Shown here: one piece after another, positions 1 through 64,000 of the stretch
Numbering within the stretch: the stretch's first letter is position 1
Layout: every line of letters begins with the position of its first letter
DNA from: an uncultured bacterium
GTDB taxonomy: Bacteria; Fidelibacterota; Marinisomatia; Marinisomatales; J089
Assembly (NCBI GenBank): GCA_964535735.1
Contig: CAZHTM010000003.1
Coordinates: 2,092 to 66,091 of the forward strand
DNA: 64,000 nt
Reading direction: 5' to 3'
Translations under genes and position numbers: made by a program
Notes under the pieces: model-generated
What the model was told of the DNA's origin: nothing
Databases searched by the model: none
What the model saw: only the letters and a program-made list of their open reading frames with translations

Positions 1-124
1 CTCCAAAACGCCATGCTCAACTGTCTCCTAAGGAATATTTGACGAACTGTGGGCTTAACCGGGAAATCCATTGAATTATAGAGGGGAATTCTGGTACCTT
101 TTTCGAACACAATCAGGGATAACA

Positions 125-1228
125 ATGAGCGACAGTCAGGTTATCATCATCGGTGGAGGTATTGGGGGAGCCGCCGCCGCTCTCCGTGCGGCGCAAAATG
201 GCATGAACACGCTTTGGGTTTTGGGAACCCGATCTACCAAGAAACGGAGCCGTTCCCAATGGGTTGCCAATATTGACAACATGATCGGATTCCATGAAGA
301 CATCATCAAACAACAAGCCATTACCACCTTAGAACGAAAAGGGTATTCCGAAGCCGCGGAAATACTGAAACAGACTCATTATCATATAAATAATCGTATG
401 ATCATAACCAATACGATTGAACGGATCCGTGCGCAATACCCTCACTGTGAACTCATGGAAGGAGAAGTCACATCGTTAAAACAAGTTTCAGATAACTTTG
501 AGCTCCAAGTCGAATCACAAACGCTATCTACTCCAGCCGTTGTCCTGGCCACCGGGGTCATGGACGAACAGCCGCACCTGGCGCTGCCAAACAAACAAGG
601 AAAAATCGAATCCACACCCAAATGGATTTATCCCTACGCCAACCGGGAACAACTTCTGTACTGCATTCGCTGCGAAGGACATTTAACCGCCGATGATCAG
701 GTGGCAGTTCTGGGGCATAGTCCAACAGCCGGGGAATTGGCCCTAATGTTAAAAGAGCGGTATGGAAATCAGGCTGTCATTCTCACAAATGGGATCACAC
801 CCGCATTTTCTACTCAGATACAGAACCTGCTTACAGCCTATCAAATCCCTGTTATTGAAAACGTCATCACGGGTATTCTGAGTGAGGGCGTTAAAGCCTT
901 GCACGGATTTGAATTCGATGACCATGAGCCGGTTCCGGTACGATTTGCCCTGGTGGCTCTTGGGCTGCATCGTGTTTATAATGATTTAGCCGTTCAGGTT
1001 GGGGCGCGGTTGATGGATAACGATCAACCCGTGGAAAAACGACACATTTGGATCAATGCCAAAGGGGAAACGTCCATACGAAATCTATTTGTAGTGGGTG
1101 ATGCCGCCAAACGGGATGATGAACCCGTGATGAAGCAAATTTATACCGCTCAGGAATATGCCGTTCGCGCCATTGATACCATTGATCACCGACGGCGAAA
1201 ACAGATCCGATCCCGCTTATTATCTTAG
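125..1228 (+). CDS. FAD/NAD(P)-dependent pyridine nucleotide-disulfide oxidoreductase, thioredoxin-reductase-like
   Basis: ORF 71..1228. Dinucleotide-binding motif VIIIGGGIGGAAAAL follows the ATG at 125 (the track start at 71 is a TTG). Internal CIRC CxxC pair and C-terminal VVGDAA motif. Confidence 0.7.
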   Translation: MSDSQVIIIGGGIGGAAAALRAAQNGMNTLWVLGTRSTKKRSRSQWVANIDNMIGFHEDIIKQQAITTLERKGYSEAAEILKQTHYHINNRMIITNTIERIRAQYPHCELMEGEVTSLKQVSDNFELQVESQTLSTPAVVLATGVMDEQPHLALPNKQGKIESTPKWIYPYANREQLLYCIRCEGHLTADDQVAVLGHSPTAGELALMLKERYGNQAVILTNGITPAFSTQIQNLLTAYQIPVIENVITGILSEGVKALHGFEFDDHEPVPVRFALVALGLHRVYNDLAVQVGARLMDNDQPVEKRHIWINAKGETSIRNLFVVGDAAKRDDEPVMKQIYTAQEYAVRAIDTIDHRRRKQIRSRLLS

Positions 1229-1583
1229 GTCAACTCGACCTTCAGACCGTTCCCCTTGGAAAAGGACAGAAAACTGGGACTTGAGCAACAGATGAAAGGC
1301 TGTATTCCACAAAAACAGAATAAGAAGAAGCTGACGTTGATAAACTTTGGGGCAACTTACTATGCTTAGAATAGGGAGAATGTCCCTCATCTCACACCTA
1401 ATCTGATTTCCATTATTTCTTCTCTTCTATTTATTGATTTGAGGCCTGGTTTGTCCTGAAATATTCGCCGATTCAATAATCCAGAAAAAAATTTCCCTAT
1501 TGTCCTTGCAACCAAATGCGGGAACGTTTTAATATATTTATGAACTATGACTCTTAAATCTTAATATTGAGAGGGAATACAGC

Positions 1584-2036
1584 GTGTTTCTATCCAAAAC
1601 CGCAGAATACGCAATCAGATTGGTCTTTTTTCTGTTAAAAAATGACAGTGACCGCAAATACATCCAAATAAAGCATATCGCCCCTGAATTAGGTGTCTCC
1701 TTTTATCAACTGACAAAAGTGGCACACAGACTAACTCAGGCCGGTATTCTTACATCCTACACAGGTCCAAATGGTGGCGTTACCCTCAAGCTAGACCCCA
1801 AGAGCATTCGTTTGATTGATATTGTAGCACCTATTGACGGCGATGATTTATTTGAGCGTTGTATGCTGGGGTTGGATGAGTGTGGAGATGATGACCCTTG
1901 TCCCGTGCACGCATATTGGAAAGAGACAAAAAGAGAGTTAAAGCGTGTATTTCATGAAACAACCATGGATGACATGCGTGAGCATGCCCTCGATGGCCGT
2001 CTATCACAAACCAAAATCAGGAGAATATCCGAATGA
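1584..2036 (+). CDS. Rrf2 family transcriptional regulator, probable Fe-S cluster type
   Basis: GTG start. N-terminal wHTH signature MFLSKTAEYAIRLVFFL. C-terminal Cys triad CMLGLDECGDDDPCPVH (C-x6-C-x5-C). Stop overlaps the next gene by 4 nt. Confidence 0.85.
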   Translation: MFLSKTAEYAIRLVFFLLKNDSDRKYIQIKHIAPELGVSFYQLTKVAHRLTQAGILTSYTGPNGGVTLKLDPKSIRLIDIVAPIDGDDLFERCMLGLDECGDDDPCPVHAYWKETKRELKRVFHETTMDDMREHALDGRLSQTKIRRISE

Positions 2037-2509
2037 TAAAAAACCTTTTAGCCTTACTGGCTATCACTCTTTTACTAAGCGCTTGTGGTGGCAATAAAGC
2101 ACCCGAGCCCGAGGTAAAAACCACCGTTGACGGATTAACGCCGGAACAATTGGAACTGGGGATTGGGCCCATTACATCATTGACCTTGGGCCCCCTGGAT
2201 ATGGATCTCGCTGCGAAAGGGAAAAGCACCTTCGAAGTGAAATGTTCAGCCTGTCACAAAATCGAAGAACGCCATGTAGGGCCGGCCTTGAAGGGCGTTA
2301 CCCAGCGCCGCAAACCGGAATACATCATGAATATGATTTTAAATCCGGAAGAAATGGTCCAAAAACATCCCGAAGTAAAAAAATTACTCGCCCAATACTA
2401 CATTCCCATGACCTTCCAGAATGTAAGTCAGGATGAAGCAAGATCCATTTTGGAATATTTCCGGTCAGTTGATGAGGAAAAAGCGCCTGAAGGGCAAAAC
2501 CAACAATAA
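2033..2509 (+). CDS. mono-heme c-type cytochrome lipoprotein, nos-associated
   Basis: Lipoprotein signal with lipobox LLSAC. Single CSACH heme-binding motif. Lies directly upstream of nosZ. Confidence 0.8.
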   Translation: MIKNLLALLAITLLLSACGGNKAPEPEVKTTVDGLTPEQLELGIGPITSLTLGPLDMDLAAKGKSTFEVKCSACHKIEERHVGPALKGVTQRRKPEYIMNMILNPEEMVQKHPEVKKLLAQYYIPMTFQNVSQDEARSILEYFRSVDEEKAPEGQNQQ

Positions 2510-2549
2510 ATAATTGTATTTAAAAACGAACCAAATAGGAGGATCTCTG

Positions 2550-4493
2550 ATGAGAAAAATCAGTGCGTGGATTACCGGTGCTGCAATTCTCGGTTTACTA
2601 TTGGTAGTAACCGATTGTACCGGTAGGCAGGAAGTGTTTAGCGATGCCGACGTGGCATCTAAAGTCTATGTTGCTCCGGGAGAGTATGACGAATTTTACA
2701 GTTTTATGTCCGGCGGATTTAGCGGACAATTATCTGTATATGGTCTCCCCTCCGGACGATTATTCAAAATCATTCCGGTGTATTCAGTCAACCCGGAAAA
2801 CGGCTACGGATTTACTGAAGAAACGAAAAATATGTTGATGACCTCTCACGGATTTTTACCGTGGGACGATGCTCACCATCCCGAATTATCACAAACCGAT
2901 GGTATTCCCGATGGCCGTTGGATATTTATCAATGCCAATAACACTCCCCGTGTAGCTCGGATTGACCTGACCACCTTTGAAACCGATGAGATCATTGAAA
3001 TCCCGAATTCTGCCGGGAATCATGGTTCTCCGTTTCTTACCATGAACACCGAATATGTGATTGCGTCTACCCGCTTCAGTGTGCCGATTCCCCAGGAAGA
3101 TGTTTCCATTGAAACCTACAAGGAAAACTTCGACGGTACCCTCACCTTCATCAAAGTTGATCAGGAAACTGGTCATATGAATATCGCCTTCCAAATCCTG
3201 GTACCTGGATACGATTATGACCTGGCTCATGCCGGAAAGGGACCGTCCCATGGTTGGGCTTTCTTTACCTGTTACAACTCGGAGCAGGCCAATGAAATTC
3301 TTGAAATCAATGCCTCGCAGAACGATAAGGATTTCGTTGCCGCTGTTAACTGGAAACTGGCGGAAAAATATCTGGCGGAAGGTAAAGCCAAAGAAATGCC
3401 CGCCCGGTACTTTGACAACTATGTGGATCACGACACCCGCATAGTGGTTTCCAACGAACAGAAATCGGTGAAAGTTTTGTACCCGAAGGACTGCCCGGGC
3501 CTGATCTACTACCTGCCGACTCCGAAATCGCCCCATGGCGTTGACGTGGATCCCTCCGGTGAATACATCGTCGCTGGCGGTAAACTGGCCACCGTTATTC
3601 CGGTACATTCTTTCTCAAAAATGTTGAAAGCTATCGAAGACAAGAAATTCATTGGTGAAGTTGACGGAATTCCGATTCTGGATTACGATGCCGTTATCGC
3701 TGGTGAAGTGGAAAACTGTGGCTTAGGACCGCTACACACAGAATTTGACGGTAAGGGATTTGCCTATACGTCAGCCTTTATTTCTTCTGAAATCGTGAAA
3801 TGGAAATTAGGCACCTGGCAAGTCGTGGACCGGATCCCCACCTACTACTCCATCGGTCACCTCTCCATTCCCGGTGGCGACAGCCGGAAACCATGGGGTA
3901 AATATGTGGTGGCATTAAATAAAATGACCAAAGACCGGTATCTCCCGGTAGGTCCTGAATTGCCGCATGCCGCTCAGTTGATCGACATTACCGGTGATAA
4001 AATGAAGTTGTTACTGGACTTCCCCACCGTGGGTGAACCGCACTATGCGCAAGCGATTCCGGCCAAACTTCTGATGGATAAATCCGTCAAGATTTTCCCG
4101 CTGGAAGACAATAAAAATCCCGACGCGATAAAATCCGAAAAGGAAAGAAAGATCGTACGGAAAGGGAATGAGGTTCATGTGTACATGACCACGATTCGTA
4201 CCCACTTTGCACCGGATAATATTGAAGGGATCAAAGTTGGTGATAAGGTATATTTCCACGTCACCAATCTGGAACAGGACTGGGATATCCCCCACGGTTT
4301 TGCCGTGTTGGGCAACCAAAACTCTGAGTTGTTGATTATGCCCGGCGAAACCCGCACTCTGACCTGGGAACCGAAAACACCTGGCGTCTATCCCTTCTAT
4401 TGCACGGATTTCTGTTCGGCATTACACCAGGAAATGCAAGGCTACATTCGTGTATCAGACCGCAATTCCAAGGTGAAAATATCCCATAATTAA
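2550..4493 (+). CDS. nosZ: nitrous-oxide reductase NosZ, clade II (Sec-dependent)
   Basis: ATG at 2550 preceded by GGAGG (the track TTG at 2514 is less likely). Sec-type signal MRKISAWITGAAILGLLLVV with no twin-arginine. C-terminal CuA motif YCTDFCSALHQEMQGY. Overall NosZ-like sequence. Confidence 0.95.
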   Translation: MRKISAWITGAAILGLLLVVTDCTGRQEVFSDADVASKVYVAPGEYDEFYSFMSGGFSGQLSVYGLPSGRLFKIIPVYSVNPENGYGFTEETKNMLMTSHGFLPWDDAHHPELSQTDGIPDGRWIFINANNTPRVARIDLTTFETDEIIEIPNSAGNHGSPFLTMNTEYVIASTRFSVPIPQEDVSIETYKENFDGTLTFIKVDQETGHMNIAFQILVPGYDYDLAHAGKGPSHGWAFFTCYNSEQANEILEINASQNDKDFVAAVNWKLAEKYLAEGKAKEMPARYFDNYVDHDTRIVVSNEQKSVKVLYPKDCPGLIYYLPTPKSPHGVDVDPSGEYIVAGGKLATVIPVHSFSKMLKAIEDKKFIGEVDGIPILDYDAVIAGEVENCGLGPLHTEFDGKGFAYTSAFISSEIVKWKLGTWQVVDRIPTYYSIGHLSIPGGDSRKPWGKYVVALNKMTKDRYLPVGPELPHAAQLIDITGDKMKLLLDFPTVGEPHYAQAIPAKLLMDKSVKIFPLEDNKNPDAIKSEKERKIVRKGNEVHVYMTTIRTHFAPDNIEGIKVGDKVYFHVTNLEQDWDIPHGFAVLGNQNSELLIMPGETRTLTWEPKTPGVYPFYCTDFCSALHQEMQGYIRVSDRNSKVKISHN

Positions 4494-4556
4494 CCACACG
4501 GATTCTGCGCGGGGAGGAGCTTCGCCTCCTCCCCGCCTACCGTTAAGAGGAATGCT

Positions 4557-5147
4557 ATGAGTAAATTTTCAAAATATACACTCGCCCTGGCATCGCTGCT
4601 GCTGCTCTTGATGTATATTTTTCCTATCTGGTCCATCACCCTGGAAGCGCCTCAGTATCCGGAAGGATTGGGAATGTATATTTGGGCCAACGATATCACT
4701 GGACATCAACCTCATGATTTAAAGAATATCAATCTGGTAAACCACTATATTGGTATGCAGGATATTAATCCTGATTCGTTTCCCGAGTTGAAATACATAC
4801 CCTATATTATTGCAGTGCTCATTATAACCGGACTTGGTATTGCATTTAAAGGAAATAAAAAATTCATCGTTTTCTGGCTCGCAACATTTATCATTTTATC
4901 GTTAATCGGACTTATTGATTTCTACCAATGGAATTATACCTATGGACATAATCTTGATCTGGAACATGCGGCAATTAAAATTCCCAATATGTCCTATCAG
5001 CCACCGCTCTTTGGACGGAAAACTCTGCTGAATTTCGTGGCGTATTCCTATCCTGCGCTTGGTGGGATTGCGGCATTTCTGTCGCTCTTCTTAGGGATGG
5101 TCGCGGCCTATGTAGAATTTCGTAAACCGAAGGAAACCGTTCAATGA
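4557..5147 (+). CDS. polytopic membrane protein of clade II nos clusters (NosB-like), function unknown
   Basis: About 4 hydrophobic segments. Located between nosZ and nosL and overlaps nosL by 4 nt. No catalytic motif recognised. Confidence 0.5.
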   Translation: MSKFSKYTLALASLLLLLMYIFPIWSITLEAPQYPEGLGMYIWANDITGHQPHDLKNINLVNHYIGMQDINPDSFPELKYIPYIIAVLIITGLGIAFKGNKKFIVFWLATFIILSLIGLIDFYQWNYTYGHNLDLEHAAIKIPNMSYQPPLFGRKTLLNFVAYSYPALGGIAAFLSLFLGMVAAYVEFRKPKETVQ

Positions 5148-5596
5148 AACGCCTCGTTTTCAGCATAGCCTTTGCCACCTTTTTCTTGTTGTCTTGCTCA
5201 CCGGAACCAAAACCGATCCAATACGGTAGCGACGGATGCCATTATTGCAAAATGAAGATTATGGACGATCGCTACGGAGCGGAAATTGTGACCAAAAAAG
5301 GAAAGGTCTACACCTACGATTCTATTGAATGTATGGTTGCTGCATTGGAAACCAAACAGGTCCCGGAATCAGCGGTTCATTCCCTCTACATTGTGGATTT
5401 TGAGAACCCCGGCGTATTTATCAAACCGGAAGAAGCTATTTTTGTGGTCAGCAAAAAACTGGCGAGTCCCATGGGAATCAACGTATCGGCGTTTAGTAGC
5501 GAAAAAATTGCTCAAAATGTGGCCGAACTGTATTTTGGTGAACAGGTGAGTTGGGACGATGTGAAACAGTTGGTTCACCAATCATGGTTTCAATAA
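5144..5596 (+). CDS. nosL: NosL copper chaperone lipoprotein
   Basis: Lipobox FLLSC. NosL-like GCHYCKMKIMDDRYGAEIV motif. Position inside the nos cluster. Confidence 0.8.
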   Translation: MKRLVFSIAFATFFLLSCSPEPKPIQYGSDGCHYCKMKIMDDRYGAEIVTKKGKVYTYDSIECMVAALETKQVPESAVHSLYIVDFENPGVFIKPEEAIFVVSKKLASPMGINVSAFSSEKIAQNVAELYFGEQVSWDDVKQLVHQSWFQ

Positions 5597-6835
5597 ATGC
5601 GTCCATTTTTCATTATCCTATTGGTTATAATTAGCGGGCTGACATCTCAAGCCCAAGCCAGCGTCGTGTGGGTAGGCGGTAAGGATGGCTACAAGCAATT
5701 GGAGGCGGGAATTGCCGCTGCCCAATCCGGAGATACGGTGATGGTTCATTCAGGGACCTATGAAGTTGGGAATATCATTATCGAAAAATCCATTGCCCTG
5801 ATCGGTATAGATCGGCCTGTTATTCAAGGCAATGGAAAAGATGAAATTCTGACAGTTCGTGCCGACGGTGTCCTAATTACCGGATTCACGATCCGCAACG
5901 CCGGCATGAGCTTTATCCACGATAACGCCGGTATAAAATTGGATCAAGTTGACAAGGGACGGATTGTAGATAATCATTTTATCGATAATTTTTTTGCAGT
6001 TTATGTCTCAAAATCCACCCAATGTGTCGTGGAAAAAAATGTGATAGAGACTGAGGCCCTAACGGAATCCCGCTCAGGAAACGGTATCCACTTATGGTAT
6101 TGTAAGGGAATTACCATAAGAGATAATGTGATCCAAGGGCATCGGGATGGCATTTATCTAGAATTTGTGGAGGAATGCGACGTCAGCGGTAATTACTCAA
6201 CTCGTAATCTCCGGTACGGATTGCATTTCATGTTCTCGGATAAAAATAAATACTGGAACAACACGTTTATTAATAACGGAGCTGGGGTCGCCGTCATGTA
6301 TTCACGAATTGTTGAAATGTGGGGAAATACGTTCCAACATAACTGGGGCGATGCATCCTTCGGTCTTTTGTTAAAAGATATTTATGACAGCGATATTCAC
6401 GATAACCTTTTTGAACAAAACACCATCGGTCTTTATAGCGAGGGATGTTCCCGGATCATGGTGGAAAACAATGAATTCGTTGATAACGGCTGGGCCGTTA
6501 AGATCATGGCCAACTCCACCGATAATGAGTTTCGGTACAATAATTTCGTCAGAAACACCTTCGATGTGGCCACCAACAGTCAGCAAAATTTCAATTTATT
6601 TGAAAGCAATTATTGGAGCAAATACCGGGGGTATGACCTTGACCGGGACGGCGTCGGTGACGTGCCTTTCCACCCTGTGAAATTATTTTCAATTCTGGTC
6701 GAAAAAAATGAACCGGCATTGATTCTGTTACGAAGTTTGTTTGTTAATACTCTGGACATCGCCGAGGAATATATTCCCCTCATGACACCGGAAACCTTGG
6801 TCGATCGTCAACCCCTTATGGAACGTCTACCATGA
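5597..6835 (+). CDS. nosD: NosD periplasmic right-handed beta-helix protein
   Basis: Signal peptide. Repeated beta-helix turns (IxxNxFxxN periodicity). Immediately upstream of the nosF/nosY ABC pair. Confidence 0.9.
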   Translation: MRPFFIILLVIISGLTSQAQASVVWVGGKDGYKQLEAGIAAAQSGDTVMVHSGTYEVGNIIIEKSIALIGIDRPVIQGNGKDEILTVRADGVLITGFTIRNAGMSFIHDNAGIKLDQVDKGRIVDNHFIDNFFAVYVSKSTQCVVEKNVIETEALTESRSGNGIHLWYCKGITIRDNVIQGHRDGIYLEFVEECDVSGNYSTRNLRYGLHFMFSDKNKYWNNTFINNGAGVAVMYSRIVEMWGNTFQHNWGDASFGLLLKDIYDSDIHDNLFEQNTIGLYSEGCSRIMVENNEFVDNGWAVKIMANSTDNEFRYNNFVRNTFDVATNSQQNFNLFESNYWSKYRGYDLDRDGVGDVPFHPVKLFSILVEKNEPALILLRSLFVNTLDIAEEYIPLMTPETLVDRQPLMERLP

Positions 6836-7542
6836 TAGAAGTAATTAAACTGGAAAAATCTTTTGGTAAACTCCGCGTTTTGCGGGAACTCGATTTATTA
6901 ATTGAAGCAGGAAAAATCACCGCCATTATCGGGCATAACGGATCGGGGAAAACCACATTGATCAAGTGCCTGCTGGGATTGGACAAACCCACCTCAGGTA
7001 AAATTCTGATTGATGGGTTCCATCTCAATGGCGACTGGGCGTATCGTGACCGTATTGGTTACATGCCTCAAATGGCCCGATTCCCGGAAAATCTGACAGC
7101 CAAGGAAGTCATTTCCATGATCAAAGATTTACGGGGATCTCCTGACTGCCAGGAAGACGAACTGGTGAATTTTTTTCACCTGAACGGGGAATTAAATAAA
7201 CCCATTCGTACCTTATCCGGAGGAACCCGGCAGAAGGTAAGCGCGATTATTGCCTTCATGTTTAACCCGGAGCTCTTGATCCTGGATGAACCCACAGCCG
7301 GACTGGATCCCATTTCAAGCAGTCTGCTGAAGGATCGCTTGCTCCAGGAAAAGCAAGCCGGGAAAACCATTATTATTACATCCCATATCATGAGTGATCT
7401 GGAAGAACTGGCCGATAATATCATTTATTTACTGGATGGGAAGATATTATTCACCGGAACCGTCAACACCATCATCGAACAAACGGGCGAACCCACTCTG
7501 GAACGAGCGGTCGCACGATTAATGGTTGAGCAAGGCAAATGA
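6832..7542 (+). CDS. nosF: NosF ABC transporter ATPase
   Basis: Walker A GHNGSGKTT, signature LSGGTRQKV, Walker B LLILDEPTAGLD. 4-nt overlaps with both neighbours. Confidence 0.9.
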   Translation: MIEVIKLEKSFGKLRVLRELDLLIEAGKITAIIGHNGSGKTTLIKCLLGLDKPTSGKILIDGFHLNGDWAYRDRIGYMPQMARFPENLTAKEVISMIKDLRGSPDCQEDELVNFFHLNGELNKPIRTLSGGTRQKVSAIIAFMFNPELLILDEPTAGLDPISSSLLKDRLLQEKQAGKTIIITSHIMSDLEELADNIIYLLDGKILFTGTVNTIIEQTGEPTLERAVARLMVEQGK

Positions 7543-8330
7543 AAACATTTTTAAAAATTATCAAATATCAGTTACAGGATTTGGTCCGAGGGAAATGGTT
7601 ATTATTATACACCATCTTATTTTTCGTCATGACGGATGGGCTGTTTCGCTTTGGCGGCGATGGCACCAAGGTCATTTTAAGTCTGATGAATATCACCCTC
7701 TTTCTCATTCCCCTGGTCAGTATTGTGTTTGGGAGTATGTTTTTCTATGGCTCCCGGGAATTCATTGAATTGTTACTGGCCCAGCCAATCAGCCGTGGTT
7801 CGCTATTTCGCGGTATGTTCATTGGTCTCGCAGCACCTTTGTCACTGGCGTTTGTGCTGGGTGTAGGCATCCCGTTTATATATAATTCGGTTGGATCGAC
7901 TCCCATAACGCTTACATTTTATATCCTGCTAGCGACTGGTGTAGCCCTTACGTTTGTTTTTACCGCCCTGTCCTATTTAATCGCCGTGAAAAACGAAGAA
8001 CGGGTTAAAGGTGTGGGGATCACCATCCTGATCTGGCTGGTTTTCGCCGTGTTGTATGACGGCTTGGTTCTTGCGCTGATTTTTGTTTTCAGCGATTACC
8101 CCTTGGAAAAAGCCACTATCGCCGTTGCTTTGTTAAATCCCATTGATCTGGCGCGAATCATTATGCTCCTCATGGTGGATATTTCAGCGTTGCTGGGATA
8201 CACCGGAGCGGTATTCAAACAATTTTTTGGTAGCCCACTCGGTCTCGTTGCGGCCGCTTCGGCTTTATTGGTGTGGATCGTGGTCCCAGTCTGGTTCGGA
8301 TTTCGGCTGTTTGATAAAAAGGATCTCTAA
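7539..8330 (+). CDS. nosY: NosY ABC-2 type permease
   Basis: Six predicted TM segments. Coupled to nosF by a 4-nt overlap. Confidence 0.85.
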   Translation: MKTFLKIIKYQLQDLVRGKWLLLYTILFFVMTDGLFRFGGDGTKVILSLMNITLFLIPLVSIVFGSMFFYGSREFIELLLAQPISRGSLFRGMFIGLAAPLSLAFVLGVGIPFIYNSVGSTPITLTFYILLATGVALTFVFTALSYLIAVKNEERVKGVGITILIWLVFAVLYDGLVLALIFVFSDYPLEKATIAVALLNPIDLARIIMLLMVDISALLGYTGAVFKQFFGSPLGLVAAASALLVWIVVPVWFGFRLFDKKDL

Positions 8331-8341
8331 TCCTCCGCATC

Positions 8342-8378
8342 CGTTCTGGAACACCGGTTGTTAAACCATTTCGGAACG
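8342..8378 (+). terminator. possible stem-loop terminator after nosY (no U-tract)
   Basis: cgttctggaa (8342-8351) pairs with tttcggaacg (8369-8378): 10 bp including 2 G-U. Inner ggtt/aacc stem. Starts 12 nt after the nosY stop. Confidence 0.3.
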
Positions 8379-8627
8379 AATATTGATGCCAAATCATAGC
8401 TCCTAACTTCTAGAAACCGAAACTAAGCTTATTCCCCCCAGGTTTTACACATAACGTTATCCTAGTACTGTATCTTATAACCAATCTGATTGCCCAGATT
8501 GCACGTAAAAAAAGATCATTTCCGTCTAAGTCTTAATCTATTCCTTAGAAAAAAAGTCGTTAAATTTAGATGAAGTCCACCATGAGTAAAATCCTAAAAA
8601 AGTAATTAAGCATTCAGAATTTTGGAT

Positions 8628-10163
8628 ATGTACAATTCAAAACAACACTTTTTAGATCGGGTGGGAACTCATATTGATGCGCTTGTATCGGCCAGAAATG
8701 CATTATTAGACGGATCACAAGATGCGGCTGACTCGATTCGTCGTATTGCCCGCACTTTAAAAGGTTCTGGCAGAACGTTTGGTTTTTCGTCTGTCTCCGA
8801 AATGGCGGGGATTGTTGAATCCGCTTCTGACGATCAACTCCTGGACTCCCTGGCTACGTTATTGGATCACCTGATTACCTTACGAAGTCAATCAACAACC
8901 GATACATCTGTGTTGTTGATTGTGGAAGATTCCGAAAAGGACCAACAAATATTGAGAGCCATTTTCCCGGAAGGTGATTTCCAGGTATTTTTGGCTGCTA
9001 CTGCCGCCGAGGCCTGGGAAATACTCTCTCAACATGCTGTTCATTTGATCATCCTGGATTTGATTCTACCGGATTCCGATGGACGGAACCTACTGGTGGA
9101 TTTCCGGGAATCTCCCCACACCGTCCATACGCCCGTCATTATCCTCAGCGCAAAAGATAACCCCCAGATCAAAACGGAATGTTTTGCCCTGGGAGCCAAT
9201 GAATATTTTGTTAAACCCGTCGATCCTGACATATTGTCCTCGGCTGTCATCGCTAAACTTGACCAGGCTCATAAAATTAAAAATGAACTCCGAATGGATA
9301 CCTTGACAGAATTGCCTAATCGCGCTGCTTTCCATGAAGAGTTCCTACGGTACAAAGCCCAGGCACATCGACATGAATATCCCCTGTCTTTAGCCATGTT
9401 GGACCTGGACTATTTCAAAAAGGTGAACGACACTTATGGCCATTTAATTGGTGATAAAGTCCTGCAATATTTTAGCCGTAACCTGTCCCAGAATTTGCGG
9501 AAATCGGATTTTGTTTCCCGTTGGGGTGGCGAAGAATTTGTAGCTCTCTTTCCCAATTCAACACCCAATGGCACCCGGGGCGCTTTAGAAAAAATCGCCA
9601 AACGGCTTCAGGATAAACCCATGCGGCATCCCTCAGATGATTCAATCACCATTCCTATTTTATTTTCCGCCGGAGTTACCGAGGTCACCGAAACGAAATC
9701 CATTAATGATGCCATCAGCGATGCGGATGAACTTCTCTATCATGCCAAAGATTCCGGCCGGAATAAAATCGTAACTCAAATCAGGGATGTTGAAACCAAA
9801 ATTCACCGAATTCTGATTGCCGAAGATGATGATTTAACGGCCAGTTTTATCGCTCGCCGGCTCAATAAATCGGGCTATGATATCACGCTCCTTTCTTCCG
9901 GATCGGAAGCCCTAAAAGCCGCCGAAGAAACCGAATTTGATTTGATTATTCTAGACGTGAAAATGCCAGAAATGGACGGATTTGAAGTTCTGAGAAATTT
10001 ACGGAAAACGCTATTGAACGGATCGGCACCTATTATTATGTTAACATCCATGGGCCGGGAGAAGGATATCGTAAAGGGCTTGGACTTGGGGGCTAACGAT
10101 TATATGCTCAAACCGTTTTCAGCCACAGAATTACTGGCACGCATCCATCGGCTATTGAAATAA
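8628..10163 (+). CDS. diguanylate cyclase with degenerate Hpt-like N-terminus and two receiver domains (Hpt*-REC-GGDEF-REC)
   Basis: ATG at 8628. Hpt-like IARTLKGSGRTFGF, with Arg where the phospho-His normally sits. REC1: LIVEDSE, IILDLILPDSDG, KP. GGDEF: active-site GGEEF with an RKSD I-site 5 residues upstream. REC2: IAEDDD, ILDVKMPEMDG, LKP. Confidence 0.85.
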   Translation: MYNSKQHFLDRVGTHIDALVSARNALLDGSQDAADSIRRIARTLKGSGRTFGFSSVSEMAGIVESASDDQLLDSLATLLDHLITLRSQSTTDTSVLLIVEDSEKDQQILRAIFPEGDFQVFLAATAAEAWEILSQHAVHLIILDLILPDSDGRNLLVDFRESPHTVHTPVIILSAKDNPQIKTECFALGANEYFVKPVDPDILSSAVIAKLDQAHKIKNELRMDTLTELPNRAAFHEEFLRYKAQAHRHEYPLSLAMLDLDYFKKVNDTYGHLIGDKVLQYFSRNLSQNLRKSDFVSRWGGEEFVALFPNSTPNGTRGALEKIAKRLQDKPMRHPSDDSITIPILFSAGVTEVTETKSINDAISDADELLYHAKDSGRNKIVTQIRDVETKIHRILIAEDDDLTASFIARRLNKSGYDITLLSSGSEALKAAEETEFDLIILDVKMPEMDGFEVLRNLRKTLLNGSAPIIMLTSMGREKDIVKGLDLGANDYMLKPFSATELLARIHRLLK

Positions 10164-10416
10164 AAACTGTTTTGGCCTTAATAACGACGAAGATATTCAC
10201 CTTATCCTGAACGCTGTTCTAAATCAATCTGAATCCTACGCCACTACCCTGTGGTTATTGAAAGAATCAGGAATCTATAAATATTCGGGAATCGTCCACA
10301 CGTTGGCGGATTCCGATGAATTCCATTTCCAAATCAATTCATTTGACGTATGATCAATCGTTGGATTTGGGATTAGCTTCCGTTTATTTTCCCACTTATT
10401 TTTAGAAAGAATTGTG

Positions 10417-11232
10417 ATGAATGAAAAAACATTAAACTCTCCCTGGCGAAAAATGACCATCGCCCTGTATGCCCCACCCAATGAGGGCAAAATTTATGGA
10501 ACGATGGACATTGATATCACACCTGCCCAGGAATTCGTTCAAAAATCGCGGTCGGAAGGAAAACGCATTACTCTGACACACGTGGTAACCGCCGCCCTGG
10601 GACGGATTCTGCGATACGATTTACCGGAAGTGAATGTGTATATCAAACGGGGACGCTTTGTAGAGCGGAATGATGTTACCGTGATGATTGCGGTAAATAT
10701 GAAGGGTGGTCAGGAAATGGGGAGTATCCGTGTTCATAACGCAGATCAAAAAACCGTGTTTGACATCGCGGAGGAAGTCCGTTCAAAAGCGGCTGCGACC
10801 CGAACCGGAGACGAAAACGCAACCATGCAAAATAAATATGTTTTAGGTTCGATTCCCTGGCCGTTTCGTCGCTTTACATTCCTGGTGGTTAAATGGATCA
10901 CCAACACCTTAGGATTTGAAATTCCTGCCCTGGGATTAACACATAATGCTTTTGGTTCTATCCTGCTATCAAATATTGGTTCCCACGGATTGACTACAGG
11001 GATGGCCGCCTTGTTTCCCGGAGCCAAACTCCCAGCCGTCATCATTATGGGAAAAGCGGAAGAGCGTCCCGTGGTCCGGGATGGGGAAATTGTCATTCGC
11101 ACCATTATGCCGTTTACCGCCACTGTCGACCATCGGATTATGGATGGTTACCACTCGGGGGTGTTAGCCAATCGGATGAAATACTATATGGCTCATCCCG
11201 AAATTCTGGCTCGTCCACCCGAACCTGAATAA
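10417..11232 (+). CDS. 2-oxoacid dehydrogenase E2-type acyltransferase, catalytic domain only
   Basis: Catalytic DHRIMDG motif near the C-terminus. About 270 aa, with no lipoyl or E1/E3-binding domain. Confidence 0.7.
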   Translation: MNEKTLNSPWRKMTIALYAPPNEGKIYGTMDIDITPAQEFVQKSRSEGKRITLTHVVTAALGRILRYDLPEVNVYIKRGRFVERNDVTVMIAVNMKGGQEMGSIRVHNADQKTVFDIAEEVRSKAAATRTGDENATMQNKYVLGSIPWPFRRFTFLVVKWITNTLGFEIPALGLTHNAFGSILLSNIGSHGLTTGMAALFPGAKLPAVIIMGKAEERPVVRDGEIVIRTIMPFTATVDHRIMDGYHSGVLANRMKYYMAHPEILARPPEPE

Positions 11233-11245
11233 GGTTCGGAATCGC

Positions 11246-12643
11246 TTAACGTTCCACCGACCGGGAAAACCGGATATATCCGATAGCCCGCCAGAATATG
11301 ACCAGAAGGAGCCAGTAGCCCAGCAGGATTCCCAGGGTCACCCAATATCCTTTCAACGATCCGCCATAATACACAAAAGGCACATTCAGGGTTATCAGGA
11401 GGGGAAATCCCAGAAAGAGTGAAATGCCACTTCCATACACCGCATCTTCCGCCACTGGCGTTTTGAATTCCGGGTCCACCACCCGTAGAAGAACCAGCGC
11501 AGAATTAATGGTTCCGGTCATTTCGCCGAATAGTTCCACAAACCGTTCGAAGCGGAAATCGTCAAACGCGCGGTAGCACGCATAATACAACAGCCCCAGG
11601 GTCGCCGGTCCGGCAATTAAGGACATGATTGTAATGGGAATCCAGTATTGCACGACCACGGTGAGACTGATACCGGCGATTGCACCGACGACCAGATAAT
11701 CGAGAAAGAGTCCCATGCCCCGGGTCATGAGTCCCTGATCAATCAAATAAGAGCGACCGGTCATGTCCAGTAATTTCCGAATGGTAATCGCCAAAAGCAG
11801 ACCCACTACAAAATGAAAAGACCAAAGGGTGGGGATAAAATCTGTCAACCCCTTATTGGTCATTAAGGTCGCAAGACTATTGACTACGAGATAGGTTAAG
11901 AGATAAACGAATCCAATCAGCGCCAAGTGGAAGGCCATGGGTTCCACCGCTTCGGTGGATTGGGGCATCCGTCCCGCAATGGGATTTTCGCCTTCCTTAT
12001 TGATCCCAATACGCATGTCCCGGCTCACATGATCGATACTTTCGATTAGAGCCGTCTGGCGCGTGCGGATTCCCCAATGGATAAGCACCATACCCACAAA
12101 AAAGGCATACATATAACCGATGGTGGCAAACGTAAGGCCTACTTGAGCGCCACCTTCAAATCCATATTTTTCCCAGGACCCGGCTAATGTAGCCGCCAGT
12201 CCCGGCCCCATTCCAAATCCCAGGGGAACCACCAAGCCAATCCCTACAAATAAATCCGGCATGAACGTGTAAACCAAAATAAAGGCGACAATCAACCCGA
12301 TGGAGGCTTGTAACAGATAGGACGACAAAGCCGCCAGACTTTTACTCAAGGGACCTCGACCCCATTTGGTTTTTTCCTGACGTAAGCCCAGGGCAATAAA
12401 CGTGAGCGCCAGAAAATGGTAAACGTAGAGTATGAGACGGTCAGCCTGTAGATCAATGAGGCCAAATCCCTGGCTACCGGCAAAAAGAGCAATAAAGCCG
12501 CCGATAAAATTATTCGGAACCAGATAGGATTGAAAAAAGCCGATATACCGGCGTAAAAAAGTGCCCATCAGAATGAAACTGCTCAGGTAGAGCAGATCCA
12601 TGACCACTGTTTCTAGATTTGCATTTAGTTCCCAGGGATTCAT
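11246..12643 (-). CDS. polytopic membrane transporter, sodium/glutamate symporter-like (GltS/ESS family)
   Basis: At least 10 hydrophobic segments. The N-terminal pattern LMGTFLRRYIGFFQSYLVPNNFIGGFIAL resembles GltS. Start moved to the ATG at 12643. Confidence 0.5.
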   Translation of the reverse strand: MNPWELNANLETVVMDLLYLSSFILMGTFLRRYIGFFQSYLVPNNFIGGFIALFAGSQGFGLIDLQADRLILYVYHFLALTFIALGLRQEKTKWGRGPLSKSLAALSSYLLQASIGLIVAFILVYTFMPDLFVGIGLVVPLGFGMGPGLAATLAGSWEKYGFEGGAQVGLTFATIGYMYAFFVGMVLIHWGIRTRQTALIESIDHVSRDMRIGINKEGENPIAGRMPQSTEAVEPMAFHLALIGFVYLLTYLVVNSLATLMTNKGLTDFIPTLWSFHFVVGLLLAITIRKLLDMTGRSYLIDQGLMTRGMGLFLDYLVVGAIAGISLTVVVQYWIPITIMSLIAGPATLGLLYYACYRAFDDFRFERFVELFGEMTGTINSALVLLRVVDPEFKTPVAEDAVYGSGISLFLGFPLLITLNVPFVYYGGSLKGYWVTLGILLGYWLLLVIFWRAIGYIRFSRSVER

Positions 12644-12784
12644 TGTACTTCCTCGTCTTTGTCCACAGGAATATAGGCTTTTCAACCTGATCAGGGAATG
12701 GAAAATTCATCTTCAAATAATCCTCAGAGCGTCCTAAACTGTTTCTTCTTATATGAGAGATTCAATAACACATTGGAGGGATTC

Positions 12785-15187
12785 ATGTCTGGTTTAAAAA
12801 AAGGTTTGCTCATTGCCGCGGTCCTGGTATTTGTCCTGCTCGTTTTCGGATTTTTATTCATTAATCGGATCGCCACACGAGGTCTGCCTGATTATACCGG
12901 TGAAATACAATTATCCAATCTGACAGCTCCGGTTACCGTGCAACGGGATCAATATGGCATTCCCCATATCTTCGCCAAAAACGAACTGGATTTATACCGG
13001 GCCACCGGATTTTGCATGGCGCAGGATCGTCTTTGGCAAATGGACTTAATCCGCCGGGCTACTCAGGGACGATTATCTGAAATTTTTGGTAAAGACCTGG
13101 TGAATACGGATTTACTATTGCGGGCGCTCCAAATTCCCCAAAAATCCGAGTGGGTATGGTCAAAATCTGATCCGGTAATAAAAGCCAATTTGGAAGCCTT
13201 TGCTGACGGAGTAAACCAGTATATTCAGTCCCAGGGGAAGGATCTCCCTCCGGAATATTTAATCCTGGACTACACTCCGGACCCCTGGAAGCCTCAGCAA
13301 TGCATTAATTTAATTAGTTATATGGCCTGGGATTTAACCTTGCCCTGGAATGTGGAAGCGGCTTTACACAAAATCGCCACCAAGATTGGCCCCGAAATGA
13401 CGGCAGAACTTTTCCCGGATTTGGCCCATCAAACTTCAGTGGTCTATGAAGATTTCACCGATGCTTCCTCGGAACTGGAAGCGCGGGACCTACTCCTTTC
13501 CGCCGCAGAACCTCTCCGGGATCTGGGTATTGGCATTTTAGACGGGAGTAATAATTGGGTGGTAAGCGGCAAAAAGAGCACCACGGGAAAACCCATCTTC
13601 GCCAATGATATGCATCTGGGAATATTCATTCCGGGAATCTGGTACCAGATATATCAATCGGTGGAAGGCCAGTATACCGTCACCGGTTTGGCTTTACCCG
13701 GTCAACCGTTTGTCGTCGCAGGTCATAACGATCATATTGCCTGGGGTATGACCAATGTGATGGTGGATGATATGGATTTCTTCAAAGAGAAGATCAACCC
13801 TGAGAACCCAAACCAGTACGAATATCTCGGCGTCTGGAAGGACATGGATATTCGTAAAGAAGCGATTCATACTAAAGAAGGGGAGGTCGTTGAGAAAACG
13901 CTTCGCTTTACCCACCACGGTCCCATCATTTCCGATTTTAAGAACATCCGCAATGAAACCCTTACCATGATGTGGACCGGAAATTTATTCAGCAACGAAG
14001 TACGGTCTGTCTACTTGTTGAATAAAGCCAAAAACTGGGAAGAGTTCAAAAACGCGGTTTCTACGTTTAATTCCGTAAGCCAAAACATCGCCTATGCGGA
14101 TGTGGACGGGAATATCGGTATTTATTGTTGTGCTGGCGTTCCGGTACGGAAAAAAGGCGACGGATCACGGATCGTCCCCGGCTGGACCGATGAATATGAA
14201 TGGAACGGCATTGTTCCTTTTGAAGATTTACCCCATAGTTATAATCCTGAAAAAGGGTATGTGTCTTCCGCCAATAATCGCTCGGTCTCACCTGAAGCCC
14301 ACACACAAATTCCCCAATACCCGGCTCCCAATTACCGGATTGACCGCATCCGGGAAATGCTGGAAGCCAAAGAAAAATTGTCCATTGACGACATTAAGGC
14401 CATGCATCGGGATCATCAGTCCATCTTGGCCCGGGATTTTGTTCCCAACTTCCTGACGATCCTCTCCGATCAGACTACCCTGTCGGCCCAGGAAAAGAAG
14501 GCTTTGGACCAGATCCGGAACTGGGATTTCACCTATGAACCGGATCTGGCTGCACCCACCGTGTTTGAGCAAACTTATCTGGAACTGATGCATAACATCT
14601 ACTGGGACGAGTTGGGTGATACGCTTTACGCCGATTACATTAAAACCGGGTACATTCCCCGGTTCGGACTGGACTATCTCCGGCGACATCCGGAATCCAA
14701 ATGGATTGACGATCGTAACACAAAAGAAGTAGAGTCGTGGAATGATATGGTTGTTAAGTCGTTTCGTTCTGCGGTGAACCGCCTGGCGGAGCAATATGGA
14801 CCGGATCCCAAAAAATGGACATGGGGAAGCGTACATCAATTGGTGCTCAATCACCCCATGGGTAAGGTTGCCGCTCTGAATACGGTGTTTAAACTCAATC
14901 GTGGCCCTTATCCCGTCGGGGGAGCATCCCATACCGTGTCCCCATACCGCTATTCCTATACTGCGCCCTTCATTTCAGATTATGGATCGTCACACCGTCA
15001 TATCTACTCCACTGCAAATTGGGACGATTCCCAAACCATCATTCCTACGGGTGAATCGGGAATTCCTTCCTCTCCCCACTATTGTGATCAAACAGAATTG
15101 TATGTGAATTATATTTATCACGATGATCCATTTTCTAAATCAGCCGTGGATGGGGTGACCCGGTACACTCAGGTGTTAACGCCATAA
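12785..15187 (+). CDS. penicillin/acyl-homoserine-lactone acylase family Ntn-hydrolase, membrane anchored
   Basis: ATG at 12785 preceded by GGAGGG. N-terminal TM anchor. Autoprocessing/nucleophile site DGSNNWVVSGKKSTTGKP followed by ANDMHL. Confidence 0.85.
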   Translation: MSGLKKGLLIAAVLVFVLLVFGFLFINRIATRGLPDYTGEIQLSNLTAPVTVQRDQYGIPHIFAKNELDLYRATGFCMAQDRLWQMDLIRRATQGRLSEIFGKDLVNTDLLLRALQIPQKSEWVWSKSDPVIKANLEAFADGVNQYIQSQGKDLPPEYLILDYTPDPWKPQQCINLISYMAWDLTLPWNVEAALHKIATKIGPEMTAELFPDLAHQTSVVYEDFTDASSELEARDLLLSAAEPLRDLGIGILDGSNNWVVSGKKSTTGKPIFANDMHLGIFIPGIWYQIYQSVEGQYTVTGLALPGQPFVVAGHNDHIAWGMTNVMVDDMDFFKEKINPENPNQYEYLGVWKDMDIRKEAIHTKEGEVVEKTLRFTHHGPIISDFKNIRNETLTMMWTGNLFSNEVRSVYLLNKAKNWEEFKNAVSTFNSVSQNIAYADVDGNIGIYCCAGVPVRKKGDGSRIVPGWTDEYEWNGIVPFEDLPHSYNPEKGYVSSANNRSVSPEAHTQIPQYPAPNYRIDRIREMLEAKEKLSIDDIKAMHRDHQSILARDFVPNFLTILSDQTTLSAQEKKALDQIRNWDFTYEPDLAAPTVFEQTYLELMHNIYWDELGDTLYADYIKTGYIPRFGLDYLRRHPESKWIDDRNTKEVESWNDMVVKSFRSAVNRLAEQYGPDPKKWTWGSVHQLVLNHPMGKVAALNTVFKLNRGPYPVGGASHTVSPYRYSYTAPFISDYGSSHRHIYSTANWDDSQTIIPTGESGIPSSPHYCDQTELYVNYIYHDDPFSKSAVDGVTRYTQVLTP

Positions 15188-15210
15188 AACCAAGTCACTA
15201 TATTTGAAGA

Positions 15211-15244
15211 AAAAGGGCTGGTTTCCTGAGAAGCCAGCCCTTTT
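15211..15244. terminator. bidirectional rho-independent terminator between convergent genes
   Basis: aaaagggctgg ... ccagccctttt: GC stem flanked by A4 on one side and T4 on the other. Confidence 0.65.
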
Positions 15245-15267
15245 ATACATTTATACGAAGTTGAAGA

Positions 15268-18200
15268 TTACTTCAAGAGCATCATTTTCCGAGTGAATCC
15301 ATAGGTCCCCGATTCCATCCGTACCAGATACATTCCACTGGGGAATTCTCGCGCATCCCACTGAATCGTGTAGCGGCCCGCCGGGCGATAATCATCCACC
15401 AGGGTCACCACAACTTCACCCAGAAGGTTATGAACCGTGACCTTAACCTGATTTGCTTCAGGCAAATCAAAACTCAAGGTCGTGACTGGGTTAAACGGAT
15501 TGGGATAATTCTGGGACAAGGCGTAAGAATCCGGAACATTTAGCGTCGGATCGGTGGACAGAACCGTGGCGTCGGCTTCGTTGGACGGAGCGCTTTCGTT
15601 TCCGTTGAAATCAACCGCTGTTACCACATAGTAATAGATTTGTCCAGGCTCCAACGCCTGATCCACAAACGAGGTGTCCACGGTATATCCGTAGGGTTCG
15701 TCACTGGGTAGTACGCCCGGAGCCGTTCCCCTATAAATCGTGTAGTAATCGAAATCCTCATCCTCAATACTTTCCCAGTTCAGCATAACCAACGTGCCTG
15801 GATCAGAATAGTAAGAGGCCGTCAAGTTTTGGGGAACCGAAGGAATGAGATTATCTACGGAATACCCTGATTCAGGTTCGGAGTCGAAGAACAGGTCTGG
15901 AACCATAGTATGAGCCGTCACCACAAAGGTAGTCCAATACTCTCCCGTGCTGCTGGTCGTGGCATTAGAATCCACCAACGTGGGTGCTACAAAGGAATAG
16001 ACATCCATACCATGGTATGGAACAGTGGTGATGAAATCCCATACGGGTCCTGAATCGTTCTCGGTCATGCGCCAGATACTGAATTGCTGCCAGGTTCCGA
16101 ACCAAGCGGGATTTCCCGGTTCCCAAGTGACACGCACTTGTCGACCCTGATCGTTCGGTACATCGGTGATGGACAGGATTTCTGGCGGAGTCACCTCAAA
16201 ATGGTCCAGGTAGATATCCAGCCACAATGTGTCACCGATAGCCAAGTACACGTCATCTTCGGAAGGTTCATATTCTGGCGCCATGGTAAATACATGGAAG
16301 GAATCGGCAGGCACTTCCAAGTAAAATTCGCCATTTTCATCGGTAAAGGTCATGAATTGATAGGTTTCGTTTGCCACGATCACATTCGCCCCCCAGATCG
16401 GGAATTCTTCTTCCGCATCCCGGACAACGCCTTCCAAAACGGCCTGAGGTTCAAAGGAAACGAGGTAGAAATTCAGGGTTGTATCCGGATGGAATTCATT
16501 CAATTCCAGGTCAAAGGCGAAGTCAGCTCCATATCCCTCCTTCCAGGCTTGGGCTGCATAGTGGCCGTAAGGAACTGGTATACTGTAATGGCCATCCATA
16601 TCGGTATAGGTCATATCCCAGTACATGTCTCCGAATACCATTACCTGAGCCTCCATAACCGGCATTCCGCTGGTCTCATCCAAAACAAAACCAGAGATAA
16701 GTCCGTCAAATGATAAAGGATTCAAGTAGATATCCAAAGTGGCTACATTATCTTGTATTACAATGAGAGTATCCAATTGGATATTTTCGTATCCATCACC
16801 ACCGGCTTCGACAAAATAGGCACCGTTGGGCAGAGGGAGGTAATAATATCCCTGTTGATCGGTACCCCATCCGAAGTCAACAAAGTCATTGTAAACATGT
16901 ACCCAACCGTGAGAGACCGGTATATTAGTCGTGGCATCATAAACAATACCTTCTAAACCACCCAGCATTTGCTGCACTACAAAATCAGCGTGCATTTCAC
17001 CAGAAAGAACATTTTCCGGATTTTCTATGACCAGAAAATCATGAGGGATAAAATCCCAAATCCAGAGCCAATATCCTCCTATTGGATCAGCGGCAGAACT
17101 CACATTCAAGGTATACCAACCGGCCGAGTCGGTTCTGGCTTGGGTCCAGCCCAACTCACTCCAAGCGCCGATATTTATTCCGGGCCATGGTCCATCGTTC
17201 AAGGTTACATGTCCCGAAATTTGCGCGTCGGTCACATAGGCAGTTAATTCCACAAAAACCGAATCATAGTCATCCAAATATTCCCATACTTCATTGGGGA
17301 CTAAATAATCCGGTAGTAAACCAAATTGATCGGCTTCGATCCGCCATTCTCCAGGAGGGACAGGAATATGGAAATAACCATTGGCATCGGTAATACCTTC
17401 AAAACCGGGTTCATAATTTCCATCGATCCAAATATTAACGTCGGGAATGGGTGCCATAGACTCATCTCGAAGCACACCGGCAATCACTGAATGGGGTTCG
17501 CTGAAAGTGAAATCGTATCCGGTCTCATGCCCCTGGACATCAATGTCAAAATAGATGGTGTCCGGGATTAGTCCACCGGTGACACCCAGAAAATCAAAAG
17601 CGGCCACAACAAATAGCCCTGTATCCGGAAGGAAAATATGATATGCTCCCGTGGTATCGGTGCTGGCTCCCCAGACTAAAGGATCAGACAGGGTGTCTGT
17701 ATCCAGAGAATCCCAGGGAAAGGCCATAACCAAAATATGAGATAACTCGGGACTTACCGTACCGGAAATTGAGTAATCGCTCACGATCGGTTCAATATGG
17801 ACGCTGGCAATGTCATATCCCCCTGCCCATCCCATAACTTCCATGAGGAACGTGATATTCGAAAACCGTTGAGGGCTTTCCTCATCCTCATCTGAAATGG
17901 TCCATTGATATACTCCAACCTGAGGGTCTTCGTCTTCCGGACCATTATCCATGATATGCCCGGGATTATCAACGTTCCAATCCTCTTCGGGTTCAAGGGT
18001 CCCATTATCGTTCATGTCCACCCAGACCTGAAGATCGGCCTCTGAACTTCCATCGGGAAATGTGATACGAATCTGCATAGAGTCCCCTACGGTTATCGTA
18101 TCGGCCTCGACGCCATTGATTGTGATACTCAGAGAATCTGTCAATGGATTATAAAGTTGTTGACTTACCTGTAAAAGTTCATCATGTCGAAATGATTTAT

Positions 18201-18522
18201 TAGAAAATAATGTCTTATCAATAGAACGCCATATTTTATGCGCCGGTAACTTTTTCGGCTCATGCTTAGAGGCATGTTTTAACTGGTACAACGATTCCAT
18301 TCTATCCCGGTTGATATATTTTACATTTTCTGGCGGGGATATACGATTTTTACGAATTTGAATGACTTGTTCAATATCAGATTGCGATAATCCTGGTGAG
18401 TCAGTCTGAGATGTTGTCACTTGGTTTTGATTCGCTGAAAAGGCAATGGTTAAGCCCAGAGATAACAAAACCGTGGTAACCCATTTCCCAGAATTCTTAG
18501 TGATGAGATTTGTAAAGTTCAT
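15268..18522 (-). CDS. large secreted repeat protein with T9SS C-terminal sorting domain
   Basis: Start at the ATG at 18522, with AGGAG upstream. Signal peptide. Several carboxypeptidase-regulatory-like repeats (SGxV..D....P...A.V.....TD..G.Y pattern). An FN3-like segment. C-terminal YALSQNYPNPFNP...MYLVRM...KMMLLK Por/T9SS tail. Confidence 0.8.
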   Translation of the reverse strand: MNFTNLITKNSGKWVTTVLLSLGLTIAFSANQNQVTTSQTDSPGLSQSDIEQVIQIRKNRISPPENVKYINRDRMESLYQLKHASKHEPKKLPAHKIWRSIDKTLFSNKSFRHDELLQVSQQLYNPLTDSLSITINGVEADTITVGDSMQIRITFPDGSSEADLQVWVDMNDNGTLEPEEDWNVDNPGHIMDNGPEDEDPQVGVYQWTISDEDEESPQRFSNITFLMEVMGWAGGYDIASVHIEPIVSDYSISGTVSPELSHILVMAFPWDSLDTDTLSDPLVWGASTDTTGAYHIFLPDTGLFVVAAFDFLGVTGGLIPDTIYFDIDVQGHETGYDFTFSEPHSVIAGVLRDESMAPIPDVNIWIDGNYEPGFEGITDANGYFHIPVPPGEWRIEADQFGLLPDYLVPNEVWEYLDDYDSVFVELTAYVTDAQISGHVTLNDGPWPGINIGAWSELGWTQARTDSAGWYTLNVSSAADPIGGYWLWIWDFIPHDFLVIENPENVLSGEMHADFVVQQMLGGLEGIVYDATTNIPVSHGWVHVYNDFVDFGWGTDQQGYYYLPLPNGAYFVEAGGDGYENIQLDTLIVIQDNVATLDIYLNPLSFDGLISGFVLDETSGMPVMEAQVMVFGDMYWDMTYTDMDGHYSIPVPYGHYAAQAWKEGYGADFAFDLELNEFHPDTTLNFYLVSFEPQAVLEGVVRDAEEEFPIWGANVIVANETYQFMTFTDENGEFYLEVPADSFHVFTMAPEYEPSEDDVYLAIGDTLWLDIYLDHFEVTPPEILSITDVPNDQGRQVRVTWEPGNPAWFGTWQQFSIWRMTENDSGPVWDFITTVPYHGMDVYSFVAPTLVDSNATTSSTGEYWTTFVVTAHTMVPDLFFDSEPESGYSVDNLIPSVPQNLTASYYSDPGTLVMLNWESIEDEDFDYYTIYRGTAPGVLPSDEPYGYTVDTSFVDQALEPGQIYYYVVTAVDFNGNESAPSNEADATVLSTDPTLNVPDSYALSQNYPNPFNPVTTLSFDLPEANQVKVTVHNLLGEVVVTLVDDYRPAGRYTIQWDAREFPSGMYLVRMESGTYGFTRKMMLLK

Positions 18523-18623
18523 AACCACTCTCCTTTGGATTGTTGGCACGATATAGACAACGAAAAGTAGTAGATTAAACAAATCCGCCGTGTGATCCTG
18601 CTCACGGGTTGGATTATCGATGA

Positions 18624-18875
18624 TTATAGAGAATCGATGAAACGCGCCAGTTGAATATCTCGATCGGTAATTCCACCCTGATTATGGGTGGTCAGTACAA
18701 CTTTCACGGTGTTAGAAGTCAGGGTCTTGTCGGGATAAGGATTTTACCGTTCCGCCTCCCGAGGCACGGTATTCACAAGATCCAACCCGGATTGATAGGA
18801 AAGAAATTCCAATGTCATTACCAAACAATTATCCTGGACCGACCCTTCCACCAGGGACTGTATTGCGGTCAACAT
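18624..18875 (-). pseudogene. pterin-4a-carbinolamine dehydratase (PCD/DCoH)-like gene with an in-frame TAA and a lost His-His motif
   Basis: Hand translation of the minus strand: MLTAIQSLVEGSVQDNCLVMTLEFLSYQSGLDLVNTVPREAER*NPYPDKTLTSNTVKVVLTTHNQGGITDRDIQLARFIDSL*. The stop is at 18744-18746. PCD scaffold spacing is kept, but the catalytic HHP reads PYP. Confidence 0.6.
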
Positions 18876-18893
18876 TTGTGAAGATAGGTTCGA

Positions 18894-20249
18894 CTATTGC
18901 CTTACACTAACCAACACCATTTGCCGGAATATTCGTCGGACCCAGACCACCCCTACAGCCGTAGCGACTAATGTGGACATCATCATTGAGTACCATACCC
19001 ATTCCAAGGGCTTATGCAGAATAAAAGCGAAAAAACTAGCCAAAGGCGCCGATACAAGAAGGATTCGGATGGAGGTTATGGCCAAAACCGGTATCCCTTT
19101 CCCAAACCCTTGTAAGATCCTTCCACTGGTAATACCGATCGCTACCACAGGATAAACCAACGTAATGAGTCGCAAGTAGGTTATGGCAATCTGTTGAACT
19201 CCGACAGAAGGTGTAAATCCTGTCACCAGTATAGGAGCCAGTATAAAAATCAAAAGAGATGACAGTACCGTAATCAGAAAAGAACGTCCATAACCATATT
19301 TAACAATCATCTTCAGTTTTTCGATTTCATTAGCGCCGTAGAACATTCCCACAAGCGTCGTAAGAGCTGCACCGATGGACATGATTGGCAAAAGGACCAG
19401 CATATCGATGCGGCCGCTGATTTGATAGGCCGCAACAGTATCCTGAGAAAAGGAAATCAGAATTCGGTTAAATACACCCTGACCAATGGACATAATGATC
19501 ATGGATAATGATGCGGGAATTCCAACACGGAAAATATCTTTGATGATACCCATATCCGGATGGAAATGCTGGATTTTAAAGGAGATGTAAGAATGTTTTT
19601 TCACATATAACATATAGAAGAAAATAGAAAACGAAACGATTTGACTGATGATTGTGGCTACGGCTGCGCCGGGTACACCCATATCAAGAAGAAAAATAAA
19701 GATTGGATCCAAAATAATATTGAGAACCGTTCCCAGCCCGGCTACCATCATAGGAAATTTTGTATCACCCTCGCCCGCAAGAATGGACCGGAAAAAGCCC
19801 GAAAAAATCATAAATGGCAATCCCCAACTGATAATCCGAAGATAGGACCAGGATAAGGGGATTAACTCCTGCGGAGTACCCAGGCCCTGGAGCATCTGGG
19901 GACCAAAAAGGAGTCCACTGAGCATTAAGGGTATTCCAATAACAAGACCCAGAACTACAGCATGTTCGGCACCGTTATCGGCATTAATTTTATCCCGAGC
20001 GCCGACATACCGCGCCACCGTGGCCGTCACTCCCGTTCCCAATCCCATGGTCAACCCCATGACGAAAAAGAATAGGGGCATATTGAATGCCACGGCGGCA
20101 ATGGCATCGCCTCCCAACCAGCCAATGAAGATAATATCCACGACCGTATACATGGTGTGAATTCCCATACCGATCATGATCGGTATAGCCAGGGTCCATA
20201 ACGCCTTTCGGGGAGCGTTTAGATAGGTGTCCAGTCGAGAACTTTTCAT
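18894..20249 (-). CDS. MATE family efflux transporter
   Basis: 12 TM segments. N-terminal MATE pattern ALWTLAIPIMIGMGIHTMYTVVDIIFIGWLGGDAIAAVA. Confidence 0.85.
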   Translation of the reverse strand: MKSSRLDTYLNAPRKALWTLAIPIMIGMGIHTMYTVVDIIFIGWLGGDAIAAVAFNMPLFFFVMGLTMGLGTGVTATVARYVGARDKINADNGAEHAVVLGLVIGIPLMLSGLLFGPQMLQGLGTPQELIPLSWSYLRIISWGLPFMIFSGFFRSILAGEGDTKFPMMVAGLGTVLNIILDPIFIFLLDMGVPGAAVATIISQIVSFSIFFYMLYVKKHSYISFKIQHFHPDMGIIKDIFRVGIPASLSMIIMSIGQGVFNRILISFSQDTVAAYQISGRIDMLVLLPIMSIGAALTTLVGMFYGANEIEKLKMIVKYGYGRSFLITVLSSLLIFILAPILVTGFTPSVGVQQIAITYLRLITLVYPVVAIGITSGRILQGFGKGIPVLAITSIRILLVSAPLASFFAFILHKPLEWVWYSMMMSTLVATAVGVVWVRRIFRQMVLVSVRQ

Positions 20250-20337
20250 GAATCTCCAAAAATAAAGCGGGTAATATAGCTCGACCGAACCAGACTATTG
20301 ATGACTTTTCTCCGAAACTCGGAGATCATTATCCGGC

Positions 20338-20559
20338 TCAGGAAAAGCCTGAAGATGCGGAACAGCCGCTCGTCGAGGATGAATAAGAACTGGAGGAAGA
20401 ACTTCCTCCTACAGATACCGCCGGCGCTGACAGTAGGCGCCGGGAGCGATGTTCCCCGCATTTCGGACAGGTAATGTCTTCATCCGGTACAGTACTGGAC
20501 CAAACCAGTTCCTCAAATTCGTGTCCACAATTATCGCAGCGATAATCGAACATGGGCAT
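20338..20559 (-). CDS. FmdB-type zinc-ribbon protein (CxxC...CxxC) with Ser-rich tail
   Basis: MPMFDYRCDNCGHEFE...ITCPKCGE signature. Tail GGSSSSSSYSSSTSGCSASS. Confidence 0.8.
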   Translation of the reverse strand: MPMFDYRCDNCGHEFEELVWSSTVPDEDITCPKCGEHRSRRLLSAPAVSVGGSSSSSSYSSSTSGCSASSGFS

Positions 20560-20598
20560 AAGGCTAAATCTCCCTTAAACTACTAAAGGTTTAATCAG

Positions 20599-20832
20599 TT
20601 ATTGACCAGACTCTGGATCACCGGTTTGCTTTTTTCGTCCCGGAAGCGCCCAGATCAACCCCATGAGAGCCCCGTAGGCCGTGCTGTTGACAGGATTTCC
20701 TGTAATGGCACACGTCCCGGTGCGACAACCAATCAGCGCATAGTATCCCCAGCCAAGAAAAGCGCCCAGCACTATTCCTAACAGAGGACCTCGCCACCAT
20801 CCCGGTTGATGATAAAATCGAGGCTTACTCAT
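20599..20832 (-). CDS. small two-TM membrane protein with GCRTGTCAITGNP motif (DUF6132-like)
   Basis: Two hydrophobic helices flank a C-x4-C loop. Overlaps the upstream gene by 8 nt. Confidence 0.55.
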   Translation of the reverse strand: MSKPRFYHQPGWWRGPLLGIVLGAFLGWGYYALIGCRTGTCAITGNPVNSTAYGALMGLIWALPGRKKQTGDPESGQ

Positions 20833-21031
20833 GATTGGAGTTCAAACGTTGGTTCAGATCAGCGATGATATCATCCAAATTGGTAATCTTCTTCCGTTCG
20901 GCTAATTCTTCCAGGGTACCCCACAACGGTTCCCCACATTTTACACAAGCCAGCCCAGCTTCAGCCAATGGAGCAATGACTTCTGGATAATCTCGGACGA
21001 TATCTTCGATGAACATGGTTTTATCAATCAT
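20825..21031 (-). CDS. DUF1858-type redox-disulfide domain protein (hybrid-cluster-protein-associated family)
   Basis: 68 aa. Pattern TMFIEDIVRDYPEVIAPLAEAGLACVKCGEPLWGTLEE with a CxxC pair. Confidence 0.7.
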   Translation of the reverse strand: MIDKTMFIEDIVRDYPEVIAPLAEAGLACVKCGEPLWGTLEELAERKKITNLDDIIADLNQRLNSNHE

Positions 21032-21372
21032 GACAAGCCACTCTCATCCAAGGGATGCAACAAGTTCTTAAAATAATCCCGAGCTGCTTCAGCCGCTGTA
21101 ATACGCCCACCCATGTGCATGATACGCACTTTCCAATGGGCCGCAATTTTCCGCGCATGATCGCCTACATGATGAACAATCATCGCCTCTGGCATAGCAT
21201 CCGGTTTCAGGGTTTTAAAAATTCGTCCATGATGCACCTCCGGTGTTCCCGGAATGGCGTCTAGTAAGACACCTTCCTTGTCCAGGAAAAGATACCAGGA
21301 CGCACGGCCAAAATGGGAACCGGCAGGTTGCTCTGGATCAGGATATTCAGAAGGGATAAGTACGCTTGACAT
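21028..21372 (-). CDS. NifX/NifB-C-terminal-like cofactor-binding domain protein
   Basis: SHFGRASWYLFLD core motif of the dinitrogenase FeMo-cofactor-binding fold. 9 His and no Cys. Confidence 0.6.
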   Translation of the reverse strand: MSSVLIPSEYPDPEQPAGSHFGRASWYLFLDKEGVLLDAIPGTPEVHHGRIFKTLKPDAMPEAMIVHHVGDHARKIAAHWKVRIMHMGGRITAAEAARDYFKNLLHPLDESGLS

Positions 21373-21620
21373 TAGATAATCCTTTTCAGGTTTAGTTTTT
21401 TAAATAATCGGTCCGACACATCGTCCGGAATACTTTCTTCCGTCTGGGTGACCCGATAGAGTTTGATGGTATCCTTGACACTATCTATAAAAATCCGACA
21501 CTCCGGGCATTCTTCCATGTATTTTCGCACTTCATCCACTACTTCCCGTTCATAATCTTCTCCCAGGTAGTCTTCAACCAGACGAATCATTTTTTCTTTA
21601 TGGTTCAAGAATGCATTCAT
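21372..21620 (-). CDS. putative cytoplasmic anti-sigma factor (zf-HC2-like, His replaced by Tyr)
   Basis: Overlaps the ECF sigma stop (ATGA). The pattern LVEDYLGEDYEREVVDEVRKYMEECPECR matches the anti-sigma N-terminal zinc-finger layout. No TM segment. Confidence 0.6.
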   Translation of the reverse strand: MNAFLNHKEKMIRLVEDYLGEDYEREVVDEVRKYMEECPECRIFIDSVKDTIKLYRVTQTEESIPDDVSDRLFKKLNLKRII

Positions 21621-22219
21621 GATAGTCCCTCAATGCACTTAAAATGATTGGCCAATTGGTCCCTTAAGAATAACCGGGCGCGCATCAATCTGACTTTGGT
21701 ATTGGCTTCGGAAATATTCAACAACTTAGCCGTTTCCCGCGTGGAAAGATTTTCCAAGTCCCGAAGGACAAATACGTCTTTATAATTTTCTGGTAACAAC
21801 GCCATAGCTTTGGCTAGACAATCCCGAAATTCTTTTTCATCAATTTTTTCTTCCAGGTGGTCGGGCCAGTCTTTGATATCAAATCCCCGCACATGTTCAA
21901 ATTCCGGATCATGAACAGAGATATAATTGTCCACATATTTCTTCTGGCGAAGTTTCCCCAGCGCCACGTTGGTGGCAATTCGGTATAACCAGGTATAAAG
22001 CGAGGACCGCTCGGAAAAAGTATCCAATTTTTTCAGCATAATCATAAAGGTTTCCTGAAGTACGTCCTCTGCATCCTCTCGATTATCCATTAATCGGCTG
22101 GCCAATGAGTAAATCCGTGCAGAATGCATATCTACAAGAATACTCATAGCATCTGCGTCACCCTCTTTGGCGCGCCGAATAAGTTCTGACTCTGGTATGT
22201 CCTGATTTGGAACCGTCAT
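21617..22219 (-). CDS. ECF (sigma-70 family, group 4) RNA polymerase sigma factor
   Basis: Region 2 (DAEDVLQETFMIMLKKL...YTWLYRIATNVAL) and region 4 (LPENYKDVFVLRDLENLSTRETAKLLNISEANTKVRLMRARLFLR). Confidence 0.9.
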   Translation of the reverse strand: MTVPNQDIPESELIRRAKEGDADAMSILVDMHSARIYSLASRLMDNREDAEDVLQETFMIMLKKLDTFSERSSLYTWLYRIATNVALGKLRQKKYVDNYISVHDPEFEHVRGFDIKDWPDHLEEKIDEKEFRDCLAKAMALLPENYKDVFVLRDLENLSTRETAKLLNISEANTKVRLMRARLFLRDQLANHFKCIEGLS

Positions 22220-22240
22220 CTAATTATTCTTGATAAACCA

Positions 22241-22260
22241 GGACCCCTTTGCAGGGGTCC
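22241..22260 (-). terminator. stem-loop downstream of the DUF4920 gene, upstream of the ECF operon
   Basis: ggacccct ttgc aggggtcc, a perfect 8-bp GC-rich stem. Weak U-tract on the minus strand (ugguuuau). Confidence 0.4.
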
Positions 22261-22303
22261 TTGGCTCAGTTCAATTGGATGAATATTCAAAGGTTTGGTT
22301 ACA

Positions 22304-22726
22304 TCAACTTTCAATGATCACACCACTTGCAATCATGGAATAGTTTGCCCGATCCTGTTCCGTACAGGACTCGCTGTGGTTCCCTTCTTCATGGTTATGT
22401 TTTATCACTTCGGTATGGAAGACGCCTTGAACCTTTACCGTCTTACCGCCGGCATCCTTGGGAACAAAGAACGCATAATCCTTAAAGCGAACCAAAAGGG
22501 TTTTCCCGTCGGCTTCCATAGATAACCAACATCCTTTTTCCTGACAGATTTCTTTTATAACGCCAGATACCAATATTTCTTTGGCATTGTATTGATCAGG
22601 ATGGTTCAGAACCTCCTGTACCTGAACTGCCTGATCCAAGGTTGGCGCTTCACCAAATACTTTCCCCCGTTCTTGTTGAGAACAGGCCATGAGGACAATC
22701 ACCATTGCCCACAGCACATGTTTCAT
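22304..22726 (-). CDS. DUF4920-like lipoprotein
   Basis: Start at the ATG at 22726 (ATGA overlap with the upstream gene). Lipobox LMAC. Core motif KEICQEKGCWLSMEADGKTLLVRFKDYAFFVPKD. Confidence 0.6.
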   Translation of the reverse strand: MKHVLWAMVIVLMACSQQERGKVFGEAPTLDQAVQVQEVLNHPDQYNAKEILVSGVIKEICQEKGCWLSMEADGKTLLVRFKDYAFFVPKDAGGKTVKVQGVFHTEVIKHNHEEGNHSESCTEQDRANYSMIASGVIIES

Positions 22727-23130
22727 TTGATTAGTCTCCTTTTTTTTGTCACAACAATAAACATCCAAATTCCCGTAATACTCAATATGCCTAAAGCCAA
22801 AGCCACTAAATCGTAATACAGAACTCCCGCTTCTCCAAATAAATCTCCTGAATGAAGGTCATATACAATCCAGGATAAAGGAACATACAACGTATTATTT
22901 GTAGGTAGTTTTTGTGCAGCCCGGGTTGCCAAAAGGCGATCGGTGTACTGGGTCGGTAACCATTTGGCCGGGATGCGACTGGTTTGCAGGAAATGAAAAT
23001 CGTTCTTATGCTCTAGTAATATCCCTGTTAGAGCAATAACAAATATAAACAGGGCTGATACCACGGTCAGCCAACGGAAATATCCTAGAATATTACGGTG
23101 CCAGATTCGCCAAGTTTTTAAAGACGCCAT
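22723..23130 (-). CDS. PepSY-associated TM-helix membrane protein
   Basis: WHRNILGYFRWLTVVSALFIFVIALTGILL and LHSGDLFGEAGVLYYDLVALALGILSITGIWMF patterns. Confidence 0.55.
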   Translation of the reverse strand: MASLKTWRIWHRNILGYFRWLTVVSALFIFVIALTGILLEHKNDFHFLQTSRIPAKWLPTQYTDRLLATRAAQKLPTNNTLYVPLSWIVYDLHSGDLFGEAGVLYYDLVALALGILSITGIWMFIVVTKKRRLIK

Positions 23131-23181
23131 AAGAGTCCCCTATCAAGCATATAATTTAAAAAGAAATAGAAATGTAAAAGA

Positions 23182-24975
23182 CTAAAAAGGCCAAAAAACA
23201 GGCAATAAAATTGAAGCCATGATCCACAGGACAAACGCCAAAGGAAATCCAATTTTCAGGTAGTCGGAAAATTTATAGCCCCCCGGACCAAAAACCATCA
23301 TATTGGTTTGGTATCCTATGGGAGTTACAAAAGATGCGGAAGCGGCAAAACACACGGCAAAAATAAATGGTCGTGGATTGACCCCGAGGGCCGTGGCGGC
23401 CACTAAGGCAATAGGAGTCATAATAATCGCCGTCACTACATTGGAAGCCATCTCCGTGAGAATAACCGTTACCAAATAAACAAGGGCCAGAAGTAAATGG
23501 GGTTGCCAATTAACGGGGAATTTTCCCGTAATATCGGACAGAATCGTACCCAACGCGTGAGCCGTTCCCGTAGATTGAATGGCGAAACCCATGGGAATCA
23601 TGCTGGCAATTAATATAATCACCTGCCAATGAATCGACGCATAAGCTTCATTGGAGCCCAGCACCCGGAAAACCATGAGAAGAATCACCCCGATCAAGGC
23701 GCCTTCCACGATGGGCACCCACTGGAAGGCGGCCAGAATGACCACAGTGATAATGACAATGGGACTCAGCCACCAGTATCGGATTTTTTTCAAATCCGCA
23801 TCCATTTCCGCCATAACAATGAAATCATCACCCATGGCCAATTCATTCACTTTACTCCGTGATCCATACACCAATAGGGTATCGAAAGGTCGAATAATGG
23901 CGTGAGCGACTTTTCGGCGAAGGATATCCCCTTCCCGACGGATCGCCAAAACAAAACTCCCAAATCGACGTCGGAAGTTGGACTCCTTCAAACTCTTCCC
24001 TACTAAAGTGGATTTATCCGTTACGATGCATTCAATTAATACATTATCCGCCTGGACCAATTCTTTTTGGGTAAGTTTTTCATCCGTAAGGAGGGCAACT
24101 TTTTCAATGTCTTTCATTCGAATAAAATTATCCACGGTTCCGCGAACGAACAGGATATCACCTTCTTTTAGAATCGTGTTCCGAATGTTCGTGGTAATCA
24201 ATTCGTTATTCCTCTGGATGTCCAAAACGGTAATGTCATAGTTCTGGTTGATGCCTCGCTCTAGAATGGTTTTCCCGATTAACGGAGAATCTGCCGTCAC
24301 TTTCATTTCCGTTAAATACCCACCTAGATGGTAATTCCGGGTCAGACTTGAGGTTACGGTCCGGGAAGGGAGGAGCCGGTATCCAATAAACATAATGTAC
24401 ATTAGACCCAACACCAGTTGAATCAGCCCATACCGGGCGAATTCAAACATTCGCAGGGGCTCTAACTGGGACAATTCACCCAAAAGGGAATTCACTACTA
24501 AATTGGTGGACGTTCCAATCAAGGTAAGGGTACCACCGAGAATTGCAGCGTAACTCAAAGGAATTAACACTTTAGAGGGACTGATACGATACCGTTCCGC
24601 GAGCCGGATGGTCACCGGCATAAATATGGCCACTATGGCGGTATTATTGACGAATGCTGATGCAACCGCAATGGAAAGCAAATAGACCATCAGTCCCAAC
24701 ACTTTTGAATGTTGGACCAATTGATTGAGCCGAATGACCAGGTATTCCAGAACACCAGACTTCTGGAGCGCATGGCTCAGGATAAACAGCGCAGCAATAG
24801 TAATCACCGCCGGGTTTGAAAATCCGGATATAGCCTGTTCCGGGTTGACCAAGCCAGTGATCAGCAGAATTCCTAAAACCAATAATGCTGTCACATCGAT
24901 GGGCAACGCCTCCGTAACAAAGAGGACAAAAGCCATCAAAATGACGGCAAGAACGATGATCATTCCGATGGTCAT
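23182..24975 (-). CDS. SLC13/DASS-family anion transporter with two central TrkA-C (RCK_C) domains
   Basis: N- and C-terminal permease halves. Two approximately 70-aa RCK_C-like inserts (GKTILERGINQNYDITVLDIQR..., GKSLKESNFRRRFGSFVLAIRREG...). Confidence 0.8.
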   Translation of the reverse strand: MTIGMIIVLAVILMAFVLFVTEALPIDVTALLVLGILLITGLVNPEQAISGFSNPAVITIAALFILSHALQKSGVLEYLVIRLNQLVQHSKVLGLMVYLLSIAVASAFVNNTAIVAIFMPVTIRLAERYRISPSKVLIPLSYAAILGGTLTLIGTSTNLVVNSLLGELSQLEPLRMFEFARYGLIQLVLGLMYIMFIGYRLLPSRTVTSSLTRNYHLGGYLTEMKVTADSPLIGKTILERGINQNYDITVLDIQRNNELITTNIRNTILKEGDILFVRGTVDNFIRMKDIEKVALLTDEKLTQKELVQADNVLIECIVTDKSTLVGKSLKESNFRRRFGSFVLAIRREGDILRRKVAHAIIRPFDTLLVYGSRSKVNELAMGDDFIVMAEMDADLKKIRYWWLSPIVIITVVILAAFQWVPIVEGALIGVILLMVFRVLGSNEAYASIHWQVIILIASMIPMGFAIQSTGTAHALGTILSDITGKFPVNWQPHLLLALVYLVTVILTEMASNVVTAIIMTPIALVAATALGVNPRPFIFAVCFAASASFVTPIGYQTNMMVFGPGGYKFSDYLKIGFPLAFVLWIMASILLPVFWPF

Positions 24976-24986
24976 GACACCCGGAA

Positions 24987-26687
24987 TTAGTTCACCATAT
25001 CGACCTGGCCAGGATCTAGATAATCACTAGCATATTGTAAGTAGATCTTCTCCCTGACAAATACCTCAAACAGATCGGGATCAATATGGGCATCATTTTT
25101 CATGAAACCCAGAATGCGCATAGCCTCACTTAGTGTTTTCCCTTTTTTGTAAGGCCGGTCCCTGGCGGTCAGGGCCTCGAAGATATCGGCAATGGCCATA
25201 ATCCGAGCCTGGATGGACATTTCCTTTGCGGTGAGACCAAGCGGATAACCGGTACCGTCCATTTTTTCATGATGCCCACCGGCAAACTCCGGTACATGGC
25301 GGAGATGTTTTGGATAGGGCAGTTGGGTCAACATTTTAATAGTCTGAGTGATGTGATCATTAATCACTTTCCGCTCTTCATGGGTTAATGTTCCTCGGGC
25401 AATGAGAAGATTTTTTACTTCATCGTCATCCAGAAAAGGTTTCCGTTCTCCCCGATCCGTCCAACGGTAGCGTGCAATTTTTAAGACTCGGTCTTTTTTA
25501 TCCTGGCTCATGAATTCACCGCCAAAATTGGTCTCTTCCAGAAAGGCCATATCGTCCGATAATTTACGTAAACGCCGTTGATAGTTTTTACGGAGCCGAT
25601 GGAGTTCCTGGGCTTTTTCTTCTTTGGTTAATTCCGACTGTTTTTCCAGAGCCAATTGTTGTTTCAGAAAGCGGATTTCCGCATCGCGTTTCATGACTTC
25701 CATTCGGGTAGATACTGTATGAATTCGATCATAAATCGTTTCCAGCTTGGTGGCCTTATCCACAACATATTCCGGAGTGGTAACCTTCCCGCAATCGTGC
25801 AACCAGGCCGCGATCCTTAACTCATACATCTCACTATCCGTGAAATGGATGTCTTTAAAGGGACCTTCATCAATGTTATTAACAGCCTCCGCCAACATCA
25901 TCGTCAGCACCGGAACCCGCTCGCAATGGCCGCCTGTGTATTTTGATTTTGCATCGATGGCCGTGGCGATGAGTTTGATGAAGGATTCAAACAGCACCTC
26001 CAGATTTTTAATTAAATTTTTATTGGTGATGGCGACGGCCGCCTGAGAGGCCAACCCTTCAACCAAGCCCTGAATATCTTTGGAAAATGGTAAGGTTTCG
26101 CCCGTTCGGGGATGTTTGGCATTCAGGAGTTGAAGAACACCGATGATTTCATCTTCATGATTTTTCAGAGGAACCGTCAATAATGATTTGGATCGGTACC
26201 CTGTTTTGGAATCAAATGCTTTGGTTCCCGAGAAATCAAAACCTTCTTCTTCATACGCATCCTTAATGTTGACTGTTTCACCGGTTAATCCTACATAAGC
26301 GGCAACCATATTGACGTTAGGACTGCCATCTTCATTATATAATTTTACAGGATAAAATGGAATCGGTTTTCCGGAGGTACCACCCATGTGAAAATTCAAT
26401 GAGTCGGTCATCAATATTTCGAATCGGAGCCGATTGTCATCAGTCCGCATATATAAGGTACCACCGTCGGCATTGGATAGTTGTTTAGCCTCAACCAATA
26501 TCATTTCTAAAAGCTGGTTCATGTCCTTTTCACGGGATAAGGCCACACCGATCTCCGCATGTCGATGAATTCGATATTCTAACTCCCGAATATATCCCTT
26601 TACGGTATCGGGACAGTCTTCCACCATAGCATGGATTTCTTCCGGGGTCAATTTCAAATCCGATATAGATTTAGGTTTATGGTCCAT
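24987..26687 (-). CDS. GAF domain / HD-GYP domain protein (c-di-GMP phosphodiesterase type)
   Basis: Start moved to the ATG at 26687, with GAGGA upstream. HDCGK and HHEKMDGTGYPLG motifs. GAF-like N-terminal half and a coiled-coil insert. Confidence 0.85.
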   Translation of the reverse strand: MDHKPKSISDLKLTPEEIHAMVEDCPDTVKGYIRELEYRIHRHAEIGVALSREKDMNQLLEMILVEAKQLSNADGGTLYMRTDDNRLRFEILMTDSLNFHMGGTSGKPIPFYPVKLYNEDGSPNVNMVAAYVGLTGETVNIKDAYEEEGFDFSGTKAFDSKTGYRSKSLLTVPLKNHEDEIIGVLQLLNAKHPRTGETLPFSKDIQGLVEGLASQAAVAITNKNLIKNLEVLFESFIKLIATAIDAKSKYTGGHCERVPVLTMMLAEAVNNIDEGPFKDIHFTDSEMYELRIAAWLHDCGKVTTPEYVVDKATKLETIYDRIHTVSTRMEVMKRDAEIRFLKQQLALEKQSELTKEEKAQELHRLRKNYQRRLRKLSDDMAFLEETNFGGEFMSQDKKDRVLKIARYRWTDRGERKPFLDDDEVKNLLIARGTLTHEERKVINDHITQTIKMLTQLPYPKHLRHVPEFAGGHHEKMDGTGYPLGLTAKEMSIQARIMAIADIFEALTARDRPYKKGKTLSEAMRILGFMKNDAHIDPDLFEVFVREKIYLQYASDYLDPGQVDMVN

Positions 26688-26854
26688 CGTTATTCCTCTG
26701 GTCTGCTTAACATAACTTAAACACGTAGGAAGGGTCCAGGAAAGATAATCTACGCTCCCTGATTTTTGAAAGGACAATAGAAATCTATTAATCCTCAGTT
26801 TCTTCAAAAAAACATTTGCATCAATTCGGTATTTTATCCAAATATTGCAGACCA

Positions 26855-26935
26855 ATGTTGCAATCAAAACAACTTCATTCCTCCATTAGTCAGATCCTGA
26901 CCTGGAACTGGCTCCCCTGGCCCGGCCGGGCCTAA
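26855..26935 (+). promoter_or_regulatory. candidate Trp-codon-rich leader peptide ORF upstream of trpB2
   Basis: Hand translation: MLQSKQLHSSISQILTWNWLPWPGRA*. Three TGG codons fall within six codons, 98 nt upstream of the TrpB2 start. No clear Shine-Dalgarno. Confidence 0.3.
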
Positions 26936-26948
26936 GACTTCCCTTATT

Positions 26949-26967
26949 CGGGTTTCCGAACCCGTTT
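26949..26967 (+). terminator. candidate attenuator stem-loop following the leader ORF
   Basis: cgggtt tccg aacccg followed by ttt. The upstream ggcccgg (26919-26925) could pair alternatively with tcgggtt (26948-26954). Confidence 0.25.
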
Positions 26968-27032
26968 AATCCTACCTATACATTCCAAAATCCATTCATT
27001 AAAACAATTGTACAATCTCAAGGAGACTATTC

Positions 27033-28391
27033 ATGAGTACAACCAAAATTTTACTCAGCGAAAACGACTTACCAAAAAGTTGGTATAATCTGGCGGCCGA
27101 TCTTCCGTCGCCCCCACCCCCGTCACTCCATCCCGGGACCAAGCAACCCATCGGTCCAGAAGATCTGGCTCCCCTCTTTCCCATGGAACTCATCCTACAG
27201 GAAGTGAGCACCGATCCCACTATTCCAATTCCATCGGAAGTACTGGAAGCGCTTTCCCTGTACCGCCCCACGCCGCTGATTCGCGCCCGACGTCTGGAAG
27301 CGGCATTGGACACGCCAGCGAAAATCTATTTCAAATACGAAGGCGTAAGTCCCACGGGAAGTCATAAACCCAATACCGCTATCGCTCAGGCCTATTACAA
27401 TCAAAAGGAAGGCGTGAAACGGTTAACTACAGAAACCGGGGCTGGACAATGGGGCAGCTCGCTGGCTTTTGCTGCCGGCCTTTTCGGACTGGAATGTAAA
27501 GTCTACATGGTCAGAATCAGCTACGAACAAAAGCCCTACCGCAAGGCGCTCATTGAAACGTATGGCGCGGAAATTCTTCCCAGTCCCAGTCCTACAACAC
27601 AGGCGGGAAGAGCCATTTTGGAAAAAGACCCCGACTCGCCAGGTAGTCTGGGGATCGCTATCAGTGAAGCCGTGGAAGAAGCTGCCAGCCGGGAGGACAC
27701 AAAATACTCCCTGGGATCGGTCCTGAATCACGTTTTGCTTCATCAAACCATCATTGGACAGGAAGCTCAAAAACAAATGGAATTGGCTGGGGATTATCCT
27801 GATGTCGTGATTGGATGCGTCGGTGGAGGATCCAATTTCGCCGGCCTGGCCTTTCCCTACATACGTGAGAAAATCCATGGAAAGGACATTGACTTTCTGG
27901 CCGTGGAGCCGGCCTCATGTCCCACGCTCACCAAGGGAGAATTGCGCTACGATTTTGGCGACACAGCCGAACTGACACCGTTAACCCAAATGTACACCCT
28001 GGGGCATCAGTTTGTCCCGGCGGCCATCCACGCCGGTGGACTTCGGTACCATGGCAGCGCTGCTTTAGTTTCCCAGCTGTTGAAAACCGGCTTGATTCGA
28101 GCGGAGGCGTATACGCAACTCAAAACCTTCGAATCGGCGCTCCTGTTCGCCCGGACAGAAGGCATTGTTCCGGCGCCAGAATCAGGCCACGCTGTTCATG
28201 CCGCTATTAAAACCGCTCGGTTGGCCCGGGAAGAAGGAAAGGAAAAAACCATCCTCTTTAATCTTTCAGGTCACGGATATTTTGATATGTCCGCTTACAC
28301 CAATTTCCTGGCTGGAAATTTAGTGGATCACGAAATGACCGACGAGGATGTAAAAGCCAGTTTAGCTAAACTGGAGGCCCTTCCCGTTTAA
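27033..28391 (+). CDS. trpB: tryptophan synthase beta chain, TrpB2 (type 2) subfamily
   Basis: AGGAG RBS. TrpB2-type N-terminus [16 protein letters not shown]-lysine context [16 protein letters not shown] loop. Confidence 0.9.
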
Positions 28392-28400
28392 CAAACGCCT

Positions 28401-28438
28401 CACAGGGTCGGCTCAGGATTTTTCTGACCGGCCCTGTG
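28401..28438 (+). terminator. stem-loop after trpB2 (possible terminator or attenuating structure)
   Basis: cacagggtcgg ... ccggccctgtg: an 11-bp stem with one G-U and a 16-nt loop, followed by a T-rich stretch atttcctttcc. Confidence 0.4.
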
Positions 28439-28472
28439 ATTTCCTTTCCAATCAATCTAAATTCTATTGTCA

Positions 28473-31400
28473 ATGCATTCCCTGTTAAAATCCATATCCG
28501 ATCGGTTACTGGCAACCCCATCGGCGTCTCCAGATGATATTAAAGCCGCCGTTCAGCACCTTCTTGATCACGGCGCTACCGAAACCATCCATGAATTTCT
28601 TGATTGGGGACATTTACCGGAAGTCAACCAGGCTCTCGCCAAAGCCCACCTTGGAACCGCCTGGGTCCATCTCATCGCTCAAGCAATTGAGAAATCAGGC
28701 TATACGGTTGCTCATCTGCTTCGTCAGCGCGTGGAACGCTATGGAGATAAACCCTTCTTCCAGACCGTTAAGGGCAATCGAATCACCGCCTATTCCTATC
28801 GGGAAATCGCCGAAAAAATTCACCATATCCAGGGTTGCTTGTTGGCGTCTCAATCCCCGGATCACCCGTTAGTTGTGGGATTGTACACTCCCAATCGACT
28901 GGAGGCGGCTTGTGTTGATCTGGCTTGTTTGGGAGCGGGTATTCGTGTCATTCCTCTGCCCGCCAATTCTTCCCCTTCCCAATTGGAATATATCCTGCAC
29001 CATGCGGCCATTAACCTGGTATTTGTGGGTGGTACTGAGACCGTGACGACCCTCCGTGAAACCCGTTTAACCGGCGACCAGAGTTGGATACGATTTCCTG
29101 GAACTCCGGACCTGCCGGTGACCAGCCAATCCTGGGAAGATTTCAATTCTCTGAAGCCCTATACGGGTCCCAATCCCCATCCGACCGATCCAAACCTTGC
29201 CACGATTCTTTACACCTCCGGTACTACGGATACACCCAAAGGAATTGTTTTTTCCCAAGTGGCCATGCTCACGAAACGTTTTGCCCGCGCCGTGGCGTTG
29301 CCGGGCATTAGCTCGAAAGATAGCTTCCTGGCCTATTTACCTCTTTATCACACCTTCGGTCGCTTTTTCGAAATGATGGGGACACTCTTTTGGGGCGCTA
29401 CGTATACTTTTGCCGAATCCCCAACCTTTAAAACTCTTCTTTCGGAATTTTCCCTTGTAAGACCCACGGTCTTTATTTCCATTCCAAAGCGCTGGGTCCA
29501 ACTCTATGAACAAGTACGGAATACGGATTCTTTCGATCAGGGCCGGGACAAGGATATTCAGCGTTTCCTTAAAAAACTGACAGGTGGACGCCTGACCTGG
29601 GGCTTATCGGCGGCGGGCTACCTGGACCCGGACATTTTTGAATTTTTTCAGCACCACAACATCCACCTCCTGTCCGGATATGGAATGACGGAAGCCACCG
29701 GTGGTATTACCATGACGCCACCGGACGATTATGTTCGTAATTCCGTAGGTATCGCGCTGCCGGGATTGGATGCCAAGCTGGGCTCTGACGGTGAACTGTG
29801 CATTCGCGGTCCCTATGTTTGCCAGTTTTATTATGGAGATCCTCTCCAGCCAACGCACCAGGACGGCTGGTTCCACACCGGCGATATTTTTGAAGAAAAG
29901 GACGGTCACTATTTTATCGTGGATCGTAAAAAAGATATCTATAAGAACAGTCGCGGGCAGACCATTTCGCCGCAAAAAATTGAAAATCTGTTTCAGGATT
30001 TCGAACCTATTCGACGAGTGTTTCTGGTTGGGGATGGTTTGGAATTCAATACGGTCCTGATTTACCCCAATCCGGAATACTATTTCCCGGAAGACATGGC
30101 GGGGAATGAATCGGAACGACGGGAGTTCTTTAGTTCTCTTATTCAGTCAGTGAATAGCTTTTTAGCGCCCTTCGAACGAATTGTGAATTTTGCACTCATT
30201 GACCGGGATTTTTCCGAAAAAGCTGGTGAGCTTACCCGAAAAGGCACCTATAAACGAAAAGTGATTCTGGAGCATTTCAGCCATGTCATTGAACCCATGT
30301 ATGCCCGGAATTACCTGCCCTTCATTGTTGGACAATACGAACTACAAATTCCCAATTGGCTCACGCGGGAATGGGGCATCACCCGCTCGGAAATTACTTG
30401 GGATGGTGACATTCTTAAGGTCCGAGACCGAACCCTAAAGGCACATCTTATCCCTGATAAAAACATGATCCAATTAGGCAACTTTGATTATGAACTTTCC
30501 AGGGAAACCATTGATTTAAATGCCCTTATCGCCGCACCGGAATTATGGGTAGGAAATCACGCTTTGGTGCAATTTTTAGACAACGCTCTTTTTCGGATCC
30601 GAACCTTTGAATCCTGTACGTCTATTCTCCTGAAAAAAGATCATCTTCCCTTCACCCAAGGCGAACCTGAGTTTGATACGCATACGCCCTCTTCCTGGTT
30701 GGGTAAACTTCACCACTTGGCCTGTCAGTGCTTTTCGTCGAAAGAGGACACTGTTCTCACGGCCTTGAGCGCTCTGCAATCCCTCCTAAATGATAAGGAT
30801 CAGGATCGGAGACGGTTAATTGTTCCGGTTCTCATACGATGTCGCCTCCACCCTGCTCCAACGGTACGGGAATTTGCACTGAATGCCGTCCTTCCTTATC
30901 TTGACGGTAACGAATTTTTATCCGCTTTATTGGACACTTTGTCTCTTCCCCATTCCAGCGATCCATCGGAGATAACTATTGATATCGCAAAAATGAATGC
31001 GGACCAATTTCATGCAATTTTATCCTACCTTGATTCTCTTCGATCTTCCTACCACGAATCCCCTATAGAAAACCGGCAGGAACTTATCTTTCTATTACGC
31101 CTCCTGAGTCGCTATGGAAGCATCCACCCCATTGGGTTTCGATGGATTCGATCGGAATTGGTGTGGTGGCATCTTGTCTCAGGAGACCCTGAATTCCAAA
31201 AGGTAGCCAAAACTGAATTGGACGGCTTAACGCAGCAATTTCGGCAGTGGCTTGGGACGCCCCAACAGGTGGCTATCGATCCCGAAACCGGAGAGGAGAT
31301 AACCTGGAAGGACGTTGTTCTCTTCGATGAGCATATTGACGATCAAACCCAAACTCACTTGCTTAAACTTTTTTCCACCACCCAGGCGATTTCCGAAGCA

Positions 31401-33029
31401 GTATTCCTATTCACCGGGAAACAGATGATTCGGCTTGAGGATATTGCCCCAAAAGGTATTTGGGTGTCGTATTTGGGCACCAATTATCAAAAAAGCGTTT
31501 TCCGTATATTGATTCAAACCCATTCTACCGAAGCCTACAATCTGGTCATCAACATCAATGAAGGACTCTCAACGTCCCGATTTGAAGAGGAAACCAGTTG
31601 GTTGATATTGATGAGTACAATGCATCACGGGTCACGCCTGGTGGAAATGTTTGGAGGATATTGGCCTGAATTCCAGCTTTATACCGAAGAATATATTCCA
31701 GGGGAGACGGTCCGCCAGTATCTGGAAGTCAACCGCAAAGAAATTGCTTCCCGCACCAACCCGGACCGCTGGCGTATGCGCTGGCTTCACTTTATCTGGA
31801 ATGGAGCCATGGCCTACGTGGAATTCTGGCGCCGTTCCGGCTTTACCCTGGGTTTTCAAGAGCCTACTACCGATAATTTGATCATTCCCGTGTATGATTA
31901 CACTACCGGCACCCGACTGATCTCCATCACCAATCGTTCTACCCTGACGTCACTCTTGGAATTGCTGGTGCGGATTTATCAGCATTTCATCCTGAAAACC
32001 GAGCGTGATTTTCAGGGACTTCAACGAATGGCGGACTGGGAAATCCTGCTCACGGCGGCGACGCAACGCCTCTCCGTAAAGGGAGCGTTTATACACTTTG
32101 AAAATATAATTCGGAATTGGGATCAACTCCCGGAATCGTCAGAGGCGCAGACCTTAGGGCTAACACCGGACAGACTCCGTCGCTTCATGTCCGACGTGGA
32201 ATCGGAAGGCGTACTCACAAAGCCAGTGGTTTTTGCTTCCCTGCGTTATGAGCGTTGGCTGCAATTGAACCCTGACGCCACCCGGGAAGCACGGGGATCG
32301 TTATTAAAGGAACTTTATAACGATTATCATCTGGCCAATTTGCTAGAGGACTATCCAGAAACACGGATTCGATTTTTTCTCATGACCTGTTTTAAAAATT
32401 CCGCGCCAAAGATCCAGTCTGATTTGTATGAGTTACAAAAGGCCCTTCGCTCCCGGTCCATTAGTCTGGAAGAACTGGATATCCAGCTTACACGCATCCA
32501 ACAAAATTCAGATTTGTCAGAGGATGATGCCTATTTCCTCAGTCGACTCCTGTTTGAACATTTGGAGTCCACTGAACAGGGTGAGTTAATTACCTGGGAT
32601 TGGGGTGCCCAAAATCGATTGGATTTGATTACCGCCGTAGAAGATTTGTCGGGAAATCAATACCAGATTCGTCCCCCGTTCCAGCCCAAAGAAATCGCTC
32701 ATTTTCACGCCCTTTTGCAGGTCTCCAACTTTAATCCCGTATTTCGCCAAGAACATCAGTTTCTGTTAATTTTTAATAGCAATCGGGTTGTGGTCGGGGG
32801 CGTGTACTGGAAACCCACCTCCATTAATACGGCCTATATCGAACGTATCGTGATCTCTCATCGCTATCGAAAACAGCATCTAAGCACGCGCCTTCTGGAG
32901 GAATTATTTAACCGTTTGCGGGACCGGAGTTATCAATACATCACCGTAGGGTTTTTCCAGGCTGGCCTGTTTTATAAACTGGGATTTACTGTCAATAAAA
33001 AATTCGGCGGTTTGGTCAAACCGCTGTAA
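28473..33029 (+). CDS. 1,518-aa fusion protein: AMP-forming acyl-CoA ligase domain, approximately 750-aa unassigned region, C-terminal GNAT-like acyltransferase domain
   Basis: Adenylation motifs YTSGTTDTPKG, SGYGMTEATGG, WFHTGDIF, DRKKDIYKNSRGQTISPQKIE, GELTRKGTYKRK. C-terminal GNAT-like IERIVISHRYRKQHLSTRLLEELFNRL...FYKLGF. One uninterrupted frame. Confidence 0.8.
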   Translation: MHSLLKSISDRLLATPSASPDDIKAAVQHLLDHGATETIHEFLDWGHLPEVNQALAKAHLGTAWVHLIAQAIEKSGYTVAHLLRQRVERYGDKPFFQTVKGNRITAYSYREIAEKIHHIQGCLLASQSPDHPLVVGLYTPNRLEAACVDLACLGAGIRVIPLPANSSPSQLEYILHHAAINLVFVGGTETVTTLRETRLTGDQSWIRFPGTPDLPVTSQSWEDFNSLKPYTGPNPHPTDPNLATILYTSGTTDTPKGIVFSQVAMLTKRFARAVALPGISSKDSFLAYLPLYHTFGRFFEMMGTLFWGATYTFAESPTFKTLLSEFSLVRPTVFISIPKRWVQLYEQVRNTDSFDQGRDKDIQRFLKKLTGGRLTWGLSAAGYLDPDIFEFFQHHNIHLLSGYGMTEATGGITMTPPDDYVRNSVGIALPGLDAKLGSDGELCIRGPYVCQFYYGDPLQPTHQDGWFHTGDIFEEKDGHYFIVDRKKDIYKNSRGQTISPQKIENLFQDFEPIRRVFLVGDGLEFNTVLIYPNPEYYFPEDMAGNESERREFFSSLIQSVNSFLAPFERIVNFALIDRDFSEKAGELTRKGTYKRKVILEHFSHVIEPMYARNYLPFIVGQYELQIPNWLTREWGITRSEITWDGDILKVRDRTLKAHLIPDKNMIQLGNFDYELSRETIDLNALIAAPELWVGNHALVQFLDNALFRIRTFESCTSILLKKDHLPFTQGEPEFDTHTPSSWLGKLHHLACQCFSSKEDTVLTALSALQSLLNDKDQDRRRLIVPVLIRCRLHPAPTVREFALNAVLPYLDGNEFLSALLDTLSLPHSSDPSEITIDIAKMNADQFHAILSYLDSLRSSYHESPIENRQELIFLLRLLSRYGSIHPIGFRWIRSELVWWHLVSGDPEFQKVAKTELDGLTQQFRQWLGTPQQVAIDPETGEEITWKDVVLFDEHIDDQTQTHLLKLFSTTQAISEAVFLFTGKQMIRLEDIAPKGIWVSYLGTNYQKSVFRILIQTHSTEAYNLVININEGLSTSRFEEETSWLILMSTMHHGSRLVEMFGGYWPEFQLYTEEYIPGETVRQYLEVNRKEIASRTNPDRWRMRWLHFIWNGAMAYVEFWRRSGFTLGFQEPTTDNLIIPVYDYTTGTRLISITNRSTLTSLLELLVRIYQHFILKTERDFQGLQRMADWEILLTAATQRLSVKGAFIHFENIIRNWDQLPESSEAQTLGLTPDRLRRFMSDVESEGVLTKPVVFASLRYERWLQLNPDATREARGSLLKELYNDYHLANLLEDYPETRIRFFLMTCFKNSAPKIQSDLYELQKALRSRSISLEELDIQLTRIQQNSDLSEDDAYFLSRLLFEHLESTEQGELITWDWGAQNRLDLITAVEDLSGNQYQIRPPFQPKEIAHFHALLQVSNFNPVFRQEHQFLLIFNSNRVVVGGVYWKPTSINTAYIERIVISHRYRKQHLSTRLLEELFNRLRDRSYQYITVGFFQAGLFYKLGFTVNKKFGGLVKPL

Positions 33030-33159
33030 GTCTCCAATCTCCGGCGCTCGGGAATGAGGAGTGCGTGGTGGATTGGTGGGCGGTCATCGCTTTCCTCTTT
33101 GAAGGTTAAATTAATTTCTCAGTATAACCATGCACAAAATAACATATACCTTCCAGCGT

Positions 33160-33195
33160 GTCGAAGCCTGACGTATGTACACGTCACATTTCGAC
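33160..33195. other. nested palindrome GTCGAA-gcc-TGACGT-atgtac-ACGTCA-cat-TTCGAC
   Basis: Two concentric perfect 6-bp inverted repeats, read directly from the sequence in a non-coding gap. Confidence 0.5.
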
Positions 33196-33293
33196 TTGGC
33201 TCAATGGGACTGGTTTGGAAGTCGGGGTTTGGAATAATCAGATCTTCAATTTTCGATGTTCAATCGTCAACGCCCCGGCTCCCATCAACATAC

Positions 33294-33326
33294 AAAAAAA
33301 AGCGCCATCCTTAGTTGGACGGCGCT
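33294..33326 (-). terminator. rho-independent terminator of the 115-aa orphan gene
   Basis: Minus strand reads agcgccgtccaactaaggatggcgct followed by tttttttt. Confidence 0.7.
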
Positions 33327-33351
33327 TTGAATCCGTTTCTGAAAGAAACGA

Positions 33352-33699
33352 TTAGTCCAGAGAAATCGTCAGCATTCCGGTTGCTTCATCGAACTCAGGA
33401 ATAAAACGCCGCAATCCTTCGATTTCAATCCGGTTGGCTTTCAAAAAGCCCCGGCCATTGATCAGGTAGGACGGGCCTTTCCCAATTGCGGTTAACCGCA
33501 TGGAATGCTTCGTCGGATCTTGGCAGGGTTTTAACCCGATTTTATTGGCGTCACGGTCATAATACAGTTCTACATTCCGCGCTCCCTTAAAATAGGTATT
33601 AAAACACAGAGTGCTAAGTCCGATTCTTCCGGAGGGACTGACACTGATGGTCACTGAAGAACGACCAACTGCACGTGGGTGGTACACTTGAAATGTCAT
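33352..33699 (-). CDS. hypothetical protein, possibly a tandem AbrB/MraZ-like beta-hairpin fold
   Basis: ORF with its own terminator. Two similar halves (SGRIGLS...VELYYDRDANKIGLKP and GRGFLKAN...FIPEFDEATGMLTISL). No family recognised with confidence. Confidence 0.45.
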   Translation of the reverse strand: MTFQVYHPRAVGRSSVTISVSPSGRIGLSTLCFNTYFKGARNVELYYDRDANKIGLKPCQDPTKHSMRLTAIGKGPSYLINGRGFLKANRIEIEGLRRFIPEFDEATGMLTISLD

Positions 33700-33936
33700 C
33701 TTTATTTACTCCTTTTTGGCTAAGATTACTCTTTTTAAGACCATAAAGTTAAATATACTTTTCTTTTAACAAAAGTATTAAAATCATTTTCGCCTTATAC
33801 ATGGAGTATTTGCCTATCATTTGAGAGCCTTCCAAAGTATTATACCATAAACGTTGGGCGATTTTTGTATGAATGATGCAATATGGCGTGTTCTCACTAT
33901 AAAGCATTGTGTGTTTATAAACAAGAGCGTGTGTTG

Positions 33937-34019
33937 TACCGGGGAAGGGACTCGAACCCTCACGCCTTTTGGGCACCAGATCCTAAATCTGGCGTGTCTG
34001 CCAATTCCACCACCCCGGT
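33937..34019 (-). tRNA. tRNA-Leu (anticodon UAG), class II with long variable arm
   Basis: Hand-folded cloverleaf. Acceptor ACCGGGG/CCCCGGT. D stem GTG/CAC. Anticodon stem CCAGA/TCTGG with loop TTTAGGA. Variable stem GCC/GGC. T arm GAGGG-TTCGAGT-CCCTT. CCA is not encoded. Confidence 0.9.
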
Positions 34020-34066
34020 ATAGGGTCAAATATAAAATTTAAGCGCTATTCGGAGCGCCTGGAAAA

Positions 34067-35245
34067 TCAGCGGAGCGCTTGGTCAAGATCAGCAATAAGA
34101 TCGTCCAGGTCCTCAATCCCAACGCTCAATCGCACCAGACTTTCCGTGAGCCCCATGGCTTCTTTTTCCTCCCTGGGAATAGAACCGTGCGTCATGACAA
34201 AAGGATTAGAAATAAGACTTTCCACGCCCCCTAAACTTTCGGCCAGCGTAAAAATCTGAATCCGTTTCAGAAAACGATCCCGGCGTTCCAGATCCCCTAA
34301 ATCAATGGATAGAATACTCCCGAAGATAGAATGTCCATCGGGAGTTTTCTGCTGGCGAGCAGCCAACTCATGTTGTGGATGTGACAACAACCCTGGATAT
34401 ATTGTCCGGGTAATCAAATCTGACGCTTGACACCACTCGGCGATGGCCAGGGCGTTATCCGCCTGCCGCTGCACACGGAGCGCCAATGTTTTTGTGGAGC
34501 GCAACACCAACCAGCAATCAAACGGACTGGGAACCGCGCCTGCTGATTTTTGGATCATTCCCACGGCTTCAATAATCGATTCATCAGACGTGATTAAAGC
34601 GCCCCCTATAATGTCACTGTGCCCGCCCAGAAATTTGGTGGAACTGTGCAGGACGATATGGGCGCCCAGCTCCAACGGACGTTGTCCGTAGGGACTCATG
34701 AAAGTATTGTCCACCGCCAGCCAAATGGGGCGTGATTGAATCTTTTCCGCAATGGCAGCGATGTCCAGGACTTCTAATAGAGGATTGGTAGGCGTTTCAA
34801 TAAAGATCAAACGAGTGGCGTCGGTGATTTTCTGGTCCAGCGTAGCCACATCGGTTAGATCCACAAATTCAAACTGAATCGGAAGACGATGAAAAACCTG
34901 CGTGATTAGGCGATGGGTGCCGCCATACACGTTTCGGCTCACCAAAACATGATCGCCAGCTTTTAAGCATTGTAACAGGGCATTAATGGCGGCCATGCCA
35001 CTGGCAAAGGCAAATGCCCGTCGTCCACCTTCAAGGTCTGCCAGATTGACTTCCAGTCGATCGCGTGTGGGGTTTACCGCTCGGGAATAGTCATAGCCTT
35101 TATTAACACCCACCCGTTCCTGTTGAAAGGTGGAGGATAAATGAATCGGCGGAGACACGGCACCGGTTATTTCATCGGCTCGATTCCCAGAATGAATGGC
35201 GCGAGTGGAAAACCCATACGACGGCTTATCGTCCCGGATCGTCAT
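34067..35245 (-). CDS. Cys/Met-metabolism PLP enzyme (cystathionine gamma-synthase/gamma-lyase/beta-lyase family)
   Basis: PLP-lysine motif HSSTKFLGGHSD. N-terminal FSTRAIHSG. C-terminal RLSVGIEDLDDLIADL. Confidence 0.85.
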   Translation of the reverse strand: MTIRDDKPSYGFSTRAIHSGNRADEITGAVSPPIHLSSTFQQERVGVNKGYDYSRAVNPTRDRLEVNLADLEGGRRAFAFASGMAAINALLQCLKAGDHVLVSRNVYGGTHRLITQVFHRLPIQFEFVDLTDVATLDQKITDATRLIFIETPTNPLLEVLDIAAIAEKIQSRPIWLAVDNTFMSPYGQRPLELGAHIVLHSSTKFLGGHSDIIGGALITSDESIIEAVGMIQKSAGAVPSPFDCWLVLRSTKTLALRVQRQADNALAIAEWCQASDLITRTIYPGLLSHPQHELAARQQKTPDGHSIFGSILSIDLGDLERRDRFLKRIQIFTLAESLGGVESLISNPFVMTHGSIPREEKEAMGLTESLVRLSVGIEDLDDLIADLDQALR

Positions 35246-38200
35246 TGAGAAACCTCGGTATAGCCTCGATTTAAATATTGCTGCCGTTTCTTGAATTTTA
35301 CTTCAATCCGTTCCCCGTTTGGTCCCTGCATGAGAATTTTTTCATTTCGACCGATTTTCTTTTCCGCCTGAATAGGTTTCTGCACCTGCTGGGGTTGAGA
35401 GGACTGTTGTGGCCCGCCCGTAAAGCCCATCCCCGCCGTTTCATCGTGCTTCAATTGGATATTCCTCACTTTGGGCTGACGGACAACGGGCTGGCTTTCC
35501 ATTCCCTGGATGCGCGTTCTAAAGAGACGCTGGACACTGGTACGATTCAGGTCCGATATCATTTCCTGGAAAAATTTGAATCCTTCGGATTTATATTCGA
35601 GGAGCGGGTCCTTTTGACCATACGCCCGGAGATTAATCCCTTCCCGGAGCTGGTCCATGGCATATAAATGATCTTTCCATTTCTCGTCAATGGTCCGCAA
35701 TATTACAAAGCGCTCGAAATTCCTCATGATTTCCGGCGGCAATAAACTCTCTCTGGCGGAATAAACGGCATAAGCCTGATCTACCAAATAATCCCGGAAT
35801 TGATCCACCGAGAAATCCGAACCCAATTCATTCATCACGGTATCTTTATCCACGTCAACCAGGATGTGAGACGCAAAGAGTTGACGCAATGAATCCCAAT
35901 CCCAGGATTCGGGGACCGAATCCCGGAGCAGATCCAATTCATCTTCAATGAAATCACGGATAAACTCAAAAACCGTGGCTTTCATATCCTTGCCATGCAG
36001 TGCCTGGTTCCGAAGATCGTACACCACCTGGCGCTGCTGATTCATGACATTGTCATATTCCAGCAAATGTTTCCGAATGCCAAAATTGCGCATCTCCACC
36101 TTTTTCTGGGCATTGGAAATAGCACGGGTCACCATTTTGGCGGTGATGACTTCACCATCCTCCACACCCAAACGGTCCATGATGGAGGCTACCCGTTCAC
36201 TATTGAACAAACGCATCAAATCATCTTCGAGGGAAAGATAAAATCGGGAGGACCCGGGATCGCCTTGACGGCCAGCCCGTCCCCGAAGCTGAAGGTCAAT
36301 CCGTCGGGATTCATGGCGTTCCGTGCCAATGATATGCAGACCGCCTAATTCTGTCACCCCTTCGCCCAGTTTGATGTCGGTACCGCGTCCGGCCATATTG
36401 GTGGCGATGGTTACGGCGCCTTTTTGACCGGCTCGAGCCACGATTTCCGCTTCGCGCTGATGGTGTTTGGCATTCAGGACATTATGGGGAATCCCTTTCC
36501 GCTTCAACATTCGAGATAGAAGTTCCGAGACTTCTACAGTGATGGTTCCTACCAGGGTGGGTTGACCTCGTTTATAGCAGTCTGTAATTTCCTCGATAGC
36601 CGCATTATATTTTTCCCGTTTGGTTTTATAAACCAGGTCATCATAATCCGTTCGATTGACGGGGCGGTGGGTGGGAATAACCGTCACATCCAGGTCATAG
36701 ATGGATCCGAATTCTTCCGCTTCGGTTTCAGCGGTTCCGGTCATTCCCGATAATTTGTCGTATAACCGAAAATAATTTTGGATCGTGATTGTGGCTAATG
36801 TCTGAGTTTCCCGTTCAATGGTCACATTTTCTTTGGCTTCCAAGGCCTGGTGCAACCCTTCACTGTAACGACGGCCGGGTAAAACGCGACCGGTAAATTC
36901 ATCGACAATAAGAACTTTTCCGTCTTGGACCACATAATCCACATCTTTTTCATACATGGCGTAGGCCCGGAGCAGTTGATTGATATTGTGGATTTTTCCG
37001 CTGCGGTCCGCGTGAATCTGATAGGCTTTTTCTTTCTCTTCGGCTTTTTCTGTAGGAGACAAATCATCGCGCTGGTCAATTTCGGATAACATCTCTCCCA
37101 GATCTGGAATGACGAAGGTCTCCGGATCATCCGGAGCCAAGACCTTTCTTCCCTTTTCGGTAATATCAATGACATGGGTCTTTTCATCGATACTGAAGTA
37201 AAGGTCCTCATCTACTTCGTGAAGGCGCTTATCCCGCATGTAGGCCGATTCCACATTGTGCGCCATCTTGATGGTACCCTGTTCTTGGAACATTTTCATC
37301 AATTGCCGGTGCTTGGGCATGCCTCGTTTCGCCTGAAGCAGGTAGAGCCCCGCCTCATCCTTTTTATCTTCCTGGAGACATTTTTCCGCTTTCCGAACCA
37401 ATTCCGATACCAGAGCGGTTTGTTTTCGCACCAGGTTTTGCACCATCGGTTTGAGTTCGATAAAGGTTGTATCCGTAGGCGCATCCACGGCCCCAGATAT
37501 AATCAGTGGAGTCCGGGCTTCGTCAATAAGAACACTGTCCACCTCGTCCACCACCGCAAAGGCATGTCCGCGCTGAACCTGGTCTTCCGGAGCAAGGGCC
37601 ATGTTGTCCCGTAAATAATCGAATCCAAATTCGTTATTGGTTCCATAGGTGATATCACAGGCATAGGCTTCGCGGCGCTGGTCATTGTCCATGGAATTAA
37701 GAATGAATCCCACCGTCAGTCCCAGTCGCTTATAAATTGCCCCCATCCATTCCGCATCCCGTCGCGCCAGGTAATCATTAACCGTTACCACATGGACACC
37801 ACGTCCAGTAAGTGCGTTCAGGAAAATGGGCATCGTGGCCACCAGTGTTTTTCCTTCACCCGTTTTCATCTCGGCGATTTTCCCCCGGTGAAGGATGATG
37901 GCACCAATAATCTGGACATCGTAAGGAATCATGTCCCAGGTTACCTCCTGGCTGGTTACCCGCCAGGACTCACCCATCATCCGCCGACAGGTTTCCTTGA
38001 CCATGGCAAACGCTTCCACCAGAATATCCTCTAATGCTTCCGCCTCAGCCGCCAGGACCCGTTTATTAAATTCTTCCTTATCCAGCTCTTTGGATTTTAG
38101 CTCTTCACGAACGGATTCCCGTCGGGATATGACCTGATCACGAAGAGCGTTGGTCCGATCCACCAATTCCTGATCGGTTTTGTCTGTGAGGGTTTCGGCA

Positions 38201-38292
38201 AAAGCGTTGATTTCATGTACGGTGGGCCATAGCGATTTGATTTCGCGTTCGGATTTAGTACCAAAAAATTTTGTCAGGAGTGTCTGCAACAT
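35242..38292 (-). CDS. secA: preprotein translocase ATPase SecA
   Basis: Full-length SecA-like sequence: MKTGEGKTLVA Walker A, DEVDSVLIDEARTPLIISG, TNMAGRGTDIKLG. Confidence 0.97.
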   Translation of the reverse strand: MLQTLLTKFFGTKSEREIKSLWPTVHEINAFAETLTDKTDQELVDRTNALRDQVISRRESVREELKSKELDKEEFNKRVLAAEAEALEDILVEAFAMVKETCRRMMGESWRVTSQEVTWDMIPYDVQIIGAIILHRGKIAEMKTGEGKTLVATMPIFLNALTGRGVHVVTVNDYLARRDAEWMGAIYKRLGLTVGFILNSMDNDQRREAYACDITYGTNNEFGFDYLRDNMALAPEDQVQRGHAFAVVDEVDSVLIDEARTPLIISGAVDAPTDTTFIELKPMVQNLVRKQTALVSELVRKAEKCLQEDKKDEAGLYLLQAKRGMPKHRQLMKMFQEQGTIKMAHNVESAYMRDKRLHEVDEDLYFSIDEKTHVIDITEKGRKVLAPDDPETFVIPDLGEMLSEIDQRDDLSPTEKAEEKEKAYQIHADRSGKIHNINQLLRAYAMYEKDVDYVVQDGKVLIVDEFTGRVLPGRRYSEGLHQALEAKENVTIERETQTLATITIQNYFRLYDKLSGMTGTAETEAEEFGSIYDLDVTVIPTHRPVNRTDYDDLVYKTKREKYNAAIEEITDCYKRGQPTLVGTITVEVSELLSRMLKRKGIPHNVLNAKHHQREAEIVARAGQKGAVTIATNMAGRGTDIKLGEGVTELGGLHIIGTERHESRRIDLQLRGRAGRQGDPGSSRFYLSLEDDLMRLFNSERVASIMDRLGVEDGEVITAKMVTRAISNAQKKVEMRNFGIRKHLLEYDNVMNQQRQVVYDLRNQALHGKDMKATVFEFIRDFIEDELDLLRDSVPESWDWDSLRQLFASHILVDVDKDTVMNELGSDFSVDQFRDYLVDQAYAVYSARESLLPPEIMRNFERFVILRTIDEKWKDHLYAMDQLREGINLRAYGQKDPLLEYKSEGFKFFQEMISDLNRTSVQRLFRTRIQGMESQPVVRQPKVRNIQLKHDETAGMGFTGGPQQSSQPQQVQKPIQAEKKIGRNEKILMQGPNGERIEVKFKKRQQYLNRGYTEVSQ

Positions 38293-38421
38293 AATGCTCT
38301 ATTTTTTTCTAAGCCTAAATTTACAGATAAATAACGATGGAACGGGATGACAGTTTCCGATGGATATACTGAACCGTCGGACCCATTTTTCCAGGGATGA
38401 TTCGATGGACCTGAAGCGTAT

Positions 38422-38859
38422 TTATTCGGCGGTATCCCGGTGCTGATAATCCTTGTAAACCGCATCCAGAATGCCATTTACAAAAGCAGAGCTCTCTTCC
38501 GTACTATATTCCTTGGCAATTTCAATGGCCTCGGCAATTGACACTTTGGGAGGAACATCTTTTACGAAATAGATTTCGATAATTGCCATTTGCAGAATAA
38601 GACGATCCAGAAGTGCTACTCGTTCATAATCCCAGTTCTGTAAATGGTGTTTGATGGTTTCTTCTACCCAGGAATGGTGCTCAACCACCAGCGTTAATAC
38701 TTGCTGAACGTAGTCCCGGCTGGGACGCTCGAAGGAATAGCGCTCCCATAAATCGTGGATGACTTTGGTTACCGGTTCATCACTGATTTCCAGAGCGTAT
38801 AAGCCCTGGAAAACAGCAACGCGCGCCTGTCGCCGGGGATGCGGTTTACTTGTGGTCAC
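38422..38859 (-). CDS. nusB: transcription antitermination factor NusB
   Basis: RRQARVAVFQGLYALE N-terminus and AIEIAKEYSTEESSAFVNGILD C-terminal motif. Confidence 0.9.
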   Translation of the reverse strand: MTTSKPHPRRQARVAVFQGLYALEISDEPVTKVIHDLWERYSFERPSRDYVQQVLTLVVEHHSWVEETIKHHLQNWDYERVALLDRLILQMAIIEIYFVKDVPPKVSIAEAIEIAKEYSTEESSAFVNGILDAVYKDYQHRDTAE

Positions 38860-39952
38860 GCTTTGACATGGGGTTCTGACGCGGTAAATAGATATTTTTT
38901 AACCGGGCCAAGGCCTCCATCCGTTTTTCAGCGACTCGATTGGCGGCGATATAGGTGGCGATATTTTCATCTTCCGCCAAGGTGAAGATGGTCATCAGGG
39001 TGTCATAGATACCTTCGGTTTGTTTGAAGGCGCGTTCCCGATTATATCCTTCCATTTCATTGGCCACGTTAATGAGTCCCCCACCGTTGATGGCATAGTC
39101 CGGAGCATAAAGGATATTTTTTTCTGCCAACTTGGGTCCCTGCACGGATTCGTTTTCCAACTGATTGTTCGCAGCTCCGGCAATAATCGAACACTTCAAT
39201 CTTTCCAGGGTATCGTCGTTAATGGTGGCGCCCAATGCACAGGGAGCATAAATATCCATATCCGCATCGTAAATCTCATCGGGTTCCACGACGTCCGCCC
39301 CAAATTCATTTGCCGCCGTTTTCAGCGCATCTTTGTCCACATCGGTCACCACTAACTTGACACCGTCTTTGTATAAATTCTTACAGAGGTTAAATCCCAC
39401 ATGGCCTAACCCCTGGATACCTACCGTCAGACCCGCGAGAGAATCTTTTCCTGTGGCTTTCTTCACGGCTGCTTTCATCCCCACGTACACGCCGTAGGCT
39501 GTGACGGGAGAGGGGTCACCACTGCCTCCCAAAGCGCGGGAAATTCCCGTAACGTAACGGGTCTCCATTCGCACCCATTCCATATCCTTAACACTGGTCC
39601 CCACGTCTTCCGCCGTGATATACCGTCCACTGAGGCCTTCCACAAAACGACCGAATGAACGGAACAATAATTCCGATTTATCTGTTTTGGAATTTCCAAT
39701 AATAACCGACTTCCCACCCCCTAAATTCAAATTGGCGATGGCGGCTTTATACGTCATTCCTCGGGATAACCGCAATACGTCCCGCAGGGCGTCTTCTTCC
39801 GTAGTATAAGGAAACATACGGCAACCACCCAGGGCCGGGCCGATGGTAGTATCATGAATGGCAATTATGGCTTTCAAGCCGGAATTTTCATCATTACAAA
39901 AAACCACTTCTTCGTGGCTGCGTTTTTCCATAGCCTCAAATACTGCAGGCAT
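38846..39952 (-). CDS. leucine (branched-chain amino acid) dehydrogenase
   Basis: Near-collinear with Bacillus LeuDH: GLKAIIAIHDTTIGPALGGCRM, GLNLGGGKSVIIG, ITAEDVGT, GSGDPSPVTAYGVY. Confidence 0.88.
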   Translation of the reverse strand: MPAVFEAMEKRSHEEVVFCNDENSGLKAIIAIHDTTIGPALGGCRMFPYTTEEDALRDVLRLSRGMTYKAAIANLNLGGGKSVIIGNSKTDKSELLFRSFGRFVEGLSGRYITAEDVGTSVKDMEWVRMETRYVTGISRALGGSGDPSPVTAYGVYVGMKAAVKKATGKDSLAGLTVGIQGLGHVGFNLCKNLYKDGVKLVVTDVDKDALKTAANEFGADVVEPDEIYDADMDIYAPCALGATINDDTLERLKCSIIAGAANNQLENESVQGPKLAEKNILYAPDYAINGGGLINVANEMEGYNRERAFKQTEGIYDTLMTIFTLAEDENIATYIAANRVAEKRMEALARLKNIYLPRQNPMSKRDHK

Positions 39953-40011
39953 AATCTTCCTCCAATTTAGAATGTTGGTTTAGGTGTCTCATTGTCATCC
40001 CAAGGACACCG

Positions 40012-41154
40012 TTAGTCTTTTAAAAGTTCACGGGCAATGACCAATTCCTGAATCTCAGACGTTCCTTCATAAATCTGAGTAATTTTTGCGTCCCGCATGA
40101 GACGCTCAACCCCAAATTCCTGCATATATCCATAGCCCCCGTGAATTTGCACACACTCCCGGGAGGCATCCATTGCGGTCTGAGATGCGAATAATTTGGC
40201 CATGGCCGCTTCTTTTTGGTACGGTTGATGATGATCTTTTAGAAAAGCGGCTCTGTGAATTAGAAGTCGTGCCGCGTCTACGTTCGTCCCCATCCGGGCA
40301 ATTTTACTCTGGATGGCGCCAAACTCCGCCAGGGTTTTTCCAAACTGTTTCCGTTCTTTCGCATACGAAATACTGTGATCCAGGGCGGCTTGTGCGATGC
40401 CCAATGCCTGAGCGGCAATACCGATCCGGCCTCCGTTTAGTGTTTTCATGGCGATTCGGAAGCCGTCCCCTTCTTTTCCAATGAGATTTTCTGCCGGAAC
40501 CCGGCAATTTTCGAAATACAATTCGCAGGTGTCCGATCCGCGAATACCCAGCTTATTTTCTTTTTCTCCTGTGGTGAAGCCGGGCGTTCCTTTTTCAACA
40601 ATAAAAGCGGAAATCCCTTTATACCCTATCCCTTTGGTGGTTAAACAGAATAAAATGACCACCTGGGAATTGATTCCGTTCGTCACCCAATTTTTTGTAC
40701 CGTTGATGATATAATGATCACCATCTTTTTGAGCAAAGGTACGCATGTTGCTGGCATCGGAACCGGATTGGGGTTCCGACAGGCTGAAACCGCCGATCCA
40801 TTCCGCCGTGGCTAATTTAGGTAAATAGCGCCGCTTTTGGTCCTCGTTGGCCCAATCCAGGAAAATTTGAATCACCAGGGAATTATTGACCGACATCACC
40901 ACCGCGGCGGAAGCATCCACCCGCGCAATTTCTTCCATCGCGATCACATAGCTTATGGCGTCCATTCCAGCGCCGTTCCACTTCTCCGGCGTCATGATGC
41001 CCATAAAACCCAATTCACCCATCATTTTTATCTGTTCCGCCGGGAAAACGGCTTTTTCATCTCGCTCAATTACCCCTGGTGCCAGGTGATCCCGGGCGAA
41101 CTCACGAGCGGTTTGGCGAACCAGTTCCTGTTCCGGAGTTAAAGTAAAATCCAT
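40012..41154 (-). CDS. acyl-CoA dehydrogenase (short/branched-chain type)
   Basis: Start at the ATG at 41154 (MDFTLTPEQE), overlapping the thiolase stop. Also GFSLSEPQSGSDA, QIHGGYGYMQEFGVERLMRDAKITQIYEGTSEIQ. Confidence 0.9.
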   Translation of the reverse strand: MDFTLTPEQELVRQTAREFARDHLAPGVIERDEKAVFPAEQIKMMGELGFMGIMTPEKWNGAGMDAISYVIAMEEIARVDASAAVVMSVNNSLVIQIFLDWANEDQKRRYLPKLATAEWIGGFSLSEPQSGSDASNMRTFAQKDGDHYIINGTKNWVTNGINSQVVILFCLTTKGIGYKGISAFIVEKGTPGFTTGEKENKLGIRGSDTCELYFENCRVPAENLIGKEGDGFRIAMKTLNGGRIGIAAQALGIAQAALDHSISYAKERKQFGKTLAEFGAIQSKIARMGTNVDAARLLIHRAAFLKDHHQPYQKEAAMAKLFASQTAMDASRECVQIHGGYGYMQEFGVERLMRDAKITQIYEGTSEIQELVIARELLKD

Positions 41155-42341
41155 CAGTACGTCTCCACAATCACGGCTGAGGCTTCGCCACCGCCGATGC
41201 ACAAAGTTGCCAATCCATAACGAACCTTTAACCGCTGCATGGCATGAATCAGCGTTACTAAAATTCGGGCGCCGCTGGCCCCGATGGGATGTCCAAGGGC
41301 GATGGCCCCGCCATGTACATTTACCTTTTTCGGGTCCAGATTGAAATTATCAATCGCTGCCATGGTGACTGGGGCAAAGGCTTCATTGATTTCCCAAAGA
41401 TCGATTTGATCCGGGGTAAGATTGGCTTTTTTCAAACATTTTTCTATCGCGATAATCGGAGCGGTAGTAAACCACTCGGGCTCATGCGCGCCACTGGCCT
41501 GCGCCACTATGCGTACCAACGGTTTCAAACCCTGGGCTCTCGCTTCGACCTCACTCATGACCACCAACGCCGCTGCCCCATCATTAATTTTCGAGGCATT
41601 CGCAGCGGTAATTGTCCCGTCCTTTTGAAATGCCGGACGGAGGTGGGGAATTTTTTCGAATTTCGCTTTTCCCGGTTCTTCGTCCTGATCTACTACCCGG
41701 GGATCGCCTTTTCGGACCGGAACCGTGACCGGAACCAATTCATCAGCAAACCATTGTTCCTGTTGAGCCCGTTGCGCCCGGGTGTAAGATTCTACTGCAA
41801 AAGCATCCTGAGCTTCCCGGGAATAGTGTCGATCCGTGGCGCACAATTCCGCACAATTTCCCATGTGTTGATTGGTATACACATCCCAAAGACCATCGTG
41901 AATCATGCTGTCAATCATTTGTCCGTGCCCCATTCGGTATCCCGTGCGCGCTTTGGGGAGGAGATAAGGAGCCAGGGACATATTTTCCATACCCCCTGCC
42001 ACCACGCAGGTGGCATCTCCAACCTGGATAGCCTGTGTGGCCAACATAACGGCCTTCAGCCCGGAGCCACACATTTTATTGATGGTCAGACATTCAACAG
42101 CTAAGGGTAGTTCGGCGCGAATCGCAGCTTGACGGGCGGGCGCTTGTCCCAATCCAGCGGGCAAGACATTGCCCATGATCACCTCATCTACCTGGTCCGG
42201 CGATACCCCACTGCTGTCAACGGCAGCCCGGATCGCGGTGGCTCCCAGTTCGGGAGCCGGAATTGTAGATAAAGAGCCTTGAAAAGAACCTACCGGCGTT
42301 CGCCGGGCGGATAGAATAACAACGGTGTTAAGTGATGACAT
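41154..42341 (-). CDS. acetyl-CoA C-acetyltransferase (thiolase II)
   Basis: Active-site contexts INKMCGSGLKAV, NVHGGAIALGHPIGASGARIL, CIGGGEA. Confidence 0.92.
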   Translation of the reverse strand: MSSLNTVVILSARRTPVGSFQGSLSTIPAPELGATAIRAAVDSSGVSPDQVDEVIMGNVLPAGLGQAPARQAAIRAELPLAVECLTINKMCGSGLKAVMLATQAIQVGDATCVVAGGMENMSLAPYLLPKARTGYRMGHGQMIDSMIHDGLWDVYTNQHMGNCAELCATDRHYSREAQDAFAVESYTRAQRAQQEQWFADELVPVTVPVRKGDPRVVDQDEEPGKAKFEKIPHLRPAFQKDGTITAANASKINDGAAALVVMSEVEARAQGLKPLVRIVAQASGAHEPEWFTTAPIIAIEKCLKKANLTPDQIDLWEINEAFAPVTMAAIDNFNLDPKKVNVHGGAIALGHPIGASGARILVTLIHAMQRLKVRYGLATLCIGGGEASAVIVETY

Positions 42342-42567
42342 GTAGATAATCCTGGTTAGCGGTTATACAACGGTGTTTGCTTGAAAAATATAATCCAGGA
42401 CAACGGGGGCCGTGGTTTGTGTCCGGTGTAGAAATCGTGAAATACCATGAAAGATCTTCGGCAATCCTCTTGTGACCAATCCTGTCTGTATGTTATCCAC
42501 AAAGGAAAAAATCAGTACTAGAAATTAGTAAAAAGAATGATTAATTCATGAACTTTTCATGCCCAAC

Positions 42568-43512
42568 CTAATTGGTGGAATTGGCCTTTCCATAGGCATT
42601 GATAATCTTGCGCACCAATTCATGACGGACCACGTCGTTCTCATCCAAATGAAGGATTTTGATTCCTTCAATTTCGCCCAAGAGGTCGATGACTTCCACC
42701 AGTCCGGATTTGGATGTTTTGGGTAAATCAATTTGGGTAATATCTCCGGTAACGATGGTCCGGGAATTCACTCCCAGTCGCGTCAGAAACATTTTCATCT
42801 GCATGGAAGTGGCGTTTTGGGCTTCATCCAAAATGATAAAGGCACGATTCAAGGTGCGACCCCGCATATACGCCAGTGGAATAATCTCAATCACATGTTT
42901 TTCCAGCAACGGTCTTAGCCGTTCCCGAGGCATCATCTCGCCTAGGGCGTCGTATAATGGCGCCAGATAAGGATCCACTTTCTCTTTTAAATCGCCTGGT
43001 AGAAATCCCAAGTTTTCCCCGGCTTCCACCGCTGGTCGGCAGAGAATAATGCGTTCCACCTCGTGATTCTCTAATGCCGCCACGGCAAACGCCACTGCGA
43101 TGAATGTTTTCCCGGTTCCCGCCGGTCCCACCGAGAACACAATATCATGTTTTCTGACCGCTTTAACATACGCTTCCTGTCCAGGCGTCCGCGGAGTTAT
43201 GGCTCCTTTACGTCCGTAATGAATGACTTGCGAGACATCGTTGGAGGCATGCCCATTCTCCACCTTGATTACGGTAACGAGGTTGGTCACATCCTTTCGA
43301 GTGAGATGTCCTTTTCGGCTTATGGTCTGGAGCATTTCATGAATGATTTCCTGAATCTGATTCACATCCGATTCATCGCCGTCCAGAATCACTTCATTAC
43401 CCCGCACAATGATTTTGGCCTCGAAACTGTCTTCTATTATGGATAAATGAGCATCTTGGGGCCCTAAAAGGATTTGTAAATCAGCGCCTTTTAATTCAAT
43501 TGTCTTTTTCAA
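42568..43512 (-). CDS. phoH: PhoH-like ATPase (PhoH/YbeZ)
   Basis: Walker A GPAGTGKTF. FIILDEAQN Walker B. N-terminal KH-like PhoH region. Confidence 0.9.
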   Translation of the reverse strand: MKKTIELKGADLQILLGPQDAHLSIIEDSFEAKIIVRGNEVILDGDESDVNQIQEIIHEMLQTISRKGHLTRKDVTNLVTVIKVENGHASNDVSQVIHYGRKGAITPRTPGQEAYVKAVRKHDIVFSVGPAGTGKTFIAVAFAVAALENHEVERIILCRPAVEAGENLGFLPGDLKEKVDPYLAPLYDALGEMMPRERLRPLLEKHVIEIIPLAYMRGRTLNRAFIILDEAQNATSMQMKMFLTRLGVNSRTIVTGDITQIDLPKTSKSGLVEVIDLLGEIEGIKILHLDENDVVRHELVRKIINAYGKANSTN

Positions 43513-43557
43513 AACTTGATATCCATCCTAACTTTCGTGGTTAAATTTACACCCGCA

Positions 43558-44445
43558 ATGTCATTTGGACTCAAAGAACTGACCCGACGTTCCTTCTTGC
43601 CTCTGATCCTTTCCCTGGCTTTAGTGCTAATCTTTATTCAATGCGCAGGCCCGGGATACTCCATTCAGAAAAATCTGGACCAAAATGCCGAATTCCTGAT
43701 GAAACAAGCTGAATCACATTGGGAGCAACGGGATAAAGAAGATTACGCCCGACGGGCGCTTCTCTTTTGGAGTAAAGCATTATTGATTTATCCTGACGAT
43801 CCGGAATTGAGCATCCATTTCAGCCACGCCTGTTATTTCGTAGCCTATTACTGGGAACAGGATTCTCAACAAAAAGATCACTTATATGGAGACGCGATTA
43901 CCCAGCTTGAAAAAATTCTATTTCCTCCTGTCGTAGCTGACACCGTTCAGGTTTCCAATGATTCCATCGCTGCCCAAATCAAGAGAATTGAATCCTTGCC
44001 GGAAGATCAAATCGTTCTCTTATACTGGTGGGCTAAAAATCGGGTGCATCGGTTAATTCAAAAACCGGTTGTGGAACGGATGCATGAACGGGAAGTGATT
44101 GAAACGGCTTTACACCGGATTCTAACGTCCAATCCCACATACGATTATGGAGGAATATATCGCTTGTTCGGAACGTTTTACTCAAGACTGCCCGGTGTGG
44201 ACCTGGAACGAGTGGAATCGTATTTCAAACAGGCCCGGGAAGCCTACCCCTCCTGTTATGCCACGGTGGTACAACAAGCCCGGTTTCTGGATACGAAAGC
44301 GGGAAACCGAGATCGTTTTCATGAGGAATTAACCTGGGTCATCAACCAGGACCCGACGGTGAATCCCAACATTATACCGGAAAACCTTCGCAATCAAGCC
44401 TTGGCCAAAGCGTTATTGGAACAGGAAACCTATTTATTCGAATGA
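43558..44445 (+). CDS. helical-repeat lipoprotein, possibly TatT-like
   Basis: ATG at 43558. Signal peptide ending IQCAG. Alpha-helical repeat character. Family assignment is tentative. Confidence 0.35.
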   Translation: MSFGLKELTRRSFLPLILSLALVLIFIQCAGPGYSIQKNLDQNAEFLMKQAESHWEQRDKEDYARRALLFWSKALLIYPDDPELSIHFSHACYFVAYYWEQDSQQKDHLYGDAITQLEKILFPPVVADTVQVSNDSIAAQIKRIESLPEDQIVLLYWWAKNRVHRLIQKPVVERMHEREVIETALHRILTSNPTYDYGGIYRLFGTFYSRLPGVDLERVESYFKQAREAYPSCYATVVQQARFLDTKAGNRDRFHEELTWVINQDPTVNPNIIPENLRNQALAKALLEQETYLFE

Positions 44446-44474
44446 ATCCTATCTGGTGAGCCGAACCCTTTGAC

Positions 44475-45056
44475 ATGAACATCCTCATTTGGGTTGTGGT
44501 CAGTTTCGTCATTGGTCTTGGCCTTCTCCTCATCCTTCCGTATCGAATCCACATAAAGGGGAAGTATATCGATACATTGGAAAAACGGAAATGGAATGGT
44601 CTCATACAAGTGGGAACAACCCGGTTTGGTATCCAAATCCGATCCTCACAGTACAAGACGATTGAGTTCGGCCCCTACCACCATCCCTGGTTCTCACATG
44701 AACGCCGCACCAAAACCCGAACGGCGAAAGCTAAGTCCAAACCGCGTATGCGTAAGCGTTCCTGGAAAAAAATACCTTCACAGGAATGGGTGAAACTGAT
44801 AGAATCCACCCTTGATTTTCAGTCTCTCAACTTGGAAGGTCAGATTGGATTTACCAATCCCATGACCACTGGTATCGTTTATGGAATCGCCTCCTATCTG
44901 ACCTCGCTACCTGGAATGTCCAAATTCCATCTCCAAATTCAGCCTCAATTTCAACTTCTACCAAACACGCAATTGATCGGTCATTTAACCTTTCAATTCC
45001 GTCCGTTGATCGTTCTCTGGCATGGGGGAAAGACAATGGTTAAATTACATGACTAA
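44475..45056 (+). CDS. DUF2953-like membrane protein (YtfI-like)
   Basis: N-terminal TM, a basic linker, and the motif EGQIGFTNPMTTGIVYGIASYL. Sits upstream of a GerW/YtfJ gene, as in Bacillus ytfI-ytfJ. Confidence 0.45.
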   Translation: MNILIWVVVSFVIGLGLLLILPYRIHIKGKYIDTLEKRKWNGLIQVGTTRFGIQIRSSQYKTIEFGPYHHPWFSHERRTKTRTAKAKSKPRMRKRSWKKIPSQEWVKLIESTLDFQSLNLEGQIGFTNPMTTGIVYGIASYLTSLPGMSKFHLQIQPQFQLLPNTQLIGHLTFQFRPLIVLWHGGKTMVKLHD

Positions 45057-45068
45057 AAAGGGGTTATT

Positions 45069-45476
45069 ATGCATATATCAGAATTGATTAAAACCACACT
45101 AGATGAACTGCAGGATTTAATGATTTCCCGAACAGTTGTGGGAGAACCGGTAAAAGCCGGGGACCATACCGTGATACCGGTTTCTCATGTTACATTTGGC
45201 TTTGGCGGTGGGGGTAGTGAATCCTCAAAATCCGCATCCAAACCTGTGGAAGGCCAGGGTATCGGCGGGGGCTGGTCCATTAAGCCAATCGGATTCGTGG
45301 TTGTGGGACCCGATGGCGCCAAATTGTTGACCATCGGTGAAAAAGAAAGCGCTGTTACCAAATTAATTGATCTTGCGCCCAAAGTTGTAGAAACCGTTAA
45401 AGATTTTGTGAATTCCCGCAAAGATAAAGAAGAGTCCTCCGCAACGGAAGATTCCAAAACCAAAGCGGAAAACTAA
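45069..45476 (+). CDS. GerW/YtfJ family protein
   Basis: VVGEPVKAGDHTVIPVSHVTFGFGGGGSE ... GGGWSIKPIGFVVVGPDGAKLL pattern. Confidence 0.65.
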   Translation: MHISELIKTTLDELQDLMISRTVVGEPVKAGDHTVIPVSHVTFGFGGGGSESSKSASKPVEGQGIGGGWSIKPIGFVVVGPDGAKLLTIGEKESAVTKLIDLAPKVVETVKDFVNSRKDKEESSATEDSKTKAEN

Positions 45477-45487
45477 AGGAGAGTTCC

Positions 45488-45886
45488 ATGAGTCGACCAT
45501 TAAACGTGAAGGATTATATGGCCAAGGATTGTATCACGTTTTCCCCGGACCAGAATGTGCTCGAGGCCATTCAAATCCTGTTGAAAAACAAGATTTCCGG
45601 AGCTCCCGTGGTAGAGGATGATGACATTATTGTGGGCATCTTATCGGAGAAGGACTGTCTTCCCGTCATATTGGAGGCCTCATACCACAATGATCCGGGT
45701 AAACTCGTGCGGGATTTGATGTCCACCCAGGTAACCACAGTGGATGCAGACGCTAGTCTAATGGATGTGGCGGAAAAATTCATTACCACCAGGTTTCGGA
45801 GATTTCCGGTGGTGGAAAAAAATAAACTGGTGGGGCAGATTAGTCGACGGGACGTGTTAAGGGCGATTGAAGCCTTGCGAACCTAA
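45488..45886 (+). CDS. CBS domain-pair protein
   Basis: Two CBS repeats (ISGAPVVEDDDIIVGILSEKD; FRRFPVVEKNKLVGQISRRD). Confidence 0.8.
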   Translation: MSRPLNVKDYMAKDCITFSPDQNVLEAIQILLKNKISGAPVVEDDDIIVGILSEKDCLPVILEASYHNDPGKLVRDLMSTQVTTVDADASLMDVAEKFITTRFRRFPVVEKNKLVGQISRRDVLRAIEALRT

Positions 45887-45910
45887 TCCTAAACTAACGG
45901 GATATTTCAA

Positions 45911-45940
45911 GGGTGAAGTCGTTGAACTTCACCCTTTTTT
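45911..45940 (+). terminator. rho-independent terminator after the CBS gene
   Basis: gggtgaagt cgttga acttcaccc followed by tttttt. Confidence 0.75.
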
Positions 45941-45954
45941 ATTGTCTAAACTGA
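45925..45954 (+). repeat. left copy of a 30-bp direct repeat (29/30 identical) bracketing the RAYT cassette
   Basis: aacttcacccttttttattgtctaaactga. Includes the 3' half and T-tract of the terminator. Confidence 0.85.
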
Positions 45955-46034
45955 GCTTTCCTGGTCGTTAACGTCCTTGAACATTCAGCACGGCTATCCC
46001 GGGTGCAACAATTGCAATAGCTTGCTACGCGTAC

Positions 46035-46130
46035 CATCCTCGTGACACGGCTCTGCCATGTAACGGAATCATCAATCGATGTTCGCCGTAAATAATTGGG
46101 TTACAACGCAGAGCGTTGTAACCAGTTTTA
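46035..46130 (+). repeat. REP-like unit A (96 nt, two hairpins)
   Basis: About 92% identical to unit C (8 differences in 96). Hairpin 2, ggttacaacgc-aga-gcgttgtaacc, is perfect. Confidence 0.85.
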
Positions 46131-46196
46131 TGGAATAAGTTGCTCTCATTAAAACTACCCGCCCTTGTTGTAATACTCAACCCACGGACCCTCGGG

Positions 46197-46265
46197 ACCC
46201 TCGTTACATGGCTCTGCCATGTAACGCAAATCAAACACCCGACACAACGCAGAGCGTTGTGTCGA
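46197..46265 (+). repeat. REP-like unit B (shorter variant, two perfect hairpins)
   Basis: cgttacatgg-ctctg-ccatgtaacg and cgacacaacgc-aga-gcgttgtgtcg. Confidence 0.8.
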
Positions 46266-46308
46266 GGTGAAGCAGAGTAAAGGTTTTTAACCCGCGGGTA
46301 TTTGTTTA

Positions 46309-46845
46309 TTAATCAGAAAACCGGGTGATTGATATTTTGGCGGCAAGCCCCGCAAAGTTCCTTGCGCTTGAATAGAACCAATCCTCGGGACGGCTTACAT
46401 AACCTTTACGAACAGGATTGAGATGTATATAATCCATTTTTTGTTGAAATATTTCCATCGTTTGGATTTGTTTCGGTGAATAACCACCCTGCCAGAATTG
46501 ATAATCGGAATCCTGGCGGTTTGGCGATTTTGCCTGATGTAAAGCATCTAAGATATCTGTTTGTTTCCGCGATTTGTAATAGTCGATAATTCGCCGGGCT
46601 GTATAGGATTTAAAACGTATCATATTCTTTATTATTTGATCTGACTGCAGAATCAGATGTAAATGATCATGCATGATAACATAGCTATACAACCTGATGG
46701 ATCGTTCGTTTTGTAAAAACTGCAATGATTGAAGAACGATCTCTTTAACCGGGACGGGCGTCAATAGCGACATCCATTCTACTACTGTACAGGTAACAAA
46801 ATACGGGTACTCCGGTTCATATACTTTATAACGATTTCGTGTCAT
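46309..46845 (-). CDS. REP-associated tyrosine transposase (RAYT, IS200/IS605 TnpA-like Y1 transposase)
   Basis: HUH motif YVIMHDHLHLIL. C-terminal catalytic Tyr context MDYIHLNPVRKGYVSRPEDWFYSS. Confidence 0.85.
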   Translation of the reverse strand: MTRNRYKVYEPEYPYFVTCTVVEWMSLLTPVPVKEIVLQSLQFLQNERSIRLYSYVIMHDHLHLILQSDQIIKNMIRFKSYTARRIIDYYKSRKQTDILDALHQAKSPNRQDSDYQFWQGGYSPKQIQTMEIFQQKMDYIHLNPVRKGYVSRPEDWFYSSARNFAGLAAKISITRFSD

Positions 46846-46917
46846 AGAATTCCAAAATTTATATTATTTGTACCCTCCGTTACAAAGCTTGGTCCTCGTA
46901 TACACGCCTCCATCAAC

Positions 46918-47013
46918 TATCCTCGTTACATGGCTCTGCCGTGTAACAGAATTATCAGTCGATGTTCGCCGTAAATAATTGGGTTACAACGCAGAGCGTT
47001 GCAACCAGTTTTA
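46918..47013 (+). repeat. REP-like unit C (96 nt)
   Basis: Direct-orientation copy of unit A on the other side of the RAYT gene. Confidence 0.85.
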
Positions 47014-47042
47014 ACTTCACCCTTTTTTATTGTCTAAGCTGA
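47013..47042 (+). repeat. right copy of the 30-bp direct repeat
   Basis: aacttcacccttttttattgtctaagctga. Lacks the 5' half of the terminator stem. Confidence 0.85.
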
Positions 47043-47053
47043 ACATTAAATAT

Positions 47054-48817
47054 CTAGTGTGACTTATCCTTGCGGACAATCGCAATTCCCAACTCATCCA
47101 ATTGCCGCTGGGAAACTTCGCTAGGTGATTCATCCATGAGCGACGACGCTGAGGTGGTTTTGGGAAACGCAATGACATCCCGGATATTGGTTGTTTTGCA
47201 CAGGAGCATTACGAATCGATCAAATCCAAAGGCAATTCCACCATGGGGTGGTGCGCCGTAACGCAAGGCTTCAAGTAAAAAGCCGAATTTCTCCTGCGCT
47301 TCTTGCTCTGAAATTCCCAAATGGCGAAATACCTGATCCTGCACCTCCCGCTGGTGAATACGAATCGATCCGCCAGCGACTTCATATCCGTTGATTACCA
47401 GGTCATACCCCCGGGAATAGACTTGATCGGGCGCAGTTGCCATTTTGGGAAGGTCTTCCAGTTTCGGAGAGGTGAACGGATGATGAACCGCCACATACCG
47501 GCCGTCGTCTTCATCCCATTCAAACATGGGCATGTCCACCACCCAACAGGGTTTAAACTCATCAGGTGAAGCCAGGTTTTCCCGCCGGGCGATTTCCGTT
47601 CTCAGCGCGCCCATGGCTGTTTGCGCCACTCGTTTGGCATCACCAATAAGGAAGAGGATCGAACCATCGGGGAGAGAAAGATCACGTATTAATCGATCTT
47701 GAAGATCTGGATTGAAAAATTTGGAAATCCCCCCGGTGAGTTGCGCTTCATTTACTTTCATCCAGGCTAGCCCTTTGGCGCCAAAGGACTTTACATGGTC
47801 TGTTAGGCCGTCAATGACTTTCCGGGAATAGGATTCCCCGTTAGGAACCACAAGGCCTTTCACCGTTTCCGCCGACTTAAACGCCTGAAAATCAGATTCG
47901 TCGGTATACGTTTTTACATCCTGAAGCGGTAAGTCATAGCGCAGATCCGGTTTGTCGGTTCCGTAGGTGTCCATGGCTTCGTTAAAGGTCAGGACCGGAA
48001 ATGTGTCCGGGAGTTCTACCCCCAGGATGGCACGAAACACTTCCCGGGTCAATCCTTCACTCACCGCCTGGATATCCGCCTCGTCCACAAATGACATTTC
48101 AATATCGATTTGGGTAAACTCCGGCTGACGATCGGCCCGCAAATCTTCATCCCGGAAACATTTCACAATTTGAAAATACCGGTCGAAACCCGCAATCATA
48201 AGCAACTGTTTATAGGTTTGGGGCGATTGGGGAAGGGCGTAGAATTTTCCCCGGTGGATGCGGCTGGGAACCAGGTAATCTCGGGCTCCTTCCGGTGTCG
48301 ATTTCATGAGCACCGGAGTTTCAATCTCAAAAAATCCGTTCCGGTCCAGATACTGACGGACAACCTGAGCCGCCCGGTGACGGACCGCCAGAGTCGATTG
48401 CAATTCTTCCGTCCGTAATTCCAAATACCGGTATTTGAGCCGCAAATCTTCCAACGCCGCTTCCCGGTCGGTAATTACAAACGGCAACGGGTCCGCTTCG
48501 CTGAGCAATTCCATTGAGGCAACCATCACCTCAATTTCGCCGGTGGCCATATTGGGATTAACGGCCTGATCGGCACGATGCTGAACCGTACCCTGAATCG
48601 ACAATACATCTTCCATCGATAATTTCTTCGCCTGGTTCAAGTCCCCCTGAAAATGCTCCGAATCGAAGACAATCTGAGTTTTTCCATGGCGATCCCGAAG
48701 ATCCACAAAAATAATCTGTCCATGAAGCCGGACGGAATTGACCCATCCATTTAATACCACCCGAGTTCCTACAGCTTCAGCTGTCAGTTCACCACAGGTA
48801 TGTGTTCGTTTCATCAT
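47054..48817 (-). CDS. aspS: aspartate--tRNA ligase
   Basis: Full-length AspRS: OB-fold N-terminus RTHTCGELT, class II motifs FRDEDLRADRQPEFTQID, GGIAFGFDR. Confidence 0.95.
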   Translation of the reverse strand: MMKRTHTCGELTAEAVGTRVVLNGWVNSVRLHGQIIFVDLRDRHGKTQIVFDSEHFQGDLNQAKKLSMEDVLSIQGTVQHRADQAVNPNMATGEIEVMVASMELLSEADPLPFVITDREAALEDLRLKYRYLELRTEELQSTLAVRHRAAQVVRQYLDRNGFFEIETPVLMKSTPEGARDYLVPSRIHRGKFYALPQSPQTYKQLLMIAGFDRYFQIVKCFRDEDLRADRQPEFTQIDIEMSFVDEADIQAVSEGLTREVFRAILGVELPDTFPVLTFNEAMDTYGTDKPDLRYDLPLQDVKTYTDESDFQAFKSAETVKGLVVPNGESYSRKVIDGLTDHVKSFGAKGLAWMKVNEAQLTGGISKFFNPDLQDRLIRDLSLPDGSILFLIGDAKRVAQTAMGALRTEIARRENLASPDEFKPCWVVDMPMFEWDEDDGRYVAVHHPFTSPKLEDLPKMATAPDQVYSRGYDLVINGYEVAGGSIRIHQREVQDQVFRHLGISEQEAQEKFGFLLEALRYGAPPHGGIAFGFDRFVMLLCKTTNIRDVIAFPKTTSASSLMDESPSEVSQRQLDELGIAIVRKDKSH

Positions 48818-48896
48818 AGTACTCGATAATGTGATTATTGTTATTTAGAATGTTAACGCCGCTGGCAATCCAGATTCAATCAGAAGACTCGATATA

Positions 48897-48930
48897 AACG
48901 AAAAACCGCCTGAGGCAAACAGGCGGTTTC
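48897..48930 (-). terminator. rho-independent terminator of the atp operon
   Basis: Minus strand reads aaaccgcctg tttgcct caggcggttt followed by a T run. Confidence 0.75.
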
Positions 48931-48954
48931 GGGAATTGAATCTGATTCCAATCT

Positions 48955-49343
48955 TTATTGTACAATCTGCAGGCGATTCATGGCCCGCGCCAGGGAAGCC
49001 TTGGCCCGAATGCGGTCCGCATTTTCCTGCTTCAGCCTCATTTCGGCGCGTTCCAGCGCTTTTTTAGCCCGTTCCACATCAATTTCCTCCTGGAATTCCG
49101 CCGTTTCCACCAGCAATAAAACTTTATCGCCTTTGATTTCCGCATATCCCCCGCTGGTGGCCAGCCAACAGTCTCCGCCGTTTCCGGAAATTTTCACTGG
49201 TCCTATGTCCAGAGCAATCATCGCTTCCGCGTGGCCGCCCAAAACTCCAAAGGAGCCGTCCACTCCGGGACAACGCACATAGGATATATCTTTTTCCTTG
49301 ATAACCCGGGTGGGTGTCACAATTTCCAGTTCAAAAGTACGCA

Positions 49344-49344
<1 letters not shown>
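48955..49344 (-). CDS. atpC: ATP synthase F1 epsilon subunit
   Basis: Size, position after atpD (1-nt overlap) and epsilon-like sequence. Confidence 0.9.
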
Positions 49345-50744
<1,400 letters not shown>

Positions 50745-50759
50745 TCACGTTCCTCGTTA

Positions 50760-51611
50760 TTATTTCAGCGCTTCGGCGCCACTAACGATTTCCAGCATTT
50801 CTGTGGTAATCGCATTTTGCCGCGCTTTATTGTATTCCAATTGGAGTGTTTTAATCATTTCAATGGCATTGTCGGTGGCATTTTCCATGGCAACCATCCG
50901 TGCCGCCTGTTCACTGGCAAAAGACTCCAGCAAGTACCGCCAGATTTGAACATTGAGATGGCGGGGTACCAAAGATTTAACAATCGCATCTTTGGAGGGT
51001 TCATAAAGGCGATTTTGAGATTGTTTAGTGCCAGATTCGAAGGCCAGGGGCAACAACGTTTCCACAACAATTTCCTGCGTTGCCACATTCTTGAATTCGT
51101 TAAAGATGACCCGGATTTCATCCACATAACCATTCAGGAAATGACTTACGATTCCATTTCCAATCTTGATGGCATGGTTAAAATCCAGCTCATTCCAGAA
51201 TTCCACATGGGATTCGATAATATTGAAATTCCTATTCCGGAAATGATCGGCACCTTTTTTCCCGATGCAGAATAAATCCACATTTTCCACACCGATGGAA
51301 TCGATCTCCCGGTAGGTACGCTTAATAATATTGGTATTGAACGAACCCGCCAACCCCCGATCGGAAGTCACGACCACAATTCCAACACGGCGAACCGGGC
51401 GGACTTCCAGCAAATCAAGCACACTGCGATCCACGTCGGGCAGCAAGTCCTGGATCACGTCCCGGATGCGATACGCATACGGACGCGCCTCTTCCATGTG
51501 TTCCTGAGCCTTCCGCATTTTAGCACCGGCCACCATCTTCATGGCGCTGGTGACTTTCTGGATACTCTTGACCGATTTAATTCGGTTACGGATTTCTTTT
51601 AGACTGGCCAT
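50760..51611 (-). CDS. atpG: ATP synthase F1 gamma subunit
   Basis: MASLKEIRNRIKSVKSIQKVTSAMKMVA N-terminus, ITTEMLEIVSGAEAL C-terminus. Confidence 0.95.
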   Translation of the reverse strand: MASLKEIRNRIKSVKSIQKVTSAMKMVAGAKMRKAQEHMEEARPYAYRIRDVIQDLLPDVDRSVLDLLEVRPVRRVGIVVVTSDRGLAGSFNTNIIKRTYREIDSIGVENVDLFCIGKKGADHFRNRNFNIIESHVEFWNELDFNHAIKIGNGIVSHFLNGYVDEIRVIFNEFKNVATQEIVVETLLPLAFESGTKQSQNRLYEPSKDAIVKSLVPRHLNVQIWRYLLESFASEQAARMVAMENATDNAIEMIKTLQLEYNKARQNAITTEMLEIVSGAEALK

Positions 51612-51614
51612 AGA

Positions 51615-53138
51615 TCAGGCAACAAAGCCTTTTTTAAAGGATTCCACCGCTTCCTGTAACTGAGTATTCAATTCGTCAGAAATATCACCCGTGTCACGAA
51701 TCGAATCCAGCACATCGCGGTAATTGGCATCAAGATAGGACAGGAAGCCTTCTTCAAATTCAGCCACTTTTTCCAGGGGAATATCATCCAGGTAGCCCTG
51801 ACTTCCCGCAAACAAAATGGCAATTTGTTTCTCCACATCCATGGGAGAGTATTGCTTCTGTTTTAGCACTTCCACCATTCGAGCCCCCCGTGTAAGTTGG
51901 GCTTTGGTGGATTTATCCAGGTCGGACCCGAATTTGGCGAATGCTTCCAGTTCCCGGTACTGGGCCAGGTCAAGACGCAGTCGACCTGCCACTTTTTTCA
52001 TGGCTTTGATCTGAGCATTTCCGCCCACACGCGACACGGAGATACCCACATCCACCGCCGGTCGAACACCGGCATTAAATAAACTACTGACCAAATAAAT
52101 CTGACCATCCGTAATGGAAATCACGTTAGTGGGAATGTAGGCGGACACGTCCCCTTCCTGGGTCTCAATGATGGGCAGTGCCGTCAAGGAGCCGCCCCCC
52201 AGCTCATCACTCAATTTGGACGCCCGTTCCAGCAGACGGCTGTGAAGATAAAACACATCACCGGGATAGGCTTCACGACCGGGAGGCCGCCGAAGAACCA
52301 GGGACATTTGACGATAAGCCGCCGCCTGTTTGGACAGATCATCGTAGATGATTAACGCATGCATTCCATTGTCCCGGAAATATTCACCCATCGCCGCGCC
52401 GGAATAAGGAGCAATATACTGCAACGGTGCAGGATCAGAGGCGTTCGCCGTAATCACGGTCGTGTAATCCATGGCGCCGGCATCTTCCAGTTCCTTCACT
52501 ACCCGGGCAACCGTAGACGCTTTCTGACCAATGGCCACATAAAAACAGTAGACCGGTTTATCCGTTTGGTGGGTGTATTTCTGATTGATAATGGCGTCGA
52601 TGGCGATTGCGGTTTTCCCGGTCTGACGGTCGCCAATGATCAATTCCCGCTGGCCCCGGCCGATGGGAATCATACTGTCAATTGATTTCAGTCCGGTTTG
52701 CAGAGGTTCTTTCACCGGTTGACGGGCCATCACACCCAGGGCTTTCCGCTCAATCGGCAGAGACTCTTCGGTATCGATGGGGCCTTTGCCATCCAGGGGT
52801 TGTCCCAGAGGATTGACCACCCGTCCCAGGAGGGCTTTTCCCACAGGGACTTCCACGACTCGGCCGGTACGTTTGGCCAGGTCACCTTCTTCCACCAGAC
52901 GACTGTCACCAAACAGCACCAGACCCACATTGTCTTCTTCCAGATTGAGGGCCATACCGAAGACGCCGTTTTGCAGCTCCACCAGTTCCGAACTGACCAC
53001 ATTTTCCAGTCCGCTGACCCGGGCGACACCGTCACCGATATCAATGACCTCACCCGCTTCAGCGACGTCTATTTCGATCTTGTACTGGTCAATTTGCGCT
53101 CGCAGTAAATCTCTTATTTCGTCTGCTTTGAATTCCAT
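51615..53138 (-). CDS. atpA: ATP synthase F1 alpha subunit
   Basis: GDRQTGKTA Walker A. Typical alpha sequence. Confidence 0.97.
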
Positions 53139-53153
53139 GTACTCTTCCAGAGG

Positions 53154-53693
53154 TTAATTCTTTAATATAAATTGCTTTAAATGATCCAACTGCTTGGACA
53201 GCGATGCATCCAGATAGACATTCCCAAGCCGCAGTTTGATGCCTCCCAAAAGACTGGGGTCCACAATTCGGGTAGCGTCCAGTGTTTTCCCCGTGGAAGC
53301 CTCCAGCCGCTGAATGATGGACTCGGCCTGTTCATCCGTGAGCGGTTCGGCGGAGTAAATCATCAAGGGGATCTGATTCAGGGCAGCAACCTGGAATCGG
53401 GAATATTGATGAGCCACATCCGGTAATAACAGGGTATCCCGATCCTCCACCAACAGGACAAGAAATTCCAAAACAATGGGGTGAACGGCTTTGGACAACA
53501 CATCCCGGAGGATACCAAATTTCTCACTTACCGGAATCCGGCGTGTGTGGAAAAACACCTTAAAGGCCGGTACTTTCCGAAGCAGCCCTGCTACATCCTG
53601 CAGAGAGGATCCAACCGCTGGCACTGCGTCGTTTTTAATCGCAACGTTCAGCAGCGCCCGGGCGTAGGATTTGATTTTTTTATCAGGCCTCAT
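53154..53693 (-). CDS. atpH: ATP synthase F1 delta (OSCP) subunit
   Basis: Size, position, and GGIKLRLGNVYLDASL C-terminal motif. Confidence 0.85.
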   Translation of the reverse strand: MRPDKKIKSYARALLNVAIKNDAVPAVGSSLQDVAGLLRKVPAFKVFFHTRRIPVSEKFGILRDVLSKAVHPIVLEFLVLLVEDRDTLLLPDVAHQYSRFQVAALNQIPLMIYSAEPLTDEQAESIIQRLEASTGKTLDATRIVDPSLLGGIKLRLGNVYLDASLSKQLDHLKQFILKN

Positions 53694-54189
53694 GCTTGGT
53701 CGTCAATTGTTGAATGGATTGCTCAATCAGCGCCTGATTTTCCTGGGCTGATAAGTTTTTCTGGATCAATTTGCCGGCAATTTGAATCGAAAGGTCCACC
53801 ACTTCCGCCTTAATCTCCGCCAATGCCCGATCTTTCGCAGCGTTAATCTGCGCTTCAGCATCTTGGCGGATCTGACGGGCTTTTTCTTCAGCCTGTCTCA
53901 GGAGGTCCGCTCTCATTCGATCAGCGGTCTCCTTACCTTTTTTGACGATGTCTTGGGCTTCTCCCCGAGCCTTTGCCAGCATTTGTTCTGATTCTTCCTG
54001 AATCCGTTCCAAATCGGACCGAGCCTTTTCAGCATTGGCCAGTGATTCACGAATCAGGGCTTCCCGTTTGTCCAACATGGCCAACAGCGGTTTCCACGCA
54101 AATTTGGCCAACAAGAACAGGAGAACCAGAAACGTTATGATGGTCCAGATGAACAACCCTGGATCGGGTTGAACAAGAGGATTATCCAT
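53683..54189 (-). CDS. atpF: ATP synthase Fo b subunit
   Basis: Single N-terminal TM followed by a long charged helix. Confidence 0.85.
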   Translation of the reverse strand: MDNPLVQPDPGLFIWTIITFLVLLFLLAKFAWKPLLAMLDKREALIRESLANAEKARSDLERIQEESEQMLAKARGEAQDIVKKGKETADRMRADLLRQAEEKARQIRQDAEAQINAAKDRALAEIKAEVVDLSIQIAGKLIQKNLSAQENQALIEQSIQQLTTKHEA

Positions 54190-54228
54190 GGATTACTCCA
54201 TTAATGTTAGTAAGAAGTGTTGAGTGTC

Positions 54229-54453
54229 CTATTTCATCAACACGATTAAGAGGGCAAATACTTCACCCAGAATGGCAACACCTTCCAGCAGGAACAACGG
54301 CAGGTTGACTGCGCCAGTGATTTTATCCGCCGCTTCGGGTTGACGGGCAATGCCTTCACCAGCCGCCGCTGCCAATTTACCAATGCCCAGCCCCGCGCCA
54401 ATTACACACAGACCCAGACCTAATGCCGCACCAAAATAATGCAGGTTTTCCAT
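54229..54453 (-). CDS. atpE: ATP synthase Fo c subunit
   Basis: Hairpin protein with ARQPE loop and a TM2 carboxylate (FLLEGVAI). Confidence 0.92.
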   Translation of the reverse strand: MENLHYFGAALGLGLCVIGAGLGIGKLAAAAGEGIARQPEAADKITGAVNLPLFLLEGVAILGEVFALLIVLMK

Positions 54454-54568
54454 TTACGTAACCTCCATGGTTTTTACTTGGTTAGTGAATTGAGATGTCG
54501 TGTTCCGATACGGAAGGAGCGCCGTTGGTACAGCGTCCACCGGTTCGGAAGTTGAGGTTGAAAAACGA

Positions 54569-55492
54569 TTAATGATGTACATTGATCGCCATTCCAATAA
54601 ATACAGCGGACAAGAGGGTAAACACATAGGCTTGCACCAGGACAACAATAATCTCCAGGGCGGAGATGCCCACTGCCAGCGGAACTGAAATGAACGCACC
54701 CACTCCAATTCCAGCCAAAGCACTATGGAATAGTCCGGAAAAGATAAATACAAACGACAGGATCACCAGAATGGCGACATGACCGCCGGTCATATTGGCC
54801 GCAAGTCGCATGGTCAATGCGAATGGTTTAACGAACATTCCGATAATATCAATCGGAATCAAAATGATGTAGACCCACCAGGGCAATCCGTGGGGGACTA
54901 AATTTTTCCAATGGTTAATAAATCCGTGTGCCCGGGACCCGGCGATAATAATGGAAAAGAAAGTAATAATCGCCAGTGCCGCCGTGACATTGAAATTCCC
55001 CGTGGCCGTGGTTCCGCCGTGAATAATCAGATTAATAAAGGAGGTATGTTCCGTCTTGAAAATAAATCGATCCAGGGCGCCAATTACGTCAAATAAGGGA
55101 ATCAGCCCAATGGCGTTACAGGACACAATAAAAAAGAAAAACGTAAGGATGAGGGGTGTCCAGGTATTGACGAACTTGGGTCCCACGTTGGGCAGGACGA
55201 TTGAATCCCGGATGTATTGGACTACCGCTTCAATGGCGTTGGCAAATCCGGTGGGTACCAGATCTCCTTTCCGAACGGCCCGCCGGACGGCCCAGGTAAC
55301 GGCAATAAATACAATCAAGGCCACTAACCAGATCATGAATACATGTTTGGTAATGGAAAAATCGATGCCGAATATTGTGGGCAAATGGACAATGGCATGG
55401 TCATGCGTCGTGTTGGACACGTGACCGATTATCACTTCGCCGGCATTAAATCCTTCGGAGGCGTGCTCTTGTTCAGGTATGATCATGGACAT
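54569..55492 (-). CDS. atpB: ATP synthase Fo a subunit
   Basis: Polytopic. Conserved LTMRLAANMTGGH stator-arginine motif. Confidence 0.92.
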   Translation of the reverse strand: MSMIIPEQEHASEGFNAGEVIIGHVSNTTHDHAIVHLPTIFGIDFSITKHVFMIWLVALIVFIAVTWAVRRAVRKGDLVPTGFANAIEAVVQYIRDSIVLPNVGPKFVNTWTPLILTFFFFIVSCNAIGLIPLFDVIGALDRFIFKTEHTSFINLIIHGGTTATGNFNVTAALAIITFFSIIIAGSRAHGFINHWKNLVPHGLPWWVYIILIPIDIIGMFVKPFALTMRLAANMTGGHVAILVILSFVFIFSGLFHSALAGIGVGAFISVPLAVGISALEIIVVLVQAYVFTLLSAVFIGMAINVHH

Positions 55493-55502
55493 TAATTATG
55501 CG

Positions 55503-55865
55503 TTAATGGGCTTTAAATTTGGCGCGAAAATACAACGCCTCCACCATATGAAGAAGAATAAAAAAACCGGAAAAACTAAAAACAAAAATCATGGCATCCA
55601 GGGAGGTCGTGGTTAGAACAACGACCACATATAGGGCATAAAAAATCATCTTCCCCGCAAAGGATTTTATCATCATGTTGGTCAATTTTTCAGGAGAGCG
55701 GTTAAAGGTCCGCACCACCAATTCGACGGTAATGACACCCATGAGCAACGGACCCGCCATCCCCCAAAATCCAGGCATCACAAATCCGGGACCCAGGATG
55801 GCCGATAACAAGCCCCAAAGCCCAACACTACCCATCAAGATCCAAATCGAAAATCGTCCTTTCAT
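55503..55865 (-). CDS. small 4-TM membrane protein, AtpI-like
   Basis: Hydrophobic 120-aa ORF 10 nt upstream of atpB. Confidence 0.5.
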   Translation of the reverse strand: MKGRFSIWILMGSVGLWGLLSAILGPGFVMPGFWGMAGPLLMGVITVELVVRTFNRSPEKLTNMMIKSFAGKMIFYALYVVVVLTTTSLDAMIFVFSFSGFFILLHMVEALYFRAKFKAH

Positions 55866-55930
55866 ACACCATTAACTCCACGGCTGGATTGGCAGTACAA
55901 TCCCTGTTATTAATCGTTCAAATCGCACTT

Positions 55931-56173
55931 TCATTTTTTTTTAAACACAACTTTGGCGATTTCATACATGCCCACCACCAGCCCCAGGCCCATTCCAATT
56001 AACACAAACACCGGGGACGTGTGAAAATGTTTATCCGCAAAGAATCCCAGCCCGCCCAGGAGCAACAACGCCGCGATCAAGGAATATGACGCGCCGGCCG
56101 CGGGACCCATTTCCTGCATCAATTTTTGAAGATAGCGGAAAGAATCTGCCATCGTGTTTGAAGGTTTGGTCAT
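55931..56173 (-). CDS. AtpZ/AtpI family small membrane protein
   Basis: Start taken at the ATG at 56173, which forms an ATGA overlap with the bactofilin stop. Motif ALLLLGGLGFFADKHFHTSPVFVLIGMGLGLVVG. Confidence 0.6.
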   Translation of the reverse strand: MTKPSNTMADSFRYLQKLMQEMGPAAGASYSLIAALLLLGGLGFFADKHFHTSPVFVLIGMGLGLVVGMYEIAKVVFKKK

Positions 56174-56532
56174 GGTTGCGGCGCATCTTCCGATTCCGCC
56201 AGGCGGCACTGACCCGTGAACCGCGCCCCTTCTTCAATCAGTAAATGTTGGTAGGTCAAGTCTCCATTGAGGTAGCTCTGCCCTCCTAATACCGCGCGGG
56301 ACTGGACCACGATATTCCCATGGACCTGACCATGAAGCTGGATGTCGCTGCTGGCGATGTTGCCCCGGACCACGCCGGTTTTGGCTACCCGAACCGGACC
56401 GGCCGTCTGAATATTCCCTTCCACCGTGCCGTAGATGATCAATCCCCCTTCCAGGGTTAAATCGCCCACCAGGGTCGCGTCAGCGCCAATGACGGTATGC
56501 ACATTCTGAAAATCCAGTTTACTCGTTTTCAT
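56170..56532 (-). CDS. bactofilin (polymer-forming cytoskeletal protein)
   Basis: Beta-helical repeats IGADATLVGDLTLEGGLIIYGTVEGNIQTAGPVRVAKTGVVRGNIASSDIQLHGQVHGNI. Start at the ATG at 56532. Confidence 0.85.
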   Translation of the reverse strand: MKTSKLDFQNVHTVIGADATLVGDLTLEGGLIIYGTVEGNIQTAGPVRVAKTGVVRGNIASSDIQLHGQVHGNIVVQSRAVLGGQSYLNGDLTYQHLLIEEGARFTGQCRLAESEDAPQP

Positions 56533-57325
56533 GACCACTAATATCCTTTGGTTTGTATTCCGGGAAATAGATGAAGGGATCCAACGATTGTCCATCTTTC
56601 CAGACTTCGAAGTGGAGGTGGGGTCCGGACGAAATCCCCGAATTCCCTGCCAGGCCGATTACCTCTCCCCGGTGGACAAATTCCCGGTTGGACACCAGAC
56701 TCCTCAAAAAATGACCATACAGGGTAAAATACCCATTCCCGTGAAATAAAATCACCATATTGCCCAGATCATAGGTCCAACCGGAAAACACCACATATCC
56801 GCTGGCGGAGGCCACCACCGGGTCTCCTATTTTTACGGTGATGTCAATGCCCTTGTGGTTTTTCACCGGGTCCTGAATTGAGGTGTGTAATCGTTGCGTT
56901 ACATAACCCATGATGGGGGGCACTGAAGGAATATTCTCCACATAGGAGACATGAACCGGTTTTTCAATCACCGTTCCCGGGATAGGCAAACGGCCAGTCG
57001 TGTCGTTTTCCTCGGCCCTCTTGTCAAACTGCAAATCCGGTCCCAGTGTTTTCCGGATTTGCTGATCCATCTGTTGAATCCGCTCCAAATCCTGCATCAA
57101 ATTCAACACCGAGACGCGTTCCCGGGCCAGTTTATCATACCGGGTTTTCAGGGAATCGTATTCCACAATCTGGGGTGTGAAATAAATGGCCGCACCAAAT
57201 ATGGACATCACCAACAGCACAATCAGGATTAGGGAAACTTTCAGAGTCCGACGACTGACCTGGAATTGTTTATTTTCGTCTCCCGTATCGGGGATGACTA
57301 AAAATGTGTAACGCTTTGGTTTCAT
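56519..57325 (-). CDS. M23 family metallopeptidase (peptidoglycan endopeptidase type) with N-terminal TM anchor
   Basis: HKGIDI and GNSGISSGPHLHFEV zinc-ligand motifs. Confidence 0.88.
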   Translation of the reverse strand: MKPKRYTFLVIPDTGDENKQFQVSRRTLKVSLILIVLLVMSIFGAAIYFTPQIVEYDSLKTRYDKLARERVSVLNLMQDLERIQQMDQQIRKTLGPDLQFDKRAEENDTTGRLPIPGTVIEKPVHVSYVENIPSVPPIMGYVTQRLHTSIQDPVKNHKGIDITVKIGDPVVASASGYVVFSGWTYDLGNMVILFHGNGYFTLYGHFLRSLVSNREFVHRGEVIGLAGNSGISSGPHLHFEVWKDGQSLDPFIYFPEYKPKDISGHENE

Positions 57326-57341
57326 GATTAAGGGACGAAAC

Positions 57342-58205
57342 TCAGGCGTCCAATGATCGGAATAATTCTATCAGGCGTTCCAGGTCTTCATCCGAAAAAT
57401 AGGAAATTTCAATCACGCCGCCCTTTTTTCCCGGTTTCAGTTTAACTTTGGTTCCCAGGTAGGTGATGAGGTCATTTTCCACCGCCTTAAGAGCCGGATT
57501 CGCAGGGGCTTTTGCCTTGGGCTTTTTGGATCGGGCAGCTTGCCAGTCCCGGGCCAGTTGTTCCGCTTTTCGCACGCTTAAATCCTGGGTCCGTATCAGC
57601 TCCCACAGCTTTTCCATGGCGCGGGGGGTTTTCACCATGAGGATCGCCCGGCCATGTCCCGCCGTGATTTCTCCCGTTTTCAGACTGGCTCTGATTTTCG
57701 GAGGAAGATTTAAAAGCCGCAGAGCGTTGGTGACGGACACCCGGCTTTTCCCCACGGCCTTGGCAATTTTTTCCTGGGATAGATCAAACTTACTGTGAAG
57801 CACAGCGTAGCCTTCCGCCTCTTCCACCGGATTCAAATCTTCCCGCTGAATATTTTCTATCAGGGCCATTTCCATGAGGTCCGCTTCACCCGCCACTTCC
57901 ACCACATAAGCGGGAATGTCCGTCAGTCCCGCCATACGGGCGGCGCGACAACGGCGTTCCCCGGCAATTAGAATGAACCGGGAATCCAGAGCTTGCACGG
58001 TTACCGGCGTTAAGATGCCCTTTTCACGGATTGAAGCGGACAATTCTTCAATTCCGGTTTCATCAAAATTCTTCCGCGGCTGAAAAGGATTGGAATCAAT
58101 CAATTTCAGGGGCAGCTTCACCACGCCCGGTTTGGCACCGGCGCCACTATCCTCCTGGGGACGTATCAGGGCTTCCAGCCCACGACCTAATCGATTAGCC
58201 GACAC
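57342..58205 (-). CDS. parB: chromosome partitioning protein ParB
   Basis: RLGRGLEALI N-terminus, GERRCRAARMAGL ParB box, HTH segment. Confidence 0.93.
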   Translation of the reverse strand: MSANRLGRGLEALIRPQEDSGAGAKPGVVKLPLKLIDSNPFQPRKNFDETGIEELSASIREKGILTPVTVQALDSRFILIAGERRCRAARMAGLTDIPAYVVEVAGEADLMEMALIENIQREDLNPVEEAEGYAVLHSKFDLSQEKIAKAVGKSRVSVTNALRLLNLPPKIRASLKTGEITAGHGRAILMVKTPRAMEKLWELIRTQDLSVRKAEQLARDWQAARSKKPKAKAPANPALKAVENDLITYLGTKVKLKPGKKGGVIEISYFSDEDLERLIELFRSLDA

Positions 58206-58959
58206 GAGTTAATATTTCCTCCGCTAATTCCAAGTAATTACGAGCACCGGTGGAGTTGGCATCATACAGCAAGGCTGGCTTCCCAAAACTGGGCGCTTCT
58301 CCAAGCCGGACATTCCGGTGAATGACTGTTTTAAATAAAGTGTCTGAAAAATAACTTCGGACCTCTTCGGCTACTTCTTTGGACAAATTCAATCGACCAT
58401 CATACATGGTCAATAATACGCCGGCAATGGTTAATTTGGGATTGATATGTTTTTGCACCAGCCGGATCGTGTTTAGCAACTGCCCCAACCCTTCCAGGGC
58501 GTAATATTCGCATTGTATGGGGATGATCAGGCCATCCGAGGCCGCCAGGGCATTAATGGTGAGCAGACCTAAGGACGGGGGGCAGTCGATAAAAATATAC
58601 TCATATTTGGACAACACCGCTTCCAGATGATTTTGCAATTGATATTCCCGCGCCATGACGCTCACCAACTCAATTTCGGCGCCCACCAAATCATTAGTCG
58701 ATGGAAGAATATCCAGGTTTTCCAGTTCCGTACTCTGAATCGCATCTTCCAGGGACGAACGCTGCGTGAGAACCTCATAAATATTGGTCCCGTTAGATTC
58801 AAATAAATTGGATACGCCGGTGGTGGCGTTGGACTGGGGGTCGAGATCAATGAGGAGTGTTTTGACTTCTGAAACCGCCATGCTTACGGCGATATTGACC
58901 GCGCTGGTGGTTTTGCCGACCCCTCCTTTTTGATTGGTTATGGAAATAATATGTGCCAT
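58195..58959 (-). CDS. parA: chromosome partitioning ATPase ParA/Soj
   Basis: Deviant Walker A NQKGGVGKTT. Typical ParA sequence. Confidence 0.95.
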   Translation of the reverse strand: MAHIISITNQKGGVGKTTSAVNIAVSMAVSEVKTLLIDLDPQSNATTGVSNLFESNGTNIYEVLTQRSSLEDAIQSTELENLDILPSTNDLVGAEIELVSVMAREYQLQNHLEAVLSKYEYIFIDCPPSLGLLTINALAASDGLIIPIQCEYYALEGLGQLLNTIRLVQKHINPKLTIAGVLLTMYDGRLNLSKEVAEEVRSYFSDTLFKTVIHRNVRLGEAPSFGKPALLYDANSTGARNYLELAEEILTRVG

Positions 58960-59274
58960 CTAAATGTGTATGGATTGAATTGCGGGGTCGAATTTAGGTG
59001 CGATCCTACGGGCAAACAAGCAACCAGCTTTGGGTGGGGATGAATTGAATTTCATTACAGATGAAGCCTCCATGATTTCACCAATAGGGTTTTTAAACCT
59101 ATCACTTAACCCAGGCCCTATGTGCCTTCCCCGATTATTTTTGTGTGGGAGGGGGGGCGACGTTGTTTCGCGGAAAAAAGGAAAGACCAGGATTTCGCAA
59201 GGTCTCCAGACCGTGCGGAAATATGAGAATGAAATTATAGTTCAGTCATCGTTCCTTATCCGGGGAGAAATTCT

Positions 59275-59302
59275 TTTCGCAGGATCCGGAGATCCTGCGA
59301 AA
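59275..59302. other. perfect 12-bp inverted repeat tttcgcaggatc-cgga-gatcctgcgaaa abutting the cupin start codon
   Basis: Read directly from the sequence. Ends 2 nt before the ATG at 59305. Confidence 0.6.
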
Positions 59303-59304
59303 TC

Positions 59305-59664
59305 ATGTGGGGACAGAACCGGATTCGGATATCCCGGGTGATCGCCGCTTCTCCCGTCACCAGTCATTCAGTTCATTTGACGACCACCTTCGTTGAAATT
59401 GAACCGGGCGGCAAACAACGAGTGCATCACCATGAACCGGAACAGGTGTATTACATCATAGCGGGCACCGGTAAAATGACCGTCGGGGATGAGCAAGAAA
59501 TTGTTCAGAGTGAAGATTGTATTTTTATTCCGTTCCAAGAGCCCCATGGATTGGAAAATATCGGGGACGTACCGTTGAAATATTTCAGCGCGGCGTCCCC
59601 CTCTTTTACAGAAGAAGAATTGATTAAGTTTTGGCCCCTGAACAGCGAATCGAACCGTAAGTAG
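59305..59664 (+). CDS. cupin domain protein
   Basis: Cupin motifs GGKQRVHHHEPEQVYYIIAG and IPFQEPHGLENIG. Confidence 0.7.
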   Translation: MWGQNRIRISRVIAASPVTSHSVHLTTTFVEIEPGGKQRVHHHEPEQVYYIIAGTGKMTVGDEQEIVQSEDCIFIPFQEPHGLENIGDVPLKYFSAASPSFTEEELIKFWPLNSESNRK

Positions 59665-59801
59665 TCGGCGGCCGATCCCTCCTATCCTCTTCCCTGCCGT
59701 ACATCTCTTATCCCCGTCCCTACCTTTGTTTTCCCCGAAGGAGTGGATTAAATTTTTTCTCTTTTCCATGACGATTTAACACCATTACACAGGACGGACC
59801 C

Positions 59802-60827
59802 ATGAAATCCCTGGTTAAAAAATATCCTGAAAAAGGGGTCTGGATGGTCGACTCTCCGGAACCGGACGTCGGCACCAATGACGTATTAATTCAAATTCAC
59901 AAAACGGCGATCTGCGGAACCGATCTTCACATTTATGAATGGGATCCCTGGGCGCAACGGACCATAAAAACACCCATGATCTTTGGTCATGAATTCGCGG
60001 GAGTGGTGGTGGATATGGGTCCCGGCGTCACCCATTTTAAAATCGGGGACCGGGTATCGGGAGAAGGGCACATCACCTGTGGTTATTGCCGAAATTGCCG
60101 CGCCGGTAAGCGCCATCTTTGCCACCAGGCTCAGGGCATCGGGGTGAACCGCAACGGCGCCTTCGCGGAATATCTGGTCATGCCCGAACGAAATGTCTGG
60201 CCCATCCACGATGATATTTCCATGGAATCGGCCTCCTATTTTGATCCTTTCGGCAACGCCACCCACTGTGCCCTGTCCTTTGACATGGTGGGCGAGGATG
60301 TCCTGATCACCGGAGCCGGCCCCATTGGGATTATGGCGGTGGCTATCTGCCGATTCGCGGGAGCCCGCCATGTGGTCATCACCGATGTGAACGATTACCG
60401 ACTGGACTTGGCCAAAAAAATGGGCGCCAGCCTGGCAGTGAATGTGAATCAAACCTCCATTCAGGACACCATTTCCCAACTGGGCATGTCCAACGGGTTT
60501 GATATTGGTCTGGAAATGTCCGGCAACCCCCAGGCTTTCCGGGATATGTTAAGCGCCATGTATCATGGCGGGCGCATCGCCCTGCTGGGACTTTTGCCCA
60601 ATGACACCAGCATTAACTGGGATGATATCATTTTCAAAGGACTGCATGTGAAAGGGATTTACGGTCGGGAAATGTTCGAAACCTGGTATAAAATGACCCA
60701 GATGCTCCGGAGCGGTTTGGATATCTCCGGGGTAGTGACCCACCGCATTCCCATTGATGATTACCAGACCGGGTTTGACATCATGGAATCGGGGCAGTGC
60801 GGAAAAGTAATTCTGGAATGGGTATGA
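59802..60827 (+). CDS. tdh: L-threonine 3-dehydrogenase
   Basis: Zn-ADH motifs [38 protein letters not shown]. Upstream of kbl. Confidence 0.92.
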
Positions 60828-60880
60828 CTGAATACTTTTTTGAAATAATCAGCTATGAATAATTATTGGGGAAGGATATT

Positions 60881-62068
60881 ATGAAATCAAATCTATTTGA
60901 CTATTCACCCGTGTTAAATGACATTAAATCCGAAGGACTTTACAAAGACGAACGCACCATCACCACGCCCCAGGGTGCTCAAATCAGTACCGTGGAGGGC
61001 GGGGAAGTCTTGAATTTCTGCGCCAACAATTACTTGGGTTTAGCCAATCATCCCCACATCATCCAGGCCGCCAAAGATGCGCTGGACACCTATGGTTTCG
61101 GTCTGGCGTCGGTCCGGTTTATTTGCGGCACCCAGGATTTGCATAAACAATTGGAAGCGGCCATCGCCCAATTCTTAGGGAAAGATGATGCCATCCTATA
61201 CACCAGTTGTTTTGATGCCAATGGCGGGCTGTTCGAAACATTATTGGGGCCCGAAGATGCCATTATCAGCGATGCCTTGAATCATGCATCGATTATTGAT
61301 GGGATACGCCTGTGCAAGGCCCGGCGTTTTCGTTATGCCCATGCGGACATGGCCGACCTGGAAAAACAACTGCAGGAGGCTCAATCGGCGCAAAAACGGA
61401 TGATCATGACCGACGGCGTTTTCAGTATGGATGGCGACATCGCTAAACTGGATGAAATCGTCGCCCTGGCCGAACGGTATAACGCCCTGGTGGCGGTGGA
61501 TGATTCCCATGCTACTGGATTTGTGGGCGCCACGGGACGCGGGTCCGCGGAGTATCGGGGCGTCTTGGACAAAATCGATATCATCACGTCCACCTTGGGG
61601 AAAGCCCTCGGCGGCGCTTCCGGCGGGTTCACCACCGGACGTCAGGATATCATCGATCTCCTTCGTCAGCGTTCCCGGCCCTATCTGTTTTCCAATACCG
61701 TGGCTCCGGCCATTGTGGCGGCGGGACTGAAAGTTTTTGAAATGCTGTCCGCCACCACGGAACTCCGAGACCGTCTTGAAGCCAACACCCGTTACTTCCG
61801 TGAAAAAATGGAAGCGGCGGGGTTTGACATCAAGCCCGGGGTCCATCCCATTGTTCCCATCATGCTGTACGACGCCCGACTGGCTCAAACCATGGCAGCC
61901 CGTTTACTGGAGAAAGGAATTTATGTCATTGGATTCTTTTATCCCGTGGTTCCCAAGGGAGAAGCCCGGATTCGGGTTCAGATCAGCGCCGCCCATGAAC
62001 GCAGTCATTTGGACAAAGCGATTCAGGCCTTTACCGAGGTGGGGCGTGAATTGGGCGTGATGAAATAG
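60881..62068 (+). CDS. kbl: 2-amino-3-ketobutyrate CoA ligase (glycine C-acetyltransferase)
   Basis: ATG at 60881 with GGGGAAGGA upstream. [27 protein letters not shown]-lysine motif. Confidence 0.92.
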
Positions 62069-62281
62069 GCTGTCCTCATTCGACGAGTATCTCCTAGTTA
62101 AATAACGAAATTGACGAAAATTACCAGGTCGTTCGATGACCAGAAGGCTTGAGGTGTCCCTCCCCAGGAATAAAATAATTTGGGAATCGCAATTGCTGTT
62201 CTTTCTAAATCGTTTGACACCTCATCGAACCACAGGGTAAATTCGCTGCGCTTTTTTTTAACCATCTCAGACCATTCATCC

Positions 62282-64000
62282 ATGAACAAAACACTAACAC
62301 CCCGCTACATCATCATCGGCATCGTTTTCGCCTGGGCCATCTACTCTCTATGGCCGACGGTAGCGTACCACAACCTTTCAGACGAGGAAAAGGAAGCTCG
62401 GCGTGAGGCCGGCACCCTTAAGGACCTGGAGAACAAAGTAATTCGCCAGGGACTGGATTTGAAAGGCGGTATGTACATCGCCCTGGAAGTGGATTTACCC
62501 ACTCTGATGATCAATTTGGCCGCCAATCGCGACGCGAAATTTGATCGGGCCCTTAAAGAGGTCAAGAAGGAACTGAAAACCTCCCAGGAAGATTTTTTCA
62601 CCATCTTCAAGAATGCCATCGATCGCCACAAATTGCGCCTGCCTCGCTATTACCACGAATATGGCGCCAGTAAGGACGATATTCTGGCGGCCTTGGAACA
62701 AGAAGCGGACGATGCGATCAACCGGGTGTTGGAAATTCTTCAAAACCGGGTGGATCAGTTTGGTGTGTCGGAACCCACGATTCAGAAACAGGGAAACCAC
62801 CGCGTCATTGTTGAACTGGCGGGAATCAAGGATCCGGAACGGGCCCGAGGCCTGCTCCAGAGTACCGCATTGCTGGAGTTCTACATCGTAAAGGACCCGG
62901 AATTAACCAATGAATTGCTGGTCCGCATTGATAAAATCGTCAAAGGGACTGAGGATCTAGAAGAGTTAGCGGATGTTGACACTACCGGGACAGCCCAGGA
63001 AAAAGAGACCAAGGTCAGCGAAGACAAAACGATCTCGGTAAGCGAGTTGTTCGGAGAAGCTGAAGAGACGACAGCTGATACTGCTCAGGACACGTCCGTG
63101 GTGGTGGATCAGCGCCTGTTTGAAGATCGACCCTTTTCGGCCCTTCTGCGGAATCTGGGACGGACCATCGGCGTACCGGAAAAGAATATGTATGCCGTGA
63201 AAAAGATTCTGGCTTTGCCGGAAGTCCAGGCCCGTTTACAGGCGGATGACGGCCAATTTTTGTTTGGTAATAAAGCCAATGTGTACACCACTCCGGAAGG
63301 TGTAGAAGAAAAAATCTATCCCCTATATTATCTGAAAAGAAATCCGGAATTGAGTGGTGGTGTTATTGAAGATGCGAAAGCCCGGTTGGGATCTTCCGCC
63401 AGCAATAGTTCCGGACAACCCATCGTTTTGTTGAGTATGAATACGGAAGGCGCTCGCCAATGGGCCCGGGTAACCGGCGCTAATGTGGGGCGTGAAGTGG
63501 CCATTGTCCTAGATAAAAAGGTTCGAATGGCGCCAACCATTCGTGAGAAAATTTCCGGCGGAGGTACCCAGATCGAAGGATTTGCCAACATGCAGGAAGC
63601 TAAGGATATTGCCATTGTACTCCGGGCCGGTGCTCTCCCTGCTCCCGTGAAAATTATTGAAGAACGAATTGTAGGCCCTTCCTTAGGTGCCGACTCGATT
63701 CGTGAAGGCACTTTTTCCGTTATATTCGGTTTGACGTTGGTTGTCTTGTTTGTCCTGGTCTATTATAAATGGTCCGGTGCCGTTGCGGATTTAGCTTTGT
63801 TATGGAATTTGATGCTGGTTTTAGCTATCCTGGCGTCGCTCAAAGCCACTCTCACCCTACCGGGAATTGCGGGTCTTATTTTGACGGTGGGTATGTCCAT
63901 CGACGCCAATGTAATTATTTTTGAACGAATACGGGAAGAATTGCGGAAAGGGAAGACGCCCCGCGCCGCTGTCGACGCGGGCTACTCCAACGCCTTGTCA
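62282..64000 (+). CDS. secD: protein translocase subunit SecD (5' partial view; ORF runs off the window end)
   Basis: Not in the ORF track because no stop is reached. Hand translation from the ATG at 62282: MNKTLTPRYIIIGIVFAWAIYSLWP...GLDLKGGMYIALEVD. The frame stays open for 573 codons and ends ...IIFERIREELRKGKTPRAAVDAGYSNALS. Confidence 0.9.
   Translation, partial: MNKTLTPRYIIIGIVFAWAIYSLWPTVAYHNLSDEEKEARREAGTLKDLENKVIRQGLDLKGGMYIALEVDLPTLMINLAANRDAKFDRALKEVKKELKTSQEDFFTIFKNAIDRHKLRLPRYYHEYGASKDDILAALEQEADDAINRVLEILQNRVDQFGVSEPTIQKQGNHRVIVELAGIKDPERARGLLQSTALLEFYIVKDPELTNELLVRIDKIVKGTEDLEELADVDTTGTAQEKETKVSEDKTISVSELFGEAEETTADTAQDTSVVVDQRLFEDRPFSALLRNLGRTIGVPEKNMYAVKKILALPEVQARLQADDGQFLFGNKANVYTTPEGVEEKIYPLYYLKRNPELSGGVIEDAKARLGSSASNSSGQPIVLLSMNTEGARQWARVTGANVGREVAIVLDKKVRMAPTIREKISGGGTQIEGFANMQEAKDIAIVLRAGALPAPVKIIEERIVGPSLGADSIREGTFSVIFGLTLVVLFVLVYYKWSGAVADLALLWNLMLVLAILASLKATLTLPGIAGLILTVGMSIDANVIIFERIREELRKGKTPRAAVDAGYSNALS

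Follow-up and report, generated by a model that had tools for sequence, protein, structure and literature searches.

A probably autoregulated ECF sigma factor operon with a soluble anti-sigma-like protein and a NifX-fold protein as a candidate cytoplasmic thiol switch in Fidelibacterota

The locus described here is a genuine operon around an ECF sigma factor, a small Cys-bearing putative inhibitor and a His-rich NifX-like protein. Across ten lineages the conserved part is this trio, namely the sigma factor, an anti-sigma-like protein of about 80 aa that is soluble and carries an invariant CPxC, and the His-rich NifX-fold protein. With moderate confidence, we favor the explanation that the operon is autoregulated and controlled by a cytoplasmic thiol switch similar to SigR-RsrA, with the NifX-like protein as a new third component and an output in thiol, sulfur or metal handling. 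The features below lie in a 64-kb stretch of DNA that was analysed as a whole and is referred to as the window.

22275-22303, minus strand: putative autoregulated ECF promoter, TGTAACC-N16-CATCCAA, a motif conserved across relatives
22241-22260, minus strand: GC-rich hairpin, GGACCCCT-GCAA-AGGGGTCC, between the putative promoter and the sigma start codon
21617-22219, minus strand: ECF (group 4) sigma factor, 200 aa
21372-21620, minus strand: soluble anti-sigma-like protein (class I ASD/ZAS-derived), 82 aa
21028-21372, minus strand: NifX/NafY-fold protein, 114 aa, nine His and no Cys
20825-21031, minus strand: DUF1858 protein, 68 aa
20599-20832, minus strand: DUF6132 two-TM protein, 77 aa
20338-20559, minus strand: FmdB-family zinc ribbon, 73 aa
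20309-20325, minus strand: 7-bp hairpin, TCTCCGA-GTT-TCGGAGA, 13 nt past the FmdB stop codon
18894-20249, minus strand: MATE efflux transporter, 451 aa (MatE, 193 bits)

The six genes from sigma to FmdB are those of the open reading frame list, in which they have exactly the coordinates given in a first-pass annotation of this DNA. Neighboring genes share 4 nt at the sigma/anti-sigma junction (ATGA), 1 nt between the anti-sigma and NifX-like genes (TAATG), 4 nt between the NifX-like and DUF1858 genes (ATGA) and 8 nt between the DUF1858 and DUF6132 genes (ATGAGTAA), and FmdB follows after a gap of 39 nt that contains AAGGGAG. The overlaps of 1-8 nt among the first five genes, the 39-nt gap and the 7-bp hairpin that had been described are all seen in the sequence. 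Domain scans of all six proteins leave the earlier family calls standing, three of them below curated cut-offs, and the sequences bear out the counts and motifs given for them (NifX-like protein with nine His and no Cys; KYMEECPEC; GCRTGTCAITGNP). The description of the small proteins as Cys/His-rich was overstated, given that four of the six proteins contain only 3.5-4.4% Cys plus His, mostly as one Cys pair. A DUF4920 lipoprotein gene and a PepSY_TM-like gene are located just upstream of the operon.

The predicted 200-aa sigma factor is, from its sequence, unambiguously a member of ECF group 4, as it consists of regions 2 and 4 without region 3 or region 1.1 (Sigma70_r2, 64 bits, residues 28-94; Sigma70_r4_2, 57 bits, residues 133-185), and it scores 99 bits against TIGR02937, for which the cut-off is 42.9. 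Its nearest solved relative is SigW of Bacillus subtilis (E 2.8e-25); it is nearer to SigW and RpoE than to SigR or SigH, and CnrH is a distant match (E 1.5e-6).

The 82-aa protein encoded next carries the motif Y34-x3-C38-x2-C41 (KYMEECPEC), is highly charged and has no hydrophobic stretch or TM segment, and should therefore be soluble. Its best NCBIfam match is the RsrA model TIGR03988 (E 1.9e-4, 21.5 bits against a cut-off of 62.5) and it has no zf-HC2 match. When the profile of its family was compared with the PDB, the ASD of RsiW was the sole match (E 0.033), and the alignment places Y-x3-C-x2-C on the H-x3-C-x2-C of RsiW. The canonical ZAS motif H-x3-C-x2-C is not found in the window's protein, which has Tyr at the His position. 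Within the family, CPxC is invariant (11 of 11 sequences) and the zinc-ligand position is occupied by His in four lineages, by Tyr in five, and by Phe in one. Family members with His match zf-HC2, matches to which are seen in four of the 11 members, and the homologue in L014 reaches 21.5 bits against a cut-off of 22.2. All four lineages with H-x3-C-x2-C also carry an N-terminal His, like ChrR-type HHCC sites; of the three Tyr lineages whose N-terminus is complete, two lack this residue, and the window's Tyr variant keeps it as His7. The anti-sigma gene follows the sigma gene in all nine related lineages that have sequence upstream of it, a count that leaves aside L016, where the sequence starts inside the anti-sigma gene. 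An AF2 monomer model of the 82-aa protein was unusable (pLDDT 58). We infer the anti-sigma assignment from these sub-threshold similarities, homology and gene order. The RsiW alignment, the true H-x3-C-x2-C in four lineages and the zf-HC2 matches agree with the earlier proposal of an ECF operon under a cytoplasmic ZAS-like anti-sigma, and the aligned motif together with the lack of a hydrophobic stretch bears out the view that the protein has the zf-HC2 layout with Tyr replacing the His ligand and no TM segment.

Of the SigW-RsiW pair of B. subtilis, SigW is the nearest solved relative of the sigma factor and the cytoplasmic domain of RsiW is the region aligned with the anti-sigma motif. RsiW differs, however, in being a membrane protein that is freed by regulated proteolysis (PrsW, then RasP). 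Envelope proteolytic signalling of the RsiW style is excluded for the 82-aa protein, which has neither a TM segment nor an extracytoplasmic domain.

The third member of the trio is weakly recognized by Pfam (PF02579, Nitro_FeMo-Co, 15.1 bits against a cut-off of 26.3, E 0.029), but the earlier NifX-like call is upheld by a profile search of the PDB (TM1816, E 1.8e-4) and by the predicted fold. The AF2 model (pLDDT 88.4, pTM 0.83) was searched with Foldseek and the top 11 matches are all NifX-fold proteins (TM 0.64-0.76), including TM1290, TM1816, PH0822, ORP, NafY and NifX. PF02579 is also matched by the subfamily members P0022, P0021 and P0023, with the threshold passed at 29.1 bits. The fold is shared with TM1290, TM1816, PH0822, MTH1175 and ORP from Desulfovibrio (Foldseek E 8e-7 to 1e-5, TM 0.66-0.76), and the N-terminal HFGRA motif is common to stand-alone NifX/NafY-fold proteins and the window's protein. 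In contrast to those proteins, the present subfamily is His-rich, often has Cys/His tails and is tied to ECF sigma/anti-sigma genes rather than to nif, DUF134 or Mrp-type ATPases. In all sigma-linked relatives the NifX-like gene adjoins the sigma and anti-sigma genes. Genes of the nif type are absent from all neighborhoods examined, and the member in L015 has the usual DUF134 context, unlike the ECF-linked ones. The subfamily is rare, with 11 cluster representatives at E<=1e-3 among 1.84 billion. H48, H68 and H72 are its conserved His residues, and its more distant members end in C-terminal tails such as HACKTHVH, HDCNGHVH, CGGNCGH, CGDVCHH, DHHHHH and HQHDYGTQTHDH. The metal-related contexts of the paralogues, considered next, were absent from the first-pass annotation.

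A possible though unlikely alternative is a metal-homeostasis ECF system with a logic like that of CnrH-CnrY-CnrX, in which the NifX-like protein would bind Zn, Ni, Co, Cu or a metal-sulfide and signal to the anti-sigma, and the DUF6132 Cys pair, FmdB and MATE would traffic or buffer metal. The tails of the more distant members are of a metal-binding type, the gene for the paralogue P0022 closes a ZnuA-ZnuB operon at a distance of 9 nt from ZnuB, and on Riemerella plasmids a DUF6132 gene lies 3 nt after a gene for a heavy-metal-associated (HMA) domain. ORP, which holds a Mo-Cu-S cluster, is among the structurally closest proteins, and the DUF4920 lipoprotein and PepSY_TM-like genes upstream of the window's operon also speak for this alternative. 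So does the pairing of CGGxCxH-type NifX tails with four-Cys anti-sigmas, although this correlation is limited to one clade and may reflect phylogeny only. Against it, neither a tail nor a Cys is present in the window's NifX-like protein, the thioredoxin, rhodanese and DUF302 genes of the relatives indicate sulfur and thiol chemistry rather than metal export, and no P-type ATPase, CDF/RND metal exporter or metal-binding sensor domain is encoded in any of the operons. The paralogue linked to ZnuAB, the HMA-DUF6132 pair and the Cys/His tails suit a metal signal as well as, or better than, a thiol one, and in this they count against the thiol switch that we favor. The metal-sensing CnrH-CnrY-CnrX system of Cupriavidus metallidurans likewise has a three-gene core with a very small anti-sigma and a His-rich, metal-binding third protein, and a CnrX-like logic is conceivable by analogy, given the metal-type tails and the Znu context of the NifX-like subfamily. 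The trio proteins here all appear to be cytoplasmic, unlike the periplasmic CnrX and the membrane-spanning CnrY, and CnrX has no sequence or fold relationship to the NifX fold.

A bolder proposal, which we put forward only tentatively, is that ligand binding by the NifX-fold protein provides the input to a new class of cytoplasmic ECF systems with three components. Its His cluster and, where present, its Cys/His tail would bind a metal or metal-sulfur ligand that is shared or exchanged with the anti-sigma CxxC, and this would decide the release of sigma. If true, the widespread "orphan" NifX-like domain would gain its first regulatory role beyond the assembly of nitrogenase, and the anti-sigma would be a ZAS derivative whose metal site has been handed to a partner, for which reason its His could be replaced by Tyr or Phe.

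The trio occurs in at least four contexts without common flanking genes, that is, in a CitMHS-syntenic clade and in three unrelated ones (L021, L031 and L016), and in each of these the NifX-like gene either overlaps the anti-sigma gene or directly adjoins it. The six genes had been taken as a self-contained unit that travels together, and the neighborhood comparison contradicts this. Outside the syntenic clade only sigma, anti-sigma and NifX-like genes recur, DUF1858 is missing from the full-length variant L028 as well as from the minimal trio operons L021 and L031, and the relatives have genes that the window lacks. These are a thioredoxin as the first gene, a rhodanese (with a CRSGNRS active-site loop) and DUF302, all inside the operon. 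The window's operon has none of the three and is a pared-down variant, with no thioredoxin gene in it or beside it. The close homologues all come from a few Fidelibacterota MAGs in which the flanks are syntenic too (HD-GYP, CitMHS, MATE, pterin-4a), and the co-occurrence of DUF1858, DUF6132, FmdB and MATE within this clade is inseparable from plain vertical inheritance. This origin and the differing accessory gene content of the lineages would also suit an ordinary sigma/anti-sigma pair followed by four to five small genes that are mere passengers, kept by synteny in one narrow lineage. We consider this improbable, since the NifX-like gene stays with the anti-sigma in three contexts with wholly different flanks and at 22-32% identity, overlapping start and stop codons are kept, a single promoter motif heads the whole block and shifts ahead of thioredoxin when that gene is added, and DUF6132 and DUF302 are found together independently elsewhere.

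The promoter was shown by phylogenetic footprinting. The motif TGTAAC-N17-ATCnAA is present in one copy per related locus and always just upstream of the first operon gene. In L017, L021 and L028 this gene encodes thioredoxin, and in some other variants it encodes sigma. In the window it has a single match, even with one mismatch allowed, and the -35-like TGTAAC begins one base past the stop codon of the upstream DUF4920 gene. It is probably the sigma's own autoregulated promoter; that this sigma uses it we infer. We take it to resemble RpoE- and SigW-type ECF promoters, and its architecture is similar to that of SigW-RsiW, with an AAC-containing -35, a spacing of about 16 nt and a short -10 (the SigW consensus is TGAAAC-N16-CGTA). 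A normal leader is hard to accommodate in L014, where the annotated start codon directly adjoins the -10-like element. The conserved promoter was absent from the first-pass annotation. The hairpin at 22241-22260 folds at -25 kcal/mol, and hairpins of differing sequence are located at the same place in L011 and L002; none is present between promoter and first gene in the variants that begin with thioredoxin. This hairpin either terminates the upstream DUF4920 operon or forms a structure in the 5' leader, and its strength and its place between promoter and sigma gene count against the explanation that we favor.

Among the accessory proteins, the 68-aa DUF1858 protein passes its Pfam threshold narrowly (PF08984, 32.8 bits against 32.2) and carries C-x2-C-G-E-P-x-W-G, of which C-x2-C-G-E-P is invariant in six relatives. 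It falls below the cut-off of TIGR03980, the hybrid cluster protein-associated redox disulfide domain (39.7 bits against 44.95), and of ScdA (E 0.009), where it aligns to residues 1-62 of a 224-position model; the C-terminal di-iron hemerythrin-like domain of RIC/ScdA is absent from it. When nitrogenase is assembled, NifX folds bind cofactors based on Fe-S. This established chemistry and the two DUF1858 similarities, the latter being the sole basis of the earlier proposal, would suit a module for nitrosative stress or the repair of Fe-S clusters. In such a module the DUF1858 protein would be a counterpart of the HCP-associated redox domain or of the N-terminal domain of RIC/ScdA, and a cluster for repair would be carried by the NifX-like protein. 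This reading is very improbable because both matches are under curated cut-offs, DUF1858 is dispensable, the window's NifX-like protein has no Cys and no di-iron domain, hcp, nor or NO-sensor gene occurs in the loci examined. Of the sensing and repair role suggested earlier, the redox and thiol theme is retained through the relatives' thioredoxin, rhodanese and DUF302, and the nitrosative and Fe-S-repair part is not.

The two-TM protein scores just below the cut-off of DUF6132 (PF19628, 22.8 bits against 23.2) and shares 45.7% identity, across 60% of its length, with a protein annotated in RefSeq as "DUF6132 family protein". Between its hydrophobic segments lies G-C-x3/4-G-x-C-x-I-T-G/S-x-P, and G-C-x3/4-G-x-C-x-I-T is kept in nine sequences. 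Homologues elsewhere are encoded in a rhodanese/YgaP_TM/DUF302/thioredoxin cassette. Rhodanese/YgaP-type and CstR-type sulfur-transfer cassettes bring together DUF6132, DUF302, rhodanese and thioredoxin, as do the ECF operons of the relatives; they differ in being under ArsR-/CsoR-type repressors or other control, with no ECF sigma, and of their set the window's operon keeps DUF6132 alone. DUF302 has been reported in sox clusters and CsoR-family-regulated sulfur clusters (PMC5037610, PMC6305408), in the latter case in a sulfur module together with rhodaneses (PMC6305408).

Returning to the thiol switch that we favor, its core would be three proteins of coupled production, the SigW-like sigma, the short ZAS-lineage anti-sigma and the His-rich NifX-fold protein. 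At rest, as homology and gene order suggest, sigma would be held by the anti-sigma. A thiol-reactive cue, for which oxidants and reactive sulfur species are the likeliest candidates and a thiophilic metal is a possible one, would modify the anti-sigma CxxC or disturb its metal site, possibly together with the NifX-like partner, and the freed sigma would then transcribe the operon from TGTAACC-N16-CATCCAA. The output in the window would comprise the DUF1858 protein (CxxC), the membrane protein DUF6132 (CxxxxC), the FmdB zinc ribbon and probably the MATE exporter, to which the relatives would add thioredoxin, rhodanese and DUF302. With thioredoxin induced first, a feedback loop of the SigR-RsrA-TrxBA type would be closed. 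The thiol/sulfur output is weakest in the window itself because the canonical His, thioredoxin, rhodanese and DUF302 are all missing there.

SigR-RsrA of Streptomyces coelicolor, an ECF12-type switch responding to thiol-oxidative stress, likewise has a soluble, short ZAS-lineage anti-sigma directly after an autoregulated ECF sigma, with the Cys pair in the same x3-C-x2-C helix motif. It also induces the reductant that resets its sensor, comparable to thioredoxin directly behind the promoter in L017, L021 and L028, so that SigR-type thioredoxin control has its counterpart in the relatives' gene order and not in the window's operon. The window's 82-aa protein differs in lying far below the RsrA cut-off, in its Tyr for His and in having no equivalent of RsrA Cys11. 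Moreover, a NifX-like third protein is always present here, and the host belongs to Fidelibacterota, not Actinobacteria, with no mycothiol context.

ECF sigma factors with a cytoplasmic ZAS are well understood in a few model bacteria, and here a pair of this type always has a NifX-fold protein coupled to it. The hosts are uncultured marine Marinimicrobia/Fidelibacterota, a globally abundant group of sulfidic and deep-sea habitats, and the promoter motif offers a handle for regulon prediction in MAGs and metatranscriptomes. Small NifX-like proteins are common in non-nitrogen-fixers, and the sigma/anti-sigma link makes their function testable. The variable cargo ties DUF6132, DUF302 and DUF1858, families without an assigned function, to thiol and sulfur chemistry via thioredoxin and rhodanese. 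The principles of ECF signalling would stay unchanged unless the NifX-like protein is the sensor.

At the downstream end, the predicted 73-aa zinc ribbon is unambiguously an FmdB protein by its domain scores (Zn_ribbon_8, PF09723, 57 bits against 34.4; TIGR02605, 62.3 bits against 31.3), with CxxC...CPxC, a Ser-rich tail and a conserved C-terminal C...SGFS. The poly-Ser tail is a hallmark of the family, whose model is named CxxC_CxxC_SSSS. The MATE gene, absent from the first-pass annotation, begins 88 nt after FmdB on the same strand, and since the interval in the window holds no promoter motif and no canonical terminator, the unit may extend past FmdB, with MATE possibly its last gene. MATE follows FmdB in every full-length variant, including L028 with its different downstream flank. 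The hairpin at 20309-20325, which has no T run after it, has counterparts at the same position in L002, L001, L014 and L017, with stems that differ and show compensating changes.

Given that the first-pass annotation described a six-gene, translationally coupled minus-strand operon, we compared its genes and flanks with those of relatives. The elements of the window on which the comparison turns are as follows.

22275-22303, minus strand: putative promoter of the operon
22241-22260, minus strand: hairpin between putative promoter and sigma gene
21617-22219, minus strand: ECF sigma factor gene
21372-21620, minus strand: anti-sigma gene (82-aa protein)
21028-21372, minus strand: NifX-like gene
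20825-21031, minus strand: DUF1858 gene
20599-20832, minus strand: DUF6132 gene (two-TM protein)
20338-20559, minus strand: FmdB gene
20309-20325: hairpin after FmdB
18894-20249, minus strand: MATE gene

The ORF listing returned the six reading frames exactly as annotated (200, 82, 114, 68, 77 and 73 aa), and the reported overlaps of 1-8 nt among the first five genes were recovered, in order, as 4 nt (ATGA), 1 nt (TAATG), 4 nt (ATGA) and 8 nt (ATGAGTAA). FmdB, the last gene, follows a 39-nt spacer that contains a ribosome-binding site, AAGGGAG. The hairpin described after it is also present (TCTCCGA-GTT-TCGGAGA), with no T-run behind it. The MATE gene begins on the same strand 88 nt beyond FmdB, and the promoter/terminator scan detected no terminator-like site within these 88 nt, the nearest call (20392-20409) being located in the FmdB coding sequence. 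A chance origin of the hairpin was rejected, as different compensating stems occupy the same position in four relatives, and it may represent a 3' end or a processing site ahead of MATE.

Domain scans upheld all assignments proposed for the six proteins, at uneven strength. The ECF sigma factor and FmdB are clear matches, the Ser tail of the latter being a hallmark of its family (model CxxC_CxxC_SSSS), and the others lie near or below the cut-offs: the DUF1858 protein is barely above that of Pfam (32.8 vs 32.2), the two-TM protein matches DUF6132 slightly under it (22.8 vs 23.2), the NifX-like protein has a weak Pfam match (E 0.029), and the sole domain match of the 82-aa protein is a sub-threshold one to RsrA (E 1.9e-4). 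The NifX assignment is settled by a profile match to TM1816 in the PDB (E 1.8e-4) together with the AF2 model (pLDDT 88.4), whose top 11 Foldseek matches are all of the NifX fold (TM1290, TM1816, PH0822, ORP, NafY, MTH1175 and NifX). PDB searches gave no solved relative for DUF6132 and, for DUF1858, weak matches only, to uncharacterised structures. The characterization of the products as Cys/His-rich was somewhat overstated, with Cys plus His at about 4% in four of the six.

Among 1.84 billion cluster representatives scanned in full with HMMER, only 11 belonged to the NifX-like subfamily at E<=1e-3, and the system is thus rare and lineage-restricted; every homologue with a named source belongs to a Fidelibacterota (Marinimicrobia) or 'FCB group' MAG. 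With the NifX-like, DUF6132 and anti-sigma proteins as queries, word-indexed searches yielded five to six Fidelibacterota matches each, whose closeness does not allow function to be told apart from synteny. In such close relatives (71-86% identity) synteny reaches far outside the operon, covering HD-GYP, CitMHS, PepSY_TM, DUF4920, MATE, pterin-4a and T9SS protein genes, and they are therefore uninformative. An alignment scan of genome contigs with the NifX-like protein returned the same three MAGs and nothing further, and that of metagenomes returned two loci. One of these, L014, was decisive; the other, L015, is an ordinary NifX-like/DUF134 cluster and was set aside as irrelevant.

Gene orders in distant relatives (numbered loci). 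Percentages are identities to the NifX-like protein of the window; the figure for L014 is from tblastn.
L014, 47%: sigma, anti-sigma, NifX-like, DUF1858, rhodanese, DUF6132, DUF302, FmdB, MATE, pterin-4a
L017, 46%: gene order of L014 with thioredoxin as an additional first gene
L028, 41%: thioredoxin, sigma, anti-sigma, NifX-like, DUF6132, DUF302, FmdB, MATE; without DUF1858 and rhodanese
L021, 32%: thioredoxin, sigma, anti-sigma, NifX-like; flanks wholly different
L016, 31%: anti-sigma, NifX-like, then unrelated genes
L031, 22%: sigma, anti-sigma, NifX-like; flanked by lptD and a convergently oriented M3 peptidase gene

It follows from these gene orders that the six genes do not travel as a unit and that the invariant core is the trio of sigma, anti-sigma and NifX-like genes, the last two of which overlap or abut in every distant relative. 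The window operon is a reduced-cargo version.

The closest solved relative of the sigma factor is SigW (E 2.8e-25), followed by RpoE. When an eleven-sequence profile of the anti-sigma family was searched against the PDB, exactly one protein was retrieved, the cytoplasmic domain of RsiW, the partner of SigW (E 0.033), with Y/H-x3-C-x2-C placed on H-x3-C-x2-C of RsiW; RsiW was reached with this wider alignment only, a narrower one giving no meaningful match. Four of the 11 family members match zf-HC2, for which the L014 protein scores 21.5 bits (cut-off 22.2), all members are soluble, and CPxC is invariant among three ligand layouts.

Ligand layouts in the anti-sigma family.
(a) N-terminal His and H-x3-C-x2-C, the classic HHCC site: L002, L014, L017, L028
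(b) Tyr at the His position: window, L011, L020
(c) Tyr or Phe at the His position and two extra Cys, four Cys in total: L021, L031, L016

Within layout (b), the N-terminal His is missing in L011 and L020, and the window protein retains His7. The AF2 monomer model (pLDDT 58) was too poor and was left out of the fold search. The most fitting description of the 82-aa protein is a class I anti-sigma domain derived from the ZAS type, whose canonical zinc site appears dispensable, unlike its CxxC.

Alignment of the regions upstream of the first operon genes revealed the motif TGTAAC[C/A/T]-N16-[C/G/T]ATC[C/A/T]AA, which is present, always in one copy, in each locus that includes this region, and which precedes sigma in sigma-first loci and thioredoxin in thioredoxin-first loci. 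The window holds a single match in 64 kb (22275-22303), even allowing one mismatch, and we calculate that 11 specified bases would give about 0.1 chance matches in the ~280 kb of DNA compared. The RpoE promoter is GGAACTT-N16-TCAAA, and the architecture of the motif resembles those of the RpoE and SigW promoters. We infer that the sigma factor encoded in the operon would positively regulate its own expression from this putative promoter. The window has no further match with one mismatch allowed, which led us to reject an additional internal promoter ahead of FmdB or MATE. A looser match at 24887-24914 on the plus strand (GTAAC-N16-ATCAAA, with no preceding TG and a different spacing) lies antisense in the CitMHS/TrkA_C transporter gene, towards its 5' end; the near-identical loci L005-L007 share it, and chance is its probable origin.

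The leader is normal in the thioredoxin-first variants: 22-25 nt separate the -10-like element from an ATG with GGAG or AAGGAA in front of it. In L014 (7115-7144) the -10-like element GATCTAA directly abuts the annotated sigma start codon, which implies a leaderless transcript or a different start. In the window, the motif is separated from the sigma start codon by a strong GC-rich hairpin (-25 kcal/mol), and hairpins with other stem sequences take the same position in L011 (about 1520-1552) and L002 (about 4648-4678). Such a hairpin is restricted to variants with a DUF4920 gene directly upstream. It probably represents the terminator of the preceding operon, placed within the sigma leader, through which the ECF transcript would need to pass; alternatively, it may be an attenuator. 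Just upstream in the window, two overlapping genes (22304-23130, minus strand) specify a PepSY_TM-like membrane protein and a lipoprotein of the DUF4920 type with signal LMAC and motif C-QEKG-C; the stop codon of the latter's gene ends one base ahead of the -35-like element. No relative has both this pair and the thioredoxin gene ahead of sigma.

We lean, with some confidence, towards a general model in which the anti-sigma protein would sequester the sigma factor until a thiol-reactive cue modifies the CxxC or its metal site, possibly with the NifX-like protein; the released sigma factor would then transcribe the operon from its own promoter, and the products would handle thiol, sulfur and metal damage, with thioredoxin resetting the switch in the relatives. 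In function the proposed system would come closest to SigR-RsrA, with a soluble, putatively thiol-based ZAS and, in relatives, a thioredoxin output. SigR, RsrA and TrxBA form an established feedback loop, which thioredoxin as the putative first induced gene in the relatives would mirror. The system is not a member of the RsrA equivalog, and the 82-aa protein of the window does not carry the defining HxxxCxxC. SigW-RsiW is related in sequence, but the proteolytic route of RsiW is impossible here because the 82-aa protein has no membrane part.

A thiol and sulfur function is suggested by the operons of relatives, which also encode thioredoxin, DUF302 and an N-terminally anchored rhodanese whose active-site loop reads CRSGNRS. 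DUF302 has been reported in sox clusters (PMC5037610) and, alongside rhodaneses and a sulfur dioxygenase, in a module regulated by a CsoR-family protein (PMC6305408). A stand-alone overlapping cassette in L008 (1809-3447) encodes a rhodanese, a distant DUF6132 homologue, a YgaP-like TM protein, DUF302 and thioredoxin without any sigma factor, which shows that some of the cargo genes can form a module of their own.

A metal-sensing version of the system, taken as a stand-alone alternative, seems rather unlikely to us. Clues pointing to metal are the tails of distant NifX-like members (e.g., HACKTHVH, CGGNCGH and DHHHHH), the presence of ORP, a Mo-Cu-S cluster protein, among the closest folds to the NifX-like model, and the co-occurrence of CGGxCxH-type tails with four-Cys anti-sigmas, a pattern confined to one clade that hints at co-evolution of ligands. 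Moreover, in L022 (3742-5798; also L023 and L024) a NifX-like paralogue closes a ZnuA-ZnuB (ABC-3) operon, 9 nt past ZnuB, and in L027 (5684-6159; Riemerella anatipestifer plasmid NZ_CP081938.1) a gene for a heavy-metal-associated (HMA) domain protein is followed after 3 nt by one for DUF6132, which recalls the pairing of MerP with a small membrane protein of the Mer type. The L022 paralogue shares 29% identity with the window protein and ends in DHHHHH; its cluster has an unassigned 338-aa protein upstream and no visible ABC ATPase gene. The L027 DUF6132 gene is divergent from a TonB-dependent receptor. The nitrosative-stress and Fe-S-repair role proposed initially is not borne out: the similarities behind it are all sub-threshold ones of the DUF1858 protein, which is dispensable (absent in L028), and no hcp, di-iron or NO-related gene occurs in any locus compared.

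No description of an obligatory NifX-fold partner or of a DUF6132/DUF302/DUF1858 cargo was found in the literature searched, which was covered in part, and none of these domains is mentioned in the main text of the ECF reclassification paper.

Several smaller features accompany these loci. An unannotated micro-ORF of 28-30 aa occurs in L014 (9543-9632), L017 (8540-8632) and L028 (7989-8075), its start overlapping or lying within 1 nt of the DUF302 stop codon; the product contains a single hydrophobic helix and ends in the conserved P-[KR]-x-G-V-P-T, and the window lacks a counterpart. Between the MATE gene and that of a large T9SS protein, the window appears to carry a decayed Pterin_4a copy, a short pterin-4a-carbinolamine dehydratase remnant (18627-18743, minus strand; phmmer E 1.1e-4 against the L014 protein), given that an intact gene is found at the matching position in L001, L002, L014 and L017. 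The T9SS protein itself (15268-18582, minus strand) is a secreted protein of 1104 aa with CarboxypepD_reg-like repeats and a C-terminal T9SS (Por_Secre_tail) sorting domain, assigned in part from the Pfam annotation of orthologues, and is consistent with an FCB-group host.

Follow-up and report, generated by a model that had tools for sequence, protein, structure and literature searches.

A widely conserved bacterial fusion of an AMP-forming acyl-CoA synthetase and a Gcn5-type GNAT domain: a candidate self-supplying lysine acyltransferase

We found that a 1,518-residue protein encoded in a 64,000-nucleotide stretch of DNA from an uncultured bacterium (the window) is the product of a real single gene that is widely conserved across bacteria. 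The protein joins an AMP-forming acyl-CoA synthetase to a C-terminal Gcn5-type GNAT domain through a middle region in which four domains are predicted (Table 1). We tentatively suggest that the fusion might acylate lysines of proteins with acyl-CoA that it produces itself, a reading that we consider possible rather than likely.

Table 1. Features of the fusion gene, its product and its downstream flank
Feature	Position (nt)	Strand	Residues and basis
Whole gene	28473..33029	+	1,518 codons + stop; one unbroken frame
Ligase large (N-terminal) domain	28722..29834	+	84-454; Pfam PF00501 AMP-binding, E 4.9e-54
Ligase small (C-terminal) domain	29949..30308	+	493-612; Pfam PF23562 AMP-binding_C_3, E 2.2e-10
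K590	30240..30242	+	Putative A10 lysine, inside GELTRKGTYKRK
Beta-rich domain (predicted)	30312..30632	+	~614-720; model mc045c1a5ac6c, strands at fragment residues 4-71, pLDDT 85-93
HEAT-like helical repeat (predicted)	30696..31253	+	~742-927; AlphaFold2 model, nine helices, fragment residues 132-317
Protein-kinase-like fold (predicted)	31443..32114	+	~991-1214; model mf49a0acf7047
Helical bundle (predicted)	32136..32552	+	~1222-1360; helices 241-379 of model mf49a0acf7047, pLDDT >90
Gcn5-type GNAT	32577..33026	+	~1369-1518; Pfam PF00583, PF13673, PF13508; AlphaFold2 strands
Degenerate CoA pyrophosphate-binding loop	32868..32885	+	R1466-K-Q-H1469-L-S1471 in place of R/Q-x-x-G-x-G/A
Hairpin	33299..33328	.	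GC-rich, 12-bp, with T-run; consensus scan only

The fusion is a single gene found in many phyla

As the sequence-only reading had it, the frame is uninterrupted from the ATG at 28473 to its stop codon (33027-33029); a TTG 6 nt upstream, at 28467, could serve as the start instead. A near-identical protein (P0001) is encoded on a 72-kb JGI contig. Downstream, a hairpin called on the minus strand separates the gene from a convergent 115-aa ORF and likely marks the end of the transcription unit(s); the plus-strand gene may use it. That the ORF is an assembly join, or reads through a ligase gene, an unknown gene and a GNAT gene that are in fact separate, has next to no probability and was rejected: more than 100 protein clusters share domain order and length (~1,490-1,640 aa), nearly all of the ~300 representatives obtained by searching with the middle region alone have their match at about residues 620-1450, the 80 best loci stem from independent assemblies, among them complete chromosomes and a cultured strain, G+C is even across the ORF (0.45-0.53), junctions between domains are conserved, and we found no support for such an artefact.

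At least 584 reference genomes have a match, and the full-length architecture was confirmed, with invariable domain order and length, in all 80 loci retrieved from them and checked. Its range covers at least eight named lineages: Marinimicrobia, Calditrichota, Ignavibacteria, Bacteroidota, Gemmatimonadota, Acidobacteriota, Eisenbacteria and Anaeromyxobacter. We saw no split version in the loci and proteins examined; each shorter 'middle+GNAT' protein that we inspected is truncated by the end of its contig. With the order fixed and no split version seen, Rosetta-stone logic links the two catalytic ends, ligase and GNAT. The sources annotate the protein with generic names only, and our literature search found neither a paper on the family nor a characterised member; a published classification of bacterial lysine acetyltransferases is without an AMP-forming-ligase type (PMC6456759). 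The architecture had been put forward as undescribed, which holds as far as characterisation goes, but it is common and phylogenetically broad rather than rare.

Conservation was read from an alignment of 17 sequences with 25-43% identity to the window protein (A3), from 72 diverse family members down to 25% identity (counts given as x/72), and from 119 sequences of the window's clade. Mid and far clades are those with <40% identity to the window protein.

The N-terminal ligase looks active

By its motifs and Pfam matches, the N-terminal part (residues ~84-612) is an AMP-forming acyl-CoA synthetase. Its motifs include the P-loop YTSGTTDTPKG (247-257), GYGMTE (402-407) and, shortly beyond the end of the large-domain Pfam match, TGD (469-471). 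T248, S249, G250, K256, G402, T406, E407, T469, G470 and D471 are invariant in A3, and all adenylation/thioesterification residues checked (K256, E407, D471, R485, K590, R595) are each kept in 71-72/72. Judged by this motif conservation, the ligase looks catalytically competent. K590 lies in GELTRKGTYKRK (residues 585-596) and, from its place in that motif, is probably the A10 catalytic lysine; it is kept in 71/72 family members and R595 in 72/72. Both the ligase motifs and the A10-like lysine region that had been pointed out in the first ~610 residues are thus borne out. The small domain is of the FadD11/carboxylic-acid-reductase type, with NCBIfam models of both matching to residue 611-613, and the best solved relatives are the carboxylic acid reductase adenylation domains 6oz1 (E 6.5e-27) and 5msp (E 6.6e-25). 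The Gly in GYGMTE presumably occupies the position of the gating Trp of acetyl-CoA synthetase, and the pocket looks suited to medium- or long-chain acids, or is otherwise larger than acetate would need.

Four domains are predicted in the middle region

The sequence-only reading could match the ~750 residues after the ligase to nothing. This stands at the level of Pfam, where no family scored above threshold in the window protein and 11 diverse relatives; in a sequence-profile search against PDB chains the GNAT was the only part matched. It does not stand for structure: AlphaFold2 (pLDDT 86-94) predicts a beta-rich domain, a HEAT-like repeat, a kinase-like fold and a helical bundle. Middle region and GNAT were modelled as one compact body (pTM 0.76, 908 residues), in which the four domains are predicted to pack rigidly against the GNAT.

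The beta-rich domain has no sequence or Pfam match; its motifs IPNW..RE.G and P.LW.GN are conserved, and P627, W629, G669, Y673 and N695 show little or no variation. For the HEAT-like repeat we obtained sub-threshold Pfam matches to TPR_Trm732_C, HEAT and HEAT_2 and weak profile matches to designed helical-repeat proteins. The helical bundle, with conserved motifs FA..RY.RW..LNP.AT and YPE.R.RFF, follows the kinase-like fold and precedes the GNAT.

In the model of residues 982-1365 (pLDDT 94.1, pTM 0.91), the stretch earlier noted as kinase-like (nt 31490-31940, residues ~1007-1157) falls inside a confidently predicted kinase-like fold. Foldseek against the PDB gave 87 matches (E<=1e-3); the 50 listed are all protein-kinase-like (kinases, pseudokinase domains and small-molecule phosphotransferases). 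The closest folds are PRPK/Bud32 6wqx (target-normalised TM-score 0.58, rmsd 5.2 A, 229 columns) and Rio2 1zar (0.45). The hinge EEYIPGET spans 1072-1079 and the 'catalytic loop' QEPTTDN 1129-1135. Because the HRD and DFG aspartates are missing (position 1130 is not conserved and the DFG position is S1151, a conserved Ser in 61/72), we predict that this domain is a pseudokinase; a role as a sensor is a guess. The earlier remark that Lys, HxD and DFG are all lacking is correct for the two aspartates, but a K1007/E1040 Lys/Glu pair is present in 119/119 of the window's clade and common in the next. A basic residue of beta3, R1011, is conserved in 64/72.

The GNAT is of the Gcn5 type, with a derived CoA loop in the window's clade

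The C-terminal GNAT fold, expected from the sequence, was confirmed by Pfam and structural comparison. Acetyltransf_1 matches residues 1420-1505 (E 4.1e-7, above the curated cut-off), the Acetyltransf_10 and Acetyltransf_7 models match as well, and PF00583 matches 12/12 diverse members. The family profile matches Tetrahymena GCN5 (E 3.5e-10), and Foldseek matches include Gcn5, PatZ, YhbS, HP0935 and others. By both sequence and structure, the best relatives are protein acetyltransferases (Gcn5/PCAF, PatZ, HP0935).

The atypical CoA loop reported for the window protein is real. Alignment of the clades shows that it is derived and confined to the window's clade. There the loop is mostly R-K-K/R-D/H-L-S, and almost every one of the 119 sequences has D, H or N at position 1469, while few have Gly. 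Outside this clade Gly1469 is kept in 25/27 and 34/38 sequences (59/65 in mid and far clades), and other phyla have the canonical R-x-x-G-x-G/S/A loop. An acidic residue at 1457, aligning two positions off the Gcn5 catalytic Glu, is found in 67/72 members; E1457 and L1470 are both 119/119 in the window's clade. In most family members the GNAT looks active; in the window protein, because of the replaced glycine, it may bind acyl-CoA poorly or differently.

Citrate synthase is a frequent neighbour

Among 84 clustered loci, citrate synthase lies within ~5 kb in 27; the distance could be measured in 26 of these, and in 21 it does not exceed ~650 nt. The two genes are found side by side in three arrangements and at least five named phyla. 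Calditrichota and the window itself lack this linkage, and among ~20 Marinimicrobia-type loci a single one shows it (L062, 3.3 kb).

Possible functions of the fusion

In the proposed acyltransferase, the ligase would use ATP to activate a free carboxylic acid to acyl-CoA, and the GNAT would take this up in cis and use it to acylate an amine, for which a lysine of a docked protein is the most likely candidate. The docking platform would be the rigid assembly of the four middle domains, in which the pseudokinase, rather than phosphorylating, would serve for docking or for allosteric ligand binding; both HEAT-like repeats and pseudokinases commonly act as protein-docking modules. Candidate targets are acetyl-CoA/citrate-node enzymes, and the ligase of the same polypeptide may be another. 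Such an enzyme would play a part analogous to that of the large Pat/YfiQ acetyltransferases, but its AMP-forming ligase would be live, where those have a dead NDP-forming-ligase-like domain.

We counted in favour of this reading the retained ligase motifs, the canonical GNAT loop in most of the family, the kinship to protein acetyltransferases, the fixed architecture, the compact middle+GNAT body, and citrate synthase proximity as a link to central metabolism. AcuA-AcsA of B. subtilis, a stable 1:1 complex that physically couples a GNAT to an AMP-forming ligase, provides a precedent (PMC11255334). Counted against it are the loss of the loop glycine in the window's clade, the patchy citrate synthase linkage (Calditrichota, the window, Marinimicrobia-type loci), the offset of acidic residue 1457 from the Gcn5 Glu, and a fatty-acid/carboxylic-acid-reductase-type ligase set against the short-donor habit of the GNAT. 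The usual donors of Gcn5-type GNATs carry acetyl or short acyl groups.

The known AcuA/AcsA complex (PMC11255334) would also fit a built-in off-switch, the second of the two mechanisms offered by the sequence-only reading, which we hold to be unlikely. Here the GNAT would draw acetyl-CoA from the pool to acetylate K590 in cis, much as Pat, AcuA and mycobacterial PatA act in trans, under ligand gating by the pseudokinase/HEAT part. A10-lysine acetylation by GNATs is an established off-switch of AMP-forming ligases (PMC6456759; PMC11255334), K590 is almost invariant, and citrate synthase adjacency fits feedback on acyl-CoA or acetyl-CoA supply. However, a catalytic regulator locked 1:1 to its own substrate is unusual, ~750 conserved residues seem too many for a tether, the 84 clustered loci show no linked deacetylase gene, and the CoA loop is degenerate in the window's clade. 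Moreover, the K590 context, T-[PR]-K-G-T, appears to differ from the P-x4-G-K context of Pat substrates.

An 'activate then N-acylate' synthase of small molecules (N-acyl amino acid, amine or lipid head group), whose GNAT would acylate an amine held in the dead-kinase cleft, is likewise improbable. The ligase is nearest to fatty-acid/aryl-acid activators (FadD11, long-chain ligase models, carboxylic acid reductase adenylation domains) and has the presumed Gly for gating Trp, and both mycobactin FadD33/MbtK and AAC(6')-APH(2''), a GNAT+kinase fusion, are precedents. The kinase-like model also spans ~400 aligned columns with the small-molecule kinases 2pun (methylthioribose kinase) and 8agy (corramycin phosphotransferase), but superposition on these is poor (rmsd 16-18 A, TM ~0.3). 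The Gcn5-type affinity of the GNAT speaks against such a synthase, and no OlsB/N-acyl-amino-acid-synthase-type Pfam model scored in 12 members; also against it are the lack of a membrane segment and of conserved lipid, biosynthetic or export genes nearby, and the behaviour of the gene as a syntenic core gene beside housekeeping genes, not in a biosynthetic cluster.

Less probable again is a plain acyl-CoA synthetase with a big non-catalytic regulatory/oligomerisation tail, in which pseudokinase and GNAT would be pseudoenzymes that provide, for instance, product feedback by sensing a ligand such as CoA, acyl-CoA or a nucleotide. It would be the mirror image of Pat, whose own ligase-like domain is non-catalytic. 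The lost kinase aspartates agree with it, as does a GNAT that lost its glycine in the window's clade yet remains constrained (E1457, L1470), and the conserved K1007/R1011/E1040 set could still bind a phosphate-bearing ligand. Outside the window's clade, however, the canonical CoA loop and the acidic beta4 residue are kept over very long divergence, as expected of an active transferase.

Overall, if the acyltransferase reading holds, the fusion protein may represent a novel type of protein-acylating enzyme, one that makes its own acyl donor.

An intact giant gene with relatives in many phyla

The giant gene is one open frame of 1,518 codons with a level G+C along the whole ORF, which bears out the single uninterrupted frame described in the sequence-only reading. 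A word-indexed search returned more than 100 clusters of 1,490–1,550-aa proteins with 43–67% identity to the window protein at full coverage. They come from metagenome-assembled genomes of Marinimicrobia, Fidelibacterota and the FCB-group, and their existing labels are solely 'GNAT family N-acetyltransferase' or 'long-subunit acyl-CoA synthetase/GNAT'. When the middle alone (residues 611–1390) was the query, an exhaustive HMMER search gave 300 representatives, nearly all of 1,470–1,710 aa and matched at ~620–1450, with identity down to ~20%; cluster look-ups assign the distant ones to Ignavibacteria, Bacteroidota and Acidobacteriota. With the full-length family alignment A3 as the profile, a scan in which each species was represented by one genome yielded at least 584 relatives. 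In the best 80 of these loci the match is continuous up to the last query residues and begins by residue 68 in 76, the other four beginning at 241–285, at a contig end. The same best 80 loci belong to Marinimicrobia, Calditrichota, KSB1, Ignavibacteria/Melioribacteraceae, Bacteroidota, Gemmatimonadota, Acidobacteriota, Eisenbacteria and Anaeromyxobacter, and include one cultured strain, A. terrae SG22. The full-coverage clusters, the middle-only matches, the best 80 loci and the even G+C together reject an assembly chimera. We also rejected stand-alone 'middle+GNAT' homologues of ~900–1,000 aa: the two shorter related proteins checked (P0121 and P0155) both start at base 1 of their contigs and hence are fragments, not split genes.

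Features of the window protein and of the surrounding DNA (nt, position in the window; aa, residues of the protein)
Feature	Position	Strand	Remarks
ECF sigma / DUF4920 / PepSY cluster	nt 21617-23130	-	
CitMHS/TrkA_C transporter	nt 23182-24975	-	
GAF+HD_5 (HD-GYP-type) protein	nt 24987-26867	-	
TrpB-like PLP enzyme	nt 27033-28391	+	452 aa, PF00291; 81 nt upstream of giant gene
Giant gene	nt 28473-33029	+	
86-aa ORF	nt 33054-33314	+	just downstream of giant gene; runs into hairpin
GC-rich 12-bp hairpin with T-run	nt 33299-33328		strong
tRNA gene	nt 33937-34019	-	Rfam RF00005, 55 bits; between 115-aa ORF and Cys/Met-metabolism PLP enzyme
A3 P-loop YTSGTTDTPKG	aa 247-257		consensus (T/S)SG(T/S)TGxPKG
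A5 GYGMTE	aa 402-407		consensus GYGxTE
A7 TGD	aa 469-471		
A8 hinge DRKKDIYK	aa 484-491		consensus DRxK
Probable A10 lysine K590	aa 590		inside GELTRKGTYKRK (residues 585-596)
Beta-rich domain	aa ~614-720		AlphaFold2 model
Nine-helix HEAT-like repeat	aa ~742-927		AlphaFold2 model
Bilobal kinase-like fold	aa ~991-1214		AlphaFold2 model
Helical bundle	aa ~1222-1360		AlphaFold2 model
GNAT	aa ~1369-1518		AlphaFold2 model

Ligase and GNAT ends

Pfam places AMP-binding PF00501 at residues 84–454 (E 4.9e–54; 184 bits versus a cut-off of 29.9) and PF23562, the FadD11/CAR-type C-terminal subdomain, at 493–612 (41.4 versus 20.8 bits). ANL core motifs A3, A5, A7, A8 and A10 are all present in the window protein and vary little or not at all among family members; K256, E407, D471, R485, K590 and R595 are each kept in 71–72 of 72 family sequences. 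The AMP-forming ligase motifs read earlier in the N-terminal ~610 aa, with the A10-like region GELTRKGTYKRK among them, are thus confirmed, and by motif conservation the ligase appears catalytically competent. Many NCBIfam ligase models match, every one far under its curated cut-off, and none reaches the whole-protein cut-off (best PRK06187, 167 versus 476 bits; FadD11, 158 versus 950). The ligase therefore cannot be placed in a named subfamily, whether FadD11, FadD3, MenE, malonyl-CoA synthase or another. Its nearest relatives of solved structure are adenylation domains of carboxylic acid reductases (E 6.5e–27 and 6.6e–25), followed by luciferases and FadD enzymes. Carboxylic acid reductases load a phosphopantetheine arm; Pfam finds no carrier domain in the window protein. 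From the sequence, we take a Gly of GYGMTE to stand at the position of the pocket-closing Trp of acetyl-CoA synthetase, which argues for a substrate larger than acetate.

At the other end, Pfam GNAT models match at ~1401–1506. PF00583 scores 30.7 bits in the window protein (cut-off 20.7) and matches 12 of 12 diverse members; Foldseek superposes the domain on Gcn5 with a target-normalised TM-score of ~0.6 and an rmsd of 3–3.5 Å. The C-terminal GNAT fold proposed from the sequence is therefore upheld by both profile and structure. The family profile also matches Tetrahymena GCN5 (E 3.5e–10), and this match extends across the C-terminal G-x-[VI]-K segment. Of the acetyltransferase models, only Acetyltransf_1, 7, 9, 10 and CG give scores in these 12 proteins, with no match of the N-acyl amino acid synthase/OlsB type.

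The atypical CoA loop noticed earlier (RYRKQHLS) is real and lies after beta4, but it is limited to the clade of the window protein. Family-wide the loop is canonical, R1466-x-x-G1469-x-G/S/A, with the Gly in 60 of 72 sequences; outside the clade G1469 is kept in 25/27 and 34/38. Within the clade (119 sequences) the loop is mostly R-K-K/R-D/H-L-S, and in nearly all of them G1469 is replaced, mostly by D, H or N. The window protein has R-K-Q-H-L-S in place of the pyrophosphate-loop feature Q/R-x-x-G-x-G/A. E1457 and L1470 are invariant in the clade, and an acidic residue stands at 1457 in 67/72 of the family, aligned two residues off the catalytic Glu of Gcn5. To judge by these columns, the GNAT outside the clade appears catalytically competent; the degenerate loop is a derived state specific to the clade and the chief reason to be wary of assuming that the GNAT of the window protein is active.

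A middle region with a predicted pseudokinase

Pfam finds nothing above noise between PF23562 and the GNAT models in the window protein, nor any match to the middle region in 12 family members, and the sequence profile of this region matches nothing in the PDB beyond the GNAT. The earlier statement that the middle resembles nothing nameable therefore stands for Pfam and PDB sequence profiles but not for structure: AlphaFold2 and Foldseek, the check proposed at the time, give a beta-rich domain, a HEAT-like repeat, a kinase-like fold and a helical bundle. A 55-sequence alignment was used to model residues 611–1518 (mean pLDDT 86.5, pTM 0.76), and with these values the C-terminal 900 residues are predicted to form a single compact body.

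In a Foldseek search of the PDB with this 908-residue model, helical-plus-kinase structures of the PI3K/PIKK group (VPS34, ATM, mTOR, SMG1) rank first, with E ~1e–4 and 580–646 aligned columns, followed by PRPK/Bud32, ordinary kinases and many GNATs (Gcn5, PatZ, YhbS). PI3K/PIKK proteins share the domain order of the family, a helical solenoid and then a kinase fold; their global superposition is poor (TM 0.13–0.31, rmsd 16–22 Å), so that the resemblance is architectural only. Residues 982–1365 modelled alone (pLDDT 94.1, pTM 0.91) have 87 PDB matches at E ≤ 1e–3. Among the matches listed, 50 of 50 are protein-kinase-like, and PI3Ks are absent from the top 50 of the 87. The best superpositions are on PRPK/Bud32 (target-normalised TM-score 0.58, rmsd 5.2 Å) and Rio2 (0.45). 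Pfam PI3_PI4_kinase does not match the window protein or the diverse members, and the PI3K catalytic motifs (DRHxxN, DFG) are not present. We therefore reject the PI3K/PIKK membership suggested by the first Foldseek run; residues ~991–1214 are predicted to be a minimal protein-kinase-like fold that follows a solenoid, PI3K/PIKK-like in architecture without being a member.

Residue conservation was counted in the 72-sequence family alignment (25–50% identity), with kinase equivalences assigned by the succession of secondary-structure elements instead of a residue-by-residue structural superposition. The position of the HRD Asp, 1130, is variable (D in 17/72) and that of the DFG Asp is a conserved Ser (S1151, 61/72). 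Beta3 has its conserved basic residue in R1011 (64/72), N1135 preserves the Asn of the catalytic loop (58/72), and D1142 lies in the beta7-beta8 turn (63/72). A K1007/E1040 Lys/Glu pair is invariant in the window's clade (119/119), present in 24/27 and 23/27 of the 29–40% identity group, and lost in the farthest group. The constellation of an active kinase (beta3 Lys/alphaC Glu, HRD-type Asp, catalytic-loop Asn and DFG-type Asp together) is thus not found in the family alignment, and an active kinase is rejected on the variable 1130 and on S1151. We conclude that the kinase-like domain is, by its residues, a predicted pseudokinase; the pattern of S1151, 1130 and K1007/E1040 makes putative ligand or nucleotide binding possible, and canonical phosphotransfer not. 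The hinge and catalytic-loop spacing lacking canonical residues, picked out earlier by eye, was essentially right. An apparent reciprocal decay of the GNAT loop and the kinase Lys/Glu pair was withdrawn when the family was divided into three identity groups.

Genomic neighbourhood and citrate synthase

In the window, a TrpB-like PLP enzyme precedes the giant gene, and behind the latter come a probable hairpin terminator, the convergent 115-aa ORF, a tRNA gene (the sole Rfam match within the 64-kb window), a Cys/Met-metabolism PLP enzyme and SecA. It is probably at the hairpin that the convergent transcription units terminate. Among the loci examined, only the window and L001 have the TrpB-like gene in this arrangement; a functional partnership with the giant gene is therefore unlikely, and the TrpB-like gene was rejected as an operon partner. 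The 86-aa and 115-aa ORFs were rejected as well: neither has a Pfam match or a counterpart in the 84 related loci, and the 86-aa ORF is probably not a gene. Between 38846 and 42341 (– strand), 6–9 kb downstream and past SecA and NusB, ORFs appear to encode a Glu/Leu-type dehydrogenase, an acyl-CoA dehydrogenase and a thiolase; the latter two occupy the same relative place in L001 (16810–19145), where Pfam identifies them.

The block of GAF+HD_5, CitMHS/TrkA_C and ECF sigma/DUF4920/PepSY genes is syntenic with the Marinimicrobia loci L002–L004. In other Marinimicrobia the conserved neighbours are a divergent GAF+HD_5 gene and a CitMHS transporter, the former lying 40–400 nt from the giant gene in most of them. 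HD/GAF genes also occur 1.6–3.6 kb away in a few Calditrichota and Gemmatimonadota loci. We treat GAF+HD_5 as lineage synteny of Marinimicrobia, scattered elsewhere, and reject it as an operon partner. Eight Ignavibacteria loci (L033, L035, L045, L046, L048, L054, L061, L072) carry a lineage-specific block at downstream genes +1 to +6, with a ~243-aa protein (esterase-like by eye), a ~207-aa membrane protein (PAP2/sphingomyelin-synthase-like by eye), a ~112-aa protein and a ~1,050-aa coiled-coil protein.

Neighbours were clustered for 82 of the 84 related loci (in L063 and L068 the target ORF was not called). Architecture and distribution, checked as had been proposed, extend over many phyla, and the sole neighbour family recurring across phyla is citrate synthase (PF00285, E 3.9e–95); the clustering reveals no conserved lipid-synthesis genes near the giant gene. 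Because ORF calls were spurious in high-GC loci, we recounted the linkage by tblastn over all 84 loci. Citrate synthase was found in 27/84, within ~650 nt in 21 of the 26 with a measurable distance (adjoining in L030, L034, L035, L041-L045, L049, L052, L057-L060, L066, L068, L070-L073, L075, L076 and L084). At least five named phyla have it beside the orthologue of the giant gene, in three arrangements: upstream and co-directional in Ignavibacteria, Bacteroidota, Eisenbacteria and one Anaeromyxobacteraceae genome; downstream and convergent in 3 of 6 Gemmatimonadota loci, Acidobacteriota and one Cytophagia genome; and downstream and co-directional in the other three Gemmatimonadota loci (L051 at 4.5 kb). 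It was not found in the window or in Calditrichota loci, and is nearby in one of ~20 Marinimicrobia-type loci (L062, 3.3 kb). By a rough estimate, a single-copy gene would fall in a 16-kb window of a 3–4 Mb genome by chance in ~0.5% of cases. The three distinct arrangements argue for selection beyond inherited synteny alone, the count being uncorrected for phylogeny.

Comparison with known systems

FadD11-type long-chain ligases (COG1022) and CAR adenylation domains share the ANL fold and the extended PF23562 subdomain with the family and are the best NCBIfam and PDB sequence matches of the window protein. However, these enzymes stop at ~600 aa or run into carrier and reductase domains, and none has a pseudokinase and GNAT tail. 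Bud32/PRPK and RIO kinases share with residues 982–1365 a minimal kinase core (N-lobe sheet, alphaC, hinge, short catalytic-loop region). These kinases hydrolyse ATP and retain the Lys, Asp and Asn of catalysis as well as the metal-binding Asp, in contrast to the variable 1130 and S1151 of the family, and no match to them was found at the sequence level (Pfam, PDB profile). In AAC(6')-Ie/APH(2'')-Ia a GNAT and a kinase-fold domain share one polypeptide; both act on aminoglycosides, and the protein has no ligase. In the mycobactin system FadD33-MbtL-MbtK, a fatty-acid-activating ANL enzyme feeds a GNAT N-acyltransferase, as separate proteins and by way of a carrier protein.

In AcuA-AcsA of B. 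subtilis, Pat/Acs and mycobacterial PatA/FadD, a GNAT is coupled physically or functionally to an AMP-forming ligase and acetylates its A10 lysine. These pairs are separate proteins with no kinase-like module, whereas the family is one polypeptide; on the ligase side they have acetyl-CoA synthetase or FadD enzymes, whose C-terminal part is of the ordinary type. Pat/YfiQ/PatZ (class I-alpha; PMC6456759) resemble the family in being large and multidomain, with an acyl-CoA-synthetase-related domain at the N-terminus and one GNAT at the C-terminus. Pat is tied to control of acyl-CoA metabolism, and Foldseek aligns the GNAT region of our model with liganded PatZ of E. coli (9it0). However, the big domain of Pat is a non-catalytic relative of NDP-forming acyl-CoA synthetases with another fold, whereas that of the family is an AMP-forming ANL enzyme with intact catalytic motifs. 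Pat has no HEAT-like repeat or pseudokinase and no sequence similarity to the family beyond the GNAT, and the CoA_binding, succinyl-CoA ligase and ATP-grasp Pfam domains of class I-alpha are not found in the window protein. The published scheme of bacterial lysine acetyltransferases distinguishes a GNAT joined to an NDP-forming-ligase-like domain (types I/II), a GNAT joined to a small regulatory domain (III) and GNAT-only proteins, and does not include an AMP-forming ligase-pseudokinase-GNAT type (PMC6456759). The sequence-only reading had allowed that the architecture might prove common and already characterised: it is common, but we found no published description of it in the literature. Each of the folds is already known; what is new are their combination, a ~750-residue module with no family model, and the citrate synthase linkage.

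Possible function and significance

Any account of function starts from what is established: the fixed three-part architecture, a ligase and, outside the window protein's clade, a GNAT that both appear catalytically competent, the dead kinase fold and the compact C-terminal body (both as predicted), and the citrate synthase link. As the leading reading we tentatively put forward a 'self-charging protein acyltransferase', with clearly less than even confidence. Acyl-CoA made by the ligase would be used by the GNAT, and the acyl acceptor would be a protein lysine docked on the HEAT/pseudokinase platform. Pure cis-autoregulation, in which the GNAT would act on K590 of its own ligase, has precedents in Pat/Acs and in the stable complex formed by AcuA and AcsA of Bacillus subtilis (PMC11255334); we consider it unlikely. 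Small-molecule N-acylation seems to us equally improbable, since OlsB and N-acyl-amino-acid-synthase profiles are not matched and lipid genes are not conserved nearby. A ligase with non-catalytic sensor domains is rated lower still, and something else altogether takes what probability remains.

Most of what is known of reversible lysine acylation of bacterial metabolic enzymes concerns Pat/YfiQ, AcuA and GNATs gated by cAMP or amino acids, the bulk of them from Proteobacteria, Firmicutes and Actinobacteria. As a bolder proposal, in our own judgement rather unlikely to hold as a whole, the family might be an unrecognised class of bacterial protein acyltransferase, a 'writer' making its own acyl-CoA from free acid. 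It would couple acid supply to lysine acylation of central-metabolic enzymes, for example the adjoining citrate synthase, with the pseudokinase/HEAT platform selecting targets or sensing a nucleotide, and would be the equivalent of Pat in the FCB group, Acidobacteriota, Gemmatimonadota and some Myxococcota. The citrate synthase link makes this a concrete hypothesis open to test. Even with an ordinary function, such as that of a self-regulated fatty-acid ligase, the family holds ~750 conserved and confidently folded residues with no family model, in a single-copy-looking gene that hundreds of species carry among the Marinimicrobia, Bacteroidota/Ignavibacteria, Gemmatimonadota, Acidobacteriota and Anaeromyxobacter. 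If the proposal is true, this would be a new enzyme class in which a live acyl-CoA synthetase and a Gcn5-type GNAT are joined through a pseudokinase, the path from free acid to acyl-CoA to protein acylation would run within one polypeptide, and bacteria would possess a widespread pseudokinase inside a metabolic enzyme.
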